Source: Elusimicrobiales bacterium | GTDB taxonomy: Bacteria > Elusimicrobiota > Elusimicrobia > Elusimicrobiales > UBA9959 | Direction: 5' to 3' | NCBI GenBank assembly: GCA_049972095.1 | Contig: JBMFKQ010000005.1 | Location: forward strand, 17,431-61,982 | Length of the DNA: 44,552 bases | Part shown: piece by piece, positions 1-44,552 of the stretch | Position numbering within the stretch: the first letter of the stretch is position 1 | Layout of the letters: each line of letters starts with the position of its first letter | Made by a program: the position numbers and the translations under genes | The notes under the pieces: model-generated | Told to the model about the DNA's origin: nothing | Database searches by the model: none | What the model saw: the letters and a program-made list of their open reading frames with translations, nothing else

Positions 1-18
1 ATCCTTTAAAACAGAGCT

Positions 19-1056
19 ATGGAAAAAGAGAATAAAGATTTTGAAGAACTTGTGAGAGATCTTAACTCACTTCTTGAGAAAATTCCTGATATGATAGGTA
101 AGCCAGAAGAGCAGATTTCTAAAATGGATGAGAAAGATCAAGAAGCTGATAATAAATCTGATACAGAGTTGCAGAATTTAAGCGATATTGAAAATTTTAT
201 AATAACACCACAAGCATCTGATGTTAAAAATAAGGATGTTGATAGCAGTGCTAAGAAATTAGAAGATAATCAGCAGGTTTTAGATATTGATAATGAAGAA
301 GAGAAAAAGAAGGATGATGTCAATGAGACTTTAAATCATAGTGCTGATGACATAAAACTTGAGCCTCCTGATGAGATGGTTATCCATAATGAAGATATAA
401 ATCAGTTCTCAGATGAGATTAAAACTGATATTCAAGTAGAGCAAAGCCCTGTTACATCACCATCCAGTTATGACATTGAATTAGATAAATCTGAAGAAAA
501 GGATAAAGATGAAAAGAGTTTTGAAATATTAGACTCACACCAGAAAGAAAAAGAATTTAGCGTTGATATTCAAAGTAGTTTTTTTGAAGAAGAACATCAA
601 ATACAGTGCACAGAAAAACAAAAGGATTTCAATAACCTTTTACTTTCAGATGAGTTGAAAGATATAATTTATGCCAAAAAACCCTCTGATGTTAGCGATG
701 AAAGGGTTAAGAAGATAGGCTTAGTATGTTCAATTAATGGTGAGACTGTGCTTAAGCACTTTTTAAGATATTTGGATGAGATATGTTTTTCATCAAAGAA
801 TAAAAAAATGTTTGTTGAAAGAAGTTTTGTTTTATTTTATGATGAAAACTTTTCAGTTGAGAACTTAATTATAAATGCTGGGAATGAAAAGGTTAATGCA
901 GTTGTGCTCATTGGTGAGATTCCTGTTGATAAAGTCTATGAGATTAAAAACGCTGTGTCTCAAGCAGGCTATATCTTCTTTTCGTTTAGCATGAAGAATC
1001 TTTCAAGATCCGAGGTTATTGATTTTGTTCTTGATTTAATTGCGGGAAGTGTATGA
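19..1056 (+). CDS. Hypothetical protein: long acidic low-complexity N-terminal region plus ~115-aa alpha/beta C-terminal domain shared with the next gene
   Basis: 345-aa ORF; in-frame TAA at 7-9 fixes the start; D/E-rich to about residue 230; ATGA overlap with the next gene. Confidence 0.85.
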   Translation: MEKENKDFEELVRDLNSLLEKIPDMIGKPEEQISKMDEKDQEADNKSDTELQNLSDIENFIITPQASDVKNKDVDSSAKKLEDNQQVLDIDNEEEKKKDDVNETLNHSADDIKLEPPDEMVIHNEDINQFSDEIKTDIQVEQSPVTSPSSYDIELDKSEEKDKDEKSFEILDSHQKEKEFSVDIQSSFFEEEHQIQCTEKQKDFNNLLLSDELKDIIYAKKPSDVSDERVKKIGLVCSINGETVLKHFLRYLDEICFSSKNKKMFVERSFVLFYDENFSVENLIINAGNEKVNAVVLIGEIPVDKVYEIKNAVSQAGYIFFSFSMKNLSRSEVIDFVLDLIAGSV

Positions 1057-2753
1057 TAGGAAAGTGGGAGATAAGAAAGATTGGTTCAAAAAAGGCACTT
1101 CTGCTTAAGGGAGATTTCAAGGATATTGTAAATATAATCAAGAAGATTGGACCTGTGCTTTCAAGACCTGAAAGGCTTTTGAAAGGGGATTATAATTTCA
1201 TAATGTATATACTTGAATCTAATGATTTAACTGAGGAAAAAATAAAAAAAGCAATAGAGAACATCACCTCAAAAATTACAGAGAAAAAACAGAAGGTCCT
1301 TGAGAAGAAAGAAGATATAAAAGATTTATCTAAGGACAAAGAGGTTGAAATACCAATGCCTGATTTTGAGGTTAAGCTTGAAACTAAAGAGGAGAAAAAA
1401 GAAGAATCTATAATAATACCTAAAGGTGGTCCTGTAACTCCAAAGAGAATTTCCGAAGACTCTGTAGATAAAAAAGATGGGAAAAAAACTGAGCAAAAGC
1501 CTGATCATAAGAAACTAACACCTCCTCCATCACCAAAGCTTTCCCAAAGAAGCATAGATAGACTCAAAATGCGCTGGTCAATAGAGCTTCCATTAAACCC
1601 AACATTGAGCTTTCAGACGCTAATCACTGGTTCTCATAATAGATTTGCTCATGCCGCAAGCATGGCAGTAGTTGAAAATCCTGGTGTTATGTATAATCCC
1701 ATACTGATATGGGGGCCGATAGGGAGTGGAAAATCTCATTTCATACACTCAATGTCTTATGGACTTTCATCAACAATGGGACAGAAGAATATATTTGTTA
1801 CAAATGGGGTTAAGTTTTCTGTTGGTGTCACGCTTGCAATAAAAGAAGGTTTCATAGACAGCATTGCTCAGCTAATAGAGAACTCAAAGGTTATTATAGT
1901 TGATGACATTCATCTTATGCTCATAAACAAGGAGAATAAGGCTTTTATAAGCAAGGTTATATCTGATTGTATGAGCTCAAACAAGCAGGTTATTTTCTCA
2001 TCACTCTTCTCGCCAAAAGAGCTTGAGCCTCTTGAATCAATGCTTGGTATAGAAATATCTCAGGGGTGGATGGTGGATATAAAGCCACCAAATCCTCAAA
2101 CATACAAAGCCATACTCAATCAAATACTTACAAATATGGATGTAAAACTTAGTGAGGATGATATAAAAAGGTTTTTTGTTGATAGATCTTTGGATTTTAG
2201 AACACTAACGGTGATGCTTTTTAGAATGAAGAAACTTGAAAAATACATCTCATCACAGAAACAATCTTTGTTGCATCAAGATCTGCTTGATATGCTTTTT
2301 GGTGATAATGATGATCTTTCTTCACCAACTCCCCAGGAAATAAAAGATGTAAACAGATATGCATCATCACCTGACAGCTTTTATAAATGGGGGATCTTCT
2401 ATCCAAAGGGCATGAAGGATTATGTTAACTATGTTCTTTACAAACTTTCGCAAACCTTTTCAAGCATAATTAAAACAAGCTTAAGCTGGTATCTCGTTTT
2501 TGAGGAGGAATATGATCCTGAGGAGGTCTATGGTGTAGCTTTCAAGATTGGGAACACTGTTCTTGAAAAAAATGTCAATGGCATAATAGTCATAGGACCC
2601 CAACCAACAAGTCCACTTGCTGCCAGGGAAGCTGAATTTAGACATCTCGTTGACAAGATAGTTGAGAGTTTAAATGTTAGAAGTGCCTGGATATATTCAT
2701 CACGCCTTAAGTCCCAGTCCAACTACCTCAATGCACTTCTTGATCTGATATGA
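1053..2753 (+). CDS. DnaA-like AAA+ ATPase-domain protein without DnaA domain IV (not a canonical initiator)
   Basis: LNPTLSFQTLITGSHNRFAHAASMAVVENPGVMYNPILIWGPIGSGKSH matches the DnaA domain III start and Walker A; Walker B VIIVDDIH; no recognisable domain IV helix-turn-helix. Confidence 0.85.
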   Translation: MIGKWEIRKIGSKKALLLKGDFKDIVNIIKKIGPVLSRPERLLKGDYNFIMYILESNDLTEEKIKKAIENITSKITEKKQKVLEKKEDIKDLSKDKEVEIPMPDFEVKLETKEEKKEESIIIPKGGPVTPKRISEDSVDKKDGKKTEQKPDHKKLTPPPSPKLSQRSIDRLKMRWSIELPLNPTLSFQTLITGSHNRFAHAASMAVVENPGVMYNPILIWGPIGSGKSHFIHSMSYGLSSTMGQKNIFVTNGVKFSVGVTLAIKEGFIDSIAQLIENSKVIIVDDIHLMLINKENKAFISKVISDCMSSNKQVIFSSLFSPKELEPLESMLGIEISQGWMVDIKPPNPQTYKAILNQILTNMDVKLSEDDIKRFFVDRSLDFRTLTVMLFRMKKLEKYISSQKQSLLHQDLLDMLFGDNDDLSSPTPQEIKDVNRYASSPDSFYKWGIFYPKGMKDYVNYVLYKLSQTFSSIIKTSLSWYLVFEEEYDPEEVYGVAFKIGNTVLEKNVNGIIVIGPQPTSPLAAREAEFRHLVDKIVESLNVRSAWIYSSRLKSQSNYLNALLDLI

Positions 2754-4582
2754 TTGCTCCTCTATTCATCTTTTTATCAGCATTTTTTGTTTCTTTCTGG
2801 TATATTAGATTCAGATATGTGCTTCCACTTCACAAGAAGATTGAAGAGTATAATAAATTCTACTTATCATTTGAAGATTTTATAGAATCTATCCTTTCTA
2901 CTGCAGTTTCATTCCGTAAAGAAGATTACCTCAATCTTACAAACATTATCTTAATAAAGTTTAACAACATAGTATCCGATGCATCTTTTTATATTGTTGA
3001 GAAAAAAGAGGATAATGTAAGCATTATAGGCGCTATAAACAAGGGTAATTTCAATATGGATCCTTCAAAGATTAAAGACATAGTTTTTTCTGCAAAGGAT
3101 GAGCTTTCATACATAGAAAGAGCTGATATATTTGAAGAGGAAAAAAAACATTTTGCTGTGATATCTCTCAATGATGGATTAAAGAATATCAGTATTGTTG
3201 CTATGATAAATGAAGAGGATAAGGATACTGTTTTAAGGTATTTCAGATTTATACTTCTATTCTTGAAAACCTTTCTTAATTATTACACTGAGATAGAAGA
3301 AAGAAACAGAGAGATAAAAAAGCTTAAGGCAGAGCTTGATGGTATAATTAAGGAGCTTGAAAGTCAGGAAACAAAGCTTATAAAAAAGCACAAGGAGGCA
3401 AGGCTTATATATGAAGGCATATCCACAATAAGCTGTGAGCTTGAAAATCCTGCCTCTTATCTCATAGAGCTTATTTACAGAACTATTACGCCTCAATTTG
3501 TGGTTTGCTTCGGTTATTCCAATGAGGATAATAAACTTGTAGCTCTTTTCACACAGCCATCTAACATCCAGATTGACTATAGAGTGGATCTCACAGAAGA
3601 GCAATCACCACTTACAAAGGTGTTTATCAATGCAAATCCTATGTATATAACTGACGAGCAAGATATAAGATCAATACCTTTTGTAAAAGACACAAATAGT
3701 CAGACTCTGCTTATTTTCCCTGTTATGACAGCAAAGAGAAAATATGGAGTAATAGTCATTTCTGATAGTAAAAAGAGAAAATATTCTCAGGATGATTTAT
3801 CACTGATTGAGATATATTCAAAACAGCTTGCACTCTTTATGAATCTTTCAGATCTATATTCAAAGATATCACAATATGCTATAAAGATGGAGAGTCTAAA
3901 TAAGATAAAGGATGAGTTTATAGCATCGGTAAACCATGAGATCAAAACACCTCTTACAACCATAAAAGGATTTCTTTCTGTTCTTCTTAATGGTGATGCG
4001 GGTTCTCTTAATGACCAGCAAATAGCATTTCTTAACCTTGTTGATCAAGCAACAAATAGATTAATAAATATAGTTACAAATCTTCTTGATATATCAAAGC
4101 TCACTTCAAAAGCAGATATAGAGATGGAAAAAGCAGATCTCATACAGACCATAAATACCCTTTTGCCATCGTTAAGAATGAAGGCATACTCTAAGAATAT
4201 AAGAATCATTTTTAATTCTGAGATTAAAAATGCTATGATTAAGATGGATAAACACTGGATAGCTCAGGTTATAAACAATCTTGTAGATAATGCAATAAAA
4301 TATTCCATGCCGTCAAGTGTTGTAAATATATCTGTTTATGATAAAGGAGATGTTGTGATTTTTTGTGTTGAGGATCATGGATATGGAATAGATGAAGAGG
4401 ATAAAAAATTCATATTTGAGAAATTTTTTAGAGGTAAGAATGTTTCTCTTAATACACAAGGCAGTGGGCTTGGTCTTGCAATAACCAAAACAATAATAGA
4501 AAAACACAATGGAAAGGTATGGTTTGAGTCAGAAAAAGGAAAGGGGAGCAAGTTTTATTTTGCCCTAAAAAAAACAGAATAA
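2750..4582 (+). CDS. Membrane-anchored GAF-domain sensor histidine kinase (HisKA + HATPase_c)
   Basis: N-terminal hydrophobic helix; GAF-like LLIFPV...YGVIVI...YSQDDLSLI; H-box NHEIKTPLTTIKG; N-box NLVDNAIKYS; G1 DHGYGI; F IFEKFFR; G2 GSGLGLAI. Confidence 0.93.
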   Translation: MIAPLFIFLSAFFVSFWYIRFRYVLPLHKKIEEYNKFYLSFEDFIESILSTAVSFRKEDYLNLTNIILIKFNNIVSDASFYIVEKKEDNVSIIGAINKGNFNMDPSKIKDIVFSAKDELSYIERADIFEEEKKHFAVISLNDGLKNISIVAMINEEDKDTVLRYFRFILLFLKTFLNYYTEIEERNREIKKLKAELDGIIKELESQETKLIKKHKEARLIYEGISTISCELENPASYLIELIYRTITPQFVVCFGYSNEDNKLVALFTQPSNIQIDYRVDLTEEQSPLTKVFINANPMYITDEQDIRSIPFVKDTNSQTLLIFPVMTAKRKYGVIVISDSKKRKYSQDDLSLIEIYSKQLALFMNLSDLYSKISQYAIKMESLNKIKDEFIASVNHEIKTPLTTIKGFLSVLLNGDAGSLNDQQIAFLNLVDQATNRLINIVTNLLDISKLTSKADIEMEKADLIQTINTLLPSLRMKAYSKNIRIIFNSEIKNAMIKMDKHWIAQVINNLVDNAIKYSMPSSVVNISVYDKGDVVIFCVEDHGYGIDEEDKKFIFEKFFRGKNVSLNTQGSGLGLAITKTIIEKHNGKVWFESEKGKGSKFYFALKKTE

Positions 4583-4583
4583 T

Positions 4584-5759
4584 TTATTTCTGCCATTTGT
4601 GAGCTACTGACTTTATTCTTTCTATTGCTTTATTTATATTCTCAAGCGAGTTTGCATATGAAAATCTTAAATATCCTTCTCCAAAACTTCCAAAGCATGT
4701 CCCACTCAAAACTGCAACTCCAGCCTCATAAAGCAGTAGCTCAGCCAGCTCCTGAGATTTCATACCCGTGCCTTTTATATTTGGGAAAACATAAAAAGCA
4801 CCTTTTGGTGTCCTGCATGAAAACCCTGGTATTTCATTAAGCCCTTTAACTATTGCATCTCTTCTTTTCTTAAACTCTCTTACCATTTTTTTTACAGAGT
4901 TCTGGGGACCTCTAAGTGCTTCAATTAGAGCCTTTTGACCAAAAGCAGCAGCACATGAAACTGAGTTTGTAATTAGCTTTGTTATATAAGGAGCAAGTTT
5001 CGAGGGACACAATCCATATCCAAGCCTCCAGCCTGTCATTGCATATGTTTTTGAAAGTCCATCAAGCACCACGGTTCTTTCTCTCATACCAGGATAAGTT
5101 GCTATCGATGTATGCTCAAAACCATAGATTATCCTACTGTATATCTCATCTGAAAGAACATAGATATGTGGATTTTTTTTAAGTATTTCATATATCTCGT
5201 CCATCTGTTGTTTTGTTATAACACCACCTGTTGGGTTTGCAGGTGAGTTTATAATAAGAAGCTTTGTTTTAGGTGTTATTAGCTTTTCAAGATCCTTGGG
5301 ATCAAAGTTGAAATCATTTTCTTCTCTTATATGAAGTGAAACAACCTTACCTCCAACAAAATTAACAAGAGATTCATATATAGGATATGATGGATTTGGA
5401 CATATAACCTCATCACCCTCATCAACAAGTGCAAGAATTGTGTAAAGCATCACAGGCTTCCCACCAACAGTTATAACAACATCATCAGCTCGTGCAGAAA
5501 TACCAGGCCTTGTTTTATTTAGATAATCAGCAACAACCTCTCTTGCCTCAAGTATTCCTGCTGATGGTGTGTAGTGTGTAAATCCATTTTTTATCGCCTC
5601 AACTCCAGCCTTTTTTATGTTTCTCGGAGTATCAAAGTCCGGCTCCCCTATTTCAAGATGAATTATATCTTTGCCTTCTGCCTCAAGTTTTTTTGCTTTT
5701 GCAAGAACCTCAAATGCAGTCTCTGTCCCAAGCCTATTCATTCTCGAAGCTAAATTCAT
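4584..5759 (-). CDS. PLP-dependent class I/II aminotransferase (aspartate aminotransferase-like)
   Basis: GEPDFDTP, NSPANPTG, SDEIY, SKTYAMTGWRLG (PLP lysine); strong GGAGG RBS. Confidence 0.93.
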   Translation of the reverse strand: MNLASRMNRLGTETAFEVLAKAKKLEAEGKDIIHLEIGEPDFDTPRNIKKAGVEAIKNGFTHYTPSAGILEAREVVADYLNKTRPGISARADDVVITVGGKPVMLYTILALVDEGDEVICPNPSYPIYESLVNFVGGKVVSLHIREENDFNFDPKDLEKLITPKTKLLIINSPANPTGGVITKQQMDEIYEILKKNPHIYVLSDEIYSRIIYGFEHTSIATYPGMRERTVVLDGLSKTYAMTGWRLGYGLCPSKLAPYITKLITNSVSCAAAFGQKALIEALRGPQNSVKKMVREFKKRRDAIVKGLNEIPGFSCRTPKGAFYVFPNIKGTGMKSQELAELLLYEAGVAVLSGTCFGSFGEGYLRFSYANSLENINKAIERIKSVAHKWQK

Positions 5760-5790
5760 ATCTCCCTCCTCCTTTAAAGCCTCTAACTCA

Positions 5791-5819
5791 ATTTTACAAT
5801 AGTATTTTTAATTTGTCAA
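5791..5819 (-). promoter_or_regulatory. Sigma70-type promoter for the aminotransferase
   Basis: Minus strand TTGACA (5819-5814), 17-nt spacer, TAAAAT (5796-5791). Confidence 0.7.
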
Positions 5820-5821
5820 AA

Positions 5822-5830
5822 TGATAAAAT
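5822..5830 (+). promoter_or_regulatory. Extended -10 element (TGnTAAAAT) for the SIS-mltA-namZ operon
   Basis: TGATAAAAT 8 nt upstream of ATG 5839; no Shine-Dalgarno. Confidence 0.45.
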
Positions 5831-5838
5831 AGCTTTGT

Positions 5839-6837
5839 ATGAATGGTATGAAAGATACTAAAACATATAAGGATATATTAGAAATACCTGCCCTTCTTAG
5901 AAAATTTGATGAGATTAACTCATCACTTCCATCTTTTTTGAAAAAAAACGATGAATTTTTTCTTATCGGAAGAGGAAGTTCTGGTAATGCTACACTTTTT
6001 GCCAAATATATATGGGAAAGCTACTGCGGCAAGATAAGCAACATAGTTCATCCATTTTCCATATTCAACTTAAAAAAGAATTTTAATATGAAGGGGAGAA
6101 CTGTTTTTTCTTTTTCTCAGTCTGGAAGAAGCTATGATGTTGTGGAGTGCACTAAAAGGCTTAAAAAAATGGGGGCAAATATTGTTGCCGTTACAAATGA
6201 GCCTAATCTTAAAAAAAACACACTTGCATCTATATCAGACTTTCACATACTTCTCTCAAACTCCCCTGAAATACCAGTTGCTGCTACAAAAAGCTTCTTG
6301 CTTCAGCTATGGGCTATTTTGAGAATTTCTAATTTTCTTGGAAGTGGTTTTCCTCAAACAAGATTTAAGAAAAGTATAGAGGAGATAGAGTGGGTTATAA
6401 AAAACTTTGAGAGAATAATAAAACTTGATACTGAAATGCTGATAAGATCAAGGGTTGTAGGATTCATTGGAAGAGGACCTTTCAATGCTATCTGTGAAGA
6501 TGCAGCACTTAAATTCAGAGAGATGGCTCAGCTTCAGACACTTGCCTATTCAGCAGCAGAATTTCTTCATGGACCTATTGGAGCATTCACTAAAAGAGAT
6601 TATGTTGTAATACTCTCAAGAGGGAAAAAACTTACAGATGATCTTAAACTTGTTTCTGATAAACTTAGCATCAGAAAGGTTTGCTGGTGTGCTGTAAAAC
6701 CATTTTCAGACAACTATCCCTTTAACACTCTTGCAGTTGATGTTTTTATGAAGCTTGTAGCTCTTTATGTTTCTGTTAAAAAGGGATTAAATCCAGATAA
6801 TCCAGTTGGTCTTTCCAAGATAACATATACCTTTTAG
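5839..6837 (+). CDS. Double SIS-domain protein, probably glucosamine-6-phosphate deaminase (NagB-II / GlmS isomerase-domain-only)
   Basis: GRGSS, SQSGRS, VAATKSF, EDAALKFRE, AEFLHGP, C-terminal NPDNPVGLSKIT; no glutaminase domain. Confidence 0.8.
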   Translation: MNGMKDTKTYKDILEIPALLRKFDEINSSLPSFLKKNDEFFLIGRGSSGNATLFAKYIWESYCGKISNIVHPFSIFNLKKNFNMKGRTVFSFSQSGRSYDVVECTKRLKKMGANIVAVTNEPNLKKNTLASISDFHILLSNSPEIPVAATKSFLLQLWAILRISNFLGSGFPQTRFKKSIEEIEWVIKNFERIIKLDTEMLIRSRVVGFIGRGPFNAICEDAALKFREMAQLQTLAYSAAEFLHGPIGAFTKRDYVVILSRGKKLTDDLKLVSDKLSIRKVCWCAVKPFSDNYPFNTLAVDVFMKLVALYVSVKKGLNPDNPVGLSKITYTF

Positions 6838-6846
6838 GGAGGCATT

Positions 6847-8127
6847 ATGAAAAGGGTGATCCTTATTGGATTAGTTTTTTTTGCATCATGTTATTCAAAC
6901 ATAAAAAAACAGCAGGATTTATTACTCAAATATACTGCTGTGCCAAAATGTAAAGAGGATGAGGTGCTTGTATGTAAAAAGATTGAGGTTAGAGAGGCTG
7001 ATATAGTCAAAGCTGATGCAAAAAATATAAACTTTGAGTTTCCATTAGACGAAAGCTTTAAAAAAGCTCTTGAGATGAATATAAAGTATCTTACTAAACT
7101 TGATCGCGAGATAAAATATAAATTTGCAGATAGAATCATTGATAAGAACACCCTTGTCTTATCAGCACTAAAACTTAAAGATATTGTTGAAAGTTCTACA
7201 AATGCAGATGAATTTAGAAAGAAGGTTATTGAAAATTTTGATTTTTATGAGCTTGTTAAGGGAAGTGAAGCAGTGACTTTTAGCTCATATTATGAGCCTA
7301 TTTTTGAAGCAAGTTTTAAAAAGGATGAAATTTACAGGTTTCCTATCTACAGAAAACCTGATGATATGGTTGAGGTAAACCTTGAAGATTTTGATGCAGA
7401 TAAATACAAAGGGCAGAAACTAACAGGAAGGCTTTTAGGCACAAAGATGCTGCCATACTATTCCAGAGAAGAGATAGATTTTGATGGCATTCTTTCAGGT
7501 AAAGGATATGAGATAGCATATCTTAAAGATATAACAGATCTGCTTGATCTTCATACTCAGGGTTCTGGAATACTTAAGATAAGAGAGGGGGGATATAAAA
7601 GAGCAAGGTTTGCTGCTACAAACTCACTTAAATTTAAAGGATGGATGAGCACACTACTTGAAAATGGATATATAGAGAGAAAAGGAGCTATTGGGGAAGA
7701 TAAAACATTTTATGATAGAGCAAAAGATTTTATAAATAAAAACCCACAGCTATGGCGACAGATTATATCTCAAAACAAAAGATATGTATTTTTTTATCTT
7801 GATGATCTAAAGTCATTTGACGAAGGGCCAATTGGAAGCTATGGCTTAAGCCTTGTTGCCCACAGATCCGTTGCAGTTGATAACTCTCTGATACCTCTTG
7901 GAACTGTTGCTTTTGTGAGTTTGGAACTTCCCGATATTGATGAGAGTCTAAATTTTAAAGGTTTTAAACCTTCAAACAGATTTGTATTTTGCCATGACAC
8001 AGGAGGTGCAATAAAGGGAGCAAGGGTTGATTATTTTGCAGGAACTGGTGATAAGGCTAAAAAATTTGCCTATTCAGTGTGGAAAAAGGGAAATTTTTAT
8101 CTTATGGTTGCTAAGGAAAAGATATGA
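6847..8127 (+). CDS. mltA: MltA-family lytic murein transglycosylase lipoprotein
   Basis: Lipobox-like FASC; SYYEP, HTQGSG, N..YVFF, AVD...IPLG, 3D motif DTGGAIKGARVDYF; GGAGG RBS. Confidence 0.9.
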   Translation: MKRVILIGLVFFASCYSNIKKQQDLLLKYTAVPKCKEDEVLVCKKIEVREADIVKADAKNINFEFPLDESFKKALEMNIKYLTKLDREIKYKFADRIIDKNTLVLSALKLKDIVESSTNADEFRKKVIENFDFYELVKGSEAVTFSSYYEPIFEASFKKDEIYRFPIYRKPDDMVEVNLEDFDADKYKGQKLTGRLLGTKMLPYYSREEIDFDGILSGKGYEIAYLKDITDLLDLHTQGSGILKIREGGYKRARFAATNSLKFKGWMSTLLENGYIERKGAIGEDKTFYDRAKDFINKNPQLWRQIISQNKRYVFFYLDDLKSFDEGPIGSYGLSLVAHRSVAVDNSLIPLGTVAFVSLELPDIDESLNFKGFKPSNRFVFCHDTGGAIKGARVDYFAGTGDKAKKFAYSVWKKGNFYLMVAKEKI

Positions 8128-9314
8128 AATCTCTTTTAGCTCATATACTTTACTTTGCTTTCTCGCTTTCATCCCAAGCAGAGCTATTGACAGGGATAGA
8201 TATTCTTGAAAAAAATAATTTTGATATTCTTAAAGGCAGAAGGGTAGGCCTTATAATAAACCACACATCGCTGGATAGAAATGGTAGAAGTGATGTAGAT
8301 GTAATGATTGATGCGGGGGTTGATATTAGAGCAATTTTTAGCCCTGAGCATGGTTTTATGGGAAATGAGAAAGCAGGTGCAGATGTGTTGGATTCATCAT
8401 ACAGAGGTATTTCAGTATATAGTCTTTATGGTAAGAATAAAAGACCGGATGATAAAATGCTTGAAAATATTGATACACTTGTCTTTGATATTCAGGATGT
8501 TGGAGCAAGATTCTACACATATCTTACAACGATGGGATATGCCATGGAAGAAGCAGCTAAGAAGAAAATAAGATTTATTGTTCTTGACAGACCAAATCCT
8601 ATTTCATCTTCAATTATGGAAGGTCCTGTCCTTGATGATGATATAAAGGCATTTACAGCATATTTTGCTGTGCCTGTAAGACATTCTCTTACAGCTGGTG
8701 AGATGGCTATTTTTCATAAGATTAAATCAAATATCGATCTTGAACTTTATGTGGTTAGGATGGAAGGGTATAAAAGGGATATGTTTTTTGATGAGACATC
8801 AATTAAATGGGTTAACCCTTCGCCTAACATAAGAAATCTAAATACTGCTATTCTCTATCCAGGTATAGGATGCTTTGAGGCGACAAATATCTCTGTTGGA
8901 AGAGGCACTGATATTCCTTTTGAATTTTTTGGTTCTCCCTGGCTTGATAATTCAAGGATCAGTGATGAGCTAAACAAAAGAAAACTTAAAGGGGTTGAGT
9001 TTAAGCCATGCTACAGAGTTCCTTCCGAGGATCTTTATGCCGGTGAGGTAGTTAATGGGGTTTGTATTAAAGTTACAGACAAAAGAAAGGTTAGAGCATT
9101 TGATATTTTTGTAAATGCAATATATTTGATAAATGCCTTTTATCCTGATAAGCTTGTTATAAGAGAGAGAGAAATCACACTTATGACAGGGAGCAAGGAC
9201 TTTTATCTTCTTCTAAAAAATGGAGCAACGCCAAAACAAATAGTTAGAAGATATAACAAAGCTTTAAAAGATTTTAAAAAATACCTTAAGAAAAACAATA
9301 TAAAGCTCTATTGA
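8124..9314 (+). CDS. namZ: Exo-beta-N-acetylmuramidase, NamZ/DUF1343 family, with signal peptide
   Basis: RVGLIINHTS, FSPEHG, FDIQDVGARFYTY, LDRPNP, PSPN, SVGRGT. Confidence 0.88.
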   Translation: MKSLLAHILYFAFSLSSQAELLTGIDILEKNNFDILKGRRVGLIINHTSLDRNGRSDVDVMIDAGVDIRAIFSPEHGFMGNEKAGADVLDSSYRGISVYSLYGKNKRPDDKMLENIDTLVFDIQDVGARFYTYLTTMGYAMEEAAKKKIRFIVLDRPNPISSSIMEGPVLDDDIKAFTAYFAVPVRHSLTAGEMAIFHKIKSNIDLELYVVRMEGYKRDMFFDETSIKWVNPSPNIRNLNTAILYPGIGCFEATNISVGRGTDIPFEFFGSPWLDNSRISDELNKRKLKGVEFKPCYRVPSEDLYAGEVVNGVCIKVTDKRKVRAFDIFVNAIYLINAFYPDKLVIREREITLMTGSKDFYLLLKNGATPKQIVRRYNKALKDFKKYLKKNNIKLY

Positions 9315-9316
9315 AA

Positions 9317-10753
9317 CTACCATCTCAAATTTGGTTTCCGTGCAGCCAAAACCTCATCAACCCTTTTTACGGGCATTGTATGAGGTGCATTTTTAACAAT
9401 TTCAGGATTGTTTTTCCCCTCTTCATATATCTTTACCATTGCGCTTATAAACTCATCAAGTGTTTGTTTGTTTTCTGTCTCAGTTGGCTCTATCATAAGT
9501 GCCTCATGGACTATAAGCGGAAAATATATTGTTGGTGCATGAAAGCCATAATCAAGAAGTCTTTTTGCTATGTCCAAGGTTTTTACGCCTTTGTCAAGGA
9601 TCTCTTTCGCAGGGGTAAGGACACATTCATGCATACAGTATTCTTTTGAATATGCTGGATATATCTTTTCAAGTTTTGATTTTATATAGTTTGCGTTTAT
9701 TATCGCATTTTCTGATATCTGTCTTAAATCTTTGGGTCCGTGCATAAGAAGATATGTGTATGCTTTTAGTAGAACCTGGGTGTTTGTGAAAAACGCTTTT
9801 ATCCTTCCTATTGTATTTGGTCTTTTTTCATCAAGTATATATTTATCACCTTCCTTCACAACAACAGGTATTGGAAGAAACTCTGATAAGAATGATTTTA
9901 CCAAAACAGCACCACTTCCAGGACCTCCTCCACCATGAGGGGTTGAAAATGTTTTATGAAGGTTTAGATGGAGTATATCAATGCCAAAGTTTGCTGGTTT
10001 TACAAGCCCTATAAGAGCATTCATATTTGCTCCATCCATATACACCAATGTGCCATTTTCGTGGCAGAGATTTACTATTTCTTCTATCTGGGTCTCAAAT
10101 ATTCCAAGCGTGTTTGGAATTGTAAGCATTAATACGGCGGTTGTTGATTTAAGATTTTCTTTAAGCAGTTTTAGATCTATTCTCCCATCAGAGGATGAGC
10201 GGATGTTTATTGTTTTAAATTCAGCCATTGTAACAGTTGCTGGATTTGTGCCATGAGCAGAGTCTGGAATTATTATTTCGTTTCTTTTTTCCCCTTTTTT
10301 TTCAAAATATTTCCTTGCTATTAAAATTCCTGTAAATTCTCCATGGGCTCCTGCAGCAGGCCACATCGTTCCATCATCCATCCCACATATCTCACATAAT
10401 CTTGATTTTATGTCATGTATTATCTCAAGCGTTCCCTGTGCTGCGAAATCTGGAACAAGTGGATGGAGTGAAATAAATCCATCAAATGATGAGGTCTCTT
10501 CATTTATTTTAGGATTGTATTTCATTGTGCAGGAGCCAAGTGGATAGAAATGAGTGTCTATAGAAAAATTCAATTTTGACATTCTTGTAAAGTGTCTTAC
10601 TGTGTCAAACTCTGAGAGTTGTGGTAGCTTTGGTTTGCTGGTTCTTAAAAACCTTTTATCTATATCCTCTATTTTTTCTGCACTTTTAAAATGAACTCCC
10701 CTTCTACCATCCTTTGATTTTTCTATACTGAGTTTAAGCTCAAAATTTTCCAT
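9317..10753 (-). CDS. gcvPB: Glycine dehydrogenase subunit 2 (P-protein beta chain)
   Basis: YPLGSCTMKYNP, AHGTNPA, LNLHKTFSTPHGGGGPG; start moved to ATG 10753, which has a GGAGG RBS (track start 10816 overlaps gcvPA). Confidence 0.95.
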   Translation of the reverse strand: MENFELKLSIEKSKDGRRGVHFKSAEKIEDIDKRFLRTSKPKLPQLSEFDTVRHFTRMSKLNFSIDTHFYPLGSCTMKYNPKINEETSSFDGFISLHPLVPDFAAQGTLEIIHDIKSRLCEICGMDDGTMWPAAGAHGEFTGILIARKYFEKKGEKRNEIIIPDSAHGTNPATVTMAEFKTINIRSSSDGRIDLKLLKENLKSTTAVLMLTIPNTLGIFETQIEEIVNLCHENGTLVYMDGANMNALIGLVKPANFGIDILHLNLHKTFSTPHGGGGPGSGAVLVKSFLSEFLPIPVVVKEGDKYILDEKRPNTIGRIKAFFTNTQVLLKAYTYLLMHGPKDLRQISENAIINANYIKSKLEKIYPAYSKEYCMHECVLTPAKEILDKGVKTLDIAKRLLDYGFHAPTIYFPLIVHEALMIEPTETENKQTLDEFISAMVKIYEEGKNNPEIVKNAPHTMPVKRVDEVLAARKPNLRW

Positions 10754-10766
10754 TTTATCCCTCCAA

Positions 10767-12104
10767 CTATCTAATAACCTTGCAGGTTTTTGTAAGTGCC
10801 TCAACAAGTTCATCAATATCTTTTTCTGTCTTTGTCTCTGTTATAGCAACAAGAAGTAAATTTTCAAAATCCTTCCCAAATTCTTTAAGCGCAAGTCCAG
10901 GGTCTATTGAAAATTTTTTTATAATCCTTTCTCTGACATGTTGTGATTTTTTATTAAGCTCTACAACAAACTCATTGAAGAATGGCTTTGAAAACTTAAT
11001 TTTAAAGCCTTGAGCTTCAATCATATTTTTTGTCTTAACTGCAAGTGTATGATTCAACTCTGCAAGCTCTTTCAAACCCTCAGCACCAAGCAGGGTTACA
11101 TAAACTGTTACCCACACCGCACACAGTGCCTGATTTGAACATATATTTGAAGGGGCTTTTTCCCTTCTTATATGCTGCTCTCTTGCTTGAAGTGTTAAAA
11201 CAAATGCTCTTCTACCATCTTTATCTATGCTCATCCCACATACTTTACCCGGCATCTGCCTTAGATGATCCTTCTTGCAGGTAAAGATCCCCAGGTAAGG
11301 TCCACCATATGAGAGTGGAAGTCCTAAGGATTGCCCTTCGCCAACAGCAAAGTCATAGCCTGCCTCACCCGGGGTTTTAAGGATTGCAAGAGAAAGAGGA
11401 TCTGCAACGCATATGCTTAAAATATTTTTCTCTTTTGCAATTTTATTAAACTCTTCTATATCCTCTATTATGCCAAAATAGTTTGGATTTGATATTATAA
11501 AGCAGGATGTCTTGTCGTCAATCATTTTTTTAAACTCATCAATATCACTTTGACCATCGCTGTGAGGTATAGCCACAAACTCATACTCTGAAGGTGGAAT
11601 ATATGTTTTTACAACATCAATATACCTTGGATTTACAAGGGATGAGTAGATAATCTTTGTTTTTGAATTGATTCTAATGCATGCCTTTACAGCCTCGGCA
11701 AGTGCGGTTGAACCATCATACATAGAAGCATTTGAGTAATCCATACCATAAAGTTCTGCCATAATGCTTTGAAATTCATACATTGCCTGTAAAGTTCCCT
11801 GGCTTGCCTCAGCTTGATATGGAGTATATGCTGTTAAAAATTCTGTTCTTTGAATTATATGTTTTATTGCTGCAGGTATATATCTTTCATAAACTCCGCC
11901 ACCTGCAAATGACTTAAGCCTCATATTCTTTTCACTTAAAGTCTTCATCTTCATATATGCTTCCATCTCACTGAAAGCATTTGGAAGGTTAAAGTCTTGT
12001 GTTATAAATTTTTGAGGCAGTTGTTTTAAAAGCTCTTTAAAATCTCCTACGCCAATTTCCCTTAGCATTTCTTTTCTTTCTTCTTCAGTGTTTGAAATAA
12101 ACAT
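10767..12104 (-). CDS. gcvPA: Glycine dehydrogenase subunit 1 (P-protein alpha chain)
   Basis: TAYTPYQAEASQGTLQ, NASMYDG, REQHIRREKAPSNICSNQAL. Confidence 0.95.
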   Translation of the reverse strand: MFISNTEEERKEMLREIGVGDFKELLKQLPQKFITQDFNLPNAFSEMEAYMKMKTLSEKNMRLKSFAGGGVYERYIPAAIKHIIQRTEFLTAYTPYQAEASQGTLQAMYEFQSIMAELYGMDYSNASMYDGSTALAEAVKACIRINSKTKIIYSSLVNPRYIDVVKTYIPPSEYEFVAIPHSDGQSDIDEFKKMIDDKTSCFIISNPNYFGIIEDIEEFNKIAKEKNILSICVADPLSLAILKTPGEAGYDFAVGEGQSLGLPLSYGGPYLGIFTCKKDHLRQMPGKVCGMSIDKDGRRAFVLTLQAREQHIRREKAPSNICSNQALCAVWVTVYVTLLGAEGLKELAELNHTLAVKTKNMIEAQGFKIKFSKPFFNEFVVELNKKSQHVRERIIKKFSIDPGLALKEFGKDFENLLLVAITETKTEKDIDELVEALTKTCKVIR

Positions 12105-12169
12105 CTTTCCTCCAAATTATTAAGATTTATTGAGCATCAAAGAAATGATTAAAAATTTTATATTTAATA

Positions 12170-12553
12170 TTAATGCTGCTGAGTTTTTATAAACTCTTCG
12201 TAAGCTTTAAAGTCTAAAAGATCCGAGAGATCTGATTCATTTGTTATCTTTATTTTAAATATCCAGCCCTTACCAAAAGGATCCTGATTTATCAGTGATG
12301 GTTCATTTGAAAGCTCATTGTTTATCTCAATTATCTCACCACTTACTGGTGAGTATATATCAGCAGCACTTTTAACTGACTCTACAACACATGCCTGCTT
12401 TTCTTTCTCAACCTTTGCACCTACTTTTGGAAGATCTACAAAAACAATATCACCCAATTGGCTCTGTGCGAAATCAGTCACTCCAACTATCCCCGTATCA
12501 TTTTCAACCCTTATCCACTCATGGGTTTTTGTATACTTAAGACTTTCCTTCAT
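12170..12553 (-). CDS. gcvH: Glycine cleavage system H protein
   Basis: THEW, AQSQLGDIVFVDLP, lipoyl motif VESVKSAAD, NQDPFGKGW. Confidence 0.96.
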   Translation of the reverse strand: MKESLKYTKTHEWIRVENDTGIVGVTDFAQSQLGDIVFVDLPKVGAKVEKEKQACVVESVKSAADIYSPVSGEIIEINNELSNEPSLINQDPFGKGWIFKIKITNESDLSDLLDFKAYEEFIKTQQH

Positions 12554-12729
12554 AGAAACTCCTTGATAATGGTTTATTTTCTCTAACTATATTATACTAA
12601 TTTAAAAGAAAAGCAAAAGGCTTAAAGGATAGTAAGACATGAGTGGATGTTTTGATTTTGGATTATGGAAGTTGGATGTGGTTTATAAAACTTATTTTTG
12701 ATCTGGTAGGAATTTTATAAAATCTTTAT

Positions 12730-13422
12730 ATGAGTATAATTTTATCTCTTCTTATCTCCACTTTATTTTATGCTGAAAACATAAAACTTACATCCACTGA
12801 TGGATGTATAATATCGGCAGAAATAAGTGTTAAAGACACTAAAAGTCCGTTTTTAATTGAAGTTCATGGGCTTGGTTCTAATAGACAGGAGTGGAATCCC
12901 CTCAATGAACATCTTTCAAAAAGCAATATAAACTACATCTCCCTTGATCTAAGAGGGCATGGTGAGTCTACAATGTGTGGAAAAAGAAGTATTAAATATC
13001 CAGATATAAGAAGAAAGGATGTGGAAAATTTTACGGAAGATGTAAAAACATTTGTAAGATATATAGAGGAAAAGTATCCACAATCAAACATAATCCCAAT
13101 AGGAGCAAGTATTGGAGCAAACATTGTAATGAAGTTATTTTACAAAAAAACAGCAAAAATCATCCTTCTTGCTCCTGGGCTTAATTATGCTGGCTATGAG
13201 ATTTCAGATCTCTTTAAAAAAACAAAAGCGAATATAATGTTTGTTGTTTCAGAAAATGACCTATATTCACTCTCAAGCACAAGGGTATTTATGCAGATTT
13301 TAAACTCAAGAAGGATTAACTATTCCTTTATTCTTTCAGACACAGGTCATGGTGCAGAGATATTTAAAACGAATAAAGCTCAGCAATATATATCAAAGAT
13401 AATCAGTTTTATAAAAAACTAA
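12730..13422 (+). CDS. Exported alpha/beta hydrolase
   Basis: Signal-like N-terminus, HG oxyanion motif, DLRGHGES, nucleophile elbow GASIGA, late D and GHG completing a triad. Confidence 0.85.
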   Translation: MSIILSLLISTLFYAENIKLTSTDGCIISAEISVKDTKSPFLIEVHGLGSNRQEWNPLNEHLSKSNINYISLDLRGHGESTMCGKRSIKYPDIRRKDVENFTEDVKTFVRYIEEKYPQSNIIPIGASIGANIVMKLFYKKTAKIILLAPGLNYAGYEISDLFKKTKANIMFVVSENDLYSLSSTRVFMQILNSRRINYSFILSDTGHGAEIFKTNKAQQYISKIISFIKN

Positions 13423-13812
13423 TCATCTTGATATATACCAGCCACATATCTTTTTCCATGAGCATCCATCACATATGCCAAAAAGCTTTTTTCTTGTTTT
13501 AAAAACTTCATATATCCTTTTTTTAATATCAGAATATCTATAAATTTGTTTTGGAATAATGCCTGTTTTTTTAAAAAATGAACTATCCATTTTAAATACT
13601 TCTTTTTCACCACCCTTCTCATTACAACACATACCATTTTTAAGATGAGGGCAAAAAGCACATATATCATCAGCAAAATTAATAGGAATTACTTTAGGAT
13701 CTTTTTGAAGTTTTGATATTATATCCGCCATGTTTTTTACAAAATCAGATGAATAACCATAACCTCTAAAACCTTCAATACACAAAAAATGATGCCCTCT
13801 TATTTTTAACAT
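13423..13812 (-). CDS. DUF1284-family Cys/His-rich protein (putative metal or Fe-S binding)
   Basis: RGHHFLC...GYGYS..F, DDICAFCP, C-terminal CDGCSWKKIC; ATG 13812 preferred over TTG 13842. Confidence 0.8.
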   Translation of the reverse strand: MLKIRGHHFLCIEGFRGYGYSSDFVKNMADIISKLQKDPKVIPINFADDICAFCPHLKNGMCCNEKGGEKEVFKMDSSFFKKTGIIPKQIYRYSDIKKRIYEVFKTRKKLFGICDGCSWKKICGWYISR

Positions 13813-13866
13813 AAAATTTTCTCTTATTTTAATTTCAAACAATAAAATGAAACATGAAACGATTTT

Positions 13867-14982
13867 TTAGCCTTTTTGTGATAAGAAGAAAACCCCACCT
13901 TTATAAAATGGCATCTCCGATATCTTTGCTTTATATCTCTTGCCTCTTATCTCAACCTCAACAACTTCAGCGATTTTTAGATCAAGTGGCATATAACCCA
14001 TTCCTATTGATTTCTTGAGTGATGGAGAATATGTTGCGCTTGTAAGTGTGCCAAGTAATTGGTTGTCTTTGAAAACCTTATACCCTGCTCTTGGAATACC
14101 CTCATCCATTGTTATGCCTGTTAGCTTTCTTTTTATACCTTCTTTTTTCTGCTTCTCAAGTATTTCTTTCCCTATGAAAATTCCTTTATTAAGCTTTACA
14201 ACCCAACCATAACCTGCCTCATAACTTGAATGCTCATCATCTATATCAGATCCATAAAGCAAATAGCCAGATTCAAGCCTTAAACTGTCTCTTGACCCAA
14301 GCCCACATGGTTTTATCCCAAGGTCATTCCCTAATCTCATAAACTCTTCCCAGATATCAGCTATTATTGAGTTTGGCGCCGTTATTTCAAAACCATCCTC
14401 ACCGGTATATCCTGTCCTTGAGATATAGCAGTGTTTGGACATAACCTCCTTTTCGACTACGCCAAATCTTGGATATTTTAAAAGCTCAGGGACAAATCTT
14501 TTCATTATCTCAACAGATTTAGGCCCCTGAACAGCTATCATTGAATATTCAGCCGATTTATTTGTTATTTTTACATTGTATCTTGTTGAGTTTTTTAAAA
14601 ACCACTCATAATCTTTTTGAGTTGTTGTAGCATTAACTATAACAAGGAATCTCTCATCATCAAGACAGAGGTTTATAACATCATCCACAATCCCGCCCTT
14701 TTCGTTCGGTAGATGTGAATAACAGCCTTGCCCTTTTTTGAGTTTAAAAACATTGTTTGAATTGATATAGTCAAGAAAGCATCTTGCATCCTTTCCTTCA
14801 ACAAATATCTGCCCCATATGGCTTACATCAAAAAGTCCAACAGATTGCCTAACCGTTAAATGCTCTTTTATTATTCCTTCAAACTGAACTGGAAGCTCCC
14901 AGCCATGAAAGTCCACAAGCTTTGCGCCATATTTCCTGTGTATTTGATTAAGATATGTTTTTTTTAATGTATTTGAATTCAT
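13867..14982 (-). CDS. gcvT: Glycine cleavage aminomethyltransferase T
   Basis: GLFDVSHMG, SRTGYTGEDGFE, GLGSRDSLRLE; AGGAGG RBS. Confidence 0.96.
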   Translation of the reverse strand: MNSNTLKKTYLNQIHRKYGAKLVDFHGWELPVQFEGIIKEHLTVRQSVGLFDVSHMGQIFVEGKDARCFLDYINSNNVFKLKKGQGCYSHLPNEKGGIVDDVINLCLDDERFLVIVNATTTQKDYEWFLKNSTRYNVKITNKSAEYSMIAVQGPKSVEIMKRFVPELLKYPRFGVVEKEVMSKHCYISRTGYTGEDGFEITAPNSIIADIWEEFMRLGNDLGIKPCGLGSRDSLRLESGYLLYGSDIDDEHSSYEAGYGWVVKLNKGIFIGKEILEKQKKEGIKRKLTGITMDEGIPRAGYKVFKDNQLLGTLTSATYSPSLKKSIGMGYMPLDLKIAEVVEVEIRGKRYKAKISEMPFYKGGVFFLSQKG

Positions 14983-15008
14983 AATAATAAGCCTCCTTCT
15001 TTACATAA

Positions 15009-15017
15009 ATTTTATCA
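15009..15017 (-). promoter_or_regulatory. Extended -10 element upstream of gcvT
   Basis: Minus strand TGATAAAAT in the 54-bp gap, followed by the AGGAGG RBS. Confidence 0.45.
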
Positions 15018-15036
15018 AATTTATCTTTGCTTAATC

Positions 15037-16272
15037 TTAAAAAGGTTGTATATATGATGTGATTAGAAGGGATATAAAAACAATCAACCACCATGGTATC
15101 ACATATCTGTATATATCTGTTAATCTTTTTTGAAACCTCATACTTGATAGAAAAAGGTTTATTCCAAAAGGCGGCGTCATATATCCAAGCTCAAGGTTTA
15201 TGAGAAATATTATCGCAAGATGAAGGGGGTCAATACCATAACTCATCGCCACTGGAACCACTATTGGCACAACAATTATTATTGCCGAGAAAATCTCTAT
15301 CATATTTATCATTAGCAGAAGCATGTTTAAAACAATAAGGAATGAATACTTGCTTTTTATATAGAGTGAAAGTATGCTGAAAACCTTTTCTGGAATCTGC
15401 ATATCAACAATATAGTTTGTAAATGAAAGAGCTGATGCAAGAACTATAAATATTGCCCCAACAAGGAGCATTGCCTCTATGGATATCCCTAAAAGATCTG
15501 AGAACTTTATCTCTTTTTTTATAAAACACTCAACAATCACTGAATAAACACATGTGATGGTTGCAGCCTCAGATGCAGTTATTATGCCAAGGTATATCCC
15601 TCCTATAACAATTAAGGGAAGAGGTATTTCCCATGCAGCATCTTTTATCGATCGTATAAGCCTTTCATAGTCAAAGTTTTGTTTTTTAATGTTATTTTTT
15701 TTTGAAACAGTATATGAATAAAGATAGAAAAGAAGGGTTATAAAAACTGCATATACAAATGATTTTTTAAAAAGAAGGTTTATGTCTATTTTCCCAACAA
15801 CGGAGTATAAAATTATTGGAAGTGACGGTGGGATAAGAAGCCCAAGACTTCCTGTTGTTGATATCAAGCCTAAGGAGAATTTTTCACTGTATCCCGCATC
15901 CTTTAAAATGGGATATAAGAGTCCACCCATTGCAATAACTGTTATGCCTGAAGCACCGCTAAAAGCTGTGAAGATGGATGCTGATATTATGGATGCAAGC
16001 ACCACTCCCCCACTTATACTTCCAAAAATAGAAGAAAGAAGATTAAAAAACCTCTGTGGCGCTTTTGATGATGCTATAACAAATCCAGCAAAGGAAAAAA
16101 GTGGCACAGCAACAAGGGATGGCATACTTGAAAGCCTCATAAACTCTATAACCATAGATGATAGCGGTATTGAATTTGATGAGTAAAGATAAAATGTAAG
16201 CAGAAATACAACTACAAACACTGGAACTGATAAAAGCATAAGAATAGCCGATAGGGATAAAAAAACAATCAT
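15037..16272 (-). CDS. dctM: TRAP transporter large permease (DctM)
   Basis: Very hydrophobic; AVPLF, GSLGLLIPPS, TASEAA, YGIDPLH, TPPFGINLF. Confidence 0.92.
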   Translation of the reverse strand: MIVFLSLSAILMLLSVPVFVVVFLLTFYLYSSNSIPLSSMVIEFMRLSSMPSLVAVPLFSFAGFVIASSKAPQRFFNLLSSIFGSISGGVVLASIISASIFTAFSGASGITVIAMGGLLYPILKDAGYSEKFSLGLISTTGSLGLLIPPSLPIILYSVVGKIDINLLFKKSFVYAVFITLLFYLYSYTVSKKNNIKKQNFDYERLIRSIKDAAWEIPLPLIVIGGIYLGIITASEAATITCVYSVIVECFIKKEIKFSDLLGISIEAMLLVGAIFIVLASALSFTNYIVDMQIPEKVFSILSLYIKSKYSFLIVLNMLLLMINMIEIFSAIIIVVPIVVPVAMSYGIDPLHLAIIFLINLELGYMTPPFGINLFLSSMRFQKRLTDIYRYVIPWWLIVFISLLITSYIQPF

Positions 16273-16763
16273 TTATTTTCCTGTTTTTTAAGTATATTTG
16301 AAAAAGCATGGAATGATATATTAAAAAAGATTATTGGGAGAAAAAGTATCAAATGTTGTATATCAAGTTTCAAGCTGATTATTTCCATAAACGCATTCTT
16401 TATACCTATCTCTAATTCAATGAATCTTATTGTTTGTATGAGTATTAATAGCGAGCTAAAGACTATCAAAAGCTGCGAGAAACTATAGAGGTTTTTTCTG
16501 CTTTTCTCTGACAAAAATCTCTCTGCTACTTCTATCCTAAAGTGGGATGAATGATATGTAGCAGCTGATGATGCAAATAGACAAGATATCATAACAAGAT
16601 TTCTTACAAAAATCTCTATTTCAGCAATTGCATTTTTGAATAAGAGCCTTAGTATTACCTGCGCAAATGAAAGAATTATCATCAAAAAAAGCAATGTGAT
16701 TATAAAATACCTCTCAGATATGTATATGATTCTATCAACTTTTATTATTTTTTCTTTTAGCAT
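16269..16763 (-). CDS. dctQ: TRAP transporter small permease (DctQ)
   Basis: About four TM segments, QVILR, HFRIE; lies between DctP and DctM; ATG 16763 preferred over TTG 16784. Confidence 0.82.
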   Translation of the reverse strand: MLKEKIIKVDRIIYISERYFIITLLFLMIILSFAQVILRLLFKNAIAEIEIFVRNLVMISCLFASSAATYHSSHFRIEVAERFLSEKSRKNLYSFSQLLIVFSSLLILIQTIRFIELEIGIKNAFMEIISLKLDIQHLILFLPIIFFNISFHAFSNILKKQENK

Positions 16764-17727
16764 TTCTATATATCTCAAGCTCATTTTCTATCTTCTCAAT
16801 AAACTCTGATCCGTAAAAAGATACAAGCTCCTTTCTTGTTTTTTTTGCAAGCTCTTCAAAATCTTTTATGCTTTGAGGCTTTATGACTTTAAGCTGTTTT
16901 TTTAAAAGCTCTGTTGCTTTAATATTTTCTTTCCTTGTTATGCTATTTAGGGAGGAGAAGTATTTTTTAGCAGATGATATGAATTTTTCTCTTATTTCAG
17001 GTCTCATATCATCAATGACCTTCTTTGATATAAGCACAGCCCCTGTGCCATAGGTGATAGGCATATCAAGGAAATATCTCATTCTTTTATGCCAGCCAAG
17101 GGGGATTATTGTTGCTGGTGTGGCATAGACTGTGTCTATCATACCTGTTTGGATGGATGTCATTACATCTGCAATTGAAAGTGGTATTGGTTTTGAGCCA
17201 AAGTTTTCAAAGGTTTTTTTGGCTATCTCATCACCTTCCCATATCCAAAGTCTTGCTTTTTTAAAATCTGATGGATTTTTTATCTGATTTCTTGATATAA
17301 CATAAACCTCTCCTATCTCAGTCCAGCCAAGAAAAACAAAGCCATTTTTTTCAAATATTTTCTCAAAATCTTGTGTAAATCTTGAATATATAAAGTCAAC
17401 CTCATCTGTATCTCTGAACAAAAACGGAGCCTCAAGAACTCTAACCTCCTTTGCTATCTCACCAATACCATATCCCGTAAAGCCAGCTGCATTGAGCTGA
17501 GATGATTTTATCTTCCTTACAACATCCCTTTCATCGCCCTGAACCCCTCCTGTGTATATTCTAAATCTTATCTCACCTTTTGTTTGTGTCTCAATATCTT
17601 TTGCAAACTCTCTTAGAATCTTTGTCCAGTTAGTCCCCTCAGGTGCAAGGGTTGCAAATTTTATGATTACCTCAGCATTAAGTGATGATGATAAAAGCAG
17701 CATCACCAAAGCCTTAAAAATATTCAT
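16735..17727 (-). CDS. dctP: TRAP substrate-binding protein (DctP family, TatP-type)
   Basis: Signal peptide; KFATLAPEGT.W, YTGGVQGDE, QTGMIDTV; ARLWIW in place of the usual KIR carboxylate-binding motif. Confidence 0.88.
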   Translation of the reverse strand: MNIFKALVMLLLSSSLNAEVIIKFATLAPEGTNWTKILREFAKDIETQTKGEIRFRIYTGGVQGDERDVVRKIKSSQLNAAGFTGYGIGEIAKEVRVLEAPFLFRDTDEVDFIYSRFTQDFEKIFEKNGFVFLGWTEIGEVYVISRNQIKNPSDFKKARLWIWEGDEIAKKTFENFGSKPIPLSIADVMTSIQTGMIDTVYATPATIIPLGWHKRMRYFLDMPITYGTGAVLISKKVIDDMRPEIREKFISSAKKYFSSLNSITRKENIKATELLKKQLKVIKPQSIKDFEELAKKTRKELVSFYGSEFIEKIENELEIYRNAKRKNNKS

Positions 17728-18520
17728 CTTTAGCCTCCTTTAACCTTTTTGCTTTCATCTGAGCTATTTTATTAAAAAAAGCATATGGAGAGTTGTTATT
17801 TTCCCATGAGATTATTTCATTGTAGATTCTTTCAAAAAGCTCTTCATCAAGCACAAGAACAGCATATCTCATATATAGATATTTGTTGAGTAAAAAATCA
17901 TTTTCTTTTACCACACCTTCAAATAATTCTTTTGCCTTTTCAATATCACCCCCTACAATTGACGGCTTTGAAGCCATTATATATGCCTTTATTGCTCTTA
18001 TAAAGCCATAGAAGTAGTTTGGGTTTATCTCATAGATTTTCTCTGTCACCTCTTCTATCTCTGAAAGTTTTTCCTGAGCCTCAAGATTGTCTCTGTTTAT
18101 CTCAAGATATACAAGATTACAAAACAAATTTGAAAAGAATATCTCAACTGTATCATCCTTTGCTTTTGAATTGAGCAAAAGTTTTTTTTCTGATATAAAG
18201 TCAGCTGAATAGTATAATCCTTTTTTTATAAAGCTGTTTGCAATCTCTGTTTCATTCTCCCAAAATGCATATCCATAACCACATAACCCAAGTGATAGAT
18301 TTGCTGCATTTTTAATAGTTTTTTTTTCCGAATGAATCATTTCAAGAAGCTTTAGATTTGATGGAAGAAAATCCTTTGCGTATACAAGGTTATCTTCAGA
18401 GAATATTTTACTTTTTATTCCCCTATCTGTTATATCAGCTATTTCTTTTATTGCCATGTTTTTTATAGAGCATGAGTTAAAAATAATAAAAAGTGATATT
18501 AAAAACAAGTTTTTTTTCAT
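17714..18520 (-). CDS. TRAP-associated TPR-like lipoprotein (TatT family)
   Basis: Lipobox-like FNSC; LPSNLKLLE, YGYAF, P.YFYG, GGDIEKAKELFE; directly upstream of dctP. Confidence 0.75.
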   Translation of the reverse strand: MKKNLFLISLFIIFNSCSIKNMAIKEIADITDRGIKSKIFSEDNLVYAKDFLPSNLKLLEMIHSEKKTIKNAANLSLGLCGYGYAFWENETEIANSFIKKGLYYSADFISEKKLLLNSKAKDDTVEIFFSNLFCNLVYLEINRDNLEAQEKLSEIEEVTEKIYEINPNYFYGFIRAIKAYIMASKPSIVGGDIEKAKELFEGVVKENDFLLNKYLYMRYAVLVLDEELFERIYNEIISWENNNSPYAFFNKIAQMKAKRLKEAKDEYF

Positions 18521-20073
18521 TTTCTTAGCCTATTTATCATTTCTTTTAGTGTATCAAAATCATTTCTGTGTTTTTGGTAAAATCTCTCAGGCAGGTATTT
18601 TATTCTATATGTCCAATTATGGCTGCCAACGGTATTTGGTGTATTTATTCTTTCATCAGATGATATTATGTCAGGTATATGGGTTATTACAATTCTGGAT
18701 GGTGATGATAAAAGCTTTTCATTTACATAATCCTTTATTTCTCTGTAGCTTGAAGGTATTTTTTTATCACTTCCCTTTATCATTTTTATAAACTGCCTTT
18801 TTTCTCTATCATCTATGATCTTCCACCAGGTGTTCATTGGTTCAGTATCGTGAGTTGATGTTGTCGCAAGTGAGATTGGAGGATAGTTTTTGGGATCTAT
18901 ATATTGTGTTTGCGACTCATCTTTCTCCCATCGTATTATTTTATATCCTGGAACCTCAAGCTCCTGCATAACCTTTCTAACAAATGGGGGTATAACTCCA
19001 AGATCCTCAGCTACACTAAGCATATCAGTTGACGATGTGATTGTTTTCAAAAACAATCTACCTCTTTTCTCTTGTTTTAAAGGATCAAGAATATCAAAAT
19101 TTGGCTCTCCGGAGTTTATGGGTATAACCCAGGTTCTAAAAAAGCCAACCATATGATCTATTCTGAATATATCATATAGGTTTCTAAATTTTTTAAGTTT
19201 TAATCTCCACCATTCAAAGTTGTTTGCAATCTGACTATCCCAGTTTGGTGCTGGGATACCCCATCTCTGACCTTTAGAAGAGAAAGCATCAGGCGGCGCT
19301 CCGCTTTCAAGATCAAGTCTGAAATCATATCTTCTTGACCAAACATCAGCACTTTCCTTGTTGACCATAAATGGTATATCACCAAAAAGGTGTATATTTT
19401 TGGCTTTCAGTTTATTCTTTATATCTTCAAGCTGACAGTCAATCTCCCATTGGATGTATTTAAAAAAATTTATTTCAAATTCATTTTCTTTTTTGAATTT
19501 TTCTATATCATTAGCTCTTTTTTCTTTTAGTCCTTCAGGCCATTCCTCCCACGATACAAATGAATAGATATCCTTTAATCTTCTAAATAATGCATAATCA
19601 TCAAGCCACCATGAGTTTTCCTCACAGTATTTTTCAAAGTCATATTTGACTGAAGGCTCACAATGAAAAATTTCCTTTACAAGATAGTTATACTCTTCCC
19701 ATAGTACTTCATATTTAAGTTTTTTAATCTCGCTATAATCTATGTAGTCAAGATTCTTGATGATTTTTATCCTCTGTTTGAATTCAGAAGTTTTTATCTT
19801 CCTTTCTATAGCTGGTGAAAGATGCTTAATTTTTTTAATGGACAGGTATATAGGGTCAGTTGCAAATGCTGTTAGTGATGTGTATGGACAGTTTGTGTTT
19901 GGTGGAAGCTCATTTAATGGTAGAATCTGGATTATATCAAAACCAACTTCATTAAAAAAGTCAATCCATTCTTCTAAAGATGATACATCTCCACATCCCC
20001 AGTCATCATCGCTGTAGATTGAAAAAAGGGGGAGTAAAACCCCGGTGTGTTTTTTTTTAAGAAGTCTATGCAT
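18517..20073 (-). CDS. malQ: 4-alpha-glucanotransferase (amylomaltase, GH77)
   Basis: GVLLPLFS, QILPLN, GAPPDAFS..GQRWG, catalytic RIDH, AEDLG, STHD, RINTP...NW. Confidence 0.93.
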   Translation of the reverse strand: MHRLLKKKHTGVLLPLFSIYSDDDWGCGDVSSLEEWIDFFNEVGFDIIQILPLNELPPNTNCPYTSLTAFATDPIYLSIKKIKHLSPAIERKIKTSEFKQRIKIIKNLDYIDYSEIKKLKYEVLWEEYNYLVKEIFHCEPSVKYDFEKYCEENSWWLDDYALFRRLKDIYSFVSWEEWPEGLKEKRANDIEKFKKENEFEINFFKYIQWEIDCQLEDIKNKLKAKNIHLFGDIPFMVNKESADVWSRRYDFRLDLESGAPPDAFSSKGQRWGIPAPNWDSQIANNFEWWRLKLKKFRNLYDIFRIDHMVGFFRTWVIPINSGEPNFDILDPLKQEKRGRLFLKTITSSTDMLSVAEDLGVIPPFVRKVMQELEVPGYKIIRWEKDESQTQYIDPKNYPPISLATTSTHDTEPMNTWWKIIDDREKRQFIKMIKGSDKKIPSSYREIKDYVNEKLLSSPSRIVITHIPDIISSDERINTPNTVGSHNWTYRIKYLPERFYQKHRNDFDTLKEMINRLRK

Positions 20074-20452
20074 GCTTATGCTTTTTTACAGCAATTGCCT
20101 CTATCTCAATCATTGCACCCTTAGGCAAGGCTTTAACCTCAACAGTTGTTCGCGCAGGTGGATTTGATGAGAAGAATTTTGAATATATATCGTTCATCTC
20201 ACTAAACTTTGAGAGATCTGTCATAAAAACAGTTGTTTTTACAACTGCATCAAGATTAAGACCAACTCCTTCAAGTATGTTTTTGATATTTTTTATTGCT
20301 ACCTCTGTTTGTTTGGCAATCGTTTGAGGAATCTGTGCTGATTTGTCAAGTGGAAGCTGAGCTGATACAAAAACGAAGCTTTCCGTTTCTATTGCTTGTG
20401 AGTATGGCCCTATCGCTTTTGGTGCAGATTCTACACAAACTACTTTTTTCAC
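20066..20452 (-). CDS. ridA: RidA-family reactive intermediate/imine deaminase
   Basis: [28 protein letters not shown]....IEIEA; GTG start at 20452 forms a GTGA overlap with the upstream stop. Confidence 0.92.
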
Positions 20453-20652
20453 CTCTTTCTCCTTTTCCAATCAGAAATAAAGTTTTCTATACTTCTATCA
20501 TATGTTTTTTCAGCTTCATTTGAAAAATAACATGCCGGAAGCTCATTATGAGACCTGTGGTAGCTTAAGCACTGACAGCATATTCCTTTTCTTGAGCATG
20601 GCTCATAACTACAGTTGCATGCCTTTTTGTTGTCTAAAATCTTGCATTCCAT
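20449..20652 (-). CDS. Small Cys-rich protein (DUF6485-like)
   Basis: [21 protein letters not shown]...LPACYF...EKTYDRS; AAGGAGG RBS. Confidence 0.8.
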
Positions 20653-20703
20653 AGATTTACCCTCCTTTTTAGGAAGAGATATATTAAATAAATTATATAA
20701 TAA

Positions 20704-22530
20704 TTAGTCGTCCTCACCCTGCCAGATTTTTCCATTTTCACAGAAGCGTTTTTTAACTGTTGATGGTGAGCCGAAAAAAGGCGTTGATCTTCTTCCTTCA
20801 GTGATATCAGTATTTCCGCTTCTATAAGATGCTATGTAGTTAGCAAGATTTAGTTGAATTCGGTTACAGAGGAATCCTTCTTTCATACACATAAAGTATC
20901 TTATGCCATCTGCTGACTCAACTTTTCTAACAGAACAGGGAGGATTTTCAAGCACATCCTCAGGACAGTTTGTAGCTTTTAAAAGCCATAGATACTCTTG
21001 TTCTGTTATCTCTTCGTAGCCAAGTTTTTCAAGCTCTTTCTTTTTTAAGTTAAAATCAGATATTTTTTTGTCTACAGTAGAGGTTAATGTAGAGGATGGT
21101 GGGGTTTCATGAGGGAAAAACCAGTTCTTTGTTTTTGTTTTTTCATACTCATAATAGCATTTTAGACCTTCGTATGTAAGAAGTCCACTCTTGTCGAATA
21201 TTGGATCTGAGTTTCTGTCCTTTACTACAAATATATCTCGAGGATCAGATGCTGTTTTTTCAATCTCTTTAATAAATCTTTGTGATACATACTTTATGTA
21301 TAAGTTGTAGCCCTGATAGGTTATTCTCATATCATGATTGTTTTGAGGATTTGTCCATATTATATTTGCATAGCCTGGATATTTTTCTGAAAGATACCTT
21401 ATTGCTCCATTTCTTTCTGCAAGCTTTACTGTCATAAAAAGTTTTTTTTCAGCCGGCAGGAGCATCACTTTCTCTTTTTCAACAAAACCTCTGATTTTAA
21501 GATCATTTAAAATATCATTATCACTCATCGCAGTCATTTTCAGCTCATCTATCTTATCCTCAAGTTTTTTTGATGGTTTAATTGTATTCATCTTTGAATA
21601 TATCTCAAGCGCAGTTAAATTATCTTTACTTTTTTCAAGAGCATCAGCATATACACTAAGAAGTTCAAAATCGTGTGTATCATCTTTGACAATTTCTTTA
21701 TAATATTTAATGGCTTGTGAATAGTTTGCTGTGTGGTATAGTGAGTCTGCAATAATCCTTATTATTTCATTGTTAGGTTTTTTCACAATAGATATGTTTT
21801 TAACAATCTCATCATATCTTTTGTTTTTGTATAAAATCTTAATATAATCAACATAAACAGACTGTGTATGTTGTTTTCTCATCTTCATACACCCTTTAAT
21901 CTTTTCAAGTGCTATTACTGGGTCTTTCTCAGTTTGGTAAGAGGATATACATTTAATATAGCTATCTTTTTCTTCCTTGCTTTTCCTTTTCTTCAATGCT
22001 TCATTTAGTTTTCCTATCCTGTTTTCTATAAATGTTTTTTTGCCTATTATAAAATTCTCATTTGAGCTTTTAAGTATATCCAGTGCTTTTGTATAGTATC
22101 TAATAGCCTTGTCAGGATCAGTAGCTTCAAATATTTCAGCAGCTTTAAGATTAGCATGAAAGTTTTGAGAGTCAATGCTAATGGCAAATTCAATCTCAGT
22201 TTTTGCAAGATCTTTTCTTTTTTTTGAAAGATATATATCCGCAAACTCAATATGAGGATAAACAGAGAATGGATTTTTTACCTTTGCCTTTGAGCAGGAT
22301 ATGATGGCAAGATCTGTCTTTGCATTGAGATTATTTATTCTGCATAAACACAGATAACCTACAAACTTATCCTCAGCAGCAAGTTTTGAGCATTGTGATA
22401 CAAGATTATTTGTTATATCTGATTTTTCCTCAATTGAAACTATGCACGATATATTCTCCTCATCGCTTTTATTTGTATCCACGCATCCCCATAAAGTCTT
22501 AAAGCTTAACAGAAGTAATAGAATCATCAT
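20704..22530 (-). CDS. Exported TPR-repeat protein with unassigned Cys-rich C-terminal domain (possible lipoprotein)
   Basis: Hydrophobic N-terminus ending LWGC; TPR-like helices (KAIRYYTKAL, ADSLYHTANYSQAIKYYKE). Confidence 0.75.
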   Translation of the reverse strand: MMILLLLLSFKTLWGCVDTNKSDEENISCIVSIEEKSDITNNLVSQCSKLAAEDKFVGYLCLCRINNLNAKTDLAIISCSKAKVKNPFSVYPHIEFADIYLSKKRKDLAKTEIEFAISIDSQNFHANLKAAEIFEATDPDKAIRYYTKALDILKSSNENFIIGKKTFIENRIGKLNEALKKRKSKEEKDSYIKCISSYQTEKDPVIALEKIKGCMKMRKQHTQSVYVDYIKILYKNKRYDEIVKNISIVKKPNNEIIRIIADSLYHTANYSQAIKYYKEIVKDDTHDFELLSVYADALEKSKDNLTALEIYSKMNTIKPSKKLEDKIDELKMTAMSDNDILNDLKIRGFVEKEKVMLLPAEKKLFMTVKLAERNGAIRYLSEKYPGYANIIWTNPQNNHDMRITYQGYNLYIKYVSQRFIKEIEKTASDPRDIFVVKDRNSDPIFDKSGLLTYEGLKCYYEYEKTKTKNWFFPHETPPSSTLTSTVDKKISDFNLKKKELEKLGYEEITEQEYLWLLKATNCPEDVLENPPCSVRKVESADGIRYFMCMKEGFLCNRIQLNLANYIASYRSGNTDITEGRRSTPFFGSPSTVKKRFCENGKIWQGEDD

Positions 22531-22531
22531 A

Positions 22532-23095
22532 TCATTTTGATCTTATAACCTTAGGCAAGGTCACACCCTTTTGCGCCTGGTATTTCCCTTTTCTATCTTT
22601 ATATGATATTTCACATATCTCATCTGATTCGAGGAATATAAGCTGTGCTATACCTTCATAAGAGTATATCTTAGCAGGTATGGGGGTTGTGTTTGATATC
22701 TCAATCGTGAGGTGCCCTTCCCATTCTGGTTCAAGTGGGGTTATATTGACAACAATTCCACATCTTGCGTAAGTACTTTTCCCTATGCAAAGTCCCATAA
22801 CACCTCTTGGTATTTTAAAATACTCTACAGATCTTGCAAGAGCAAAGGAGTTGGGCGGTATTATACAGTAAGGGGCTTTTATGTCAATGAATGCTTTTGG
22901 AGAAAAGTTTTTAGGATCTACAACAGTGTTATAAACATCAGTAAATATCTTATACTCATCTGAAACCCTTATATCATATCCATAGGATGAAAGACCATAA
23001 GATATCTTCCCCTTTGTTATTAGATTTTCAACAAAAGGGGTTATCATTTTATACCTTAAACACATCTTTTTTATCCACCTATCTGATTTAAGCAT
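22532..23095 (-). CDS. dcd: dCTP deaminase
   Basis: [36 protein letters not shown]. Confidence 0.95.
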
Positions 23096-23117
23096 CCCTC
23101 CTCCTATTAACTAAACT

Positions 23118-23903
23118 CTAATAGATCTCCCTTAAGCTTGTTAGGAATGCCTTTAGTTTCTTATACTTAGATATTTTATGATTTTTTTCAAGGTTATTAA
23201 AATTAAGCTCATAAAGCATCTCTCTGTATAGGTTTTTCATAAGGGAAGGGACGAAAAGCTCTTTTGTTTTATTTTTTGCAAAAAGTTCGTCTGATTTAGT
23301 ATAGTATGATATTGCAATATCTTTCTCAAAATCAAAAAGCTCCTTAAAACCCATGGACTCTAAGGATATTCTATGGCTTTTTAAAAAATGCATTCTATGT
23401 TCAAGGGGAATGTATATTTTATTTGATTCTAAATCCTCCTTTATATCTCTAAGTATATTCGTCATCTGGACAGCATAACCGGTGAGTGTTGCAATTTCTT
23501 GAGCATCTTTACCTTTATAATCTACAATTTTAAGGATGATCTCACCAACAGTCCCTGCAACACAATACATATAATCCTCAAGCTCATGGAGGGTTTTTAT
23601 ATCAATGTTCTGTGTGTCTTTTTCAAGTCCTCTTAAAAGCTCTATAAATGTGTGTTGTGGAATTTTATATTCATCTATAACCTCTTTCAACTGTTTTAAA
23701 AGAAGATCATCAACTGCCCTGCCAAGGTATAGATCTGATATTTTATGCCTTAATTCATCTATATAGTTTTTGTTTTTTTTAATATCTACACAATCATCTG
23801 CATTTCTCATAAAAGAGTATATAATTGAAAGAGCATATCTCTTTTTTGAATTTAAAAATAAAAAAGCCGCAGCAAAATTTGATTTTTTGAAATCTTTATT
23901 CAT
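23118..23903 (-). CDS. Squalene/phytoene synthase family protein (HpnD/CrtB-like)
   Basis: SNF..AFLFL, first motif R.ADDCVD, YMYCVAGTVG, second motif QMTNILRDIKED, IYIP. Confidence 0.88.
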   Translation of the reverse strand: MNKDFKKSNFAAAFLFLNSKKRYALSIIYSFMRNADDCVDIKKNKNYIDELRHKISDLYLGRAVDDLLLKQLKEVIDEYKIPQHTFIELLRGLEKDTQNIDIKTLHELEDYMYCVAGTVGEIILKIVDYKGKDAQEIATLTGYAVQMTNILRDIKEDLESNKIYIPLEHRMHFLKSHRISLESMGFKELFDFEKDIAISYYTKSDELFAKNKTKELFVPSLMKNLYREMLYELNFNNLEKNHKISKYKKLKAFLTSLREIY

Positions 23904-24004
23904 CAGTAATATTTTATTAATTTTTTATCTTGTCTTATTTATGCTTGAAGAGATAATAAAAGTTTGTGTAGGTTTAGCTTGCTGTAGAGACACCTCAATT
24001 ATTC

Positions 24005-24976
24005 TTATTGACTTACAGAGTTTATCACTTTATCTTGCTCATATGCCATAAGTTTAAGTGCTAGTATTCTCTTCTCCATAGGTGGATGTGTTGCAAAAAG
24101 ATCAGCAAGAAAACCTGTTTTTTCTTCAATAAGGCTTCCACGGGGATCTGTTATGCAGAGATATGAAACCGAGTCTTTAATTGCTCTTGTTGGCTGAACA
24201 GCCTTTCTTATCTTTTCAAGCGCTGATATAAGTGCCTTTGGGTTTCTTGTAAGCTCTGCTGAGCCTGCATCTGCAAGATACTCTCTTTTTCTTGATATTG
24301 CCATTGCAAGAATGCGTGATATTATAGGTGATATTATGAGAAGTATTATCCATATGAGAAAAATGATACCCCCACTTCTATCTCTGCTTCTTGATGATGA
24401 AGATCTATTTCTATTAGTTCTTACAGTGAAATCTGATATAAGTGCAACTGTATTCATAAGAACAACAATAAGTGTCATTAATTTTATATCATGAAATCTT
24501 ATATGACTCATCTCATGTCCTATTACAGCCTGAAGCTCCTGGCGATTTAATTCTTTTAAAAGTCCTTCGGTTACAAATATATAAGAATTTTGTGGGCTAA
24601 ACCCTGTTGCAAACGCATTGAGATCTCTGTCTGGTATTATATAGACTTTAGGTTTTGGTATCCCTGCAGCAATTGACATCTCTTCAACAACATTTAGAAG
24701 CTGTCTTTCCGTTAGAGTTTCATAAGGGGATCTTGCTCCTGTTGACTTTACTATCATATCTATTCCGTTTGAGAATGCGTTTATGACGAGAAGTGTTGAC
24801 AGGATAAGGGATACTATAGTGCCGTATGGTATGAATGTTTTTTCAGTTTGATAGTAGTAATCTTGTAAATAGAAATAGTCAAACCCAAAGCCTATAAAAA
24901 GAAAGAAGGCAAAAAAGATGATCAATATCAGATATGTAAGGCGTCTATTTTTTGCCTGCTGCTCATATATATTCAT
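24005..24976 (-). CDS. htpX: M48 family membrane zinc metalloprotease (HtpX-like)
   Basis: NAFATG, HEMSH zinc motif, SRKREYLAD, THPP; TM segments; follows lemA. Confidence 0.9.
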   Translation of the reverse strand: MNIYEQQAKNRRLTYLILIIFFAFFLFIGFGFDYFYLQDYYYQTEKTFIPYGTIVSLILSTLLVINAFSNGIDMIVKSTGARSPYETLTERQLLNVVEEMSIAAGIPKPKVYIIPDRDLNAFATGFSPQNSYIFVTEGLLKELNRQELQAVIGHEMSHIRFHDIKLMTLIVVLMNTVALISDFTVRTNRNRSSSSRSRDRSGGIIFLIWIILLIISPIISRILAMAISRKREYLADAGSAELTRNPKALISALEKIRKAVQPTRAIKDSVSYLCITDPRGSLIEEKTGFLADLFATHPPMEKRILALKLMAYEQDKVINSVSQ

Positions 24977-24991
24977 CGAGTTTGAAAGTGC

Positions 24992-25558
24992 TTATTTAAT
25001 TGATAAATCAACCTGTGGAACTTCTTTTTCCACTGACTCCTTTGGAAGCTCAAAAAGTTCAAACTCTTTAAACCCAAGCATAGATGCTATAAGATTGTTT
25101 GGAAATATCTGAATTTTAATATTGAATTTTGTTGTTATATCATTATAGAACTGTCTTGCAAATGATATCTTGTTTTCAGTTGCTGTAAGCTCTTCCATAA
25201 GCTGTGAGACCTGTTTATCTGACTTAAGCTGAGGATATGATTCTTGCAATGCAAAAAGCCTTCCAAGGGCCTGTGTTATGATATTTTCCTGAGCAAAACC
25301 CTCTTTTATATTTCCTACTTGAAAGGCATTTATTGCCTTAGCTCTTGCTTCTATAACCTTTGTAAGTGTTTCTTGTTCAAATCTCATTATACCTTTTACT
25401 GCATTTACGAGGTTTGGTATAAGGTCATGCCTTCTTTTGAGCTGTATATCTATTTGAGTAAATGCGTTTCTTACCTGATTTCTAAGTGCCACAAGCGAAT
25501 TAAATGTCCAGATAAGCCATAGGATTACAAGCGCTGTTATTATTGCTAAAAATGTCAT
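24992..25558 (-). CDS. lemA: LemA family protein
   Basis: N-terminal TM, QLKRRHDLIPNLV, ESYPQLK, ENKISFARQFYN, FPNNLIA; AGGAGG RBS. Confidence 0.95.
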   Translation of the reverse strand: MTFLAIITALVILWLIWTFNSLVALRNQVRNAFTQIDIQLKRRHDLIPNLVNAVKGIMRFEQETLTKVIEARAKAINAFQVGNIKEGFAQENIITQALGRLFALQESYPQLKSDKQVSQLMEELTATENKISFARQFYNDITTKFNIKIQIFPNNLIASMLGFKEFELFELPKESVEKEVPQVDLSIK

Positions 25559-25589
25559 AACACCTCCTACTGAAATAATTATACATTAT

Positions 25590-26627
25590 TCAAACCGTCA
25601 TTATCTCACAACCATCCTTTCTCACACACACTGTATCCTCAATCCTAACTCCAAATTTTCCATACAGATATATCCCAGGCTCAATTGTAATGGTCATTCC
25701 TTGAAGCAGTTTTATGGATGTTTTTGGATTCAGTGTTGGATCTTCATGTATATCGAGCCCTACGCCGTGTCCTGTGCCGTGTATGAAGTATTGTCCATAC
25801 CCATGCTCAGATATTGTTTGTCTGCATATTTTATCTATCTCATCTGATAAAACGCCCTCTTTGACAGCCTCTATCCCTTTTTTCTGTGCAAGCTCAACAG
25901 TTTTATAAACCTTTAAAAACTCCTCTGTTGGTTTGCCATAAAAAAATGTTCTTGTCATATCAGAGCAGTATCTGTGGTATATGCAGCCAAAATCTATGAG
26001 GACAGCTTCGTTTCTTCTTAGTTTTCTTTCTGATGTTTCGTGATGGGGAAGTGCAGAGTTTTCTCCAAATGCAACAATTGTATCAAATGATCTCGTTGAT
26101 GCTCCCATTTTCATCATCAGATATTCAAGCTCCCTTGCTATCTCTATTTCCTTTACACCAACCTTTATTTTGGGTTTTATAGCTTTATATGCTTTTGATA
26201 CTATCTTACATGCCTTTCTTACGCTTTCAAGCTCTTCTCCTTTTTTTATCATCCTAAATTCTTTTAAAAAACCAGAAAAGTTTTTAAATCTCATCTTCTT
26301 AAATCTTTTTGCTTCATCATAAAGTGTTATAGATCCATCAAAATACACATCTGTTATTTTAACATCTGATACTTTCTTGGATATACAATCGTAGGGATTT
26401 TCGTATATATAAACCTTTGCCCAGTTGCATATCTGCATGAAGTGTTCATAAAACATCTTTGGAAGAAAAACAAAAACATCCTTCTGGGTTAAAAGGAGAA
26501 ATGTTCTATCCTGATAAAAACCTGTGAGGTAAAATACCTCCCTTGGGGTTGAAAAGATTATAGCCTGCTTTTTCTCCTTTTTTAATTTTTTTTGCAAATC
26601 TTGTGTTCTTTCAAAATGTATATTCAT
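25590..26627 (-). CDS. Xaa-Pro peptidase (M24B, aminopeptidase P/prolidase)
   Basis: PHH, DFG, SDMTRT, HGTGHGVGLDIHE, EPGIY, GVRIED; ATG 26627 has a GGGGGAG RBS (track start 26654). Confidence 0.93.
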   Translation of the reverse strand: MNIHFERTQDLQKKLKKEKKQAIIFSTPREVFYLTGFYQDRTFLLLTQKDVFVFLPKMFYEHFMQICNWAKVYIYENPYDCISKKVSDVKITDVYFDGSITLYDEAKRFKKMRFKNFSGFLKEFRMIKKGEELESVRKACKIVSKAYKAIKPKIKVGVKEIEIARELEYLMMKMGASTRSFDTIVAFGENSALPHHETSERKLRRNEAVLIDFGCIYHRYCSDMTRTFFYGKPTEEFLKVYKTVELAQKKGIEAVKEGVLSDEIDKICRQTISEHGYGQYFIHGTGHGVGLDIHEDPTLNPKTSIKLLQGMTITIEPGIYLYGKFGVRIEDTVCVRKDGCEIMTV

Positions 26628-26750
26628 TGCTCCCCCTGTAAGATCTCCATACATTTTGGACTTTTCTGGTGTTAATTCTTAATTCTCTATCTTCCCCTTT
26701 ATCAAATATTCCATCAGTGGTATCTCTATGCTCTTATAACGCCTCTTTTT

Positions 26751-26759
26751 ATTATACCA
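26751..26759 (-). promoter_or_regulatory. Extended -10 promoter for the Xaa-Pro peptidase
   Basis: Minus strand TGGTATAAT is a perfect TGnTATAAT. Confidence 0.5.
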
Positions 26760-26776
26760 TATAAATCAGTGAAGAA

Positions 26777-26812
26777 ATGTGAAAAGTGAGATGTAAAAAG
26801 TGAATTTGGAAT
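26777..26812. repeat. Short tandem heptamer / 14-mer direct repeat
   Basis: ATGTGAAAAGTGAG followed by ATGTAAAAAGTGAA; heptamers TGTGAAA-AGTGAGA-TGTAAAA-AGTGAAT-TTGGAAT. Confidence 0.5.
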
Positions 26813-26988
26813 GATATTTTAAATTATGGATTATAGTGTTACTAAATCTATCTGAAAGCAAATCCTGCTCCTAATCGGTTTTGAATCTTTAACTTACCTC
26901 CAGACATATCTAAAAGTCTATTATGCATTTATGCATTTGATTCATATTTAAAAACCCCGGTTAGGTTTTTTTGTATAATAATAGTTAT

Positions 26989-27059
26989 GCGGGCGTAGTT
27001 CAATGGTAGAACGAGACCTTGCCAAGGTCAAGACGTGGGTTCGATTCCCATCGCCCGCT
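26989..27059 (+). tRNA. tRNA-Gly (GCC), CCA not encoded
   Basis: Acceptor GCGGGCG/CGCCCGC, D arm GTTC-AATGGTA-GAAC, anticodon loop TTGCCAA, T arm GTGGG-TTCGATT-CCCAT, discriminator T; TATAAT at 26974-26979. Confidence 0.96.
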
Positions 27060-27069
27060 TTTTATGAAG

Positions 27070-27855
27070 TTAAGAATCGTTTTTCACCTTGATAATCTCA
27101 GCAAAATAGTTTGATATCTCAAGCAGCTTAGCGGGTGAAAGATTCTCAGCTCTTATGTTTAAATCCAAGCCTAATCCGGATAAAATTTGTGCTATATCAT
27201 TCTTGCTTTTTGAAAGGGATATTGAAAGAGAATTCACAAGGTTCTTTCTTCTATAGCTAAAAGCAGATGATATGAATCTACGATAGATCTTAAAGGCTTC
27301 ATCAGAGATTTTTTCTTTTTTAGATTTTATCAAAACAACAGCTGACTCAACATCAGGAACAGGCTCAAAGTTGTATCTTGATACATCAAAGAGGTATTTG
27401 GTTTGCGCTCTTATGTTTATAAGCGCTGAAAGGTATCCATATTCTTTGTCTGTATGTGATGAGACAATCTTTTTTGCAACCTCTTTTTGAAACATAAAAA
27501 CTGCTGCTTCAAAGTTTTTAAGTTCCATTATCTTTTCAAGAATTGCTGTTGATATGTGATATGGAAGATTTCCGCAGAAATATCTCTGCTTTATTTCAGA
27601 AGGGTTGAGTTTGAGAAAATCTGAGTTTATTATTCTTATGCCATCAAACCTATCAAGCAGTATCTTTATCATATTCGCATCTATCTCAACAGCAGTGTAG
27701 AGATTTTTGTATTTAGGGTAGAGAAATTGAGTTAGTATTCCTTTGCCTGGACCTATTTCCATAATCTCATTATCGCCTGCAATTTTTTCAAAATGTAGGC
27801 AGATCCTTTCTGCTATTCGTTGATTTTTAAGAAATACTTGACTATATTTTCTCAT
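27070..27855 (-). CDS. rsmA: 16S rRNA A1518/A1519 dimethyltransferase
   Basis: SQVFL, EIGPGKG, VEID, GNLPYHIST, QKEVA, FEPVPDVES, RAENLS. Confidence 0.95.
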   Translation of the reverse strand: MRKYSQVFLKNQRIAERICLHFEKIAGDNEIMEIGPGKGILTQFLYPKYKNLYTAVEIDANMIKILLDRFDGIRIINSDFLKLNPSEIKQRYFCGNLPYHISTAILEKIMELKNFEAAVFMFQKEVAKKIVSSHTDKEYGYLSALINIRAQTKYLFDVSRYNFEPVPDVESAVVLIKSKKEKISDEAFKIYRRFISSAFSYRRKNLVNSLSISLSKSKNDIAQILSGLGLDLNIRAENLSPAKLLEISNYFAEIIKVKNDS

Positions 27856-29222
27856 ATCTCCTTTATCAATGATTCATATTTAAGGGATATATCTAAAATA
27901 GTTTTATATACATCCCCTGCACCAAGTGAGACAACAATAGTTTTGGGTTTAAGTTTCTTTACAATGCTTAGTGAGTCTATAAACTTATGAACAGATGGGT
28001 GTTTATGAGATATTCTTTCAATAATTTTTTCAGATGTTATACCGTAGGCATTTTCTTCACCACTAGGATATATATCCATAACATAGAGTTCATTAGCTTT
28101 ATCAAAACATAAACTAAACTCATCTATAAGATATGCTGATCTTGAGTATCTGTGTGGCTGAAAGATTGCTATTATTTTAAAATGGGGATGAAGGTTTTTT
28201 AGTGCTAAAAGTGTAGCCTTTATTTCTGATGGATGATGAGCGTAATCATCGTAGAAGTATATATCATCAATTTTCTTTATCAGATCAAGCCTTCTTTTCA
28301 TTCCTTTAAAGTTTTCAAGACCTTGCTTTATCTTCTTTTTATCAACTCCAAGATATCTTGATGCAATATACGCCGAGGCTGCATTTAATATGTTGTGTCT
28401 GCCAAAAACTGATAGAGAGATTTTTGCATCTTTTTTACCTTTGTAGAATATCTCAAAAATTGTTTTCCCTTTATCTACTCCATTAAATTTAACACTCCAT
28501 ATGTTTCCTTTATCAAAGCCGTATGTGTATGTAGGTGCAGTAAGAAACCTTTTTATTGATTTTATATTAGGATCATCCCCACATATTACTGCCATACCAT
28601 AGTATGGGGTTTTGTTTATGAATTCTATGAAAGCCTTTTTTATTGCCTGTGTAGTCTTATAGTAGTCAAGGTGATCTGAGTCTATATTTGTAATGCAGCT
28701 TACAAGAGGAGAATAGTGTAGAAATGTACCATCTGATTCATCAGCTTCAATTATAAAATAATCATCTCCCCGATAAAGAGCATTATCTTCTACATTTTTT
28801 AAGATTCCACCAATAACAGCTGTATGAGGTATTTTTGAAAACTCAAATATTGATGTAATCATTCCAGTTGTAGTAGTTTTGCCATGACATCCTGCAACTG
28901 CAATAACCCTTTTACCAAACGATATATCTGCAAGAAACTCAGCTCTTTTAAGTATCTTTATTCCAAGTTTTCTCGCCCTTATAATCTCAGGGTTGTTATC
29001 TTTTATTGCAGAACTCACTACAACATAATCAGTATCACAGCTTACATTTGCTGCACAATGAGAGCTATATATCTTTATGTTTTCCTTTTTGAGTTTTTGG
29101 GTTATATAGCTTTCTTCTATATCTGAGCCTTCAACATATAGCCCCATTCTTTTTGCAACCAGCGCAAGCCCGCTCATTCCTATACCACCTATCCCAACAA
29201 AGAATATCTTTTTCTTATCCAT
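27852..29222 (-). CDS. murC: UDP-N-acetylmuramate--L-alanine ligase
   Basis: GIGGIGMSGLA, AGCHGKTTTT, EADESDGTF, DDYAHHPSE, FQPHRYSR, GAGD. Confidence 0.96.
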   Translation of the reverse strand: MDKKKIFFVGIGGIGMSGLALVAKRMGLYVEGSDIEESYITQKLKKENIKIYSSHCAANVSCDTDYVVVSSAIKDNNPEIIRARKLGIKILKRAEFLADISFGKRVIAVAGCHGKTTTTGMITSIFEFSKIPHTAVIGGILKNVEDNALYRGDDYFIIEADESDGTFLHYSPLVSCITNIDSDHLDYYKTTQAIKKAFIEFINKTPYYGMAVICGDDPNIKSIKRFLTAPTYTYGFDKGNIWSVKFNGVDKGKTIFEIFYKGKKDAKISLSVFGRHNILNAASAYIASRYLGVDKKKIKQGLENFKGMKRRLDLIKKIDDIYFYDDYAHHPSEIKATLLALKNLHPHFKIIAIFQPHRYSRSAYLIDEFSLCFDKANELYVMDIYPSGEENAYGITSEKIIERISHKHPSVHKFIDSLSIVKKLKPKTIVVSLGAGDVYKTILDISLKYESLIKEI

Positions 29223-29757
29223 TTATCTCCATCCTTAATACAGCTTCTCCAATGAATCTATCAACTACCTTTTTAATGCTTTTTGACTCTTTTTTTGTAA
29301 GATTTATGACAATAGCATCATAAAGTTTATTCATTGTGGATTCAATCTCTTTGCTTTTTTTAGCAAAAACAATAGTCTTCTTATCGCTTGCAAAAAGATT
29401 AATAAGAGAAGAGCCCACATCAGGCTCAAGAAGATATATACTTCCAAACTCTATCAGAATTATCTTGTTAGATAGAGATATGTATGATTTTATTTTTTCT
29501 GATATATATTTTAGTGTCTCTTCATTAACCGCATATTTGTTGAATGAGAGCTTGCTAATAATCTGTGTTGACGCAAGTATTCTTTGATCATTTTCGTTAA
29601 GAAATATGACTGAGTATCCTTCAAGCTTATTTTTAACTCTAATCTCAGTTGCATAATACCCTTCAAAAAAATACTTATAAGGAAGTATTACACTATTTAT
29701 GATCTTGTCTTTTTCTTTATAAGATTCAAACAAAACTATAAGCTTATTTATCTCCAT
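29215..29757 (-). CDS. Degenerate THEP1/NTPase_1-like protein lacking Walker A
   Basis: GYYATEIRVKNKLEGY, KYAV and IILIEFG resemble NTPase_1 motifs (GFYT.E.R..G.R.GF, KY.V, IVIDEIG) as recalled; no GxxxxGKT. Confidence 0.6.
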   Translation of the reverse strand: MEINKLIVLFESYKEKDKIINSVILPYKYFFEGYYATEIRVKNKLEGYSVIFLNENDQRILASTQIISKLSFNKYAVNEETLKYISEKIKSYISLSNKIILIEFGSIYLLEPDVGSSLINLFASDKKTIVFAKKSKEIESTMNKLYDAIVINLTKKESKSIKKVVDRFIGEAVLRMEING

Positions 29758-29791
29758 TTAAGATACCAAAAAGGATTTTAAGTCTTTTCAC

Positions 29792-31033
29792 CTATGTGTT
29801 TTCTTTTATTGAATCTTTAAGAAGCTGTCCTAAAGTGATTTTAGGAACCTGCCTTGAGTAGCGTTCTATTGTTTTTCTATTTTCTATCTGCTCATATTTC
29901 TTTATTGAAAGCCTAAGCTCATATGTATCAGAATTTATACCTATAACAATACAGTCTACAATACTCTCTTTCTCAGGGCATCCATCATATCCATAATCCT
30001 CTTCCTGTATAATTCCATAGATATCCTCAGCAATATGTGCCTTAACATAGTTTTCACCAACATCAACAATTTTAGCCTTAACACTGCTTCTTATTGGAAA
30101 TCTTCTTTTCAGTATATCCAAGGGATTTGGTTTAGTTTGTTTTATACCAAATGTAATCTTTTGATTTTCTCTGTCAACAGAGAGTATCTTTACTTTAATC
30201 CTCTGACCTCTTTTGTATTTAGAAATCTCCTCCTTTGGATTTCTCCAATCAACATCCTCAATCCTTACAAAGCCTTCAATTCCTTGAAATCTTATAAAAA
30301 TCCCGTTGTCTATAACCTTTGATACAACTGCTTTGACATTCATCCCCTCAGATATCTGTGAAATTATCTTTTCTCTTCTTGCTTTTTCATCCTCTTCAAG
30401 CACAGCCCTTCTTGATACAATTATCTTTCTATTATTAGGTTCAAATGAGATTATATAGAACCTTATCTTTGCATTTACAGGGAGATAATGTCGACAAGCC
30501 CCTCCAAGCTCTGATAAGGAAAGTGGCATAAATGCCCTTATTCCATTTATGTTTACTATATAACCACCCTTTATCTGTTGTTGAACCCTTCCCTTAACCC
30601 TCTGCTTGTTTTTAAACTTCTCTTCAAGCATCTTAAGTGTTACCTTTTCCTTTGCCTTTCTGTAAGAAAGAATAAGTGGTTTTTCCGCATCCCCTCTTTT
30701 TTCAAGAACAGCTACTATCTTTGTTCCTGGATTTGGAAGTTTAAAACCATCAAAGTCTGAGACTGGTATAAGAGCCTCATTTTTCTCTCTTACATCCACA
30801 TAGACATAATCACTTCTCACATCAACGACCTTTACATAAACAGGCTCGGCGTTGTATAGCTTTTCAGAAAGATTTTCTTCAGCCTTTAAAAGCTCTTCCA
30901 TTGAAAGCTCAATATCATCGTCAGCCTCTGTGTCTTTTTCACTATTCTGATTCTCTTCTATGTGAGGTTTCATTTCTGCATCATCCTTTTTTAAATTTTT
31001 TTCTACATCTCCAACTATTCTGTGTTCTTCCAT
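29792..31033 (-). CDS. rpsA: 30S ribosomal protein S1-like, about four S1 domains
   Basis: S1 repeats (ILSYRKA, KGGY.V..NGIRAFMP.S, IVSRRAVLE, ITFGIKQ, LSIK), C-terminal TLGQLL; cmk-plsC-S1 context. Confidence 0.75.
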   Translation of the reverse strand: MEEHRIVGDVEKNLKKDDAEMKPHIEENQNSEKDTEADDDIELSMEELLKAEENLSEKLYNAEPVYVKVVDVRSDYVYVDVREKNEALIPVSDFDGFKLPNPGTKIVAVLEKRGDAEKPLILSYRKAKEKVTLKMLEEKFKNKQRVKGRVQQQIKGGYIVNINGIRAFMPLSLSELGGACRHYLPVNAKIRFYIISFEPNNRKIIVSRRAVLEEDEKARREKIISQISEGMNVKAVVSKVIDNGIFIRFQGIEGFVRIEDVDWRNPKEEISKYKRGQRIKVKILSVDRENQKITFGIKQTKPNPLDILKRRFPIRSSVKAKIVDVGENYVKAHIAEDIYGIIQEEDYGYDGCPEKESIVDCIVIGINSDTYELRLSIKKYEQIENRKTIERYSRQVPKITLGQLLKDSIKENT

Positions 31034-31043
31034 AATAACTCCT

Positions 31044-31622
31044 TTATTTAAGTGAATAGATAACCTTCATAAGATATTTTGGAAAATCATGCTTGTTTTT
31101 TTCATCATCAAGATCATAATCTGTGGCAGATATGATGCTACCAAATACAATTATTATTTTACCTAATCTACTGCCATTTTTCATATATGATATCTTAGCA
31201 GGTAAAACATCTGAATTCGTCTTTTTTAATAGATACAATACACCAGACCTTGGCAGTTGGTTTTCCTCCCTTTTTCTTGTGCCCTCGGGAAAGATCATAA
31301 GGCATCCATCCCTATTTAGAATGGATATTGCCTTTTTAATTGATGATATATTTATGTTGCTCCTGTCTGTTTTTATCGCTCCAAGCTTCTCAAGAATACA
31401 TGCAAAAACCGGATTTTCAAAAAGCTCCTTTTTTGCCAAAACACCAAAATCACTTCTTACTTTTGCTATATGTGATAAAATAACCGGAGGGTCATTATTT
31501 GAGAGGTGATTTGCAGCAATTATGACCCTACCTTTTTTAGGTATATTCTCAAGCCCTTTTACTTCAACATTGTAGAGAATTGAATAAGCTGTTCTCACAA
31601 CAGTCCAAATAAGTTTTTTCAT
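31044..31622 (-). CDS. plsC: 1-acyl-sn-glycerol-3-phosphate acyltransferase
   Basis: NHLSNND (HX4D), AKKELF, FPEGTR. Confidence 0.92.
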   Translation of the reverse strand: MKKLIWTVVRTAYSILYNVEVKGLENIPKKGRVIIAANHLSNNDPPVILSHIAKVRSDFGVLAKKELFENPVFACILEKLGAIKTDRSNINISSIKKAISILNRDGCLMIFPEGTRKREENQLPRSGVLYLLKKTNSDVLPAKISYMKNGSRLGKIIIVFGSIISATDYDLDDEKNKHDFPKYLMKVIYSLK

Positions 31623-32311
31623 CAGATCTTACTATCTATCTTTTGCTTATAAAGATTTACTATCAAATTGACAACCTCTTGTTGGCTCATTGATGTTGTG
31701 TCAATATATATACTGTCAGATGATTTTAAAAGCGGATTCTCTTTTCTTGTTGAATCCTGATGATCCCTCTTAAGTATCATTGATAGAATCTCATTGTAAT
31801 CTGCTTTTATGCCTTTGCTTTCAAGCTGTCTCACCCTTCTCTCAGCCCTTGCCTGGGGAGAGGCATCAAGATATATCTTTAACTCTGCGTCAGGAAAAAC
31901 ATTGGTTGTTATATCCCTTCCCTCCATTACAATCCCACCATCTCTGCCAATCCTTCTTTGTTCTTCAACAAAGAATTCCCTGAGATCTTTAAGTTTTGCA
32001 ACAGCACTTGTTGCATCAGCTATCTCTTCAAGATAAAGCTCTCTGTCAAGCCTTATTCCAGCTATCTCTACATCAAGCTCAACACTATTGTTTTCAACAA
32101 AGCTTATCGGGTTTTTCTTTGCCAGTTCAACAACCTCTTTTTCATTACTGACATCAACACATTCTTGCTTACAAAGCCAGGCAATTGCTCTATACATCTT
32201 ACCTGTGCTTATGAATCTATATGCTATTTTCTCAGCAACGGCCTTCCCAACCGAGGTTTTGCCTGCTCCTGCAGGGCCATCTATAGCTATAATTATGCCG
32301 TTTTTTCTCAT
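31622..32311 (-). CDS. cmk: Cytidylate kinase
   Basis: IAIDGPAGAGKTS, MYRA, EGRDI, A..KIYLDAS...RA.RR, RD..D..R; ATG 32311 forms an ATGA overlap with the upstream stop. Confidence 0.95.
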   Translation of the reverse strand: MRKNGIIIAIDGPAGAGKTSVGKAVAEKIAYRFISTGKMYRAIAWLCKQECVDVSNEKEVVELAKKNPISFVENNSVELDVEIAGIRLDRELYLEEIADATSAVAKLKDLREFFVEEQRRIGRDGGIVMEGRDITTNVFPDAELKIYLDASPQARAERRVRQLESKGIKADYNEILSMILKRDHQDSTRKENPLLKSSDSIYIDTTSMSQQEVVNLIVNLYKQKIDSKI

Positions 32312-33018
32312 AAAAGTGCTAATTGTTCTTTTATTTTTTTCTCTTGTGGTGGTTTTCTTAAAGGTCTTACCCATTTTGTAAAGCTTGATGGTTTGAGTGA
32401 GTATTCATGAACAAGCCTTACTACCTCACTAACTGGCTTGAAGTTTTCCCAGTCAATTCTTAAAATTCTCACCCCTGCATCCTCCATCTCTTCTATAAAC
32501 TGGTAGTAATTCTCCTGAAGACTTTTGAGATAATCCTTGGTTATTGTTTTTTCCATCTCCCTTCCCCTCATCTTTATCCTCTCCATTGCTGTATCAACAC
32601 TACAATCAAGAAATATGAGAAGCTGTGGGAAAACAAGTTCCCTTAGCACCATATTATCAAAAAGGTCAAGATATGTGTTGTAATCAAGATCACTTATTAT
32701 CTTATCCGGATGCTGATTGAGCATCCTTGCAAATATGGTGTCCTCCCATATGGTTCTATCTTGAACAACCCCTCTTATCTTGCCAAGACTTATTCTTGCT
32801 ACGAATTCTCTGTGTTGTCTAAATCTATGATTTAAAAGCCATATCTGCATTATAGTGCCATAGGTTTTCATATCCCTATAGAATTTTTCTAAGTACGGAT
32901 TGCCGCTTACCTCTTCAAGAACCGGTTCAAAATTTAAAGCTCTTGCAAGCTCAACTGTAAGCGTTGATTTGCCAACACCTATTATTCCCGATATTCCTAT
33001 ATATCCCTCTGCAAACAT
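32308..33018 (-). CDS. Deoxynucleoside kinase
   Basis: P-loop GIIGVGKST, NPYL..FY, QDRT, lid RI..RGREME. Confidence 0.9.
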   Translation of the reverse strand: MFAEGYIGISGIIGVGKSTLTVELARALNFEPVLEEVSGNPYLEKFYRDMKTYGTIMQIWLLNHRFRQHREFVARISLGKIRGVVQDRTIWEDTIFARMLNQHPDKIISDLDYNTYLDLFDNMVLRELVFPQLLIFLDCSVDTAMERIKMRGREMEKTITKDYLKSLQENYYQFIEEMEDAGVRILRIDWENFKPVSEVVRLVHEYSLKPSSFTKWVRPLRKPPQEKKIKEQLALL

Positions 33019-33034
33019 AATCCCTCCATCTATT

Positions 33035-34129
33035 TTAAGGTTCTATCTGAGGTTTTCCGCTCTCCTGCTCTATCCCTTTTATTGCAAGAAGAACATCATC
33101 TGGGTTTGATGCAGCTGATATAACATCCTCAAGGGTAGCAAGATTTGTTTTGTATATATTTACAAGAGACTGGTTAAATGTCTGCATGCCGTAGTATCCT
33201 CCCTTCGCTATTGCCTGAGCTATACCATCAAGATTGTTATCTGCTATAAGTTTTTTGATGTGAGGTGTGTTTATCATAATCTCAAGAGCAACAATCCTAC
33301 CACCCTTTGTGGAAGGAATCAGCCTCTGTGATATTATGCCTCTTATTGTTTCAGAGAGCTGCAATCTTATCTGTGTTTGTTGATGAGGAGGGTAGAGATC
33401 TATTATTCTTGATATAGTCTGAACAGAGTTTATTGTATGCATTGTTGATAGCACAAGATGACCAGTTTCTGCTGCTGTGATTGCAGCCTTTGTTGTTTCA
33501 AGATCCCTCATCTCACCAACCATTATCACATCAGGATCCTGTCTAAGAGCAACCCTCAGAGCATCAACAAAGCTGTTCGTATCACTTCCAACCTCTCTTT
33601 GACTTATCAGTGACTTTTTATCTTTGAAAACAAACTCTATCGGATCCTCTATTGTTATTATGTGAAGTTCTTGTGTTTGATTTAGATGTTCTATCATAGC
33701 CGCAAGGGTTGATGACTTTCCTGAACCTGTTACTCCTGTGACAAGTATAAGTCCTCTTTCATTTGCAAGGATCTTTTTTATTGGCTGAACCGGAAGTTTA
33801 AGCTCTTCAAGGCTTGGTATCTTAAATGGAATGTGTCTTATTGCTACTGCTGGCCTTGATTTTTGAAGAAAGTAATTTATCCTAAATCTTCCAAGACCTT
33901 CTATCTCATATGAAAAGTCAACCTCATGATTTTCAGAAAATATCTTTCTTACCCTTTCATTCATCACAGGATTTATAATATCCTCTACCTCCTTTGATGA
34001 AAGGGTTGAGTCTTTTACAGCAACAAGCTTACCATGAATCCTAAGATAGACTGGAGAATCTGCTCTTATATGAAGATCACTCGCAGAGTTTTGAACCATT
34101 ATTTTAAGTAATATATTAATATTAACCAT
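33035..34129 (-). CDS. pilT: PilT/PilU-family type IV pilus retraction ATPase
   Basis: ASDLHI, GVTGSGKSST, ITIEDPIE, ALRQDPDVIMVGEMRD, AETGHLV.ST.HT, GMQTFNQSL. Confidence 0.92.
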   Translation of the reverse strand: MVNINILLKIMVQNSASDLHIRADSPVYLRIHGKLVAVKDSTLSSKEVEDIINPVMNERVRKIFSENHEVDFSYEIEGLGRFRINYFLQKSRPAVAIRHIPFKIPSLEELKLPVQPIKKILANERGLILVTGVTGSGKSSTLAAMIEHLNQTQELHIITIEDPIEFVFKDKKSLISQREVGSDTNSFVDALRVALRQDPDVIMVGEMRDLETTKAAITAAETGHLVLSTMHTINSVQTISRIIDLYPPHQQTQIRLQLSETIRGIISQRLIPSTKGGRIVALEIMINTPHIKKLIADNNLDGIAQAIAKGGYYGMQTFNQSLVNIYKTNLATLEDVISAASNPDDVLLAIKGIEQESGKPQIEP

Positions 34130-34132
34130 AGT

Positions 34133-35245
34133 TCAATCCAGAATGCTTGAACCCCTTCTTAGAAAAGCAGGCTTTGTTGAAAGAAGTGCTTTTGTTCCAT
34201 GATCTTGTTTGTTATACTGAAAAGTATCTTGCGATTTTGAAAGCAGTGGTTCGGTTTTTTTTATTTCAGCTCTATCAAAAATCACATCGCTTTCATATCC
34301 GAAACCTGCTGCTACTATCGTTATTATAACCTCATCATCAGCTATTGTGCTGTCAATGTAATGTCCAAATTTCATCCTTGCTTGAGGATTTGATATCTTT
34401 TTAGTAAGATAGTCCATTGCCTCGTTCATCTCTTGAAGAATAAAATTAGGAGGAACCCTAAAAAATACTATAAACCCCTTTGCATATCTTATATCAGCAT
34501 TCTCTATAAGTGGAAAATTTAGAGCGTTTCTAACAGCATCCATATGTCTTGTGGTGCCTTTGCCCTTGCCTATCCCAACAAGTGCAGTGCCTGAGTTTTT
34601 TATTATGTTTTCTATATCAGCAAAATCTACATTGACCATTGCAGGCATAGTTATAAGATCGCTTATACCTGTTATTATCTCTATGAGGACATTATCTGCC
34701 TCTTGATATGCAGAAAGAGCAGTTGTGTTTGGGGGAAGTAAGAGAAGCCTATCGTTTGGTATCACTATTATCGCATCAACATTTTTCTTTATCTCATTTA
34801 TTGCATCCTCTGCAAGCTTCATCTTATATGCACCCTCTTTTGAAAAAGGCTTTGTCACAACTGCCATTGTTAAGTTAATTCCAAGCTTTCTTGATTCTTC
34901 AACTATAATAGGAACTGCACCTGTTGCAGTTCCACCACCCATACCACCAGTCACTATCACAAGGTTTGCCCCTCTAAGCATATTCTTTATATCCTCTATT
35001 GACTCCAATGCCGCTTTTTTTCCTATATCAGGATTACCACCTGCACCAAGCCCCCTGGTGAGCTTTGCTCCAAGTTGAAGCTTATAGGTTGCTTTATTCA
35101 TTGCAAGCGCCTGATTGTCTGTATTTGCCGCAATAAGATCAACACTGACAAAAGGGTGCGAGTGTATCCTATTTATTGTGTTGCCACCTGCACCACCAAC
35201 ACCTATTATCTTTATCACAGCATCTTTAACATAGCCATCGGTCAT
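34133..35245 (-). CDS. ftsZ: Cell division protein FtsZ (variant signature GGGTATG)
   Basis: GVGGAGGN, NTD, GLGAGGNP, IPNDRL, T7 loop VNVDFAD, C-terminal PAFLRR. Confidence 0.95.
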   Translation of the reverse strand: MTDGYVKDAVIKIIGVGGAGGNTINRIHSHPFVSVDLIAANTDNQALAMNKATYKLQLGAKLTRGLGAGGNPDIGKKAALESIEDIKNMLRGANLVIVTGGMGGGTATGAVPIIVEESRKLGINLTMAVVTKPFSKEGAYKMKLAEDAINEIKKNVDAIIVIPNDRLLLLPPNTTALSAYQEADNVLIEIITGISDLITMPAMVNVDFADIENIIKNSGTALVGIGKGKGTTRHMDAVRNALNFPLIENADIRYAKGFIVFFRVPPNFILQEMNEAMDYLTKKISNPQARMKFGHYIDSTIADDEVIITIVAAGFGYESDVIFDRAEIKKTEPLLSKSQDTFQYNKQDHGTKALLSTKPAFLRRGSSILD

Positions 35246-35250
35246 ATTTT

Positions 35251-36483
35251 TTATGAGAAAAGATTCTTAAACCATTTTACTATTTGTGAAAATGTAGTTG
35301 AATCTTCATCAATCATGAAGTTTTCAAGCTGAGGTTTTATGAAGATCGGATAGCATAGAAGTGCTATGGCTGTTGTGTATTTTTGGCTCATATATTTTTT
35401 ATCACTTATCTTTACAAAGCTGTCTGAGATACTGCCATATCTGACCTCTTTACCTTTAAAAACTCTTTCAAAAGCCTTGTCCATACCCTTTAGCATCGAA
35501 CCACCACCTGTCAGTATTATGGAGTTTATCCTTTCATCGTATCCTGAGTTTGAGATCTCCTCCTTTATTGCAATAATTATCTCTTCCAATCTGGGTTTAA
35601 TATACTCACAAAGGTTTGATTCTGTTATCCTCTTCTTCATTGATCTGTCTATAAGTGTTATATCAAACTCTCTATCCTCTTTTATAAGACTAGATAATGC
35701 ATATCCGTACACTTCTTTGATGTGTTGAGCTGTATCAAAGGATGTGTGATAGGCATATGCAATATCATTTGTTATCAGAAAGCTACCTATTGGAAGCTCC
35801 TTTGAAAATCTTATCTTACCATCTTGATAGATAACAATGGATGTTGTAAGATCCCCAATATCAACAAGAACTGAACCTAAATTCTTCTCCTCCTCAGTTA
35901 TTACAGTTTCTGCAAGAGGATAGGCATGATAAATTGTATCCTTGGTGTTTAGTCCGGCATTTGCCACAGCTTTTGCTATGTTGTTTAAATGGGATATATT
36001 TGCTGTTATGAGATGAACCTCTGTTTCTATTATATTACCCTCCATACCAACAGGATTAGAAAAACCACTCTCCTTATCAACAGAAAAATCTTGAGGTATT
36101 GTGTGAAGTATTATTCTTTCATTCTGAAGATGTATTGCTCTGGCATTTTCTATTACGCTTATCACATCCGATTCGGTAATCTCTTTATCATTTCTGGTTA
36201 TTGTGTATATACCTCTGTTATTTAAACTGAGTATGTGTGTGCCTCTTACTCCTATATATGCTGAGTCAAGTTTCAGATCATCATTTTTGCTTTCTATCTC
36301 ATCGAGAATTCTCTTTATTGTATTTGATGCGGAGTATATGCTTGTCACCACTCCATTTTTTATTCCCTTTTTGCATTCATGGTTTGTTGCAGTTATAAGC
36401 TCAAGCAAGCCACTGCCTTCAATTTTCGCAACAGCTGCTGTTATTGAATTGCTACCAAAATCTAAAGAAAGAATTGTCTCCAT
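35251..36483 (-). CDS. ftsA: Cell division protein FtsA
   Basis: LDFGS, GIKNGVV, NPVGMEG, ITNDIA, LTGGGS, C-terminal amphipathic FSQIVKWFKNLF; directly upstream of ftsZ. Confidence 0.93.
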   Translation of the reverse strand: METILSLDFGSNSITAAVAKIEGSGLLELITATNHECKKGIKNGVVTSIYSASNTIKRILDEIESKNDDLKLDSAYIGVRGTHILSLNNRGIYTITRNDKEITESDVISVIENARAIHLQNERIILHTIPQDFSVDKESGFSNPVGMEGNIIETEVHLITANISHLNNIAKAVANAGLNTKDTIYHAYPLAETVITEEEKNLGSVLVDIGDLTTSIVIYQDGKIRFSKELPIGSFLITNDIAYAYHTSFDTAQHIKEVYGYALSSLIKEDREFDITLIDRSMKKRITESNLCEYIKPRLEEIIIAIKEEISNSGYDERINSIILTGGGSMLKGMDKAFERVFKGKEVRYGSISDSFVKISDKKYMSQKYTTAIALLCYPIFIKPQLENFMIDEDSTTFSQIVKWFKNLFS

Positions 36484-36585
36484 ATATCCAACACCAGCTT
36501 CAAAATCCTTGCTAGTTTAGAATAGTATATAAAATTTTACAAAAAAATAACTCTATAACATAAGATCTGCAAGATCCTTTGTAGT

Positions 36586-37971
36586 TCAACGAGTTTGGGC
36601 TTTCTCCAAATTTTTCAGATATGCAACATTTAAAACTGCTACAGAAAACCAATATGGCTCCATTATTCTAACTATTATAAAGCTATTAACCCCCCAACCC
36701 TGAACAAGAAGGGCGATTGTAGCACAAAATATACCAATCCCAATAGCCCTTTCAAAAGGATCAGAGGAAATAATATAAACCTTCCTGGCTACAAAAAGAA
36801 CAGAAAAGATCAACCAGAAAAATGATAAAAAACCAAGAATACCACCCTCACCAAGAAGAAGAACATACTGACTATCACCAAGTCCAATACCAGTCACCCC
36901 CTTTCCAAGTAGAGGATAGCTTGGCAAAACATTAGTTATAACATTCTTCAAATTTCTATATCTTGCATAGGCAGAGTCTTCAAGATAAATATCACCGAAG
37001 GGAGTTTCAACCCTGTTTGTTGCATAATCACCCTCATATGTATATCTTATTCTGTCTTTTACCTTCTCACTGATCCCGGGCATAGTCATAGAAAAAACAA
37101 CAAGAAAAATAGAAAGCCACATAAACAAAATCCTTTTCTTATCTACAAAAATCAAAAAAACAACCCAACCTGCAACTGCGGCAAGATAGCTTGCCCTTGA
37201 AAATGATAATAGCAGAGAAAGATACATCCCTGCAAGTATAATTAATGTAAAGAGAATCTTTTTAATGCTGTTTATCTCTGCTATAAATCCAAGAAGTATA
37301 AATGACCATATTATATAATACCCCCCAAGAGATGCTGGCTCAGACTCAGATGGTTTACCAACACTAGCCTCAAATGGAGCGGTTGTTCTGATATCAATGC
37401 CTGAGGCATTGTGATAGTAATAAAAAGAATATATAACCACAGTAATGAGAACCACTACACCATATCTTGCAATCCTTTTTATATACTTCTCTTCATAAAG
37501 CACATTTACTGTCATAAAGTAAAGCATAAAATACTCGCTATATTTTAAAACATAAAAAAAAGCCTTTTTCCACTGCACATCACCTCTTATAACCCCAAGA
37601 AATGTTGAAAGGATGTAGATTGAGGTATATACCAAAATAGGAAGGTTTAGAGGAGTTTTAAGAATAAAACTTCTCTCTTTGAAAATAGAGCTTCTCACAA
37701 GCCAGCTTATAAATATTAAAACAAGAAAGATATCGTCATATCTAACCACAACACTTCTACCAGGTATTTCTGCAAGTTCTATTTCAGGAGATAAAAGCAT
37801 GGAAAAAATAAGAAATGACAATGATTTTGAAGGGCTTGTAAAAGAAATAACAATAAGAAAAAAGGAGATAATTGCTATTAAAATCTTATCAAATGATATT
37901 CGTAGGCTTATAAGATATCTAACAAAAAAAATAGAAAGAAATGAAAAGATCAGTGTGATAAATAAATACAT
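36586..37971 (-). CDS. O-antigen ligase / Wzy polymerase family membrane protein
   Basis: About 12 TM segments, SFSRASY, S...R, PLLGKG.G, E.GILG; follows Wzc. Confidence 0.8.
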   Translation of the reverse strand: MYLFITLIFSFLSIFFVRYLISLRISFDKILIAIISFFLIVISFTSPSKSLSFLIFSMLLSPEIELAEIPGRSVVVRYDDIFLVLIFISWLVRSSIFKERSFILKTPLNLPILVYTSIYILSTFLGVIRGDVQWKKAFFYVLKYSEYFMLYFMTVNVLYEEKYIKRIARYGVVVLITVVIYSFYYYHNASGIDIRTTAPFEASVGKPSESEPASLGGYYIIWSFILLGFIAEINSIKKILFTLIILAGMYLSLLLSFSRASYLAAVAGWVVFLIFVDKKRILFMWLSIFLVVFSMTMPGISEKVKDRIRYTYEGDYATNRVETPFGDIYLEDSAYARYRNLKNVITNVLPSYPLLGKGVTGIGLGDSQYVLLLGEGGILGFLSFFWLIFSVLFVARKVYIISSDPFERAIGIGIFCATIALLVQGWGVNSFIIVRIMEPYWFSVAVLNVAYLKNLEKAQTR

Positions 37972-37973
37972 TT

Positions 37974-39842
37974 TCAGGAGTGGTAATCTTTATAATCTGC
38001 GTAATATGAGTATTTAGCTCCAAGATCTGTTGCTCTTACTCCATTAAGACATATTCCTATCATTTTAGTTCCTGCTGATGTTATCTGCTCTTTTGCGCGC
38101 CTCAGGGCACCCCTTGCAATCTTCCCTGCTTTATAAACCATTAAAACACCATCTGTGTGATGCCCTATTATAACACTGTCAGCAAAAAGAAGAACTGGAG
38201 AACCATCAAAGATCACAAAATCAAACTTACCTTTCATCTTCTCTACAACCATATGCCAATCTGCATTAGTTATAAGATCTGCTACATTTGATGGTGGGCT
38301 GCCACTTGTTATCATCTTAAAATCATCTATTCCCAAAAACCCTGCTATATTTTTACTGCCAACACCATACACGAAATCAGCTACACCTCTAACCACATCA
38401 TCAAACTCAACCCTGCTACCCAGTAAATCTGAAAGTCCAGGAGAACGAGAGATACCAAACACCTCATGAACTATAGGCCTTCTCATATCAGTCTCAACAA
38501 AAAGAGTTTTAAATCCTGCCAATGCAGAGGCAAGGGCAAGATTAAGAGCTGTAAGAGTCTTTCCCTCAGCAACACCAGCTGAGCTTACAACTATGCTAAT
38601 AGGCGTTTTTTTACCAAGAGAAGCAAATATATTTGTTCTAAGCGTATGATATGCCTCTGTTATACTACTTTTCACCCCGCGATTCATAACAAGGGCTGTT
38701 CTAAATCCCTCTATGCTGAATCTCTCTGCTTTAAAAAGGGATATAAACCAATTATCCTTTGATCTTCCTGATGGTATATAAGGTATTATACCAACAACTG
38801 GAGATTCTATAAACTCCTCTATCTCCTCTATTGTGCTTATTGAAACATCAAGGTTTTCAAGTATGAAGACAACAACAAAACCCAAAAACAAACCCACAAG
38901 TATTCCTATAACAAGATTTAATTTTATATTCGGTAAAACTGGAGAAGTATTTAGAACAGGTGGGTTTATAACACTCACAAATGATACTATTGAAGAAAGA
39001 CCAAGCTTTGCCTCTTCGTATTGCTTGCTTATGGTTGAGTATAGCTCTTCCTGAAGCCTCAGATCCCTGTTTATTCTAAGTAGTTCAAGCTCCTGAGATG
39101 GCAGCTCTTTAATACGCTTGTTAAGTATCTCTATCTTCTTATCAATAACAACAATATCAGGATGGTTTGGAGTGTATTTTTCAAGAAGTTCCTTCTTCTT
39201 TATCTCAAGATCTGCAATCTGATCTGCTATAAGCCCAGCCGTTGGTGAGGTTGGATTTTTCTGTATATATTCCCTTTTTTGTCTTTCAAGACTTCTAAGT
39301 CTATCCTCAATCTCAATTTTTCTCTGAAGTATATCGTTAAAGCTCTTTCTTGCCTGAGAGCTTTTCTGTTCAAGATCATACTCGCGGTATGCATCTATAA
39401 CAGCACTTACAATATCATAAGCCTTGTATGGGTTTGAGGCATAAGCAGTTATGGATATGAGATTGGTATCAGAAACCCTCTCAGCTTTGTATGAAGAGCT
39501 TAGCTGAGATGCAGCTTTTAAAAGCTCATCCTCATCTGAGATATCTCTTACAAGATGCAGCTTTATGGCAGCTTTTTTTGCAACCTCAAGAGATGTTATA
39601 ACCTTTATCTCTGTGTTTACAGCTCCCCACGGATCTATATCCATTATATTGGAGCCCGGAAGCTGAGTATAGATCTTTGGAGGCTGTATCTTTATAACAG
39701 CAGAAGAGGAATAGACATATGGAGAAAGTCTGGTGTATATGTAAGATGCGATAAGTGAAACAATAAAAACGAATATAAAGGAATATCTCCTTCGCAAAAG
39801 TATGCGCCAGTAGTCATAAAGGGTTAAACCATCTGAATTCAT
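37974..39842 (-). CDS. wzc: Polysaccharide co-polymerase tyrosine autokinase (Wzc/GumC family)
   Basis: Two TM segments, YTPNHPD, EAY..LRTN, Walker A SSAGVAEGKT, A' DMRRP, B IFDGSP, C-terminal Tyr cluster YSYYADYKDY. Confidence 0.9.
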   Translation of the reverse strand: MNSDGLTLYDYWRILLRRRYSFIFVFIVSLIASYIYTRLSPYVYSSSAVIKIQPPKIYTQLPGSNIMDIDPWGAVNTEIKVITSLEVAKKAAIKLHLVRDISDEDELLKAASQLSSSYKAERVSDTNLISITAYASNPYKAYDIVSAVIDAYREYDLEQKSSQARKSFNDILQRKIEIEDRLRSLERQKREYIQKNPTSPTAGLIADQIADLEIKKKELLEKYTPNHPDIVVIDKKIEILNKRIKELPSQELELLRINRDLRLQEELYSTISKQYEEAKLGLSSIVSFVSVINPPVLNTSPVLPNIKLNLVIGILVGLFLGFVVVFILENLDVSISTIEEIEEFIESPVVGIIPYIPSGRSKDNWFISLFKAERFSIEGFRTALVMNRGVKSSITEAYHTLRTNIFASLGKKTPISIVVSSAGVAEGKTLTALNLALASALAGFKTLFVETDMRRPIVHEVFGISRSPGLSDLLGSRVEFDDVVRGVADFVYGVGSKNIAGFLGIDDFKMITSGSPPSNVADLITNADWHMVVEKMKGKFDFVIFDGSPVLLFADSVIIGHHTDGVLMVYKAGKIARGALRRAKEQITSAGTKMIGICLNGVRATDLGAKYSYYADYKDYHS

Positions 39843-39844
39843 AG

Positions 39845-40519
39845 TTATCTGCTTAGAATAACTCCTATGCTTATAAAAAAGGTTGTAAGAGTAATCCAGG
39901 GGACAATGTTATCACTTATCCATTTGCTTTTTGATGTAAATTTCTGCCTTGGTATATAAACTATATCCCCTACCTCAAGGGGTTTTATGCTCTGGGAATT
40001 CTCAAAAAAATCCTCTATGGATATCTTTATAACAATCTCCCTTAGATTTCCACTATCATCCCTTATCTTTCTATATATCTTTATATTTTTCGTATCAGCA
40101 TAATCTTGAAGCCCGCCTGCCTCAGCAATAAGTTCAAGTATATTCATATTTTCTCTGTATTGATAATAACCACTTCTCTGTATACTTCCTATAATTGCAA
40201 CCCTGTAAGACGAAAATATCTTTATAGCTACAGTTACTTTCGGATTTGAGACATATTTTGAAAGCCTTTCTGTTATTATCCTTTCAACCTCAAAAGCCCT
40301 AAGCCCACTAACCTTAATAGAACCAAGCAAAGGCATATCTATACTGCCATCAGGTGATACTGTAACATCTCTTGAAAACTCTGTTGCAGGATATATGTTT
40401 ATGCTTATTACATCCCCTGCTGAAATCTTGTAATCAGATAAAAGATTTTCAGATGATACATAGGGATTTATGATAAGAAAAATGATTAAGATAGAGAAAA
40501 AAAATCTAACTTTTTTCAT
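39845..40519 (-). CDS. Short polysaccharide export (OPX/Wza-like) protein, Poly_export + SLBB
   Basis: YKISAGDVI.I, VSPDGSIDMPLLG, G...RSGYY, AEAGG, L..GDIVYIP, hydrophobic C-terminal helix. Confidence 0.88.
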   Translation of the reverse strand: MKKVRFFFSILIIFLIINPYVSSENLLSDYKISAGDVISINIYPATEFSRDVTVSPDGSIDMPLLGSIKVSGLRAFEVERIITERLSKYVSNPKVTVAIKIFSSYRVAIIGSIQRSGYYQYRENMNILELIAEAGGLQDYADTKNIKIYRKIRDDSGNLREIVIKISIEDFFENSQSIKPLEVGDIVYIPRQKFTSKSKWISDNIVPWITLTTFFISIGVILSR

Positions 40520-40526
40520 AATTAAA

Positions 40527-40535
40527 ATTTTATCA
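40527..40535 (-). promoter_or_regulatory. Extended -10 element upstream of the OPX gene
   Basis: Minus strand TGATAAAAT 7 nt before ATG 40519; no Shine-Dalgarno in between. Confidence 0.45.
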
Positions 40536-40537
40536 TA

Positions 40538-41074
40538 TTACCTCAAATCTTTTTCCGACATAAGAATTTTTACCACAGACTTTATTTCATTTAACTCCTC
40601 TATAATCCTTTCATTATCTCCACTATTAGATACATTTTTTTTCATAATATAGCTAACCTTATTCTCAAGCTCATTAACCCTGTCAACAAGATCATTGGGT
40701 AGCAAAACCTTTGAAGAGGCTGTTATAACATATCTGTAGAAGGTAATAAAGATAATTGCAGCTGATAATAGAAATGAAGCTACGCCCGCAAAGGTTATAT
40801 ACTCAAGCCCTGAAATAAGCCCTGCAAAGATGACTATGACTGATAGTATCATAAAAAAGATTAGTGTTTCCTTATTCTCACTCCATACAACATTGAATCT
40901 TGATAGGTTTTTTTTCACAATATCCGTATCAAAGGAATGTTTAACTAAGGAGGTTGCACGATCTTTTTGATAAGAATCCACTTTTTTATCATCAACAAAC
41001 ATCTTACTCTTTAAAAAATCCTTAGAGGTTTCTTCTTTAAGTTTATCTATTATCTCTTTAAGCTCATCACTCAT
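40538..41074 (-). CDS. Hypothetical two-TM membrane protein with short C-terminal coiled coils
   Basis: Hydrophobic hairpin LIFFMILSVIVIFAGL / ITFAGVASFLLSAAIIF; 8-nt overlap with the upstream gene. Confidence 0.8.
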   Translation of the reverse strand: MSDELKEIIDKLKEETSKDFLKSKMFVDDKKVDSYQKDRATSLVKHSFDTDIVKKNLSRFNVVWSENKETLIFFMILSVIVIFAGLISGLEYITFAGVASFLLSAAIIFITFYRYVITASSKVLLPNDLVDRVNELENKVSYIMKKNVSNSGDNERIIEELNEIKSVVKILMSEKDLR

Positions 41075-41804
41075 TGTCAGTCTCCATCTTCCCAGCTATG
41101 CCAAGTTTCTTGATTATCTCATCAACTCTCTTTTCTTTTTCCTCAACCTCCTTTCTTTTTGCATCAAGATCAGCTTTTATCTTTTCAAAAACCTTTATAA
41201 GCTCCTTTTTCTTCATATTATATTCTTCTTCAAGTCTTTTTTCTCTAATCTTAAGTTCATTTATCTTTCTTTCATACTCCATATTATATCTGTTTTTTAA
41301 AACATCAATCTCTCTGTTTTTTTCCTCCCATTGTAAAAGCATCTTTTCTTCTTTCTGCCTGAACTCCTCATAGAGCTGTTGTATTTTTTTTGAATATTCA
41401 CTCATAAGCCTTGCTTTCTGGCTTGAAAACTCCATTACTCTTGCCTCAAGCGATGCAGCCATATCCTCCATCTCTTTTTTAATTCTTAGATTCTCCTCTG
41501 TAAGCCTTTTCTTTTCCTCACTAAGTTCAACTATCTGGTTTTTAAGAGTATTAATCTCTTCCTCAAGTTTCTCAATCTTTATTCTATGTTTTTTTTCAAG
41601 CATCTTAACCCTTTCCTCAACCTCTTTTTCCTTTTCAACTATAAACTCATCTGCTGTTCTTAGAGAGTGTTCAAACTTCTCCATTATTGCAGTCATCTCA
41701 ACAGCAGCAACATTCTTCTCATCCCATAATCTTTTTGAAAAATCAATAAGCTTCTGATAAATCTCGTCTGGAATACACTTTATTTTCCTTATCTCCATAA
41801 TCAT
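41067..41804 (-). CDS. Hypothetical coiled-coil protein
   Basis: 245-aa E/K-rich helical ORF; ATGA overlap with the upstream gene. Confidence 0.82.
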   Translation of the reverse strand: MIMEIRKIKCIPDEIYQKLIDFSKRLWDEKNVAAVEMTAIMEKFEHSLRTADEFIVEKEKEVEERVKMLEKKHRIKIEKLEEEINTLKNQIVELSEEKKRLTEENLRIKKEMEDMAASLEARVMEFSSQKARLMSEYSKKIQQLYEEFRQKEEKMLLQWEEKNREIDVLKNRYNMEYERKINELKIREKRLEEEYNMKKKELIKVFEKIKADLDAKRKEVEEKEKRVDEIIKKLGIAGKMETDNE

Positions 41805-44552
41805 TTTTCTTTATATCTATTTATGGCTCTTATAAGCTCAAGTCTCAAATTCTCAAGCTCACTCTCTTTAACGGCGTACTCCTTTTCAAGCTTAATTCTC
41901 TCATCATTCAGCGCCTTTTCTTTTTCATAAAGCTCTTTTCTCTTCTGAGCTATCTCTTCCTCAAATCTTGTCATCTTATCAGAGATGATCTTCTCCATTT
42001 CAATTGTAGTTTTCTTGAGATTGACTATTATATTATCCTTTTCTGATATCTTTTCTTCAAGTGAGCTAATAAGATTTTTCAAACCTTCAATCTTCTTTTC
42101 ATACTCACTACAAACTCTGTTTCTTTCATTTATAACATTCTCTTCAATCTTCCCTTTGAGATAAATAATCTCATCATTGAGCCTTTTTTTCTCATCGTTG
42201 ATCATCTCAATTCTCTTATTAAGCTGTAAGATTTGTTTTTCAAGATCCTCTCTCTCCCCTTCAACATTCTTAATCCTTGCCTCATAGATTTCCTTAATCT
42301 TGCTAATCTCCATTTTAAGCTCTTCTCTTTCCTTTTTATATTCCTCAATCATTTTATTGTAAAGTTCAATCTCTTCTTCCTTTCTTGCAGCAAAAATCTT
42401 CATATCATTTTCATACTTCTTCTGAGATAATTCAAGTTCAGTCTTTAGCTTTACATACTCATCATAATAATTTTTTGCCTCCTCTCTAACTCTTAATAAC
42501 TCACCAGAAATAGATTCATTTAACCTTTTCATCTCCTCTATTCTTGTTTCATATTTTTTGCTGAGGGTCTTTTCAAGATTGTCAATAAGCTGAGCGTAGT
42601 TCTGCTCCACCTCTAAGGTCTTTGTATCAAGTAGCTTCTTGCCTTCGCTCTTTATTCTACTCATCTCAAACCTCAACTCACTATTTTCCTTAATAAGACT
42701 ATCAATCTCTATATTTTTCTCCTCAATTGCTTTTACAAGTCCATCAAGTGTTTTTTGAAACCTTTCAACCTCTTTTTTTGCAAGCTCATTCTTTGCAACA
42801 ATTATATCATTAAATTTTTTCTCCATATTCTCAATCTCATTCTTGTAATTATCAGAAATCTCTTTTATAGCCTTGTCAAGCTCAAGGGAAAACCTTCTTT
42901 TTTCCTGCTCAGATATAACCCTTAGCTTATTCTCCTTTTCTTCAAGTTCCTTTTTAATCTTTTCTAACTCTTGCTTTAAAAGAGATATCTCCTCATCCTT
43001 TCTTCTTATCTCTGAGTTCATTTCTGATCTAATTCTTTCTCTATTCTGATCTAAAAGGGATGAGTATTTATCTTCAATCTCTCTAATTCTTTTCTCATAT
43101 TCATCAACAATCTTGTCTTTTTGAGCCTCATAATCATTTGCTATCTGTTTAATCTTATCCTCAAAATCAGCAACAATCTTGTTTATCTTCTCTGCATCCT
43201 CTTTAATAATGTTAGCCCTTTCATTTGCAAGATTATCTATAAGCTTTTGATATTCTAACTCCTTCTTAGAAAATTCCAATACAATACCCTTGATTTTTTC
43301 TTCATATTCAAAGGATATTTTCTTATTCTCATCCTCTATCTCCTTTACCTTTTCATCTTTTGATAAAATTATATTCTCATACTCTTGCTTCATCTTTGCT
43401 ATGTCATTTTTTATCTTTTCCATTTCATTTTGATGTTTAATATTAAGCTCGTTTTCAATCTCATAAATCTTCTTCTCCTTTTCCTCAACAAGAGTTTTTA
43501 ACTTCTCAATCCTTGCTTCATAATCCTTCCTCAGCCTCTCAAGCAACTGTGAATGATAGTTTTTTTCATTTTCAAAATTTATTAAAAGCTCTGATATTTT
43601 TATTTCATATTCTTTTCTTACATCTTCAATTTTTTTATACATCTCCTCTTCGCTTGATTTTTTAAAAGTTTCAAATCTTTGTTGGAATGCTCTTAATATA
43701 TCCTCATACTCTTTTTCCTTTAAAGTATAATCTTTCTTAATCTCTGATATCTTATTTTCATACTCACTTCTTACATTAGCCACAGCCTCATTTACAGCAT
43801 CATTCATCCTCTTTATAAACTCCTGCTCTTTCTCTATCATCATCTTCCTGTTTTGCTCAATCTCAAAAGTTGATTCAGCTAATTTCGATTCAATCTCCTT
43901 CCTTAAACCTCTTTCATTTTCAAGTTGTGATAAAAGGATAGATATTTTCTCTTTAAAGTTTTCTTCAACCTTACTTTTTTCCTCAAGTATCCTTGATCTC
44001 CATAAATGTTCAAGATGAATAATTTTTTCTCTGTATTCATTTTCAATCTTTTCAAATTTTTCCCTAAAATTTTCCCTCTCAGCTGAAATATTCTTTTCAT
44101 ACTCTTTTTTAATTTTGTCAAGCTCATTTATTTGTTTTTTTAACTCTTCCTCTTTTTTAGATATAACCTCTACAATCTCTTTATCCTTCTCTTCCTTCAA
44201 GTTCTTCAAAGACTCCTTTAACTTTATAATCTCCTCTTCTCTTTCTCTAATCATCTTCTCAAAATTACCTAAAATATCTTTTATCTTTAGTTCATATCTC
44301 TCCGATATCTCCTTTTCTTTATCCTTAACCCTTTTATCAGCCTCAAGAATTATCCTTTTTATCTCAGACTCGTAATACTCTTTTTTATCTCTGTATTCAG
44401 ACTCAATAAGAGATATTTTATCTTCCAAATTACCTCTTATCTCTTCTATTTTCTTTTCATAAGAAAGAGCCATCCCCTTTTTATCATTTTCAAATCTCTC
44501 CTCTATCTCCTTTATCTTTTTTGTATAGTCTTCAATCATCTGTTTCTTCTCA
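41801..44552 (-). CDS. Very large coiled-coil protein, 5'-truncated by the window edge (>912 aa)
   Basis: Frame stays open from ATG 44539 to the window end (GAG AAG AAA CAG ATG); no Pro, E/K-rich, recurring (Y/F)E.(K/R)I motifs. Confidence 0.88.
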   Translation of the reverse strand, partial: EKKQMIEDYTKKIKEIEERFENDKKGMALSYEKKIEEIRGNLEDKISLIESEYRDKKEYYESEIKRIILEADKRVKDKEKEISERYELKIKDILGNFEKMIREREEEIIKLKESLKNLKEEKDKEIVEVISKKEEELKKQINELDKIKKEYEKNISAERENFREKFEKIENEYREKIIHLEHLWRSRILEEKSKVEENFKEKISILLSQLENERGLRKEIESKLAESTFEIEQNRKMMIEKEQEFIKRMNDAVNEAVANVRSEYENKISEIKKDYTLKEKEYEDILRAFQQRFETFKKSSEEEMYKKIEDVRKEYEIKISELLINFENEKNYHSQLLERLRKDYEARIEKLKTLVEEKEKKIYEIENELNIKHQNEMEKIKNDIAKMKQEYENIILSKDEKVKEIEDENKKISFEYEEKIKGIVLEFSKKELEYQKLIDNLANERANIIKEDAEKINKIVADFEDKIKQIANDYEAQKDKIVDEYEKRIREIEDKYSSLLDQNRERIRSEMNSEIRRKDEEISLLKQELEKIKKELEEKENKLRVISEQEKRRFSLELDKAIKEISDNYKNEIENMEKKFNDIIVAKNELAKKEVERFQKTLDGLVKAIEEKNIEIDSLIKENSELRFEMSRIKSEGKKLLDTKTLEVEQNYAQLIDNLEKTLSKKYETRIEEMKRLNESISGELLRVREEAKNYYDEYVKLKTELELSQKKYENDMKIFAARKEEEIELYNKMIEEYKKEREELKMEISKIKEIYEARIKNVEGEREDLEKQILQLNKRIEMINDEKKRLNDEIIYLKGKIEENVINERNRVCSEYEKKIEGLKNLISSLEEKISEKDNIIVNLKKTTIEMEKIISDKMTRFEEEIAQKRKELYEKEKALNDERIKLEKEYAVKESELENLRLELIRAINRYKEK

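Follow-up and report, generated by a model that had tools for sequence, protein, structure and literature searches.

The operon at positions 19 to 4,582 of the window, that is, of the whole 44,552-nucleotide stretch analyzed here, encodes an acidic protein (p1), a paralog of the replication initiator DnaA (p2), and a GAF histidine kinase (p3). We read p2, with a probability of about 0.4, as a DnaA-derived ATP-binding adaptor that has p1 as its partner and p3 as a lineage-specific signaling add-on, with a putative link to replication. In p2, the initiator would have been duplicated, with an Argonaute-MID-like module replacing its DNA-reading head and the catalytic arginines disappearing step by step; intermediate forms are still present in living lineages. 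A literature search returned no published description of this protein. No sampled genome of three Elusimicrobia families lacks the p2 gene, not even those of 1.2 to 1.7 Mb, and it is therefore probably important to the cell. If p2 acts on DnaA, initiation would be controlled in a new way; otherwise, the AAA+ module of the initiator has been reused for another job.

Gene order and operon boundaries

The three genes are codirectional on the plus strand and were called as open reading frames of 345 (p1, positions 19 to 1056), 566 (p2, 1053 to 2753), and 610 (p3, 2750 to 4582) amino acids. The ATGA stop/start overlaps by which an initial annotation of this DNA had described them as chained can be read directly at positions 1053 to 1056 and 2750 to 2753. 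Close spacing is also the rule in relatives, with −4 to +20 nt between p1 and p2 in 16 of 22 nonduplicate relatives and −4 to +13 nt between p2 and p3 in 15 of 19, the remaining ones showing gaps of 78 to 193 nt; all of these distances are approximate, as they rest on alignment-based start calls. Judged from these sequences, chance is excluded as the origin of the close junctions.

The same annotation had supposed that the operon might extend to the left of the window, which proved wrong. The reading frame of p1 opens at base 10, and its upstream neighbor, 263 bp away, is an aminotransferase gene on the minus strand. Since this neighbor is divergent, the operon ends at p1 on its left side. A promoter scan of the window was uninformative (25 promoter-like sites versus 22.2 expected) and placed none of its sites in the gap upstream of p1, and a scan for terminators returned one candidate site, located on the opposite strand. 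Two DNA runs of hot-spring metagenomes, each from a different study, contain the stretch, and no RNA run containing it was found.

p2, a DnaA paralog lacking domain IV

Family models place p2 within the DnaA lineage and apart from DnaA itself. The Bac_DnaA model (PF00308) matches residues 181 to 341 with 94.6 bits against a cutoff of 23, which identifies a DnaA-type AAA+ domain, and the helix-turn-helix domain IV (Bac_DnaA_C) gives no match in Pfam at an E value of ≤1. Neither equivalog cutoff is reached, with 136.4 bits versus 343.9 for DnaA (TIGR00362) and 41.3 bits versus 194.8 for Hda (TIGR03420). A canonical dnaA gene lies next to dnaN, together with dciA, on another contig of the same genome (C36). 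On the basis of these comparisons, p2 is a true, diverged DnaA paralog that is distinct from DnaA, as the initial annotation had proposed.

We divided p2 into four parts. An N-terminal conserved domain (residues 1 to 75, positions 1053 to 1277), delimited in an alignment of 21 sequences that includes members of the families denoted here f2, f7, and f8, contains an invariant W5 and a CSRPE[KR] loop of which C-R-P is nearly invariant; it has no match in Pfam, and a profile search found no sequence relative in the PDB at an E value of <0.08. It is followed by a variable linker (residues 76 to 175, positions 1278 to 1577) rich in K (23%), E (13%), and P (10%), and by the DnaA-type AAA+ domain III with its lid (residues 176 to 420, positions 1578 to 2312), recognized by its motifs and by alignment to the DnaA of the same genome. 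The C-terminal part (residues 432 to 566, positions 2346 to 2750), where DnaA has domain IV, is predicted by AF2 and VIA to be a (βα)4 MID-like domain. The linker reaches about 600 to 1,100 residues in the f2 orthologs, where it is acidic and proline rich. A fusion of p1 into these long proteins was considered and rejected: the extra length is low-complexity linker, in which a profile of the p1 C-terminal domain finds nothing.

For the roles of Arg285 (the box VII arginine finger), Arg281, Arg334, and domain IV in Escherichia coli DnaA, we rely on PMC5742627. In p2, the ATP-binding motifs are retained: none of 23 orthologs deviates at Walker A (G221..K227-[ST]-H229) or Walker B (D284-D285). 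Box VII (residues 324 to 339, positions 2022 to 2069) contains no arginine in any of the same 23 sequences, and in a pairwise alignment the arginine-bearing box VII motif of the DnaA from the same genome has no arginine counterpart in p2. An arginine-like residue at sensor 2 is found in just 6 of the 23, those reading FR[TSN]. The ortholog alignment further shows a nearly invariant W..E-L-P-L..P segment ahead of the AAA+ domain, which may resemble the N-terminal β-clamp-binding motif of Hda.

Proteins from deeper lineages (f22, f17, and three metagenome representatives) carry the same C-terminal domain as p2, score about 240 bits with PF00308, and retain both arginines of the box VII motif as well as the T-S-D and sensor-2 arginine motifs. 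These deeper p2 forms coexist with a canonical DnaA carrying DnaA_C in the five other genomes tested. Taken together, the alignments describe an evolutionary series from p2 with an intact arginine finger, in the deeper lineages, to p2 without one. Nothing places p2 at oriC; in the single-contig genome G090, it lies at about 163 kb, and dnaA lies near 1 kb.

p1 and p2 end in MID-like domains

The N-terminal region of p1 (residues 1 to 205, positions 19 to 633) is of low complexity and strongly acidic, with 15.6% E, 14.1% D, and a net charge of −36 over 205 residues; its composition suggests that it is disordered, and its length varies greatly among orthologs. The remainder (residues 211 to 345, positions 649 to 1053) is predicted by AF2, VIA, and Foldseek to be a (βα)4 MID-like domain. 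No Pfam or NCBIfam family covers p1. Its own family comprises 121 matches, the named ones being almost all from Elusimicrobia with one entry labeled Bacteroidales; members are mostly 550 to 750 residues long, carry no Pfam domain, and are nearly all annotated as hypothetical, with one “DNA polymerase III gamma/tau domain-containing” protein. A search of the ESM Atlas with p1 gave no usable match.

The AF2 models of the two C-terminal domains (pLDDT, 94.9 for p1 and 89.0 for p2) show an identical order of secondary-structure elements, and both find the same PDB chain as their best VIA match, the Piwi MID domain of 6kr6_A (residues 470 to 595 for p1, with a Z score of 12.2 and a root mean square deviation of 2.9 over 116 aligned residues; residues 470 to 591 for p2, with a Z score of 11.6). 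The best Foldseek match of the p1 domain is the MIWI MID domain (E value, 8e−4). In the VIA results for p2, the top 16 rows are all Argonaute or Piwi MID domains, and the first other fold has a Z score of 9.1; for both domains, Rossmann-like, B12-binding, and receiver folds lie 2 to 2.5 Z units below MID. The ESM Atlas yielded, as leads only, Elusimicrobiota clusters, lumazine synthase, and Piwi-labeled clusters for the p2 domain. Profile searches with either domain found no significant sequence relative in the PDB, no Piwi or ArgoMid match was obtained with Pfam, and an adjoining PIWI domain is absent. As predicted from the models, the likeness to MID thus holds at the fold level only.

A receiver-like reading of these domains was also considered and rejected. 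They have only four βα units, compared with the (βα)5 arrangement of CheY-like receivers, there is no conserved aspartate after strand 3 (G-x-x-P in p1 and G-P-x-x-[ST]-S in p2), and receiver structures reach Z scores of only 8.0 to 9.7 against them.

The statement in the initial annotation that p1 and p2 share a C-terminal domain stands for the fold and is marginal for the sequence. BLASTP between the two domains is not significant (E value, 0.27). With hhalign, alignments of 20 and 21 sequences gave 12% and an E value of 0.0024, and alignments of 123 and 128 sequences gave 58% and an E value of 9.9e−5 over 114 columns, collinear to both C termini. Because the two profiles do not cross-match and the first hhalign comparison gave 12%, paralogy is not proven, and we grade the sequence similarity as marginal. 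The p2 domain itself is confined to 218 clusters in a set of 1.84 billion representatives; all of the 150 matches listed have it at the C terminus, and it is accompanied by Bac_DnaA in 24 of 25 scanned representatives.

p3 is a canonical histidine kinase without a neighboring receiver

The third protein begins with a single hydrophobic anchor (residues 1 to 27, positions 2750 to 2830): hydropathy is highest in the window that begins with residue 1, and the anchor, with its Y-W-Y-x-K-F motif, is kept in orthologs. Since almost nothing precedes the anchor, the rest of p3 is probably cytoplasmic. A region matching no family at an E value of ≤1 (residues 28 to 245, positions 2831 to 3484) leads to a GAF domain (residues 246 to 363, positions 3485 to 3838; GAF_2, 32.3 bits; GAF_3, 30.4 bits), followed by the HisKA/DHp domain (positions 3908 to 4108; PF00512, 57.7 bits), with HEIKTP at residues 396 to 401, and by HATPase_c (positions 4247 to 4576; PF02518, 98.5 bits), both above their Pfam cutoffs. 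All five catalytic boxes that the initial annotation had reported as complete were located (H-box, residues 393 to 403; N, 513 to 519; G1, 541 to 547; F, 556 to 562; G2, 571 to 578), so that p3 is, by its motifs, an ordinary HisKA/HATPase kinase. Its H-E-x-x-T motif is the usual one in kinases that target receiver domains.

That no response regulator is encoded in the operon or the window holds for the entire 62-kb contig (C5): none of the 23 PF00072 matches of this genome falls on it, nor does any of the 21 open reading frames found by our own receiver profile. The initial annotation had advised looking for a receiver gene upstream of the operon; none is present here, and the same profile, with its 21 matches in this genome as a positive control, found no receiver open reading frame in any of 53 loci (35 plus 18; 52 from relatives and the locus described here). 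The designation “orphan kinase” is correct in this respect and unremarkable, given that 5 of the 9 HisKA kinases of this genome, including p3, lie on contigs without a receiver match (C5, C28, C24, C29, and C37). Kinases without a neighboring regulator are the norm in this genome, as far as its gene positions indicate.

The operon is conserved, and p2 persists without its neighbors

The initial annotation had named loss of synteny in relatives as the observation that would speak against a three-gene module. We found the order kept: p1-p2-p3 occurs in 17 of 19 loci of family f1, contig ends truncating the other 2, and is seen again in f6, f7, and f8. All three genes are present in 7 of 7 loci from named metagenome-assembled genomes, 5 of which are duplicates, and in the single f7 locus; the kinase is present in 5 of 7 f8 loci and 1 of 2 f6 loci. 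The p2 proteins of the families keeping this arrangement are only about 30% identical. The best reading of these comparisons is that the operon has been kept across one class of Elusimicrobia and was vertically inherited.

Family f2, which includes a 1.64-Mb single-contig genome, keeps p2 alone. Both p1 and p3 are missing from 7 of 7 of its loci in which p2 is followed by a lipoprotein gene and from two further p2 loci of genome G081 (L075 and L088), and the p3 sensor region and the p1 C-terminal domain were not found with these queries in five f2 genomes. The kinase is also absent from 3 of the 9 f6 and f8 loci that keep p2. It follows from f2 that the kinase is dispensable, and from the persistence of p2 without p1 and p3 that the core job of p2 needs neither; the kinase is thus, on this distribution, not an obligatory partner of p2.

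Across 201 Elusimicrobiota genomes, the p2 C-terminal domain was found in 10/10 genomes of f1, 59/59 of f2, 7/7 of f8, 1/1 of f7, 2/4 of f6, 4/9 of f22, and 2/2 of f17 and in none of 63 from f13 or 11 from f16. It occurs once in 86 of the 87 matching genomes and twice in G081. An f2-type p2 may also be present in Elusimicrobium minutum, a relative available in culture, and would in that case open a route to experiments.

A model for p2 and its alternatives

We propose that p2 arose by duplication of dnaA, keeping the layout of domains I to III (small N-terminal domain, variable linker, and AAA+ domain), and that its domain IV was swapped for the MID-like domain. In the Elusimicrobiales branch, p2 would then have lost the arginine finger and, in most members, sensor 2, keeping the ATP-binding P-loop. 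Because the P-loop is kept and the arginine finger and domain IV are lost, p2 most likely binds ATP without recognizing DnaA boxes or driving hydrolysis in a homo-oligomer; its role would be that of a nucleotide-loaded adaptor or switch. The most likely direct partner is p1, with its acidic tail and a MID-like domain that may be distantly paralogous; p1 would bind p2, and p3 would read or control the state of the pair. As a HisKA kinase of the conventional bifunctional type, anchored in the membrane and with GAF as its cytoplasmic sensor, p3 would be coexpressed with p1 and p2 in some lineages and would signal to a response regulator encoded elsewhere. The target process is presumably replication initiation, for example through p2 capping DnaA oligomers. 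Such a cap would accept the arginine finger of DnaA and offer none. A more specific version is distinctly doubtful: as a new class of regulator of replication initiation, p2 would dock onto ATP-DnaA oligomers through its intact nucleotide site, be unable to extend them because it has no arginine finger, be positioned or gated by the MID-like domains of p1 and p2, and be linked to the membrane-anchored GAF kinase, through which a cytoplasmic signal would control replication licensing in Elusimicrobia.

The composition of the neighborhood lends itself to a different account, in which the functional unit consists of p2 (with p1 where present) and a downstream lipoprotein, and the kinase is a stand-alone sensor uncoupled from both. 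The most constant neighbor is indeed a lipoprotein gene rather than a replication gene. Its homologous product of about 370 residues is encoded directly after p2 in the 7 of 7 f2 loci mentioned above, in two loci of f8, and in one of f6; where there is a p3, this lipoprotein comes after it (L053, L055, L070, L071, L078, and L082). The H-E-x-x-T motif of p3 and the scarcity of neighboring regulators among the kinases of this genome fit this account as well. However, in f1, f6, f7, and f8 the kinase sits in exactly the same position behind p2, most relatives (15 of 19, as above) have its start overlapping or adjoining the stop of p2, and the arrangement has outlasted the divergence of p2 to about 30% identity, so that we consider an uncoupled kinase possible and rather unlikely. 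Less probable still would be that p1 and p2 are scaffold or hub proteins that position the kinase in a membrane-proximal assembly, by analogy with polar hub proteins; the assembly would be organized by their small docking domains and their long acidic or proline-rich regions. The charge of p1, the long and Pfam-free members of its family, the extended acidic and proline-rich linkers of f2 p2, the membrane anchor of p3, the conserved lipoprotein gene, and the degenerate ATPase of p2 would all suit such a role, whereas the strictly conserved ATP-binding loop of p2 favors a nucleotide-dependent function over a passive scaffold.

Two further readings take their cue from individual domains of p2. 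The MID-like domains could bind a phosphorylated nucleotide or the 5′ end of a nucleic acid, making p1 and p2 a sensor, possibly for immunity or surveillance, with the kinase as its output. Argonaute/Piwi MID domains as best structural matches (Z scores, 11.6 to 12.2) point in this direction, as do the conserved F-Y-P, Y, and G-P positions of the p2 domain, which cluster at strand ends. There is, however, no PIWI partner domain and no sequence relation to a solved MID domain among those searched, no lysine or other basic residue is conserved across the wider alignment of the p2 domain, and presence in a single copy in all sampled f1, f2, and f8 members is a housekeeping pattern rather than that of a patchy defense island, which makes a nucleic acid sensor very unlikely. 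The other comparison is with helicase loaders, which are AAA+ proteins related to DnaA and bind the helicase through an N-terminal domain: p2 could be a DnaC/DnaI-type loader derived from DnaA, and IstB_IS21 does match p2 at the borderline (24.2 bits versus a cutoff of 24.1). The more specific models fall far short (NF038214, 28 bits versus 200; DnaI, 18.7 versus 228), and p2 lacks an arginine finger. DciA is encoded beside dnaA-dnaN in the same genome, and according to PMC5109545, DciA and DnaC/I exclude each other, a few species having neither of them. Because DciA is present, we rejected this reading as hardly credible.

Comparison with known systems

The adaptor that we favor shares with DnaA the layout of N-terminal domain, linker, and AAA+ domain III, a PF00308 score above the cutoff, the pre-Walker segment L-N-P..F..G..N-R-F-A-H-A-A, and matching Walker A and B motifs, to which the deeper-lineage proteins add box VII and sensor 2. 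It differs from DnaA in having a MID-like domain instead of the helix-turn-helix domain IV, in missing the TIGR00362 cutoff, in lacking the arginine finger in the present branch, and in the position of its gene, which is not beside dnaN. As a DnaA-derived AAA+ protein without domain IV, p2 is also reminiscent of Hda/HdaA, the regulator of RIDA, which is likewise related to DnaA, lacks domain IV, and regulates rather than initiates; several p2 orthologs are labeled “DnaA/Hda family protein” at NCBI. Known DnaA-derived regulators of this kind work by supplying an arginine finger, and Hda, a short protein made up of the AAA+ module alone, depends on an arginine finger of its own together with a clamp-binding motif, whereas p2 has 566 residues, additional N- and C-terminal domains, and no arginine finger.

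MID domains of Argonaute and Piwi proteins, which bind the 5′ phosphates of guides, share with the C-terminal domains of p1 and p2 a four-stranded parallel β/α fold (111 to 125 of 135 residues; Z scores, 10 to 12). The p1 and p2 domains differ from them in the absence of PIWI, in showing no sequence relationship in our searches, and in an entirely different protein context. Finally, some kinases sense the state of an ATPase, as in the KaiC-SasA system, where a histidine kinase reads the nucleotide state of a P-loop protein and passes the signal on to a distant regulator. By analogy, the same logic would apply to p2 and p3, although neither is homologous to KaiC or the sensor domain of SasA.

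Operon layout and conservation

The operon consists of exactly three forward-strand genes, coding for an acidic protein (p1, positions 19 to 1056, 345 amino acids), a DnaA paralog (p2, 1053 to 2753, 566 amino acids), and a GAF histidine kinase (p3, 2750 to 4582, 610 amino acids). It lies on contig C5 (61,982 bp), of which the window spans bases 17431 to 61982, in a 1.44-Mb genome that is 96.5% complete, and the window stretch is present in two hot-spring metagenome runs. The ATGA overlaps reported in the initial annotation can be read directly at 1053-1056 and 2750-2753. The leftward extension considered there was not borne out, since the p1 reading frame begins at window base 10 and the operon is flanked by a minus-strand class I/II aminotransferase gene, 263 bp off on the 5' side, and by a convergent aminotransferase gene on the 3' side, whose stop lies one base past that of p3. 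Adjoining the operon, genes for a SIS-domain protein, an MltA-type lytic transglycosylase, and the exo-beta-N-acetylmuramidase NamZ stand in a row (5839-9314) that resembles a cluster for turnover or recycling of peptidoglycan. At the window end, a 912-amino-acid minus-strand ORF without a credible Pfam match (41801-44539) is located where strand composition is extreme (GC skew of about -0.5, AT skew of about -0.3).

The three genes proved syntenic in relatives. We detected p2 in 40 of 41 of them, the one miss being a 60%-complete genome. In family f1, 17 of 19 loci keep the order p1-p2-p3, and the other two, cut by contig ends, show the two genes that fit; all seven named MAG loci have this order as well, five of them duplicating f1 loci. 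The same arrangement occurs in the single f7 locus and in one of two f6 loci, the other having p1-p2, while the kinase follows p2 in five of seven f8 loci, with p1 detected in three. The seven f2 loci (genomes of 1.2 to 1.8 Mb, including the 1.64-Mb single-contig G090) have p2 only, as proteins of 860 to 1625 amino acids with a huge acidic, proline-rich linker; a p1 C-terminal profile and a p3 sensor query found neither region in five f2 genomes. A lone paralog of canonical grade is present at seven loci in f22, f17, and f32. The genes are tightly packed and their synteny is long-standing, with p2 near-universal in three families and p1 and p3 dispensable in f2. At one f1 locus (L038:3-923), p1 is seemingly split over two frames with two partial matches; a frameshift or a faulty assembly may account for this.

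The most constant neighbor of p2 is a lipoprotein gene (about 370 amino acids; signal peptide and Cys present; not in any Pfam family), located after the cluster or straight after p2 in two f1, seven f2, two f6, one f7, and four f8 loci (e.g., L068:10504-11625 and L053:10907-12025); the homolog in the window genome lies outside the window (C11:17875-18921). In both example loci the lipoprotein gene is followed by ComM, and in L068 then by DprA, TopA, and XerC-like genes. The 2.6-Mb f2 genome G081 (genus g18) has two p2 copies (L075 and L088, frames of 686 and 799 amino acids), neither adjoined by p1, a kinase, or a lipoprotein gene.

The DnaA paralog and its origin

That p2 is a DnaA paralog was confirmed: it matches Bac_DnaA (94.6 bits, amino acids 181 to 341), falls below the equivalog cutoffs for DnaA, Hda, IstB, and DnaI, and is an extra copy, because a canonical dnaA (462 amino acids) adjoins dnaN on contig C36, with dciA close by. 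The final third of that dnaA sequence (L004) is given as N. The Pfam search gave no DnaA_C match in p2. Among 23 p2 orthologs, Walker A (G..G.GK[ST]H) and Walker B (DD) are invariant, the box VII arginine is absent from all, and a sensor-2 Arg-like residue occurs in six (FR[TSN]); the box VII segment of the genome's own DnaA bears arginine and the corresponding p2 motif is arginine-free. According to PMC5742627, Arg285 of DnaA serves intrinsic ATPase activity as well as ATP-dependent head-to-tail oligomerization, hydrolysis involves Arg281 and sensor-2 Arg334, and domain IV is a helix-turn-helix reading DnaA boxes. Judged by these motifs, p2 probably still binds ATP and has neither a domain IV route to DnaA boxes nor an arginine finger to offer a neighboring protomer. 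Immediately N terminal to the AAA+ domain lies a nearly invariant W..E-L-P-L..P segment (1572-1610; amino acids 174 to 186). Its position and form presumably resemble the Hda clamp-binding motif, and it may equally be an ordinary DnaA L-N-P segment.

Searched against 1.84 billion representatives, a profile of the C-terminal domain of p2 matched only 218 clusters, and the domain was C terminal in all 150 of the matches listed. Bac_DnaA was present in 24 of 25 scanned representatives bearing it, and DnaA_C in none. Members of a deep Elusimicrobiota grade (f22, f17, and three metagenome representatives) have an entirely canonical AAA+ domain, which scores about 240 bits on PF00308 and retains T-S-D, a box VII motif with its two arginines, and the arginine motif of sensor 2; these arginines were lost in the class of the window (f1, f2, f6, f7, and f8), apart from the six sensor-2 Arg-like residues. 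These deep-lineage proteins (L073, L074, L089-L092, P0320, P0366, and P0372) combine the canonical AAA+ domain with the same MID-like C terminus and look like intermediates of a domain swap. Each of the five other genomes tested also had a normal DnaA with DnaA_C. The series is most simply read as a duplication of dnaA, followed by replacement of domain IV and later by decay of the catalytic arginines.

The shared C-terminal domain and the p1 family

The initial annotation had proposed that p1 and p2 share a C-terminal domain. This held at the level of fold but not of readily visible sequence similarity: BLASTP gave an E value of 0.27 and the two profiles did not cross-match, whereas hhalign rose from 12% (E = 0.0024; about 20 sequences per side) to 58% (E = 9.9e-5; 123 versus 128 sequences), with 114 collinear columns reaching both C termini. 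AF2 modeled both domains with confidence (pLDDT 94.9 for p1 and 89.0 for p2), each with four strand-helix repeats in the same order. For both, the structural search against representatives returned the same top chain and region, the MID domain of Drosophila Piwi (6kr6_A, 470-591/595; Z of 12.2, 2.9 Å over 116 residues for p1 and Z of 11.6, 3.4 Å over 118 residues for p2), and Foldseek was concordant (E of about 1e-3 to 1e-4). Rows 1 to 16 for p2 were all Argonaute/Piwi MID domains, the best different fold having a Z of 9.1; for p1 it was a B12-binding domain (Z of 10.2). We conclude that p1 and p2 share one MID-like fold at their C termini, and the two domains are probably distant paralogs. 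Any MID family membership or 5'-phosphate pocket would be putative. No solved chain was linked to either domain by sequence, and the wider alignment has no conserved basic residue. A receiver-like reading was rejected, as each domain has just four beta-alpha units and lacks a conserved Asp following strand 3.

The N-terminal 205 amino acids of p1 contain 30% Asp plus Glu (net charge -36). Its family comprises 121 matches, the named ones almost all from Elusimicrobia (one row is labeled Bacteroidales), nearly all annotated "hypothetical," with "DNA polymerase III gamma/tau domain-containing" used for one; Pfam domains are absent from all of them. Most are 550 to 750 amino acids long, so p1 of the window is a short form.

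The kinase

p3 is a regular kinase, with GAF (amino acids 246 to 363), HisKA (387 to 453), and HATPase_c (500 to 609) domains above the Pfam cutoffs and, as first described, boxes H, N, G1, F, and G2 in place. One hydrophobic helix at the extreme N terminus, kept in orthologs, suggests a membrane-tethered kinase sensing in the cytoplasm. Its designation as an orphan stood insofar as contig C5 has no receiver domain, but this is nothing special in a genome with nine HisKA kinases and 23 receiver matches, where five of the nine, p3 included, lie on receiver-free contigs (C5, C28, C24, C29, and C37). No receiver ORF was found in the 53 loci searched, the same profile being positive in a control search of the window genome. 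The H-E-x-x-T motif beside the phosphoacceptor His is typically seen in kinases able to dephosphorylate a receiver as well. We therefore expect the regulator to be an ordinary one whose gene lies elsewhere.

Discussion

Our overall reading, to which we assign a probability of roughly 0.4, is that p2 is a DnaA-derived adaptor, p1 its partner, and p3 a signaling add-on. p1 would partner p2, perhaps through pairing of their like C-terminal domains, and p3 would read or set the p1-p2 state and relay it to a distant regulator, with DnaA or replication initiation as the presumed target. In the most concrete model, p2 would accept the arginine finger of DnaA and thereby block further oligomer growth, a version that we consider improbable as it stands.

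That the kinase is a mere neighbor of p1 and p2 seems rather unlikely, given its place right after p2 in 17 of 19 f1 loci, f7, five of seven f8 loci, and one f6 locus. An acidic scaffold or hub would fit the charge of p1 and the acidic, proline-rich linkers of f2, and we hold it to be unlikely. The Piwi MID match of both C-terminal domains could point to a nucleotide or 5'-end sensor, but the missing basic residue and solved-chain link make this very unlikely. According to PMC5109545, DciA and DnaC/I are mutually exclusive, with a few species having neither; since dciA lies near the canonical dnaA, a DnaC-type loader role is unlikely for p2, and with its scores below the IstB and DnaI cutoffs, we regard helicase loading in general as scarcely credible.

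Databases name proteins of the p2 and p1 families "DnaA/Hda family," "ATP-binding," or "hypothetical," and a full-text literature search found no published description of a p2-type protein or operon. Compared with DnaA/Hda-type paralogs, p2 is distinguished by a previously unreported domain swap and by belonging to a conserved operon that also encodes a kinase.

Follow-up and report, generated by a model that had tools for sequence, protein, structure and literature searches.

Two adjacent genes of an Elusimicrobiales bacterium encode proteins whose C-termini, over the last ~120-128 residues, are diverged copies of one uncatalogued domain. The genes stand at the beginning of the window, which is the whole 44,552-nucleotide stretch of DNA that was analysed, and the second of them encodes an ATPase derived from DnaA. 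The ATPase core of DnaA is known mainly from the replication initiator and from the regulator Hda; here it has lost both the arginine finger and the domain that binds DNA, and has acquired the shared domain, for which a MID-like fold is predicted. Its gene is part of a fixed cassette that also encodes a partner carrying the same domain.

Gene 1 (19..1056, + strand) encodes a 345-aa acidic protein in which a motif at the N-terminus is followed by a long disordered stretch and then by the C-terminal MID-like (as predicted) alpha/beta domain (694..1053, + strand, aa 226-345), and it matches no Pfam family at E<=1. Its conserved, helix-like motif (37..99, + strand, aa 7-27, DFEELVRDLNSLLEKIPDMIG) is found near the N-terminus in 31/52 gene-1-type ORFs, based on a jackhmmer search with aa 1-45, a count in which many of the remaining ORFs are cut by locus ends. 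Gene 2 (1053..2753, + strand) encodes a 566-aa DnaA-derived AAA+ ATPase without domain IV, consisting of a family-specific N-terminal domain (1053..1292, + strand, ~aa 1-80), a DnaA-type AAA+ module (1593..2345, + strand, aa 181-431, recognised from the Bac_DnaA match and from alignment) and the second copy of the alpha/beta domain (2367..2750, + strand, aa 439-566). Gene 3 (2750..4582, + strand) encodes a membrane-anchored GAF-HisKA-HATPase histidine kinase. The stop codon of gene 1 overlaps the start codon of gene 2 as ATGA, within the junction TGTATGATAGG, and the same ATGA overlap joins gene 2 to gene 3. The first two ORFs, as well as the glycines at G234 and G447 from which an earlier note on this DNA began its alignment, are as that note described them.

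At the level of single residues the resemblance between the two C-termini is slight, with 8/44 identities in an ungapped 44-residue stretch, including every one of those listed in the earlier note (K-2, G0, L15, L18, S24, F36, Y40 and D41). Further along, EKVNAVVLIGEIP begins at aa 290 of gene 1 and KNVNGIIVIGPQP at aa 506 of gene 2, and FVLDLI (aa 336 of gene 1) and ALLDLI (aa 561 of gene 2) lie near or at the C-termini. Raw identity is no better than chance, as the best ungapped 44-mer has 11 identities, a figure reached by 25/200 shuffles, and a C-terminal match is absent from the output of a whole-protein BLASTP comparison of gene 1 with gene 2. It had been expected that a search from one domain would retrieve the other, and this did not hold, since an HMM of either C-domain run against this genome finds its own gene alone at E<=10; additionally, the gene 1 domain HMM gives 0 matches among the 150 ATPase representatives listed, again at E<=10. 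The proposed check by shuffling, on the other hand, came out in favour of a relationship once a substitution matrix was used, with the local alignment of the C-termini scoring 53 (shuffles 28.7+-5.0, the real score reached by 6/2000) and the semi-global alignment scoring 47 (shuffles 12.8+-5.8, reached by 1/2000).

Comparison of profiles with hhalign confirms the relationship, and its support for a shared domain strengthens as the alignments become more diverse, from P 0.0024 with 18 vs 20 sequences and P 0.0012 with 23 vs 36, to E 7.4e-8 (score 46.1) with 23 vs 173 and E 1.6e-9 (probability 96.3%, 116 columns) with 43 vs 173. Throughout its length, including the C-terminal LDLI, the alignment keeps the register of the earlier note, whose claim of a duplicated alpha/beta domain is thereby upheld and is matched by the likeness of the two AF2 models. 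For the 23 vs 173 comparison, shuffling of columns gives 11.2+-2.0 and at most 17.4 (0/120 reach 46.1), and a reversed template scores 14.7 (P 0.061). All six kinds of hhalign control gave P 0.0077 or worse, among them 18 receivers of this genome, which align out of register at P 0.38 and 0.015. Two candidates for additional copies were considered and rejected, namely the N-terminal domain of gene 2, for which no relation to the C-domains was found because hhalign gave P 0.055 and 0.084, and the unassigned N-terminal 250 residues of the kinase, for which hhalign gave P 0.047 and 0.14. A resemblance between the N-terminal ends of the two proteins was likewise not confirmed, the N-terminal motif of gene 1 aligning to a different helix of the N-terminal domain of gene 2 over 17 columns at P 0.01. 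The possibility that two unrelated small alpha/beta domains have converged on one common fold is very remote, given the full-length profile-profile match at E 1.6e-9, its strengthening with diversity and the P>=0.0077 of unrelated controls, as well as the C-terminal position of both domains, their same LDLI ending and the adjacency of their genes.

The descent of gene 2 from DnaA is evident from its match to Bac_DnaA (PF00308) at aa 181-341 (E 9.7e-27, positions 1-161 of 162), which is the sole Pfam domain found in the protein, Bac_DnaA_C being unmatched. In keeping with this, the DnaA profile TIGR00362 aligns over positions 52-353 of 437 alone (136 bits vs a cut-off of 343.9), and the Hda profile TIGR03420 gives 41.3 bits vs a cut-off of 194.8. 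The shared domain occupies the C-terminus, where DnaA has domain IV, and the statement in the earlier note that it takes the place of the DNA-binding domain is thus accurate. When 96 representatives were aligned with the DnaA of this genome, Walker A and B were seen to be retained (GxxGxGK[ST] and DD), and the NRFAHA/PG..YNPL stretch is retained in gene 2 as well. At box VII, however, 'ERLISRF' of DnaA is aligned to 'ESMLGIEIS' of gene 2, the consensus of the 96 representatives being 'lEe.l.f.l' without Arg, and the TSDR motif is replaced; the names box VII and arginine finger are those used for E. coli DnaA. A separate, true DnaA is encoded elsewhere in the genome, near a gene for DciA (26.6 bits, the cut-off being 24). 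Because the box VII arginines are replaced, and because DnaA and DciA are encoded elsewhere, we infer that gene 2 has ceased to serve as an initiator of replication. A role as helicase loader was also entertained, as PF01695 (DnaC/DnaI/IstB) gives 24.2 bits, just over its cut-off of 24.1, although the match to DnaA is far stronger; such a role is made less likely by DciA, whose presence means that a further loader is not needed. The N-terminal domain of gene 2 is kept in relatives and was matched in 48 of the 150 representatives listed.

Two independent AF2 models, one for each copy, predict a Rossmann-like alpha/beta sandwich of four strands and four helices, with the elements in identical order. 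The nearest solved structures are predicted to be Argonaute/PIWI MID domains, which occupy ranks 1-6 and 1-15 of 48,161 chains in VIA-align, and Argonaute MID is ranked first by Foldseek for both models; 6kr6_A, 7yfq_A and 4p1z_A are the top neighbours common to the two. In the ESM Atlas, a whole-protein model has pAgo clusters among its neighbours (TM 0.67-0.68), and a search with the gene 1 domain returned no usable match. The earlier note had favoured a flavodoxin-like or half-binding-protein-like fold, with a degenerate receiver as an alternative. This was a good guess at the fold class: LacI/periplasmic-binding-protein half-domains and CheY-like receivers do appear in the fold lists, together with lumazine synthase, but all are ranked below Argonaute MID, which lies 1.5-3 Z units above receivers. 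The note was also right about the end of strand 3, where both copies have Gly (G79 and G84) in place of Asp. Searches with sequence are silent by comparison. Pfam yielded 0 consistent families over 36 + 23 domain members, as the note's description of the domain as unrecognised implied, none of these members matches ArgoMid (PF16487) or another Pfam family at E<=10, and profile searches of the PDB with the domains gave nothing better than E 0.04. In hhalign, the domains match the MID of short pAgos with P 0.0077 and 0.05, which is in the range of unrelated controls, the pAgo side of the comparison being one clade, i.e., short pAgos from two Elusimicrobiota genomes plus 101 relatives. PIWI (PF02171) is unmatched in this genome, and 2/401 genomes of the phylum have it.

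Placed by the succession of secondary-structure elements and given in domain numbering, the conserved residues of the two copies sit in different places. Those of the ATPase copy, P20, Y56 (Y487 of the full protein) and G84-P85 (G515 and P516), are each present in 94-98% of 173 sequences and lie where strands 1-3 reach their C-terminal ends, the usual site of ligand binding in Rossmann-like domains. These residues are not kept in the gene 1 copy, whose own conserved residues (K42-P43, R48, F100 and D115) are located elsewhere, with the conserved Lys/Arg of that family (positions 11, 42 and 48) along the N-terminal edge of its sheet. The feature common to both is an Asp in the last helix (aa 339 of gene 1, aa 564 of gene 2), within the motif (L/M)-D-L-(I/L/V) at the extreme C-terminus, a position occupied by D or E in 100% of the sequences in one family and in 96% in the other; since the other conserved residues differ in location, the two copies have no obvious common surface except the last helix. 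Mean net charge is -1.8 for the ATPase domain and -3.1 for the gene 1 domain. The 5'-phosphate pocket of MID domains is Lys-rich, of the Tyr-Lys-Gln-Lys type; the ATPase-borne family, in contrast, when an alignment of 173 sequences is compared column by column, has no column with >=70% Lys/Arg. Given no Pfam match, no PIWI and no conserved basic column in the ATPase-borne family, the shared domain is better termed MID-like in fold than a demonstrated member of the MID family, and it is probably not a binder of 5'-phosphates.

All named members of the shared domain belong to the Elusimicrobiota. The ATPase family is present in 245/401 genomes of that phylum, nearly always in single copy, and the gene 1 domain in 97/401. 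Relatives of gene 1 are directly upstream of the ATPase gene at 17/19 loci of the family and 20/20 more distant loci, and a histidine kinase is downstream at 15/20 of the distant loci. In the sister family f2, the ATPase has the C-domain in 118/118 genomes, but the gene 1 domain is found, weakly, in 1/118, and a histidine kinase adjoins the ATPase at 0/4 loci checked. Because f2 keeps the domain with its partner domain nearly absent, the C-domain has a role that is independent of the partner. The breadth of the ATPase distribution, with all 118 of the small f2 genomes included, points to a previously undescribed housekeeping or cell-cycle role.

The best guess as to function, with a probability of about 0.45, is that we are dealing with a module for protein-protein assembly, whose paralogous copies would pair and so tether the partner to an ATP switch. 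According to this reading, the domain would serve assembly and not the binding of nucleic-acid 5' ends; the C-domains of gene 1 and gene 2 would pair with each other, and copies of the ATPase would pair among themselves where the partner gene is missing; the pairing would then tether the acidic partner and, through the partner, possibly the kinase, to an ATP-dependent switch. The fixed pairing of the genes (adjacent at 17/19 and 20/20 loci and joined by ATGA overlaps) was counted in its favour, as paralogous domains encoded by adjacent, translationally coupled genes commonly form heteromers. Three observations count against it: f2 ATPases keep the domain despite a partner domain in just 1/118 genomes, the conserved residues at the strand ends of the ATPase copy would equally fit the binding of a ligand, and beyond the last helix the two copies have no obvious surface in common. 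The ATPase copy may indeed also hold a small ligand at this conserved C-terminal edge of the sheet (P20, Y56, G84-P85). A stronger form of that idea, in which the MID-like domain of the ATPase binds a nucleotide, some other small phosphorylated compound or the 5' end of a nucleic acid at that edge, in the manner of MID in Argonautes, and thereby controls the ATP switch, with the partner copy acting as a degenerate, non-binding decoy or competitor, is rather unlikely. It would account for the first rank of MID with both models, for the clustering of P20, Y56 and G84-P85 where strands 1, 2 and 3 end and their absence from the gene 1 copy, for the retention of the domain in f2, and for the GP loop after strand 3, which presumably lies where MID has its nucleotide-specificity loop; however, the ATPase-domain family is acidic on average and lacks a conserved Lys/Arg column, there is no PIWI to complete a MID-type pocket, and the profile link to the MID of short pAgos is within noise.

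The kinase gene brings a further alternative, whereby both proteins would dock on the adjacent histidine kinase through a degenerate receiver-like domain that is not phosphorylated. Such docking is improbable. Unlike CheY-like receivers (PF00072), both models have four strands and not five, Gly stands at the position of the phospho-accepting Asp, and there is no Pfam match; the 18 receivers of this genome align out of register, MID domains score higher by Z, and f2 ATPases carry the domain in every genome with the kinase adjoining at none of the loci checked. It is a little more doubtful again that the domain is a very distant but true offshoot of Argonaute MID, set upon a DnaA-derived switch, where it would read a nucleotide or a nucleic-acid end and be tuned by the ATPase-less partner and the kinase. 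Were that so, the cassette would represent a hitherto unknown control circuit, for the cell cycle or for the sensing of nucleic acids, that is single-copy across much of the Elusimicrobiota, reduced genomes included.

Three points go beyond the earlier note, namely that the predicted fold resembles MID, that the arginines of box VII have been lost and that the gene pair is widely conserved. The MID fold would here be in use outside Argonaute-type proteins, and a practical gain is a defined family of ~125 residues that could be entered in domain catalogues.

Among known systems, the shared domain is like the MID domains of Argonautes (MIWI MID 4p1z, hAGO2 MID 7c6b/3luc, Drosophila Piwi 6kr6 and AfAgo 6t5t) in predicted fold and size, with the models having the four parallel strands alternating with four helices that define the MID fold over ~120-140 aa. 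Unlike those domains, both copies end their proteins, with no PIWI after them, and they are borne by an AAA+ ATPase or by a disordered protein. A literature search found no paper on the ATPase family or on a MID-like domain borne by a DnaA-type protein. Gene 2 resembles DnaA in its AAA+ module, which matches domain III (PF00308) along its full length, and departs from it in having another N-terminal domain and in lacking domain IV, the box VII arginines and TSDR. It is unlike Hda in carrying the extra C-terminal domain, as well as in scoring under the TIGR03420 cut-off. Hda, HdaA and HdaB are DnaA-related regulators and not initiators. HdaB of Alphaproteobacteria is reported to be a small relative of DnaA that binds to HdaA, probably titrating it away from DnaA (PMC7049699), and it may be a parallel to a partner that lacks the ATPase yet has a domain in common with the neighbouring protein.

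Genes 1–3 lie head to tail in an assembly of 1.44 Mb and 33 % G+C, and close relatives of the window's proteins carry the source names Elusimicrobiales and Elusimicrobia. Gene 1 (19–1056, +) encodes the partner, an acidic protein of 345 aa with no Pfam family; gene 2 (1053–2753, +) encodes a DnaA-derived ATPase of 566 aa, whose sole Pfam match is Bac_DnaA (aa 181–341); and gene 3 (2750–4582, +) encodes a GAF-HisKA-HATPase histidine kinase. Stop and start codons overlap as ATGA at 1053–1056 and 2750–2753, and the flanking aminotransferase genes are divergent upstream and convergent downstream, so that genes 1–3 look like one operon. The true dnaA of this genome is on another contig (locus L041:468–1856, −; G000:C36), as a 462-aa frame of which roughly the last quarter, the domain IV region, is a masked run of X in the assembly; dciA lies on that contig too. 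Elsewhere in the window, a 608-aa ORF (20704–22530, −) is unassigned apart from a TPR match below threshold (30 bits vs a cut-off of 42). The window ends with a run of three ORFs (178, 245 and 912 aa; 40538–44552, −) that match no Pfam family at E≤1e-5; they adjoin polysaccharide-export genes (Wzz/GNVR, Poly_export) and coincide with the strongest negative GC skew in the window (−0.37 to −0.49).

The earlier note had proposed that the two adjacent genes, the partner and the ATPase, end in one common domain, here placed at aa 226–345 and 439–566, respectively; the residues and positions that the note gave proved exact on recheck. Raw identity in the ungapped stretch named in the note is 8/44 and is not above chance, as the best real ungapped window between the C-termini is equalled by 25/200 shuffles; BLASTP of the two proteins reports no C-terminal match, and the retrieval of one domain by the HMM of the other, which the note had expected, failed in this genome, each HMM matching no gene but its own at E≤10. 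Matrix-based pairwise alignment, for which the note had called for shuffling statistics, came out in its favour, with the local score reached by 6/2000 shuffles and the semi-global score by 1/2000. Orthologues of both genes were taken from 19 related genomes and then from more distant ones, and the profiles were enriched with 137 domain segments retrieved when 1.84 billion representatives were searched exhaustively. With these growing alignments, the profile–profile comparison of the two domains went from P 0.0024 to P 0.0012, E 7.4e-8 and finally E 1.6e-9 (96.3 % probability, 116 columns), keeping the note's register throughout, from the strand-1 Gly to the terminal LDLI. The controls are far weaker, including column shuffles (maximum score 17.4 vs 46.1 for the real pair; 0/120 reach the latter), a reversed template (P 0.061), the N-terminal domain of gene 2 against the two C-domains (P 0.055 and 0.084), 18 receiver domains of this genome (P 0.38 and 0.015) and the kinase N-terminus (P 0.047 and 0.14). 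Given the strong match and the weak controls, the two domains are, as judged from sequence profiles, homologous, and the claim of a common domain is real. That their likeness is convergent, a view that has the profile comparison against it, is highly improbable. A comparison of the N-termini of the two proteins did not bear out a further common domain there.

Alignment of gene 2 with the true DnaA of this genome and with 96 representatives shows that the ATPase family retains both Walker motifs (A and B) and the NRFAHA/PG..YNPL stretch, has 'tS.ypP' in place of 'TSDRkP', and has other residues in place of both box VII arginines; the ATPase is without DnaA domain IV and these arginines. It further has a disordered linker and, at the N-terminus, a domain of ~80 aa that is specific to the family. 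Among the 150 representatives listed, the domain match is in every case one stretch located at the C-terminus or close to it, and 120 carry a DnaA-type AAA+ module, the remaining 30 being short and fragment-like. The partner, for its part, has a conserved, helix-like N-terminal motif at aa 7–27 (window 37–99), approximately (D/E)-(I/F)-(D/E)-x-(I/L)-(L/V)-x-D-L-(N/D)-x-(I/L)-L, which is present in 31/52 gene-1-type ORFs from several families and may be a short docking peptide tipping the disordered arm.

AlphaFold2 models from the two alignments are confident (pLDDT 95.8 and 89.1; pTM 0.88 and 0.84) and have an identical element order, strand-helix repeated four times, with the profile alignment matching strands to strands and helices to helices. 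A Foldseek search of the PDB puts Argonaute MID domains at the top for both models (for gene 2, MjAgo at E 1.1e-4 and hAGO2 MID at TM 0.60; for gene 1, hAGO2 at E 3.3e-4 and MIWI MID at TM 0.67/0.70), above lumazine synthase, PTS IIB and receivers. Structural neighbours of the ESM Atlas's own gene 2 model include pAgo clusters (TM 0.67–0.68), and its feature search yields Piwi/ArgoMid clusters at 0.76–0.80, as leads only. MID domains lead the other doubly wound folds by 1.5 to 3 Z units, a margin that is consistent and not overwhelming, and the domain is, on these models, MID-like by fold only. As the earlier note had supposed, no described Pfam family matches any of 36 + 23 members, and PDB profile searches with the domains found nothing. 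Against a 101-sequence short-pAgo profile, seeded from the sole two Piwi-domain matches among 401 Elusimicrobiota genomes, the domains score P 0.0077 and 0.05, no better than unrelated controls. In a 173-sequence alignment, the ATPase-borne domain has zero columns with at least 70 % Lys/Arg and is acidic on average, which argues against a 5'-phosphate pocket like that of MID domains. One of the Piwi-domain genes, in a genome of the sister family f2, encodes a short Argonaute of 465 aa, with an ORF of 341 aa before it (L042:1033–3415, −); this ORF being presumably a SIR2-type partner by its look, the two would be a short-pAgo defence pair.

The ATPase-borne domain was found, nearly always once per genome, in 245/401 Elusimicrobiota genomes covered by the search (per family, f1 46/46, f2 118/118, f6 10/10, f8 43/48, f16 0/89), and the partner's domain in 97/401 (f1 45/46, f6 10/10, f8 32/48, f2 1/118, weakly). 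All five named organisms among the ten most divergent representatives are Elusimicrobia, and the domain family is apparently restricted to the phylum. The partner gene is directly upstream of the ATPase gene in 20/20 distant loci, a fixed pairing. In f2, where genomes are small (1.1–2.6 Mb), the partner profile found no partner gene in 10 loci fetched, and the orthologues of gene 2 (loci L022, L027 and L030) reach 985–1625 aa because of a disordered linker of several hundred to >1,000 residues; a short 'DDIFAAETICxFY'-like island lies within the linker of all three.

Tentatively, with a probability of about 0.45, the domain is an assembly module through which the ATPase would pair with its ATPase-less partner or, in f2, with itself, and this pairing would connect an ATP-binding switch with a disordered acidic protein, and with the kinase in loci that have one. 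It is rather unlikely that the ATPase's copy instead senses a ligand. Its family conserves P20, Y56, G84-P85, F66, F98 and L106 (domain numbering), of which P20, Y56 and G84-P85 are located at the C-terminal ends of strands 1–3 in the model, and the partner family conserves different residues (K42-P43, R48, F100, D115); common to both is the last-helix Asp of a terminal (L/M)-D-L-(I/L/V) motif, a position where D or E stands in 100 % of the sequences in one family and in 96 % in the other. That the domain is a pseudo-receiver which docks on the kinase is improbable. A histidine kinase follows the ATPase gene in 15/20 distant loci; none was found in the 4/4 f2 loci with downstream sequence, where the genes are, by eye, presumably a lipoprotein, ComM/YifB, DprA and TopA.

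A full-text literature search found no paper on this family or on a MID-like domain in a DnaA-type protein, and the domain is, by its modelled structure, an uncatalogued family with a MID-like fold. Unlike the MID of Argonaute, which has a PIWI domain downstream, the two domains here are without one. For the gene pair, HdaB, which is small, related to DnaA and, according to PMC7049699, probably titrates a regulator, is cited as an analogy only; the system itself is an undescribed variant assembled from known kinds of parts.

Follow-up and report, generated by a model that had tools for sequence, protein, structure and literature searches.

Judged from its sequence, P0001, a protein of an Elusimicrobiales bacterium, is a lineage-specific paralogue of DnaA in the Elusimicrobia. 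Known DnaA-type ATPases serve as initiators (DnaA), inactivate DnaA (Hda) or load helicases. The explanation we favor for P0001, with about even chances of being right, is that it serves a signalling module as a switch or adaptor that binds ATP but hydrolyzes it poorly. New here are a C-terminal domain resembling the MID domain of Argonaute, a loss of the arginine finger that is restricted to one clade, and the translational coupling of the gene to both of its neighbors. The gene lies on contig JBMFKQ010000005.1 of assembly GCA_049972095.1, and coordinates refer to the window, i.e., the whole 44,552-nt stretch of DNA that was analyzed. The datasets listed as containing it are two DNA datasets, both of them hot-spring metagenomes, and no RNA dataset.

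The features of P0001 and its two partners are as follows.
19..1056, plus strand: P0002, the upstream partner (345 aa), with an N-terminal helix motif of ~25 aa, an acidic disordered region and a C-terminal alpha/beta-type domain of ~115 aa.
1053..2753, stop codon included, plus strand: P0001, DnaA-derived paralogue (566 aa), from the ORF, Pfam, TIGR00362, phmmer against the PDB and an AlphaFold model.
1053..1307, plus strand: N-terminal domain of P0001 (residues 1-85), beta-beta-alpha-beta-beta-alpha fold with an invariant SRPE motif (37-40).
1308..1541, plus strand: disordered K/E/P-rich linker (residues 86-163), pLDDT < 50.
1575..1601, plus strand: invariant peptide W-S-I-E-L-P-L-N-P (residues 175-183), which precedes the AAA+ core, pLDDT 53-62.
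1590..2087, plus strand: AAA+ alpha/beta core of DnaA type (residues 180-345), from PF00308, the 8bv3 alignment and Foldseek.
Residues 195-202 and 252-277, plus strand: HNRFAHAA segment and two-helix insert of the AAA+ core.
1713..1736, plus strand: Walker A GPIGSGKS (residues 221-228), read in the P0001 translation.
1902..1913, plus strand: Walker B DDIH (residues 284-287), read in the translation.
1998..2015, plus strand: altered box VI SSLFSP (residues 316-321), read in the translation.
2037..2069, plus strand: altered box VII SMLGIEISQGW (residues 329-339), read in the translation.
2088..2300, plus strand: AAA+ lid (residues 346-416), a helical bundle with helices 348-361, 368-376, 382-399 and 408-416 in the AlphaFold model.
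2193..2207, plus strand: sensor-II-like DFRTL (residues 381-385), read in the translation, within the lid.
2358..2750, plus strand: C-terminal domain (residues 436-566), (beta-alpha)x4, in place of DnaA domain IV.
2750..4582, plus strand: P0003, the downstream partner (610 aa), an N-terminally anchored GAF-HisKA-HATPase_c histidine kinase without a receiver domain.

The likeness of P0001 to the AAA+ domain of DnaA is far above chance. The DnaA-type module comprises residues 180-403 (nt 1590-2261), and Pfam Bac_DnaA (PF00308) matches residues 181-341 over profile positions 1-161 of 162, with E 9.7e-27 and 94.6 bits (cut-off 23). A phmmer search of the PDB retrieved domain III of B. subtilis DnaA (8bv3) at E 2.8e-25, and Foldseek placed the AAA+ part on isolated domain III in 8bv3_A (TM 0.79) and 2z4r_A (TM 0.80). 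The DnaA model TIGR00362 also matches (E 1.4e-39), but its 136.4 bits stay below the cut-off of 343.9, and the Hda model TIGR03420, with its cut-off at 194.8, yields 41.3 bits.

All five motifs that the preliminary description had named, i.e., Walker A, Walker B, SSLFSP, SMLGIEISQGW and DFRTL, are located in the P0001 translation. Within the P0001 clade, G221, G224, K227 and S/T228 of Walker A are present in 114/114 members and G226 in 113/114, the Walker B residues D284 and D285 in 114/114, and HNRFAHA is invariant (n=114). The same description had claimed that the sensor-I aspartate and the box VII arginine are gone, and the alignments bear this out. In the HMMER alignment with 8bv3, box VI of DnaA (ISSDRPPKE) lies opposite FSSLFSPKE of P0001, with Leu at the sensor-I Asp, and in box VII DnaA LEDRLRSRFEWGL lies opposite P0001 LESMLGIEISQGW. 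In the same alignment, RLRSRF of B. subtilis DnaA is found opposite MLGIEI, and the three basic positions of box VII have become Met, Gly and Glu. No clade member (0/114) has R or K within positions 324-343, and position 318, the sensor-I Asp site, is V in 72, L in 33, M in 8 and I in 1 of the 114 and never D. Conservation extends to the substituted residues of boxes VI and VII, with F319 in 113/114 and both G338 and W339 in 114/114. The claim of a sensor-II-like DFRTL holds for P0001 itself, where Arg383 is present, but R is found at 383 in just 23/114 close relatives. A basic residue occurs at either 383 or 387, one helical turn on, in 102/114 clade members, which would be predicted if sensing of the nucleotide were still important, and the reading of P0001 as a nucleotide switch fits the conserved ATP pocket.

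A canonical dnaA (ITSDRKP, RLISRF) adjoins dnaN and dciA on another contig of the genome (C36), and its domain IV is found on fragment C53 (PF08299, E 3.6e-27), so P0001 is a paralogue and not the initiator. In P0001, PF08299 (Bac_DnaA_C) gives no match at E <= 1 and the C-terminus is modelled as alpha/beta with no helix-turn-helix; DnaA_N gives no Pfam match at E <= 1 either. These results agree with the earlier statements that domain IV is missing and that the N-terminus is unlike DnaA domain I. The view of P0001 as neither an initiator nor an Hda, for which a canonical dnaA elsewhere in the genome had been a named check, likewise stands, given that gene, the scores (136 vs 344 bits for DnaA, 41 vs 195 for Hda), and the missing domain IV and finger.

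The DciA encoded beside dnaN scores 26.6 bits, which is over the cut-off. DciA is described as part of the replication operon in Elusimicrobia and as present in genomes lacking dnaC/dnaI (PMC5109545). Its presence weakens the idea that P0001 itself loads the replicative helicase, as an initiator-clade derivative resembling DnaC/DnaI. P0001 does show weak matches to IstB_IS21 (24.2 bits, cut-off 24.1), DnaI (E 8.4e-4) and the IS21 helper ATPase. However, the IS21 helper scores 28 bits vs 200 and DnaI 18.7 vs 228, the borderline IstB_IS21 score is expected for any initiator-clade AAA+, and P0001 has no finger. We therefore regard a loader function as highly improbable.

The region in front of the AAA+ core has three parts. 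The N-terminal domain is modelled with pLDDT ~90 and has K30, S37, R38 and P39 invariant; it is not recognizable as DnaA domain I, and an Atlas search with it returned just generic small alpha/beta folds (Rpo11-like, YajQ, TRCF; TM 0.57-0.72). The linker ranges from 59 to 232 aa in the whole-protein alignment A1, with a median of 119. Immediately before the core, 114/114 members have [SPA][MIV]E[LI]PL in a low-pLDDT stretch and without a leading Gln, and W175, E178, P180, L181 and P183 are invariant (114/114). The W-S-I-E-L-P-L-N-P peptide may be a docking peptide.

By alignment, the C-terminal domain is the most conserved part of P0001, with a mean column identity of 63% in alignment A3 (n=80) vs 38% for the whole protein in A1, a pattern that points to strong purifying selection. 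K445, K452, Y487, T518, S520 and K543 are among its conserved residues. Its model (pLDDT 89.6, pTM 0.84) is a four-stranded (beta-alpha)x4 fold, which is a common fold. When this model was compared by VIA-align, the best 16 rows were all Ago/PIWI MID domains (Z 9.2-11.9, rmsd 2.5-4.2 A, 104-126 residues aligned), led by Drosophila Piwi 6kr6_A (Z 11.9, rmsd 2.9 A, 116 residues). Lumazine synthase, LacI-type and receiver domains reached Z 8-9.2. Foldseek also put MjAgo and the MID domain of hAGO2 on top, at E 2.7e-4 to 2e-3. On the predicted structure, MID is thus the best match for the C-terminal domain, above generic Rossmann-like folds. The sequence identity to MID domains is 6-17%, PF16487 (Pfam ArgoMid) matches 0/80 family members even at E <= 10, no Pfam family was found in the C-terminal domain of any of the 80, and the Pfam search of P0001 gave no Piwi match. 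The NarL receiver (Z 8.0) ranked under 47 other rows, and Response_reg has no Pfam match in P0001 or the 80 family members.

A MID-like domain raises the question of whether P0001 binds a nucleotide or the 5' end of a nucleic acid and, with the AAA+ part coupling ATP, processes incoming or damaged DNA together with ComM and DprA. The ranking of the MID rows above the other folds would agree with this, as would the loops at the C-terminal sheet edge (FYPKG, EEY, GPQPTS), which show little or no variation. In 23/35 related loci ComM is at +5, and ComM and DprA are close behind the paralogue in both sister-family loci examined. However, both genes are on another contig in the present genome, the conserved loop that follows strand 2 (EEYxxDELYG) has a strongly acidic character ill-suited to direct phosphate binding, and the low identity, the missing ArgoMid matches and the commonness of the fold also speak against it. 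We consider a nucleotide- or end-binding role of this kind quite unlikely.

The gene context of P0001 points to a kinase-linked module rather than to replication genes. The P0002 stop and P0001 start, and likewise the P0001 stop and P0003 start, overlap as ATGA, and by this arrangement P0001 is translationally coupled to both partners. A P0002 homologue is found directly upstream in 62/75 evaluable related loci, and a homologue of the GAF kinase P0003 directly downstream in 68/70. P0003 matches HATPase_c (4e-28), HisKA (1.2e-15) and GAF_2 (1.3e-7) in Pfam, and no response regulator is encoded in the P0002-P0001-P0003 operon. No Pfam family was found in P0002; its acidic disordered region is 30% D+E, and the N-terminal helix motif and C-terminal domain are both conserved. 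In relatives, genes for a lipoprotein, ComM and DprA flank the trio; here they are on another contig and the trio stands alone.

The C-terminal domains of P0001 and P0002 appear collinear by eye, both ending in LDLI, but homology between them was not shown: BLASTP gave no match and hhalign a weak one (probability 5.4%, E 0.0072; in a second comparison 1.4%, E 0.038). One Atlas structure row is a 652-aa Elusimicrobiota hypothetical protein (TM 0.65) that may belong to this family.

The two sister-family genomes examined encode the paralogue, in forms of 1097 aa and 1624 aa with linkers hundreds of residues long, and have neither P0002 nor an orthologous GAF kinase, so the core function cannot depend on these partners. 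A P0002-P0001 fusion had been considered for the sister-family frames of 900-1600 aa; the two that were read have a hugely expanded linker instead. The HMM of the P0002 N-terminal motif gave no match to the long sister-family frames (best E 0.15), and the P0002 C-domain profile found nothing in the two sister-family genomes.

Among records with a source-named organism, the P0001 family is found in Elusimicrobiota only. Presence was scored with the C-domain profile, which detected the marker domain in 209/301 sampled genomes across the phylum, as a single copy in 207/209. The whole-protein profile also picks up canonical DnaA, and its tally of 293/301 was set aside for this purpose. The marker domain was found in 0/47 genomes of family f14 and in none of families f4, f8 and f9, all at least 90% complete, and in f14 all 81 genomes that match the whole-protein profile do so at about the level of canonical DnaA. 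The database names of family members include 'DnaA/Hda family protein', 'ATPase involved in DNA replication initiation' and 'chromosomal replication initiator protein DnaA'; judging by titles and abstract openings, we found no paper that describes the family. The wide occurrence of the marker domain, the intact frame in 80/80 related loci, the 55 invariant columns of A1 (n=114) and the conserved replacements F319, G338 and W339 together refute the view of P0001 as a decaying, functionless dnaA duplicate. The lost catalytic residues and domain IV would suit such decay, but the conservation leaves it virtually no chance.

The finger position separates the P0001 clade from the wider family. Of 105 wider-family representatives, 25 have R and 22 have K there, and one member, P0263, keeps every DnaA motif. 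The ancestral activity of the family probably involved finger-coupled assembly. In the P0001 clade the position is Q, E, N or D, and the counts of R or K (0/114 vs 47/105) indicate that finger loss is a trait of this clade only. The P0263 locus was not found in the metagenome scan and had no match at E <= 1e-90 in 401 Elusimicrobiota genomes.

Members of the P0001 clade may still form assemblies with a different AAA+ protein, DnaA for example. In AAA+ spirals, an ATP-binding subunit that offers no finger sits at the assembly end. It is conceivable, although unlikely, that P0001 caps or poisons DnaA oligomers at the origin as a chain terminator, perhaps under control of the kinase. By a mechanism that we grade as equally unlikely, the ATP face of P0001 would take the DnaA finger, and its own finger face (Glu, Met, Gly) could neither bring in nor activate the following DnaA-ATP. 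P0001 is far closer to DnaA than to any other relative (136 bits vs 41 for Hda; 8bv3 at E 2.8e-25), and both the ATP pocket and the initiator-typical two-helix insert are retained. The genome encodes one copy of P0001 and one DnaA carrying PF00308, and DnaA is therefore the only DnaA-type AAA+ partner found. In this genome, however, P0001 shows no linkage with dnaA, dnaN or the origin. Its neighbors are the genes of a kinase and of a disordered protein; in relatives, they are those of lipoproteins, ComM and DprA. The marker domain is also absent from the 47 f14 genomes and from f4, f8 and f9. Since the finger position is still R or K in many relatives, capping cannot be the general job of the family.

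In the switch or adaptor that we prefer, P0001 has kept the plan of DnaA and exchanged domain IV for the Argonaute-MID-like alpha/beta domain. Its clade has also lost the box VII arginines and the sensor-I Asp, on which the coupling of ATP to self-assembly and to hydrolysis depends. The intact pocket motifs suggest that P0001 binds ATP, and hydrolysis is predicted to be poor. From the missing parts, we infer that it forms no DnaA-type finger-coupled filaments and does not bind DnaA boxes. Instead, it would act via protein or ligand contacts of the C-terminal and N-terminal domains, both highly conserved, and of the invariant pre-core peptide. In this lineage, P0001 would work as one unit with the co-translated P0002 and the membrane-anchored P0003 and probably gates or scaffolds the kinase signalling of P0003, gene order and linkage being the evidence for this partnership. 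A more elaborate version, which we find quite unlikely, is a bacterial signalling device of a new type: a DnaA-derived ATP switch with a MID-like ligand- or 5'-end-binding domain in place of the DNA-binding one, tethered by an invariant clamp-motif-like peptide and a long acidic partner, would inform an orphan histidine kinase in the membrane about the state of nucleotides or nucleic acids, or, in reverse, the kinase would throttle replication via capping of DnaA filaments.

The P0001 family would be a fourth use of the DnaA-type module, beside initiator, inactivator and helicase loader. This use would be phylum-wide and strongly conserved, with DNA binding dropped, a MID-like domain gained and the finger lost in one clade. 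The family also offers a natural series on the role of the finger and of ATP hydrolysis, from the full motifs of P0263 through the R or K of 47/105 wider-family members to none in the P0001 clade. These questions are testable because WP_012414333.1 of the cultured Elusimicrobium minutum Pei191 is a family member. In addition, labels of the type 'chromosomal replication initiator protein DnaA' mislead annotation and the prediction of origins.

Compared with DnaA (8bv3, 8btg, 2z4r, 1l8q), P0001 shares the HNRFAHAA-type segment, Walker A GxxGxGK[ST]H, the DD of Walker B preceded by the two-helix insert, and the helical lid, as well as the plan of a small N-terminal domain followed by a flexible linker and the ATPase. 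It differs in having no domain IV, no recognizable domain I, no sensor-I Asp and no box VII basic residues, in carrying the extra MID-like domain, and in not being adjacent to dnaN. Hda and HdaA are likewise DnaA-type AAA+ proteins without domain IV. The N-terminal clamp-binding hexapeptide of E. coli Hda is given as QLSLPL, and its box VII arginine R153 as required for RIDA (PMC3836487). The conserved, hydrophobic x[LIMV]xLPL peptide of P0001 sits where E. coli Hda has QLSLPL, but lacks the leading Gln, and R153 has no counterpart in P0001. Hda is a single domain of ~230-250 aa by the lengths of the Hda models, whereas P0001 has 566 aa and two extra domains. With the MID domain of Argonaute/PIWI proteins, P0001 shares the four-stranded Rossmann-like fold, but it has no PIWI or PAZ partner domain and no detectable sequence relation. 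Within its own family, the P0001 clade, with Q, E, N or D at the finger position, contrasts with the E. minutum form, in which this position is Lys and the linker is several hundred residues long. The other family members share the architecture of P0001, and also its operon partners in those cases where the partners occur.

P0001, the DnaA-derived paralogue, is encoded by an intact reading frame flanked by two neighbour genes, and the span singled out in the preliminary description (1590-2260) corresponds to its residues 180-403.

Features of the locus and of P0001 (structural elements are from an AlphaFold model predicted without templates)
Window 19..1056, + strand: P0002, upstream gene, 345 aa
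Window 1053..2753, + strand: P0001, intact ORF, 566 aa
Window 2750..4582, + strand: P0003, downstream gene, 610 aa
P0001 residues 1-85: small N-terminal beta-beta-alpha-beta-beta-alpha domain (model)
Residues 86-163: disordered stretch (model)
Residues 221-228: Walker A, GPIGSGKS
Residues 252-277: two-helix insert of the AAA+ core, ahead of Walker B (model)
Residues 284-287: Walker B, DDIH
Residues 316-321: SSLFSP
Residues 329-339: SMLGIEISQGW
Residues 348-416: four-helix lid (model)
Residues 381-385: DFRTL
Residues 444-565: C-terminal (beta-alpha)x4 domain (model)

All motifs quoted in the preliminary description are in place, and Pfam Bac_DnaA matches over profile positions 1-161 of 162 (E 9.7e-27); judged from sequence, the AAA+ module with its Walker A and B motifs is unambiguously of DnaA type. 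In the PDB, phmmer matches domain III of B. subtilis DnaA (8bv3, E 2.8e-25), and Hda reaches just E 3e-4. TIGR00362 matches with E 1.4e-39, but its 136 bits fall short of the cut-off (344). When aligned with 8bv3, DnaA ISSDRPPKE lies opposite FSSLFSPKE of P0001, and LEDRLRSRFEWGL opposite LESMLGIEISQGW. Therefore, the sensor-I Asp is replaced by Leu (SSDR against SSLF), and Met, Gly and Glu stand where box VII has its three basic residues, which bears out the reported loss of sensor I and of the arginine finger. Bac_DnaA_C and DnaA_N gave no match to P0001 at E <= 1 in the Pfam search, in agreement with the claims that domain IV is absent and that the N-terminus is unlike DnaA domain I.

Elsewhere in the genome of the window (1.44 Mb in 58 contigs; completeness 96.5%), PF00308 matches a second protein more strongly (E 8.8e-55). 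Its gene is on contig C36, immediately 5' of dnaN, and the protein carries ITSDRKP and ERLISRF and is 24% identical to P0001 over 212 residues. Its domain IV region is a run of N, and C53, a contig of 523 bases that overlaps this dnaA on both sides of the gap, matches PF08299 with E 3.6e-27. The interruption of canonical dnaA here is an assembly split, and the gene is not truncated. A DciA gene (26.6 bits, above the cut-off) adjoins dnaN on C36. As a canonical dnaA with dnaN and DciA lies on C36, P0001 is a paralogue and not the initiator, and the presence of DciA also makes it unlikely that P0001 is a helicase loader.

A word-indexed search with P0001 gave 179 proteins at E <= 0.001, and among the 120 listed every source-named protein is an Elusimicrobia/Elusimicrobiota record. 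Database names for these genes include "DnaA/Hda family protein" and even "chromosomal replication initiator protein DnaA", and the literature on Elusimicrobia DnaA and DnaA paralogues (titles and opening lines of abstracts) yielded no description of the family. P0001 and 113 of the 120 were aligned, leaving out a 99% duplicate (P0005), near-duplicates (P0027, P0029, P0032 and P0033) and partial sequences (P0036 and P0117). G221, G224, K227 and S/T228 of Walker A and D284 and D285 of Walker B occur in 114/114 sequences, G226 in 113/114, and HNRFAHA (195-201) does not vary. At position 318 only V, L, M or I occur, with no D in any sequence, and F follows at 319 in 113. Position 334, the equivalent of the finger, has Q in 88, E in 15, N in 8 and D in 3, and none of the 114 has R or K anywhere within 324-343. 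This conservation excludes a decaying gene. The sensor-II-like DFRTL fares less well: the motif is present, but Arg383 is R in just 23/114. A basic residue is found at 383 or one helical turn on, at 387, in 102/114, with 383 used in the closest relatives and 387 in the remainder. It looks like a relocated sensor-II-type residue, the equivalence being uncertain by a few residues.

The model of P0001 from the 114-sequence alignment has a mean pLDDT of 81.9 and a pTM of 0.67. Foldseek ranks DnaA domain III first for the whole model (8bv3_A, E 9.3e-12, TM 0.79; 2z4r_A, TM 0.80), followed by Hda and clamp-loader subunits. The C-domain (residues 436-566) folded alone from 80 sequences with pLDDT 89.6 and pTM 0.84. 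Compared with about 48,000 PDB representatives, its top 16 rows are Argonaute/PIWI MID domains only (Z 9.2-11.9), led by Drosophila Piwi (6kr6_A; Z 11.9, rmsd 2.9 A, 116 residues aligned). Below these come lumazine synthase (Z 9.2), LacI-type domains (about 8.5) and the NarL receiver (8.0). Foldseek (MjAgo 2.7e-4, hAGO2 MID domain 1.1e-3) and an Atlas structure search gave the same MID lead. The similarity is one of fold without sequence relation, with 6-17% identity to MID domains and no match to PF16487 (Argonaute MID) in any of 80 members, even at E <= 10. The predicted C-terminus is therefore not a helix-turn-helix, which the preliminary description had named as a finding that would speak against it, and in the model it is a MID-like Rossmann-type domain. 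A role of this domain in binding nucleotide or a 5' end, perhaps in connection with ComM and DprA, is quite improbable in our judgement.

P0001 overlaps both P0002 and P0003 by ATGA stop/start junctions. P0002 has no Pfam family in a Pfam search; its relatives share a conserved N-terminal helix of about 25 aa, a disordered acidic or proline-rich region of very variable length and a conserved C-terminal domain, and are 136-824 aa long (ORF script calls, some cut). The N-terminal motif (consensus KKKESIDEILSDLNGLLNKMPSILDGIK; KENKDFEELVRDLNSLLEKIPDMIGK in the P0002 of window 19-1056) looks like a putative docking helix. P0003 is a kinase of GAF-HisKA-HATPase_c layout; it has a single hydrophobic segment, which is N-terminal, and the Pfam search found no receiver domain in it. 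Among 80 related loci from species-representative genomes (71 titled Elusimicrobi*, 9 only "bacterium"), a P0002 homologue ends <= 150 nt upstream in 62/75 with a flank of at least 900 nt, and a P0003 homologue starts <= 300 nt downstream in 68/70 with at least 1500 nt; the counts rest on our own ORF calling, and divergent partners may escape them because single-sequence phmmer was used. Common further neighbours in relatives are a MiaB-like radical-SAM enzyme, a HEAT protein, a 367-aa protein without family, GNA1162-like and CsgG-like lipoproteins, and ComM. The window's locus has none of these, and minus-strand aminotransferase genes bracket its trio. The lipoprotein-ComM-DprA block that lies 3' of the paralogue-kinase pair in many relatives is on another contig here (GNA1162-like lipoprotein, CsgG-like lipoprotein, ComM and DprA in a row, C17:15332-19843).

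Two sister-family paralogues reach 1097 aa (L085:3789-7082, +) and 1624 aa (L086:4398-9272, -) owing to a linker expanded to several hundred acidic/proline-rich residues; another representative, P0219, has 2568 aa. Neither a P0002-like gene nor an orthologous GAF kinase was found in these two genomes, where the lipoprotein-ComM-DprA run lies directly 3' of the paralogue. Thus, the paralogue is the constant element, and its partners, P0002 and the kinase, are particular to certain lineages; the long acidic linker in cis may stand in for P0002 in trans.

Elsewhere in the window (region 8000-12000), GC skew flips from +0.15 to about -0.12 near 10 kb and large ORFs shift from mostly + to mostly - strand near 9.3 kb, which may be mere coding-strand bias. 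The only public runs with window 1-4600 are two hot-springs metagenome DNA data sets (shares 0.92 and 0.73), with no RNA run among those listed.

The distribution was counted with the C-domain profile, which has no matches to canonical DnaA, as the whole-protein profile is confounded by them. It matches 209/301 sampled Elusimicrobiota genomes (at least 90% complete), with two copies in 2 genomes and one in all others that have it.

Genomes with a C-domain match, by Elusimicrobiota family
f1 (own family): 44/44
f2 (sister family): 90/90
f7: 37/41
f5: 8/8
f14: 0/47
f4: 0/5
f8: 0/4
f9: 0/4

Over 1.84 billion cluster representatives, the same profile found 183 proteins at E <= 0.001, and in nearly all of the 150 listed the match sits at or near the C-terminus. 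PF00308 was present in 8/8 long proteins scanned, and 7/7 short ones had no Pfam family; from the sequences read, the latter look like N-terminally cut gene calls. When 105 of those listed (at least 430 aa) were aligned to the clade profile, position 334 was R in 25, K in 22, S in 25, Q in 18 and other in 15, with Lys in Elusimicrobium minutum Pei191 (WP_012414333.1, 1097 aa). P0263, a metagenomic protein of 641 aa, combines the family's N-domain and MID-like C-domain with a near-canonical DnaA core (PF00308 208 bits, ASDRP, RLRSRFEWGL, VREL) and has a zinc-ribbon-like CxxC...CxxC insert between lid and C-domain. P0263 could be an intermediate in evolution, or else an initiator whose DNA-binding domain has been swapped; a search for its gene context gave no match at E <= 1e-90 in 401 Elusimicrobiota genomes. 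On these alignments, the missing finger is therefore a trait of the window's clade and not of the family, and the exchange of domain IV probably preceded finger loss, unless P0263 has reacquired its DnaA core.

An AAA+ spiral ends at a subunit that has an ATP face but no finger. A cap that terminates DnaA oligomers is thus mechanistically sound, and the PF00308 search of the genome gave DnaA as the sole partner of this AAA+ type. However, the gene context has no tie to replication, whole families have DnaA but no paralogue, and R or K is kept at the finger position in other branches, and we consider the cap rather improbable. About evenly balanced, in our view, is the proposal that P0001 is an ATP-binding slow switch or adaptor which works with P0002 and the kinase in the window's lineage. 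The nucleotide pocket is intact and conserved, the trans-acting and sensor-I residues are lost in the clade, domain IV has given way to a very conserved domain, and operon coupling is tight. P0001 would bind ATP without finger-coupled hydrolysis in a homo-oligomer, and would therefore behave as a slow switch or adaptor, with functional contacts likely made through the conserved N-domain, the C-domain and the pre-core peptide.

This peptide, W175-[SPA]-[MIV]-E-[LI]-P-L-x-P183, is invariant and lies in a low-confidence stretch of the model. Its [SPA][MIV]E[LI]PL appears to resemble the clamp hexapeptide of Hda, QLSLPL (PMC3836487), though it has no Gln. The family represents a new architecture among AAA+ proteins of the initiator clade. 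As the preliminary description had held, P0001 is neither an initiator nor an Hda: it differs from DnaA in domain IV, finger, sensor I, score and locus, and from Hda in score, finger and architecture.
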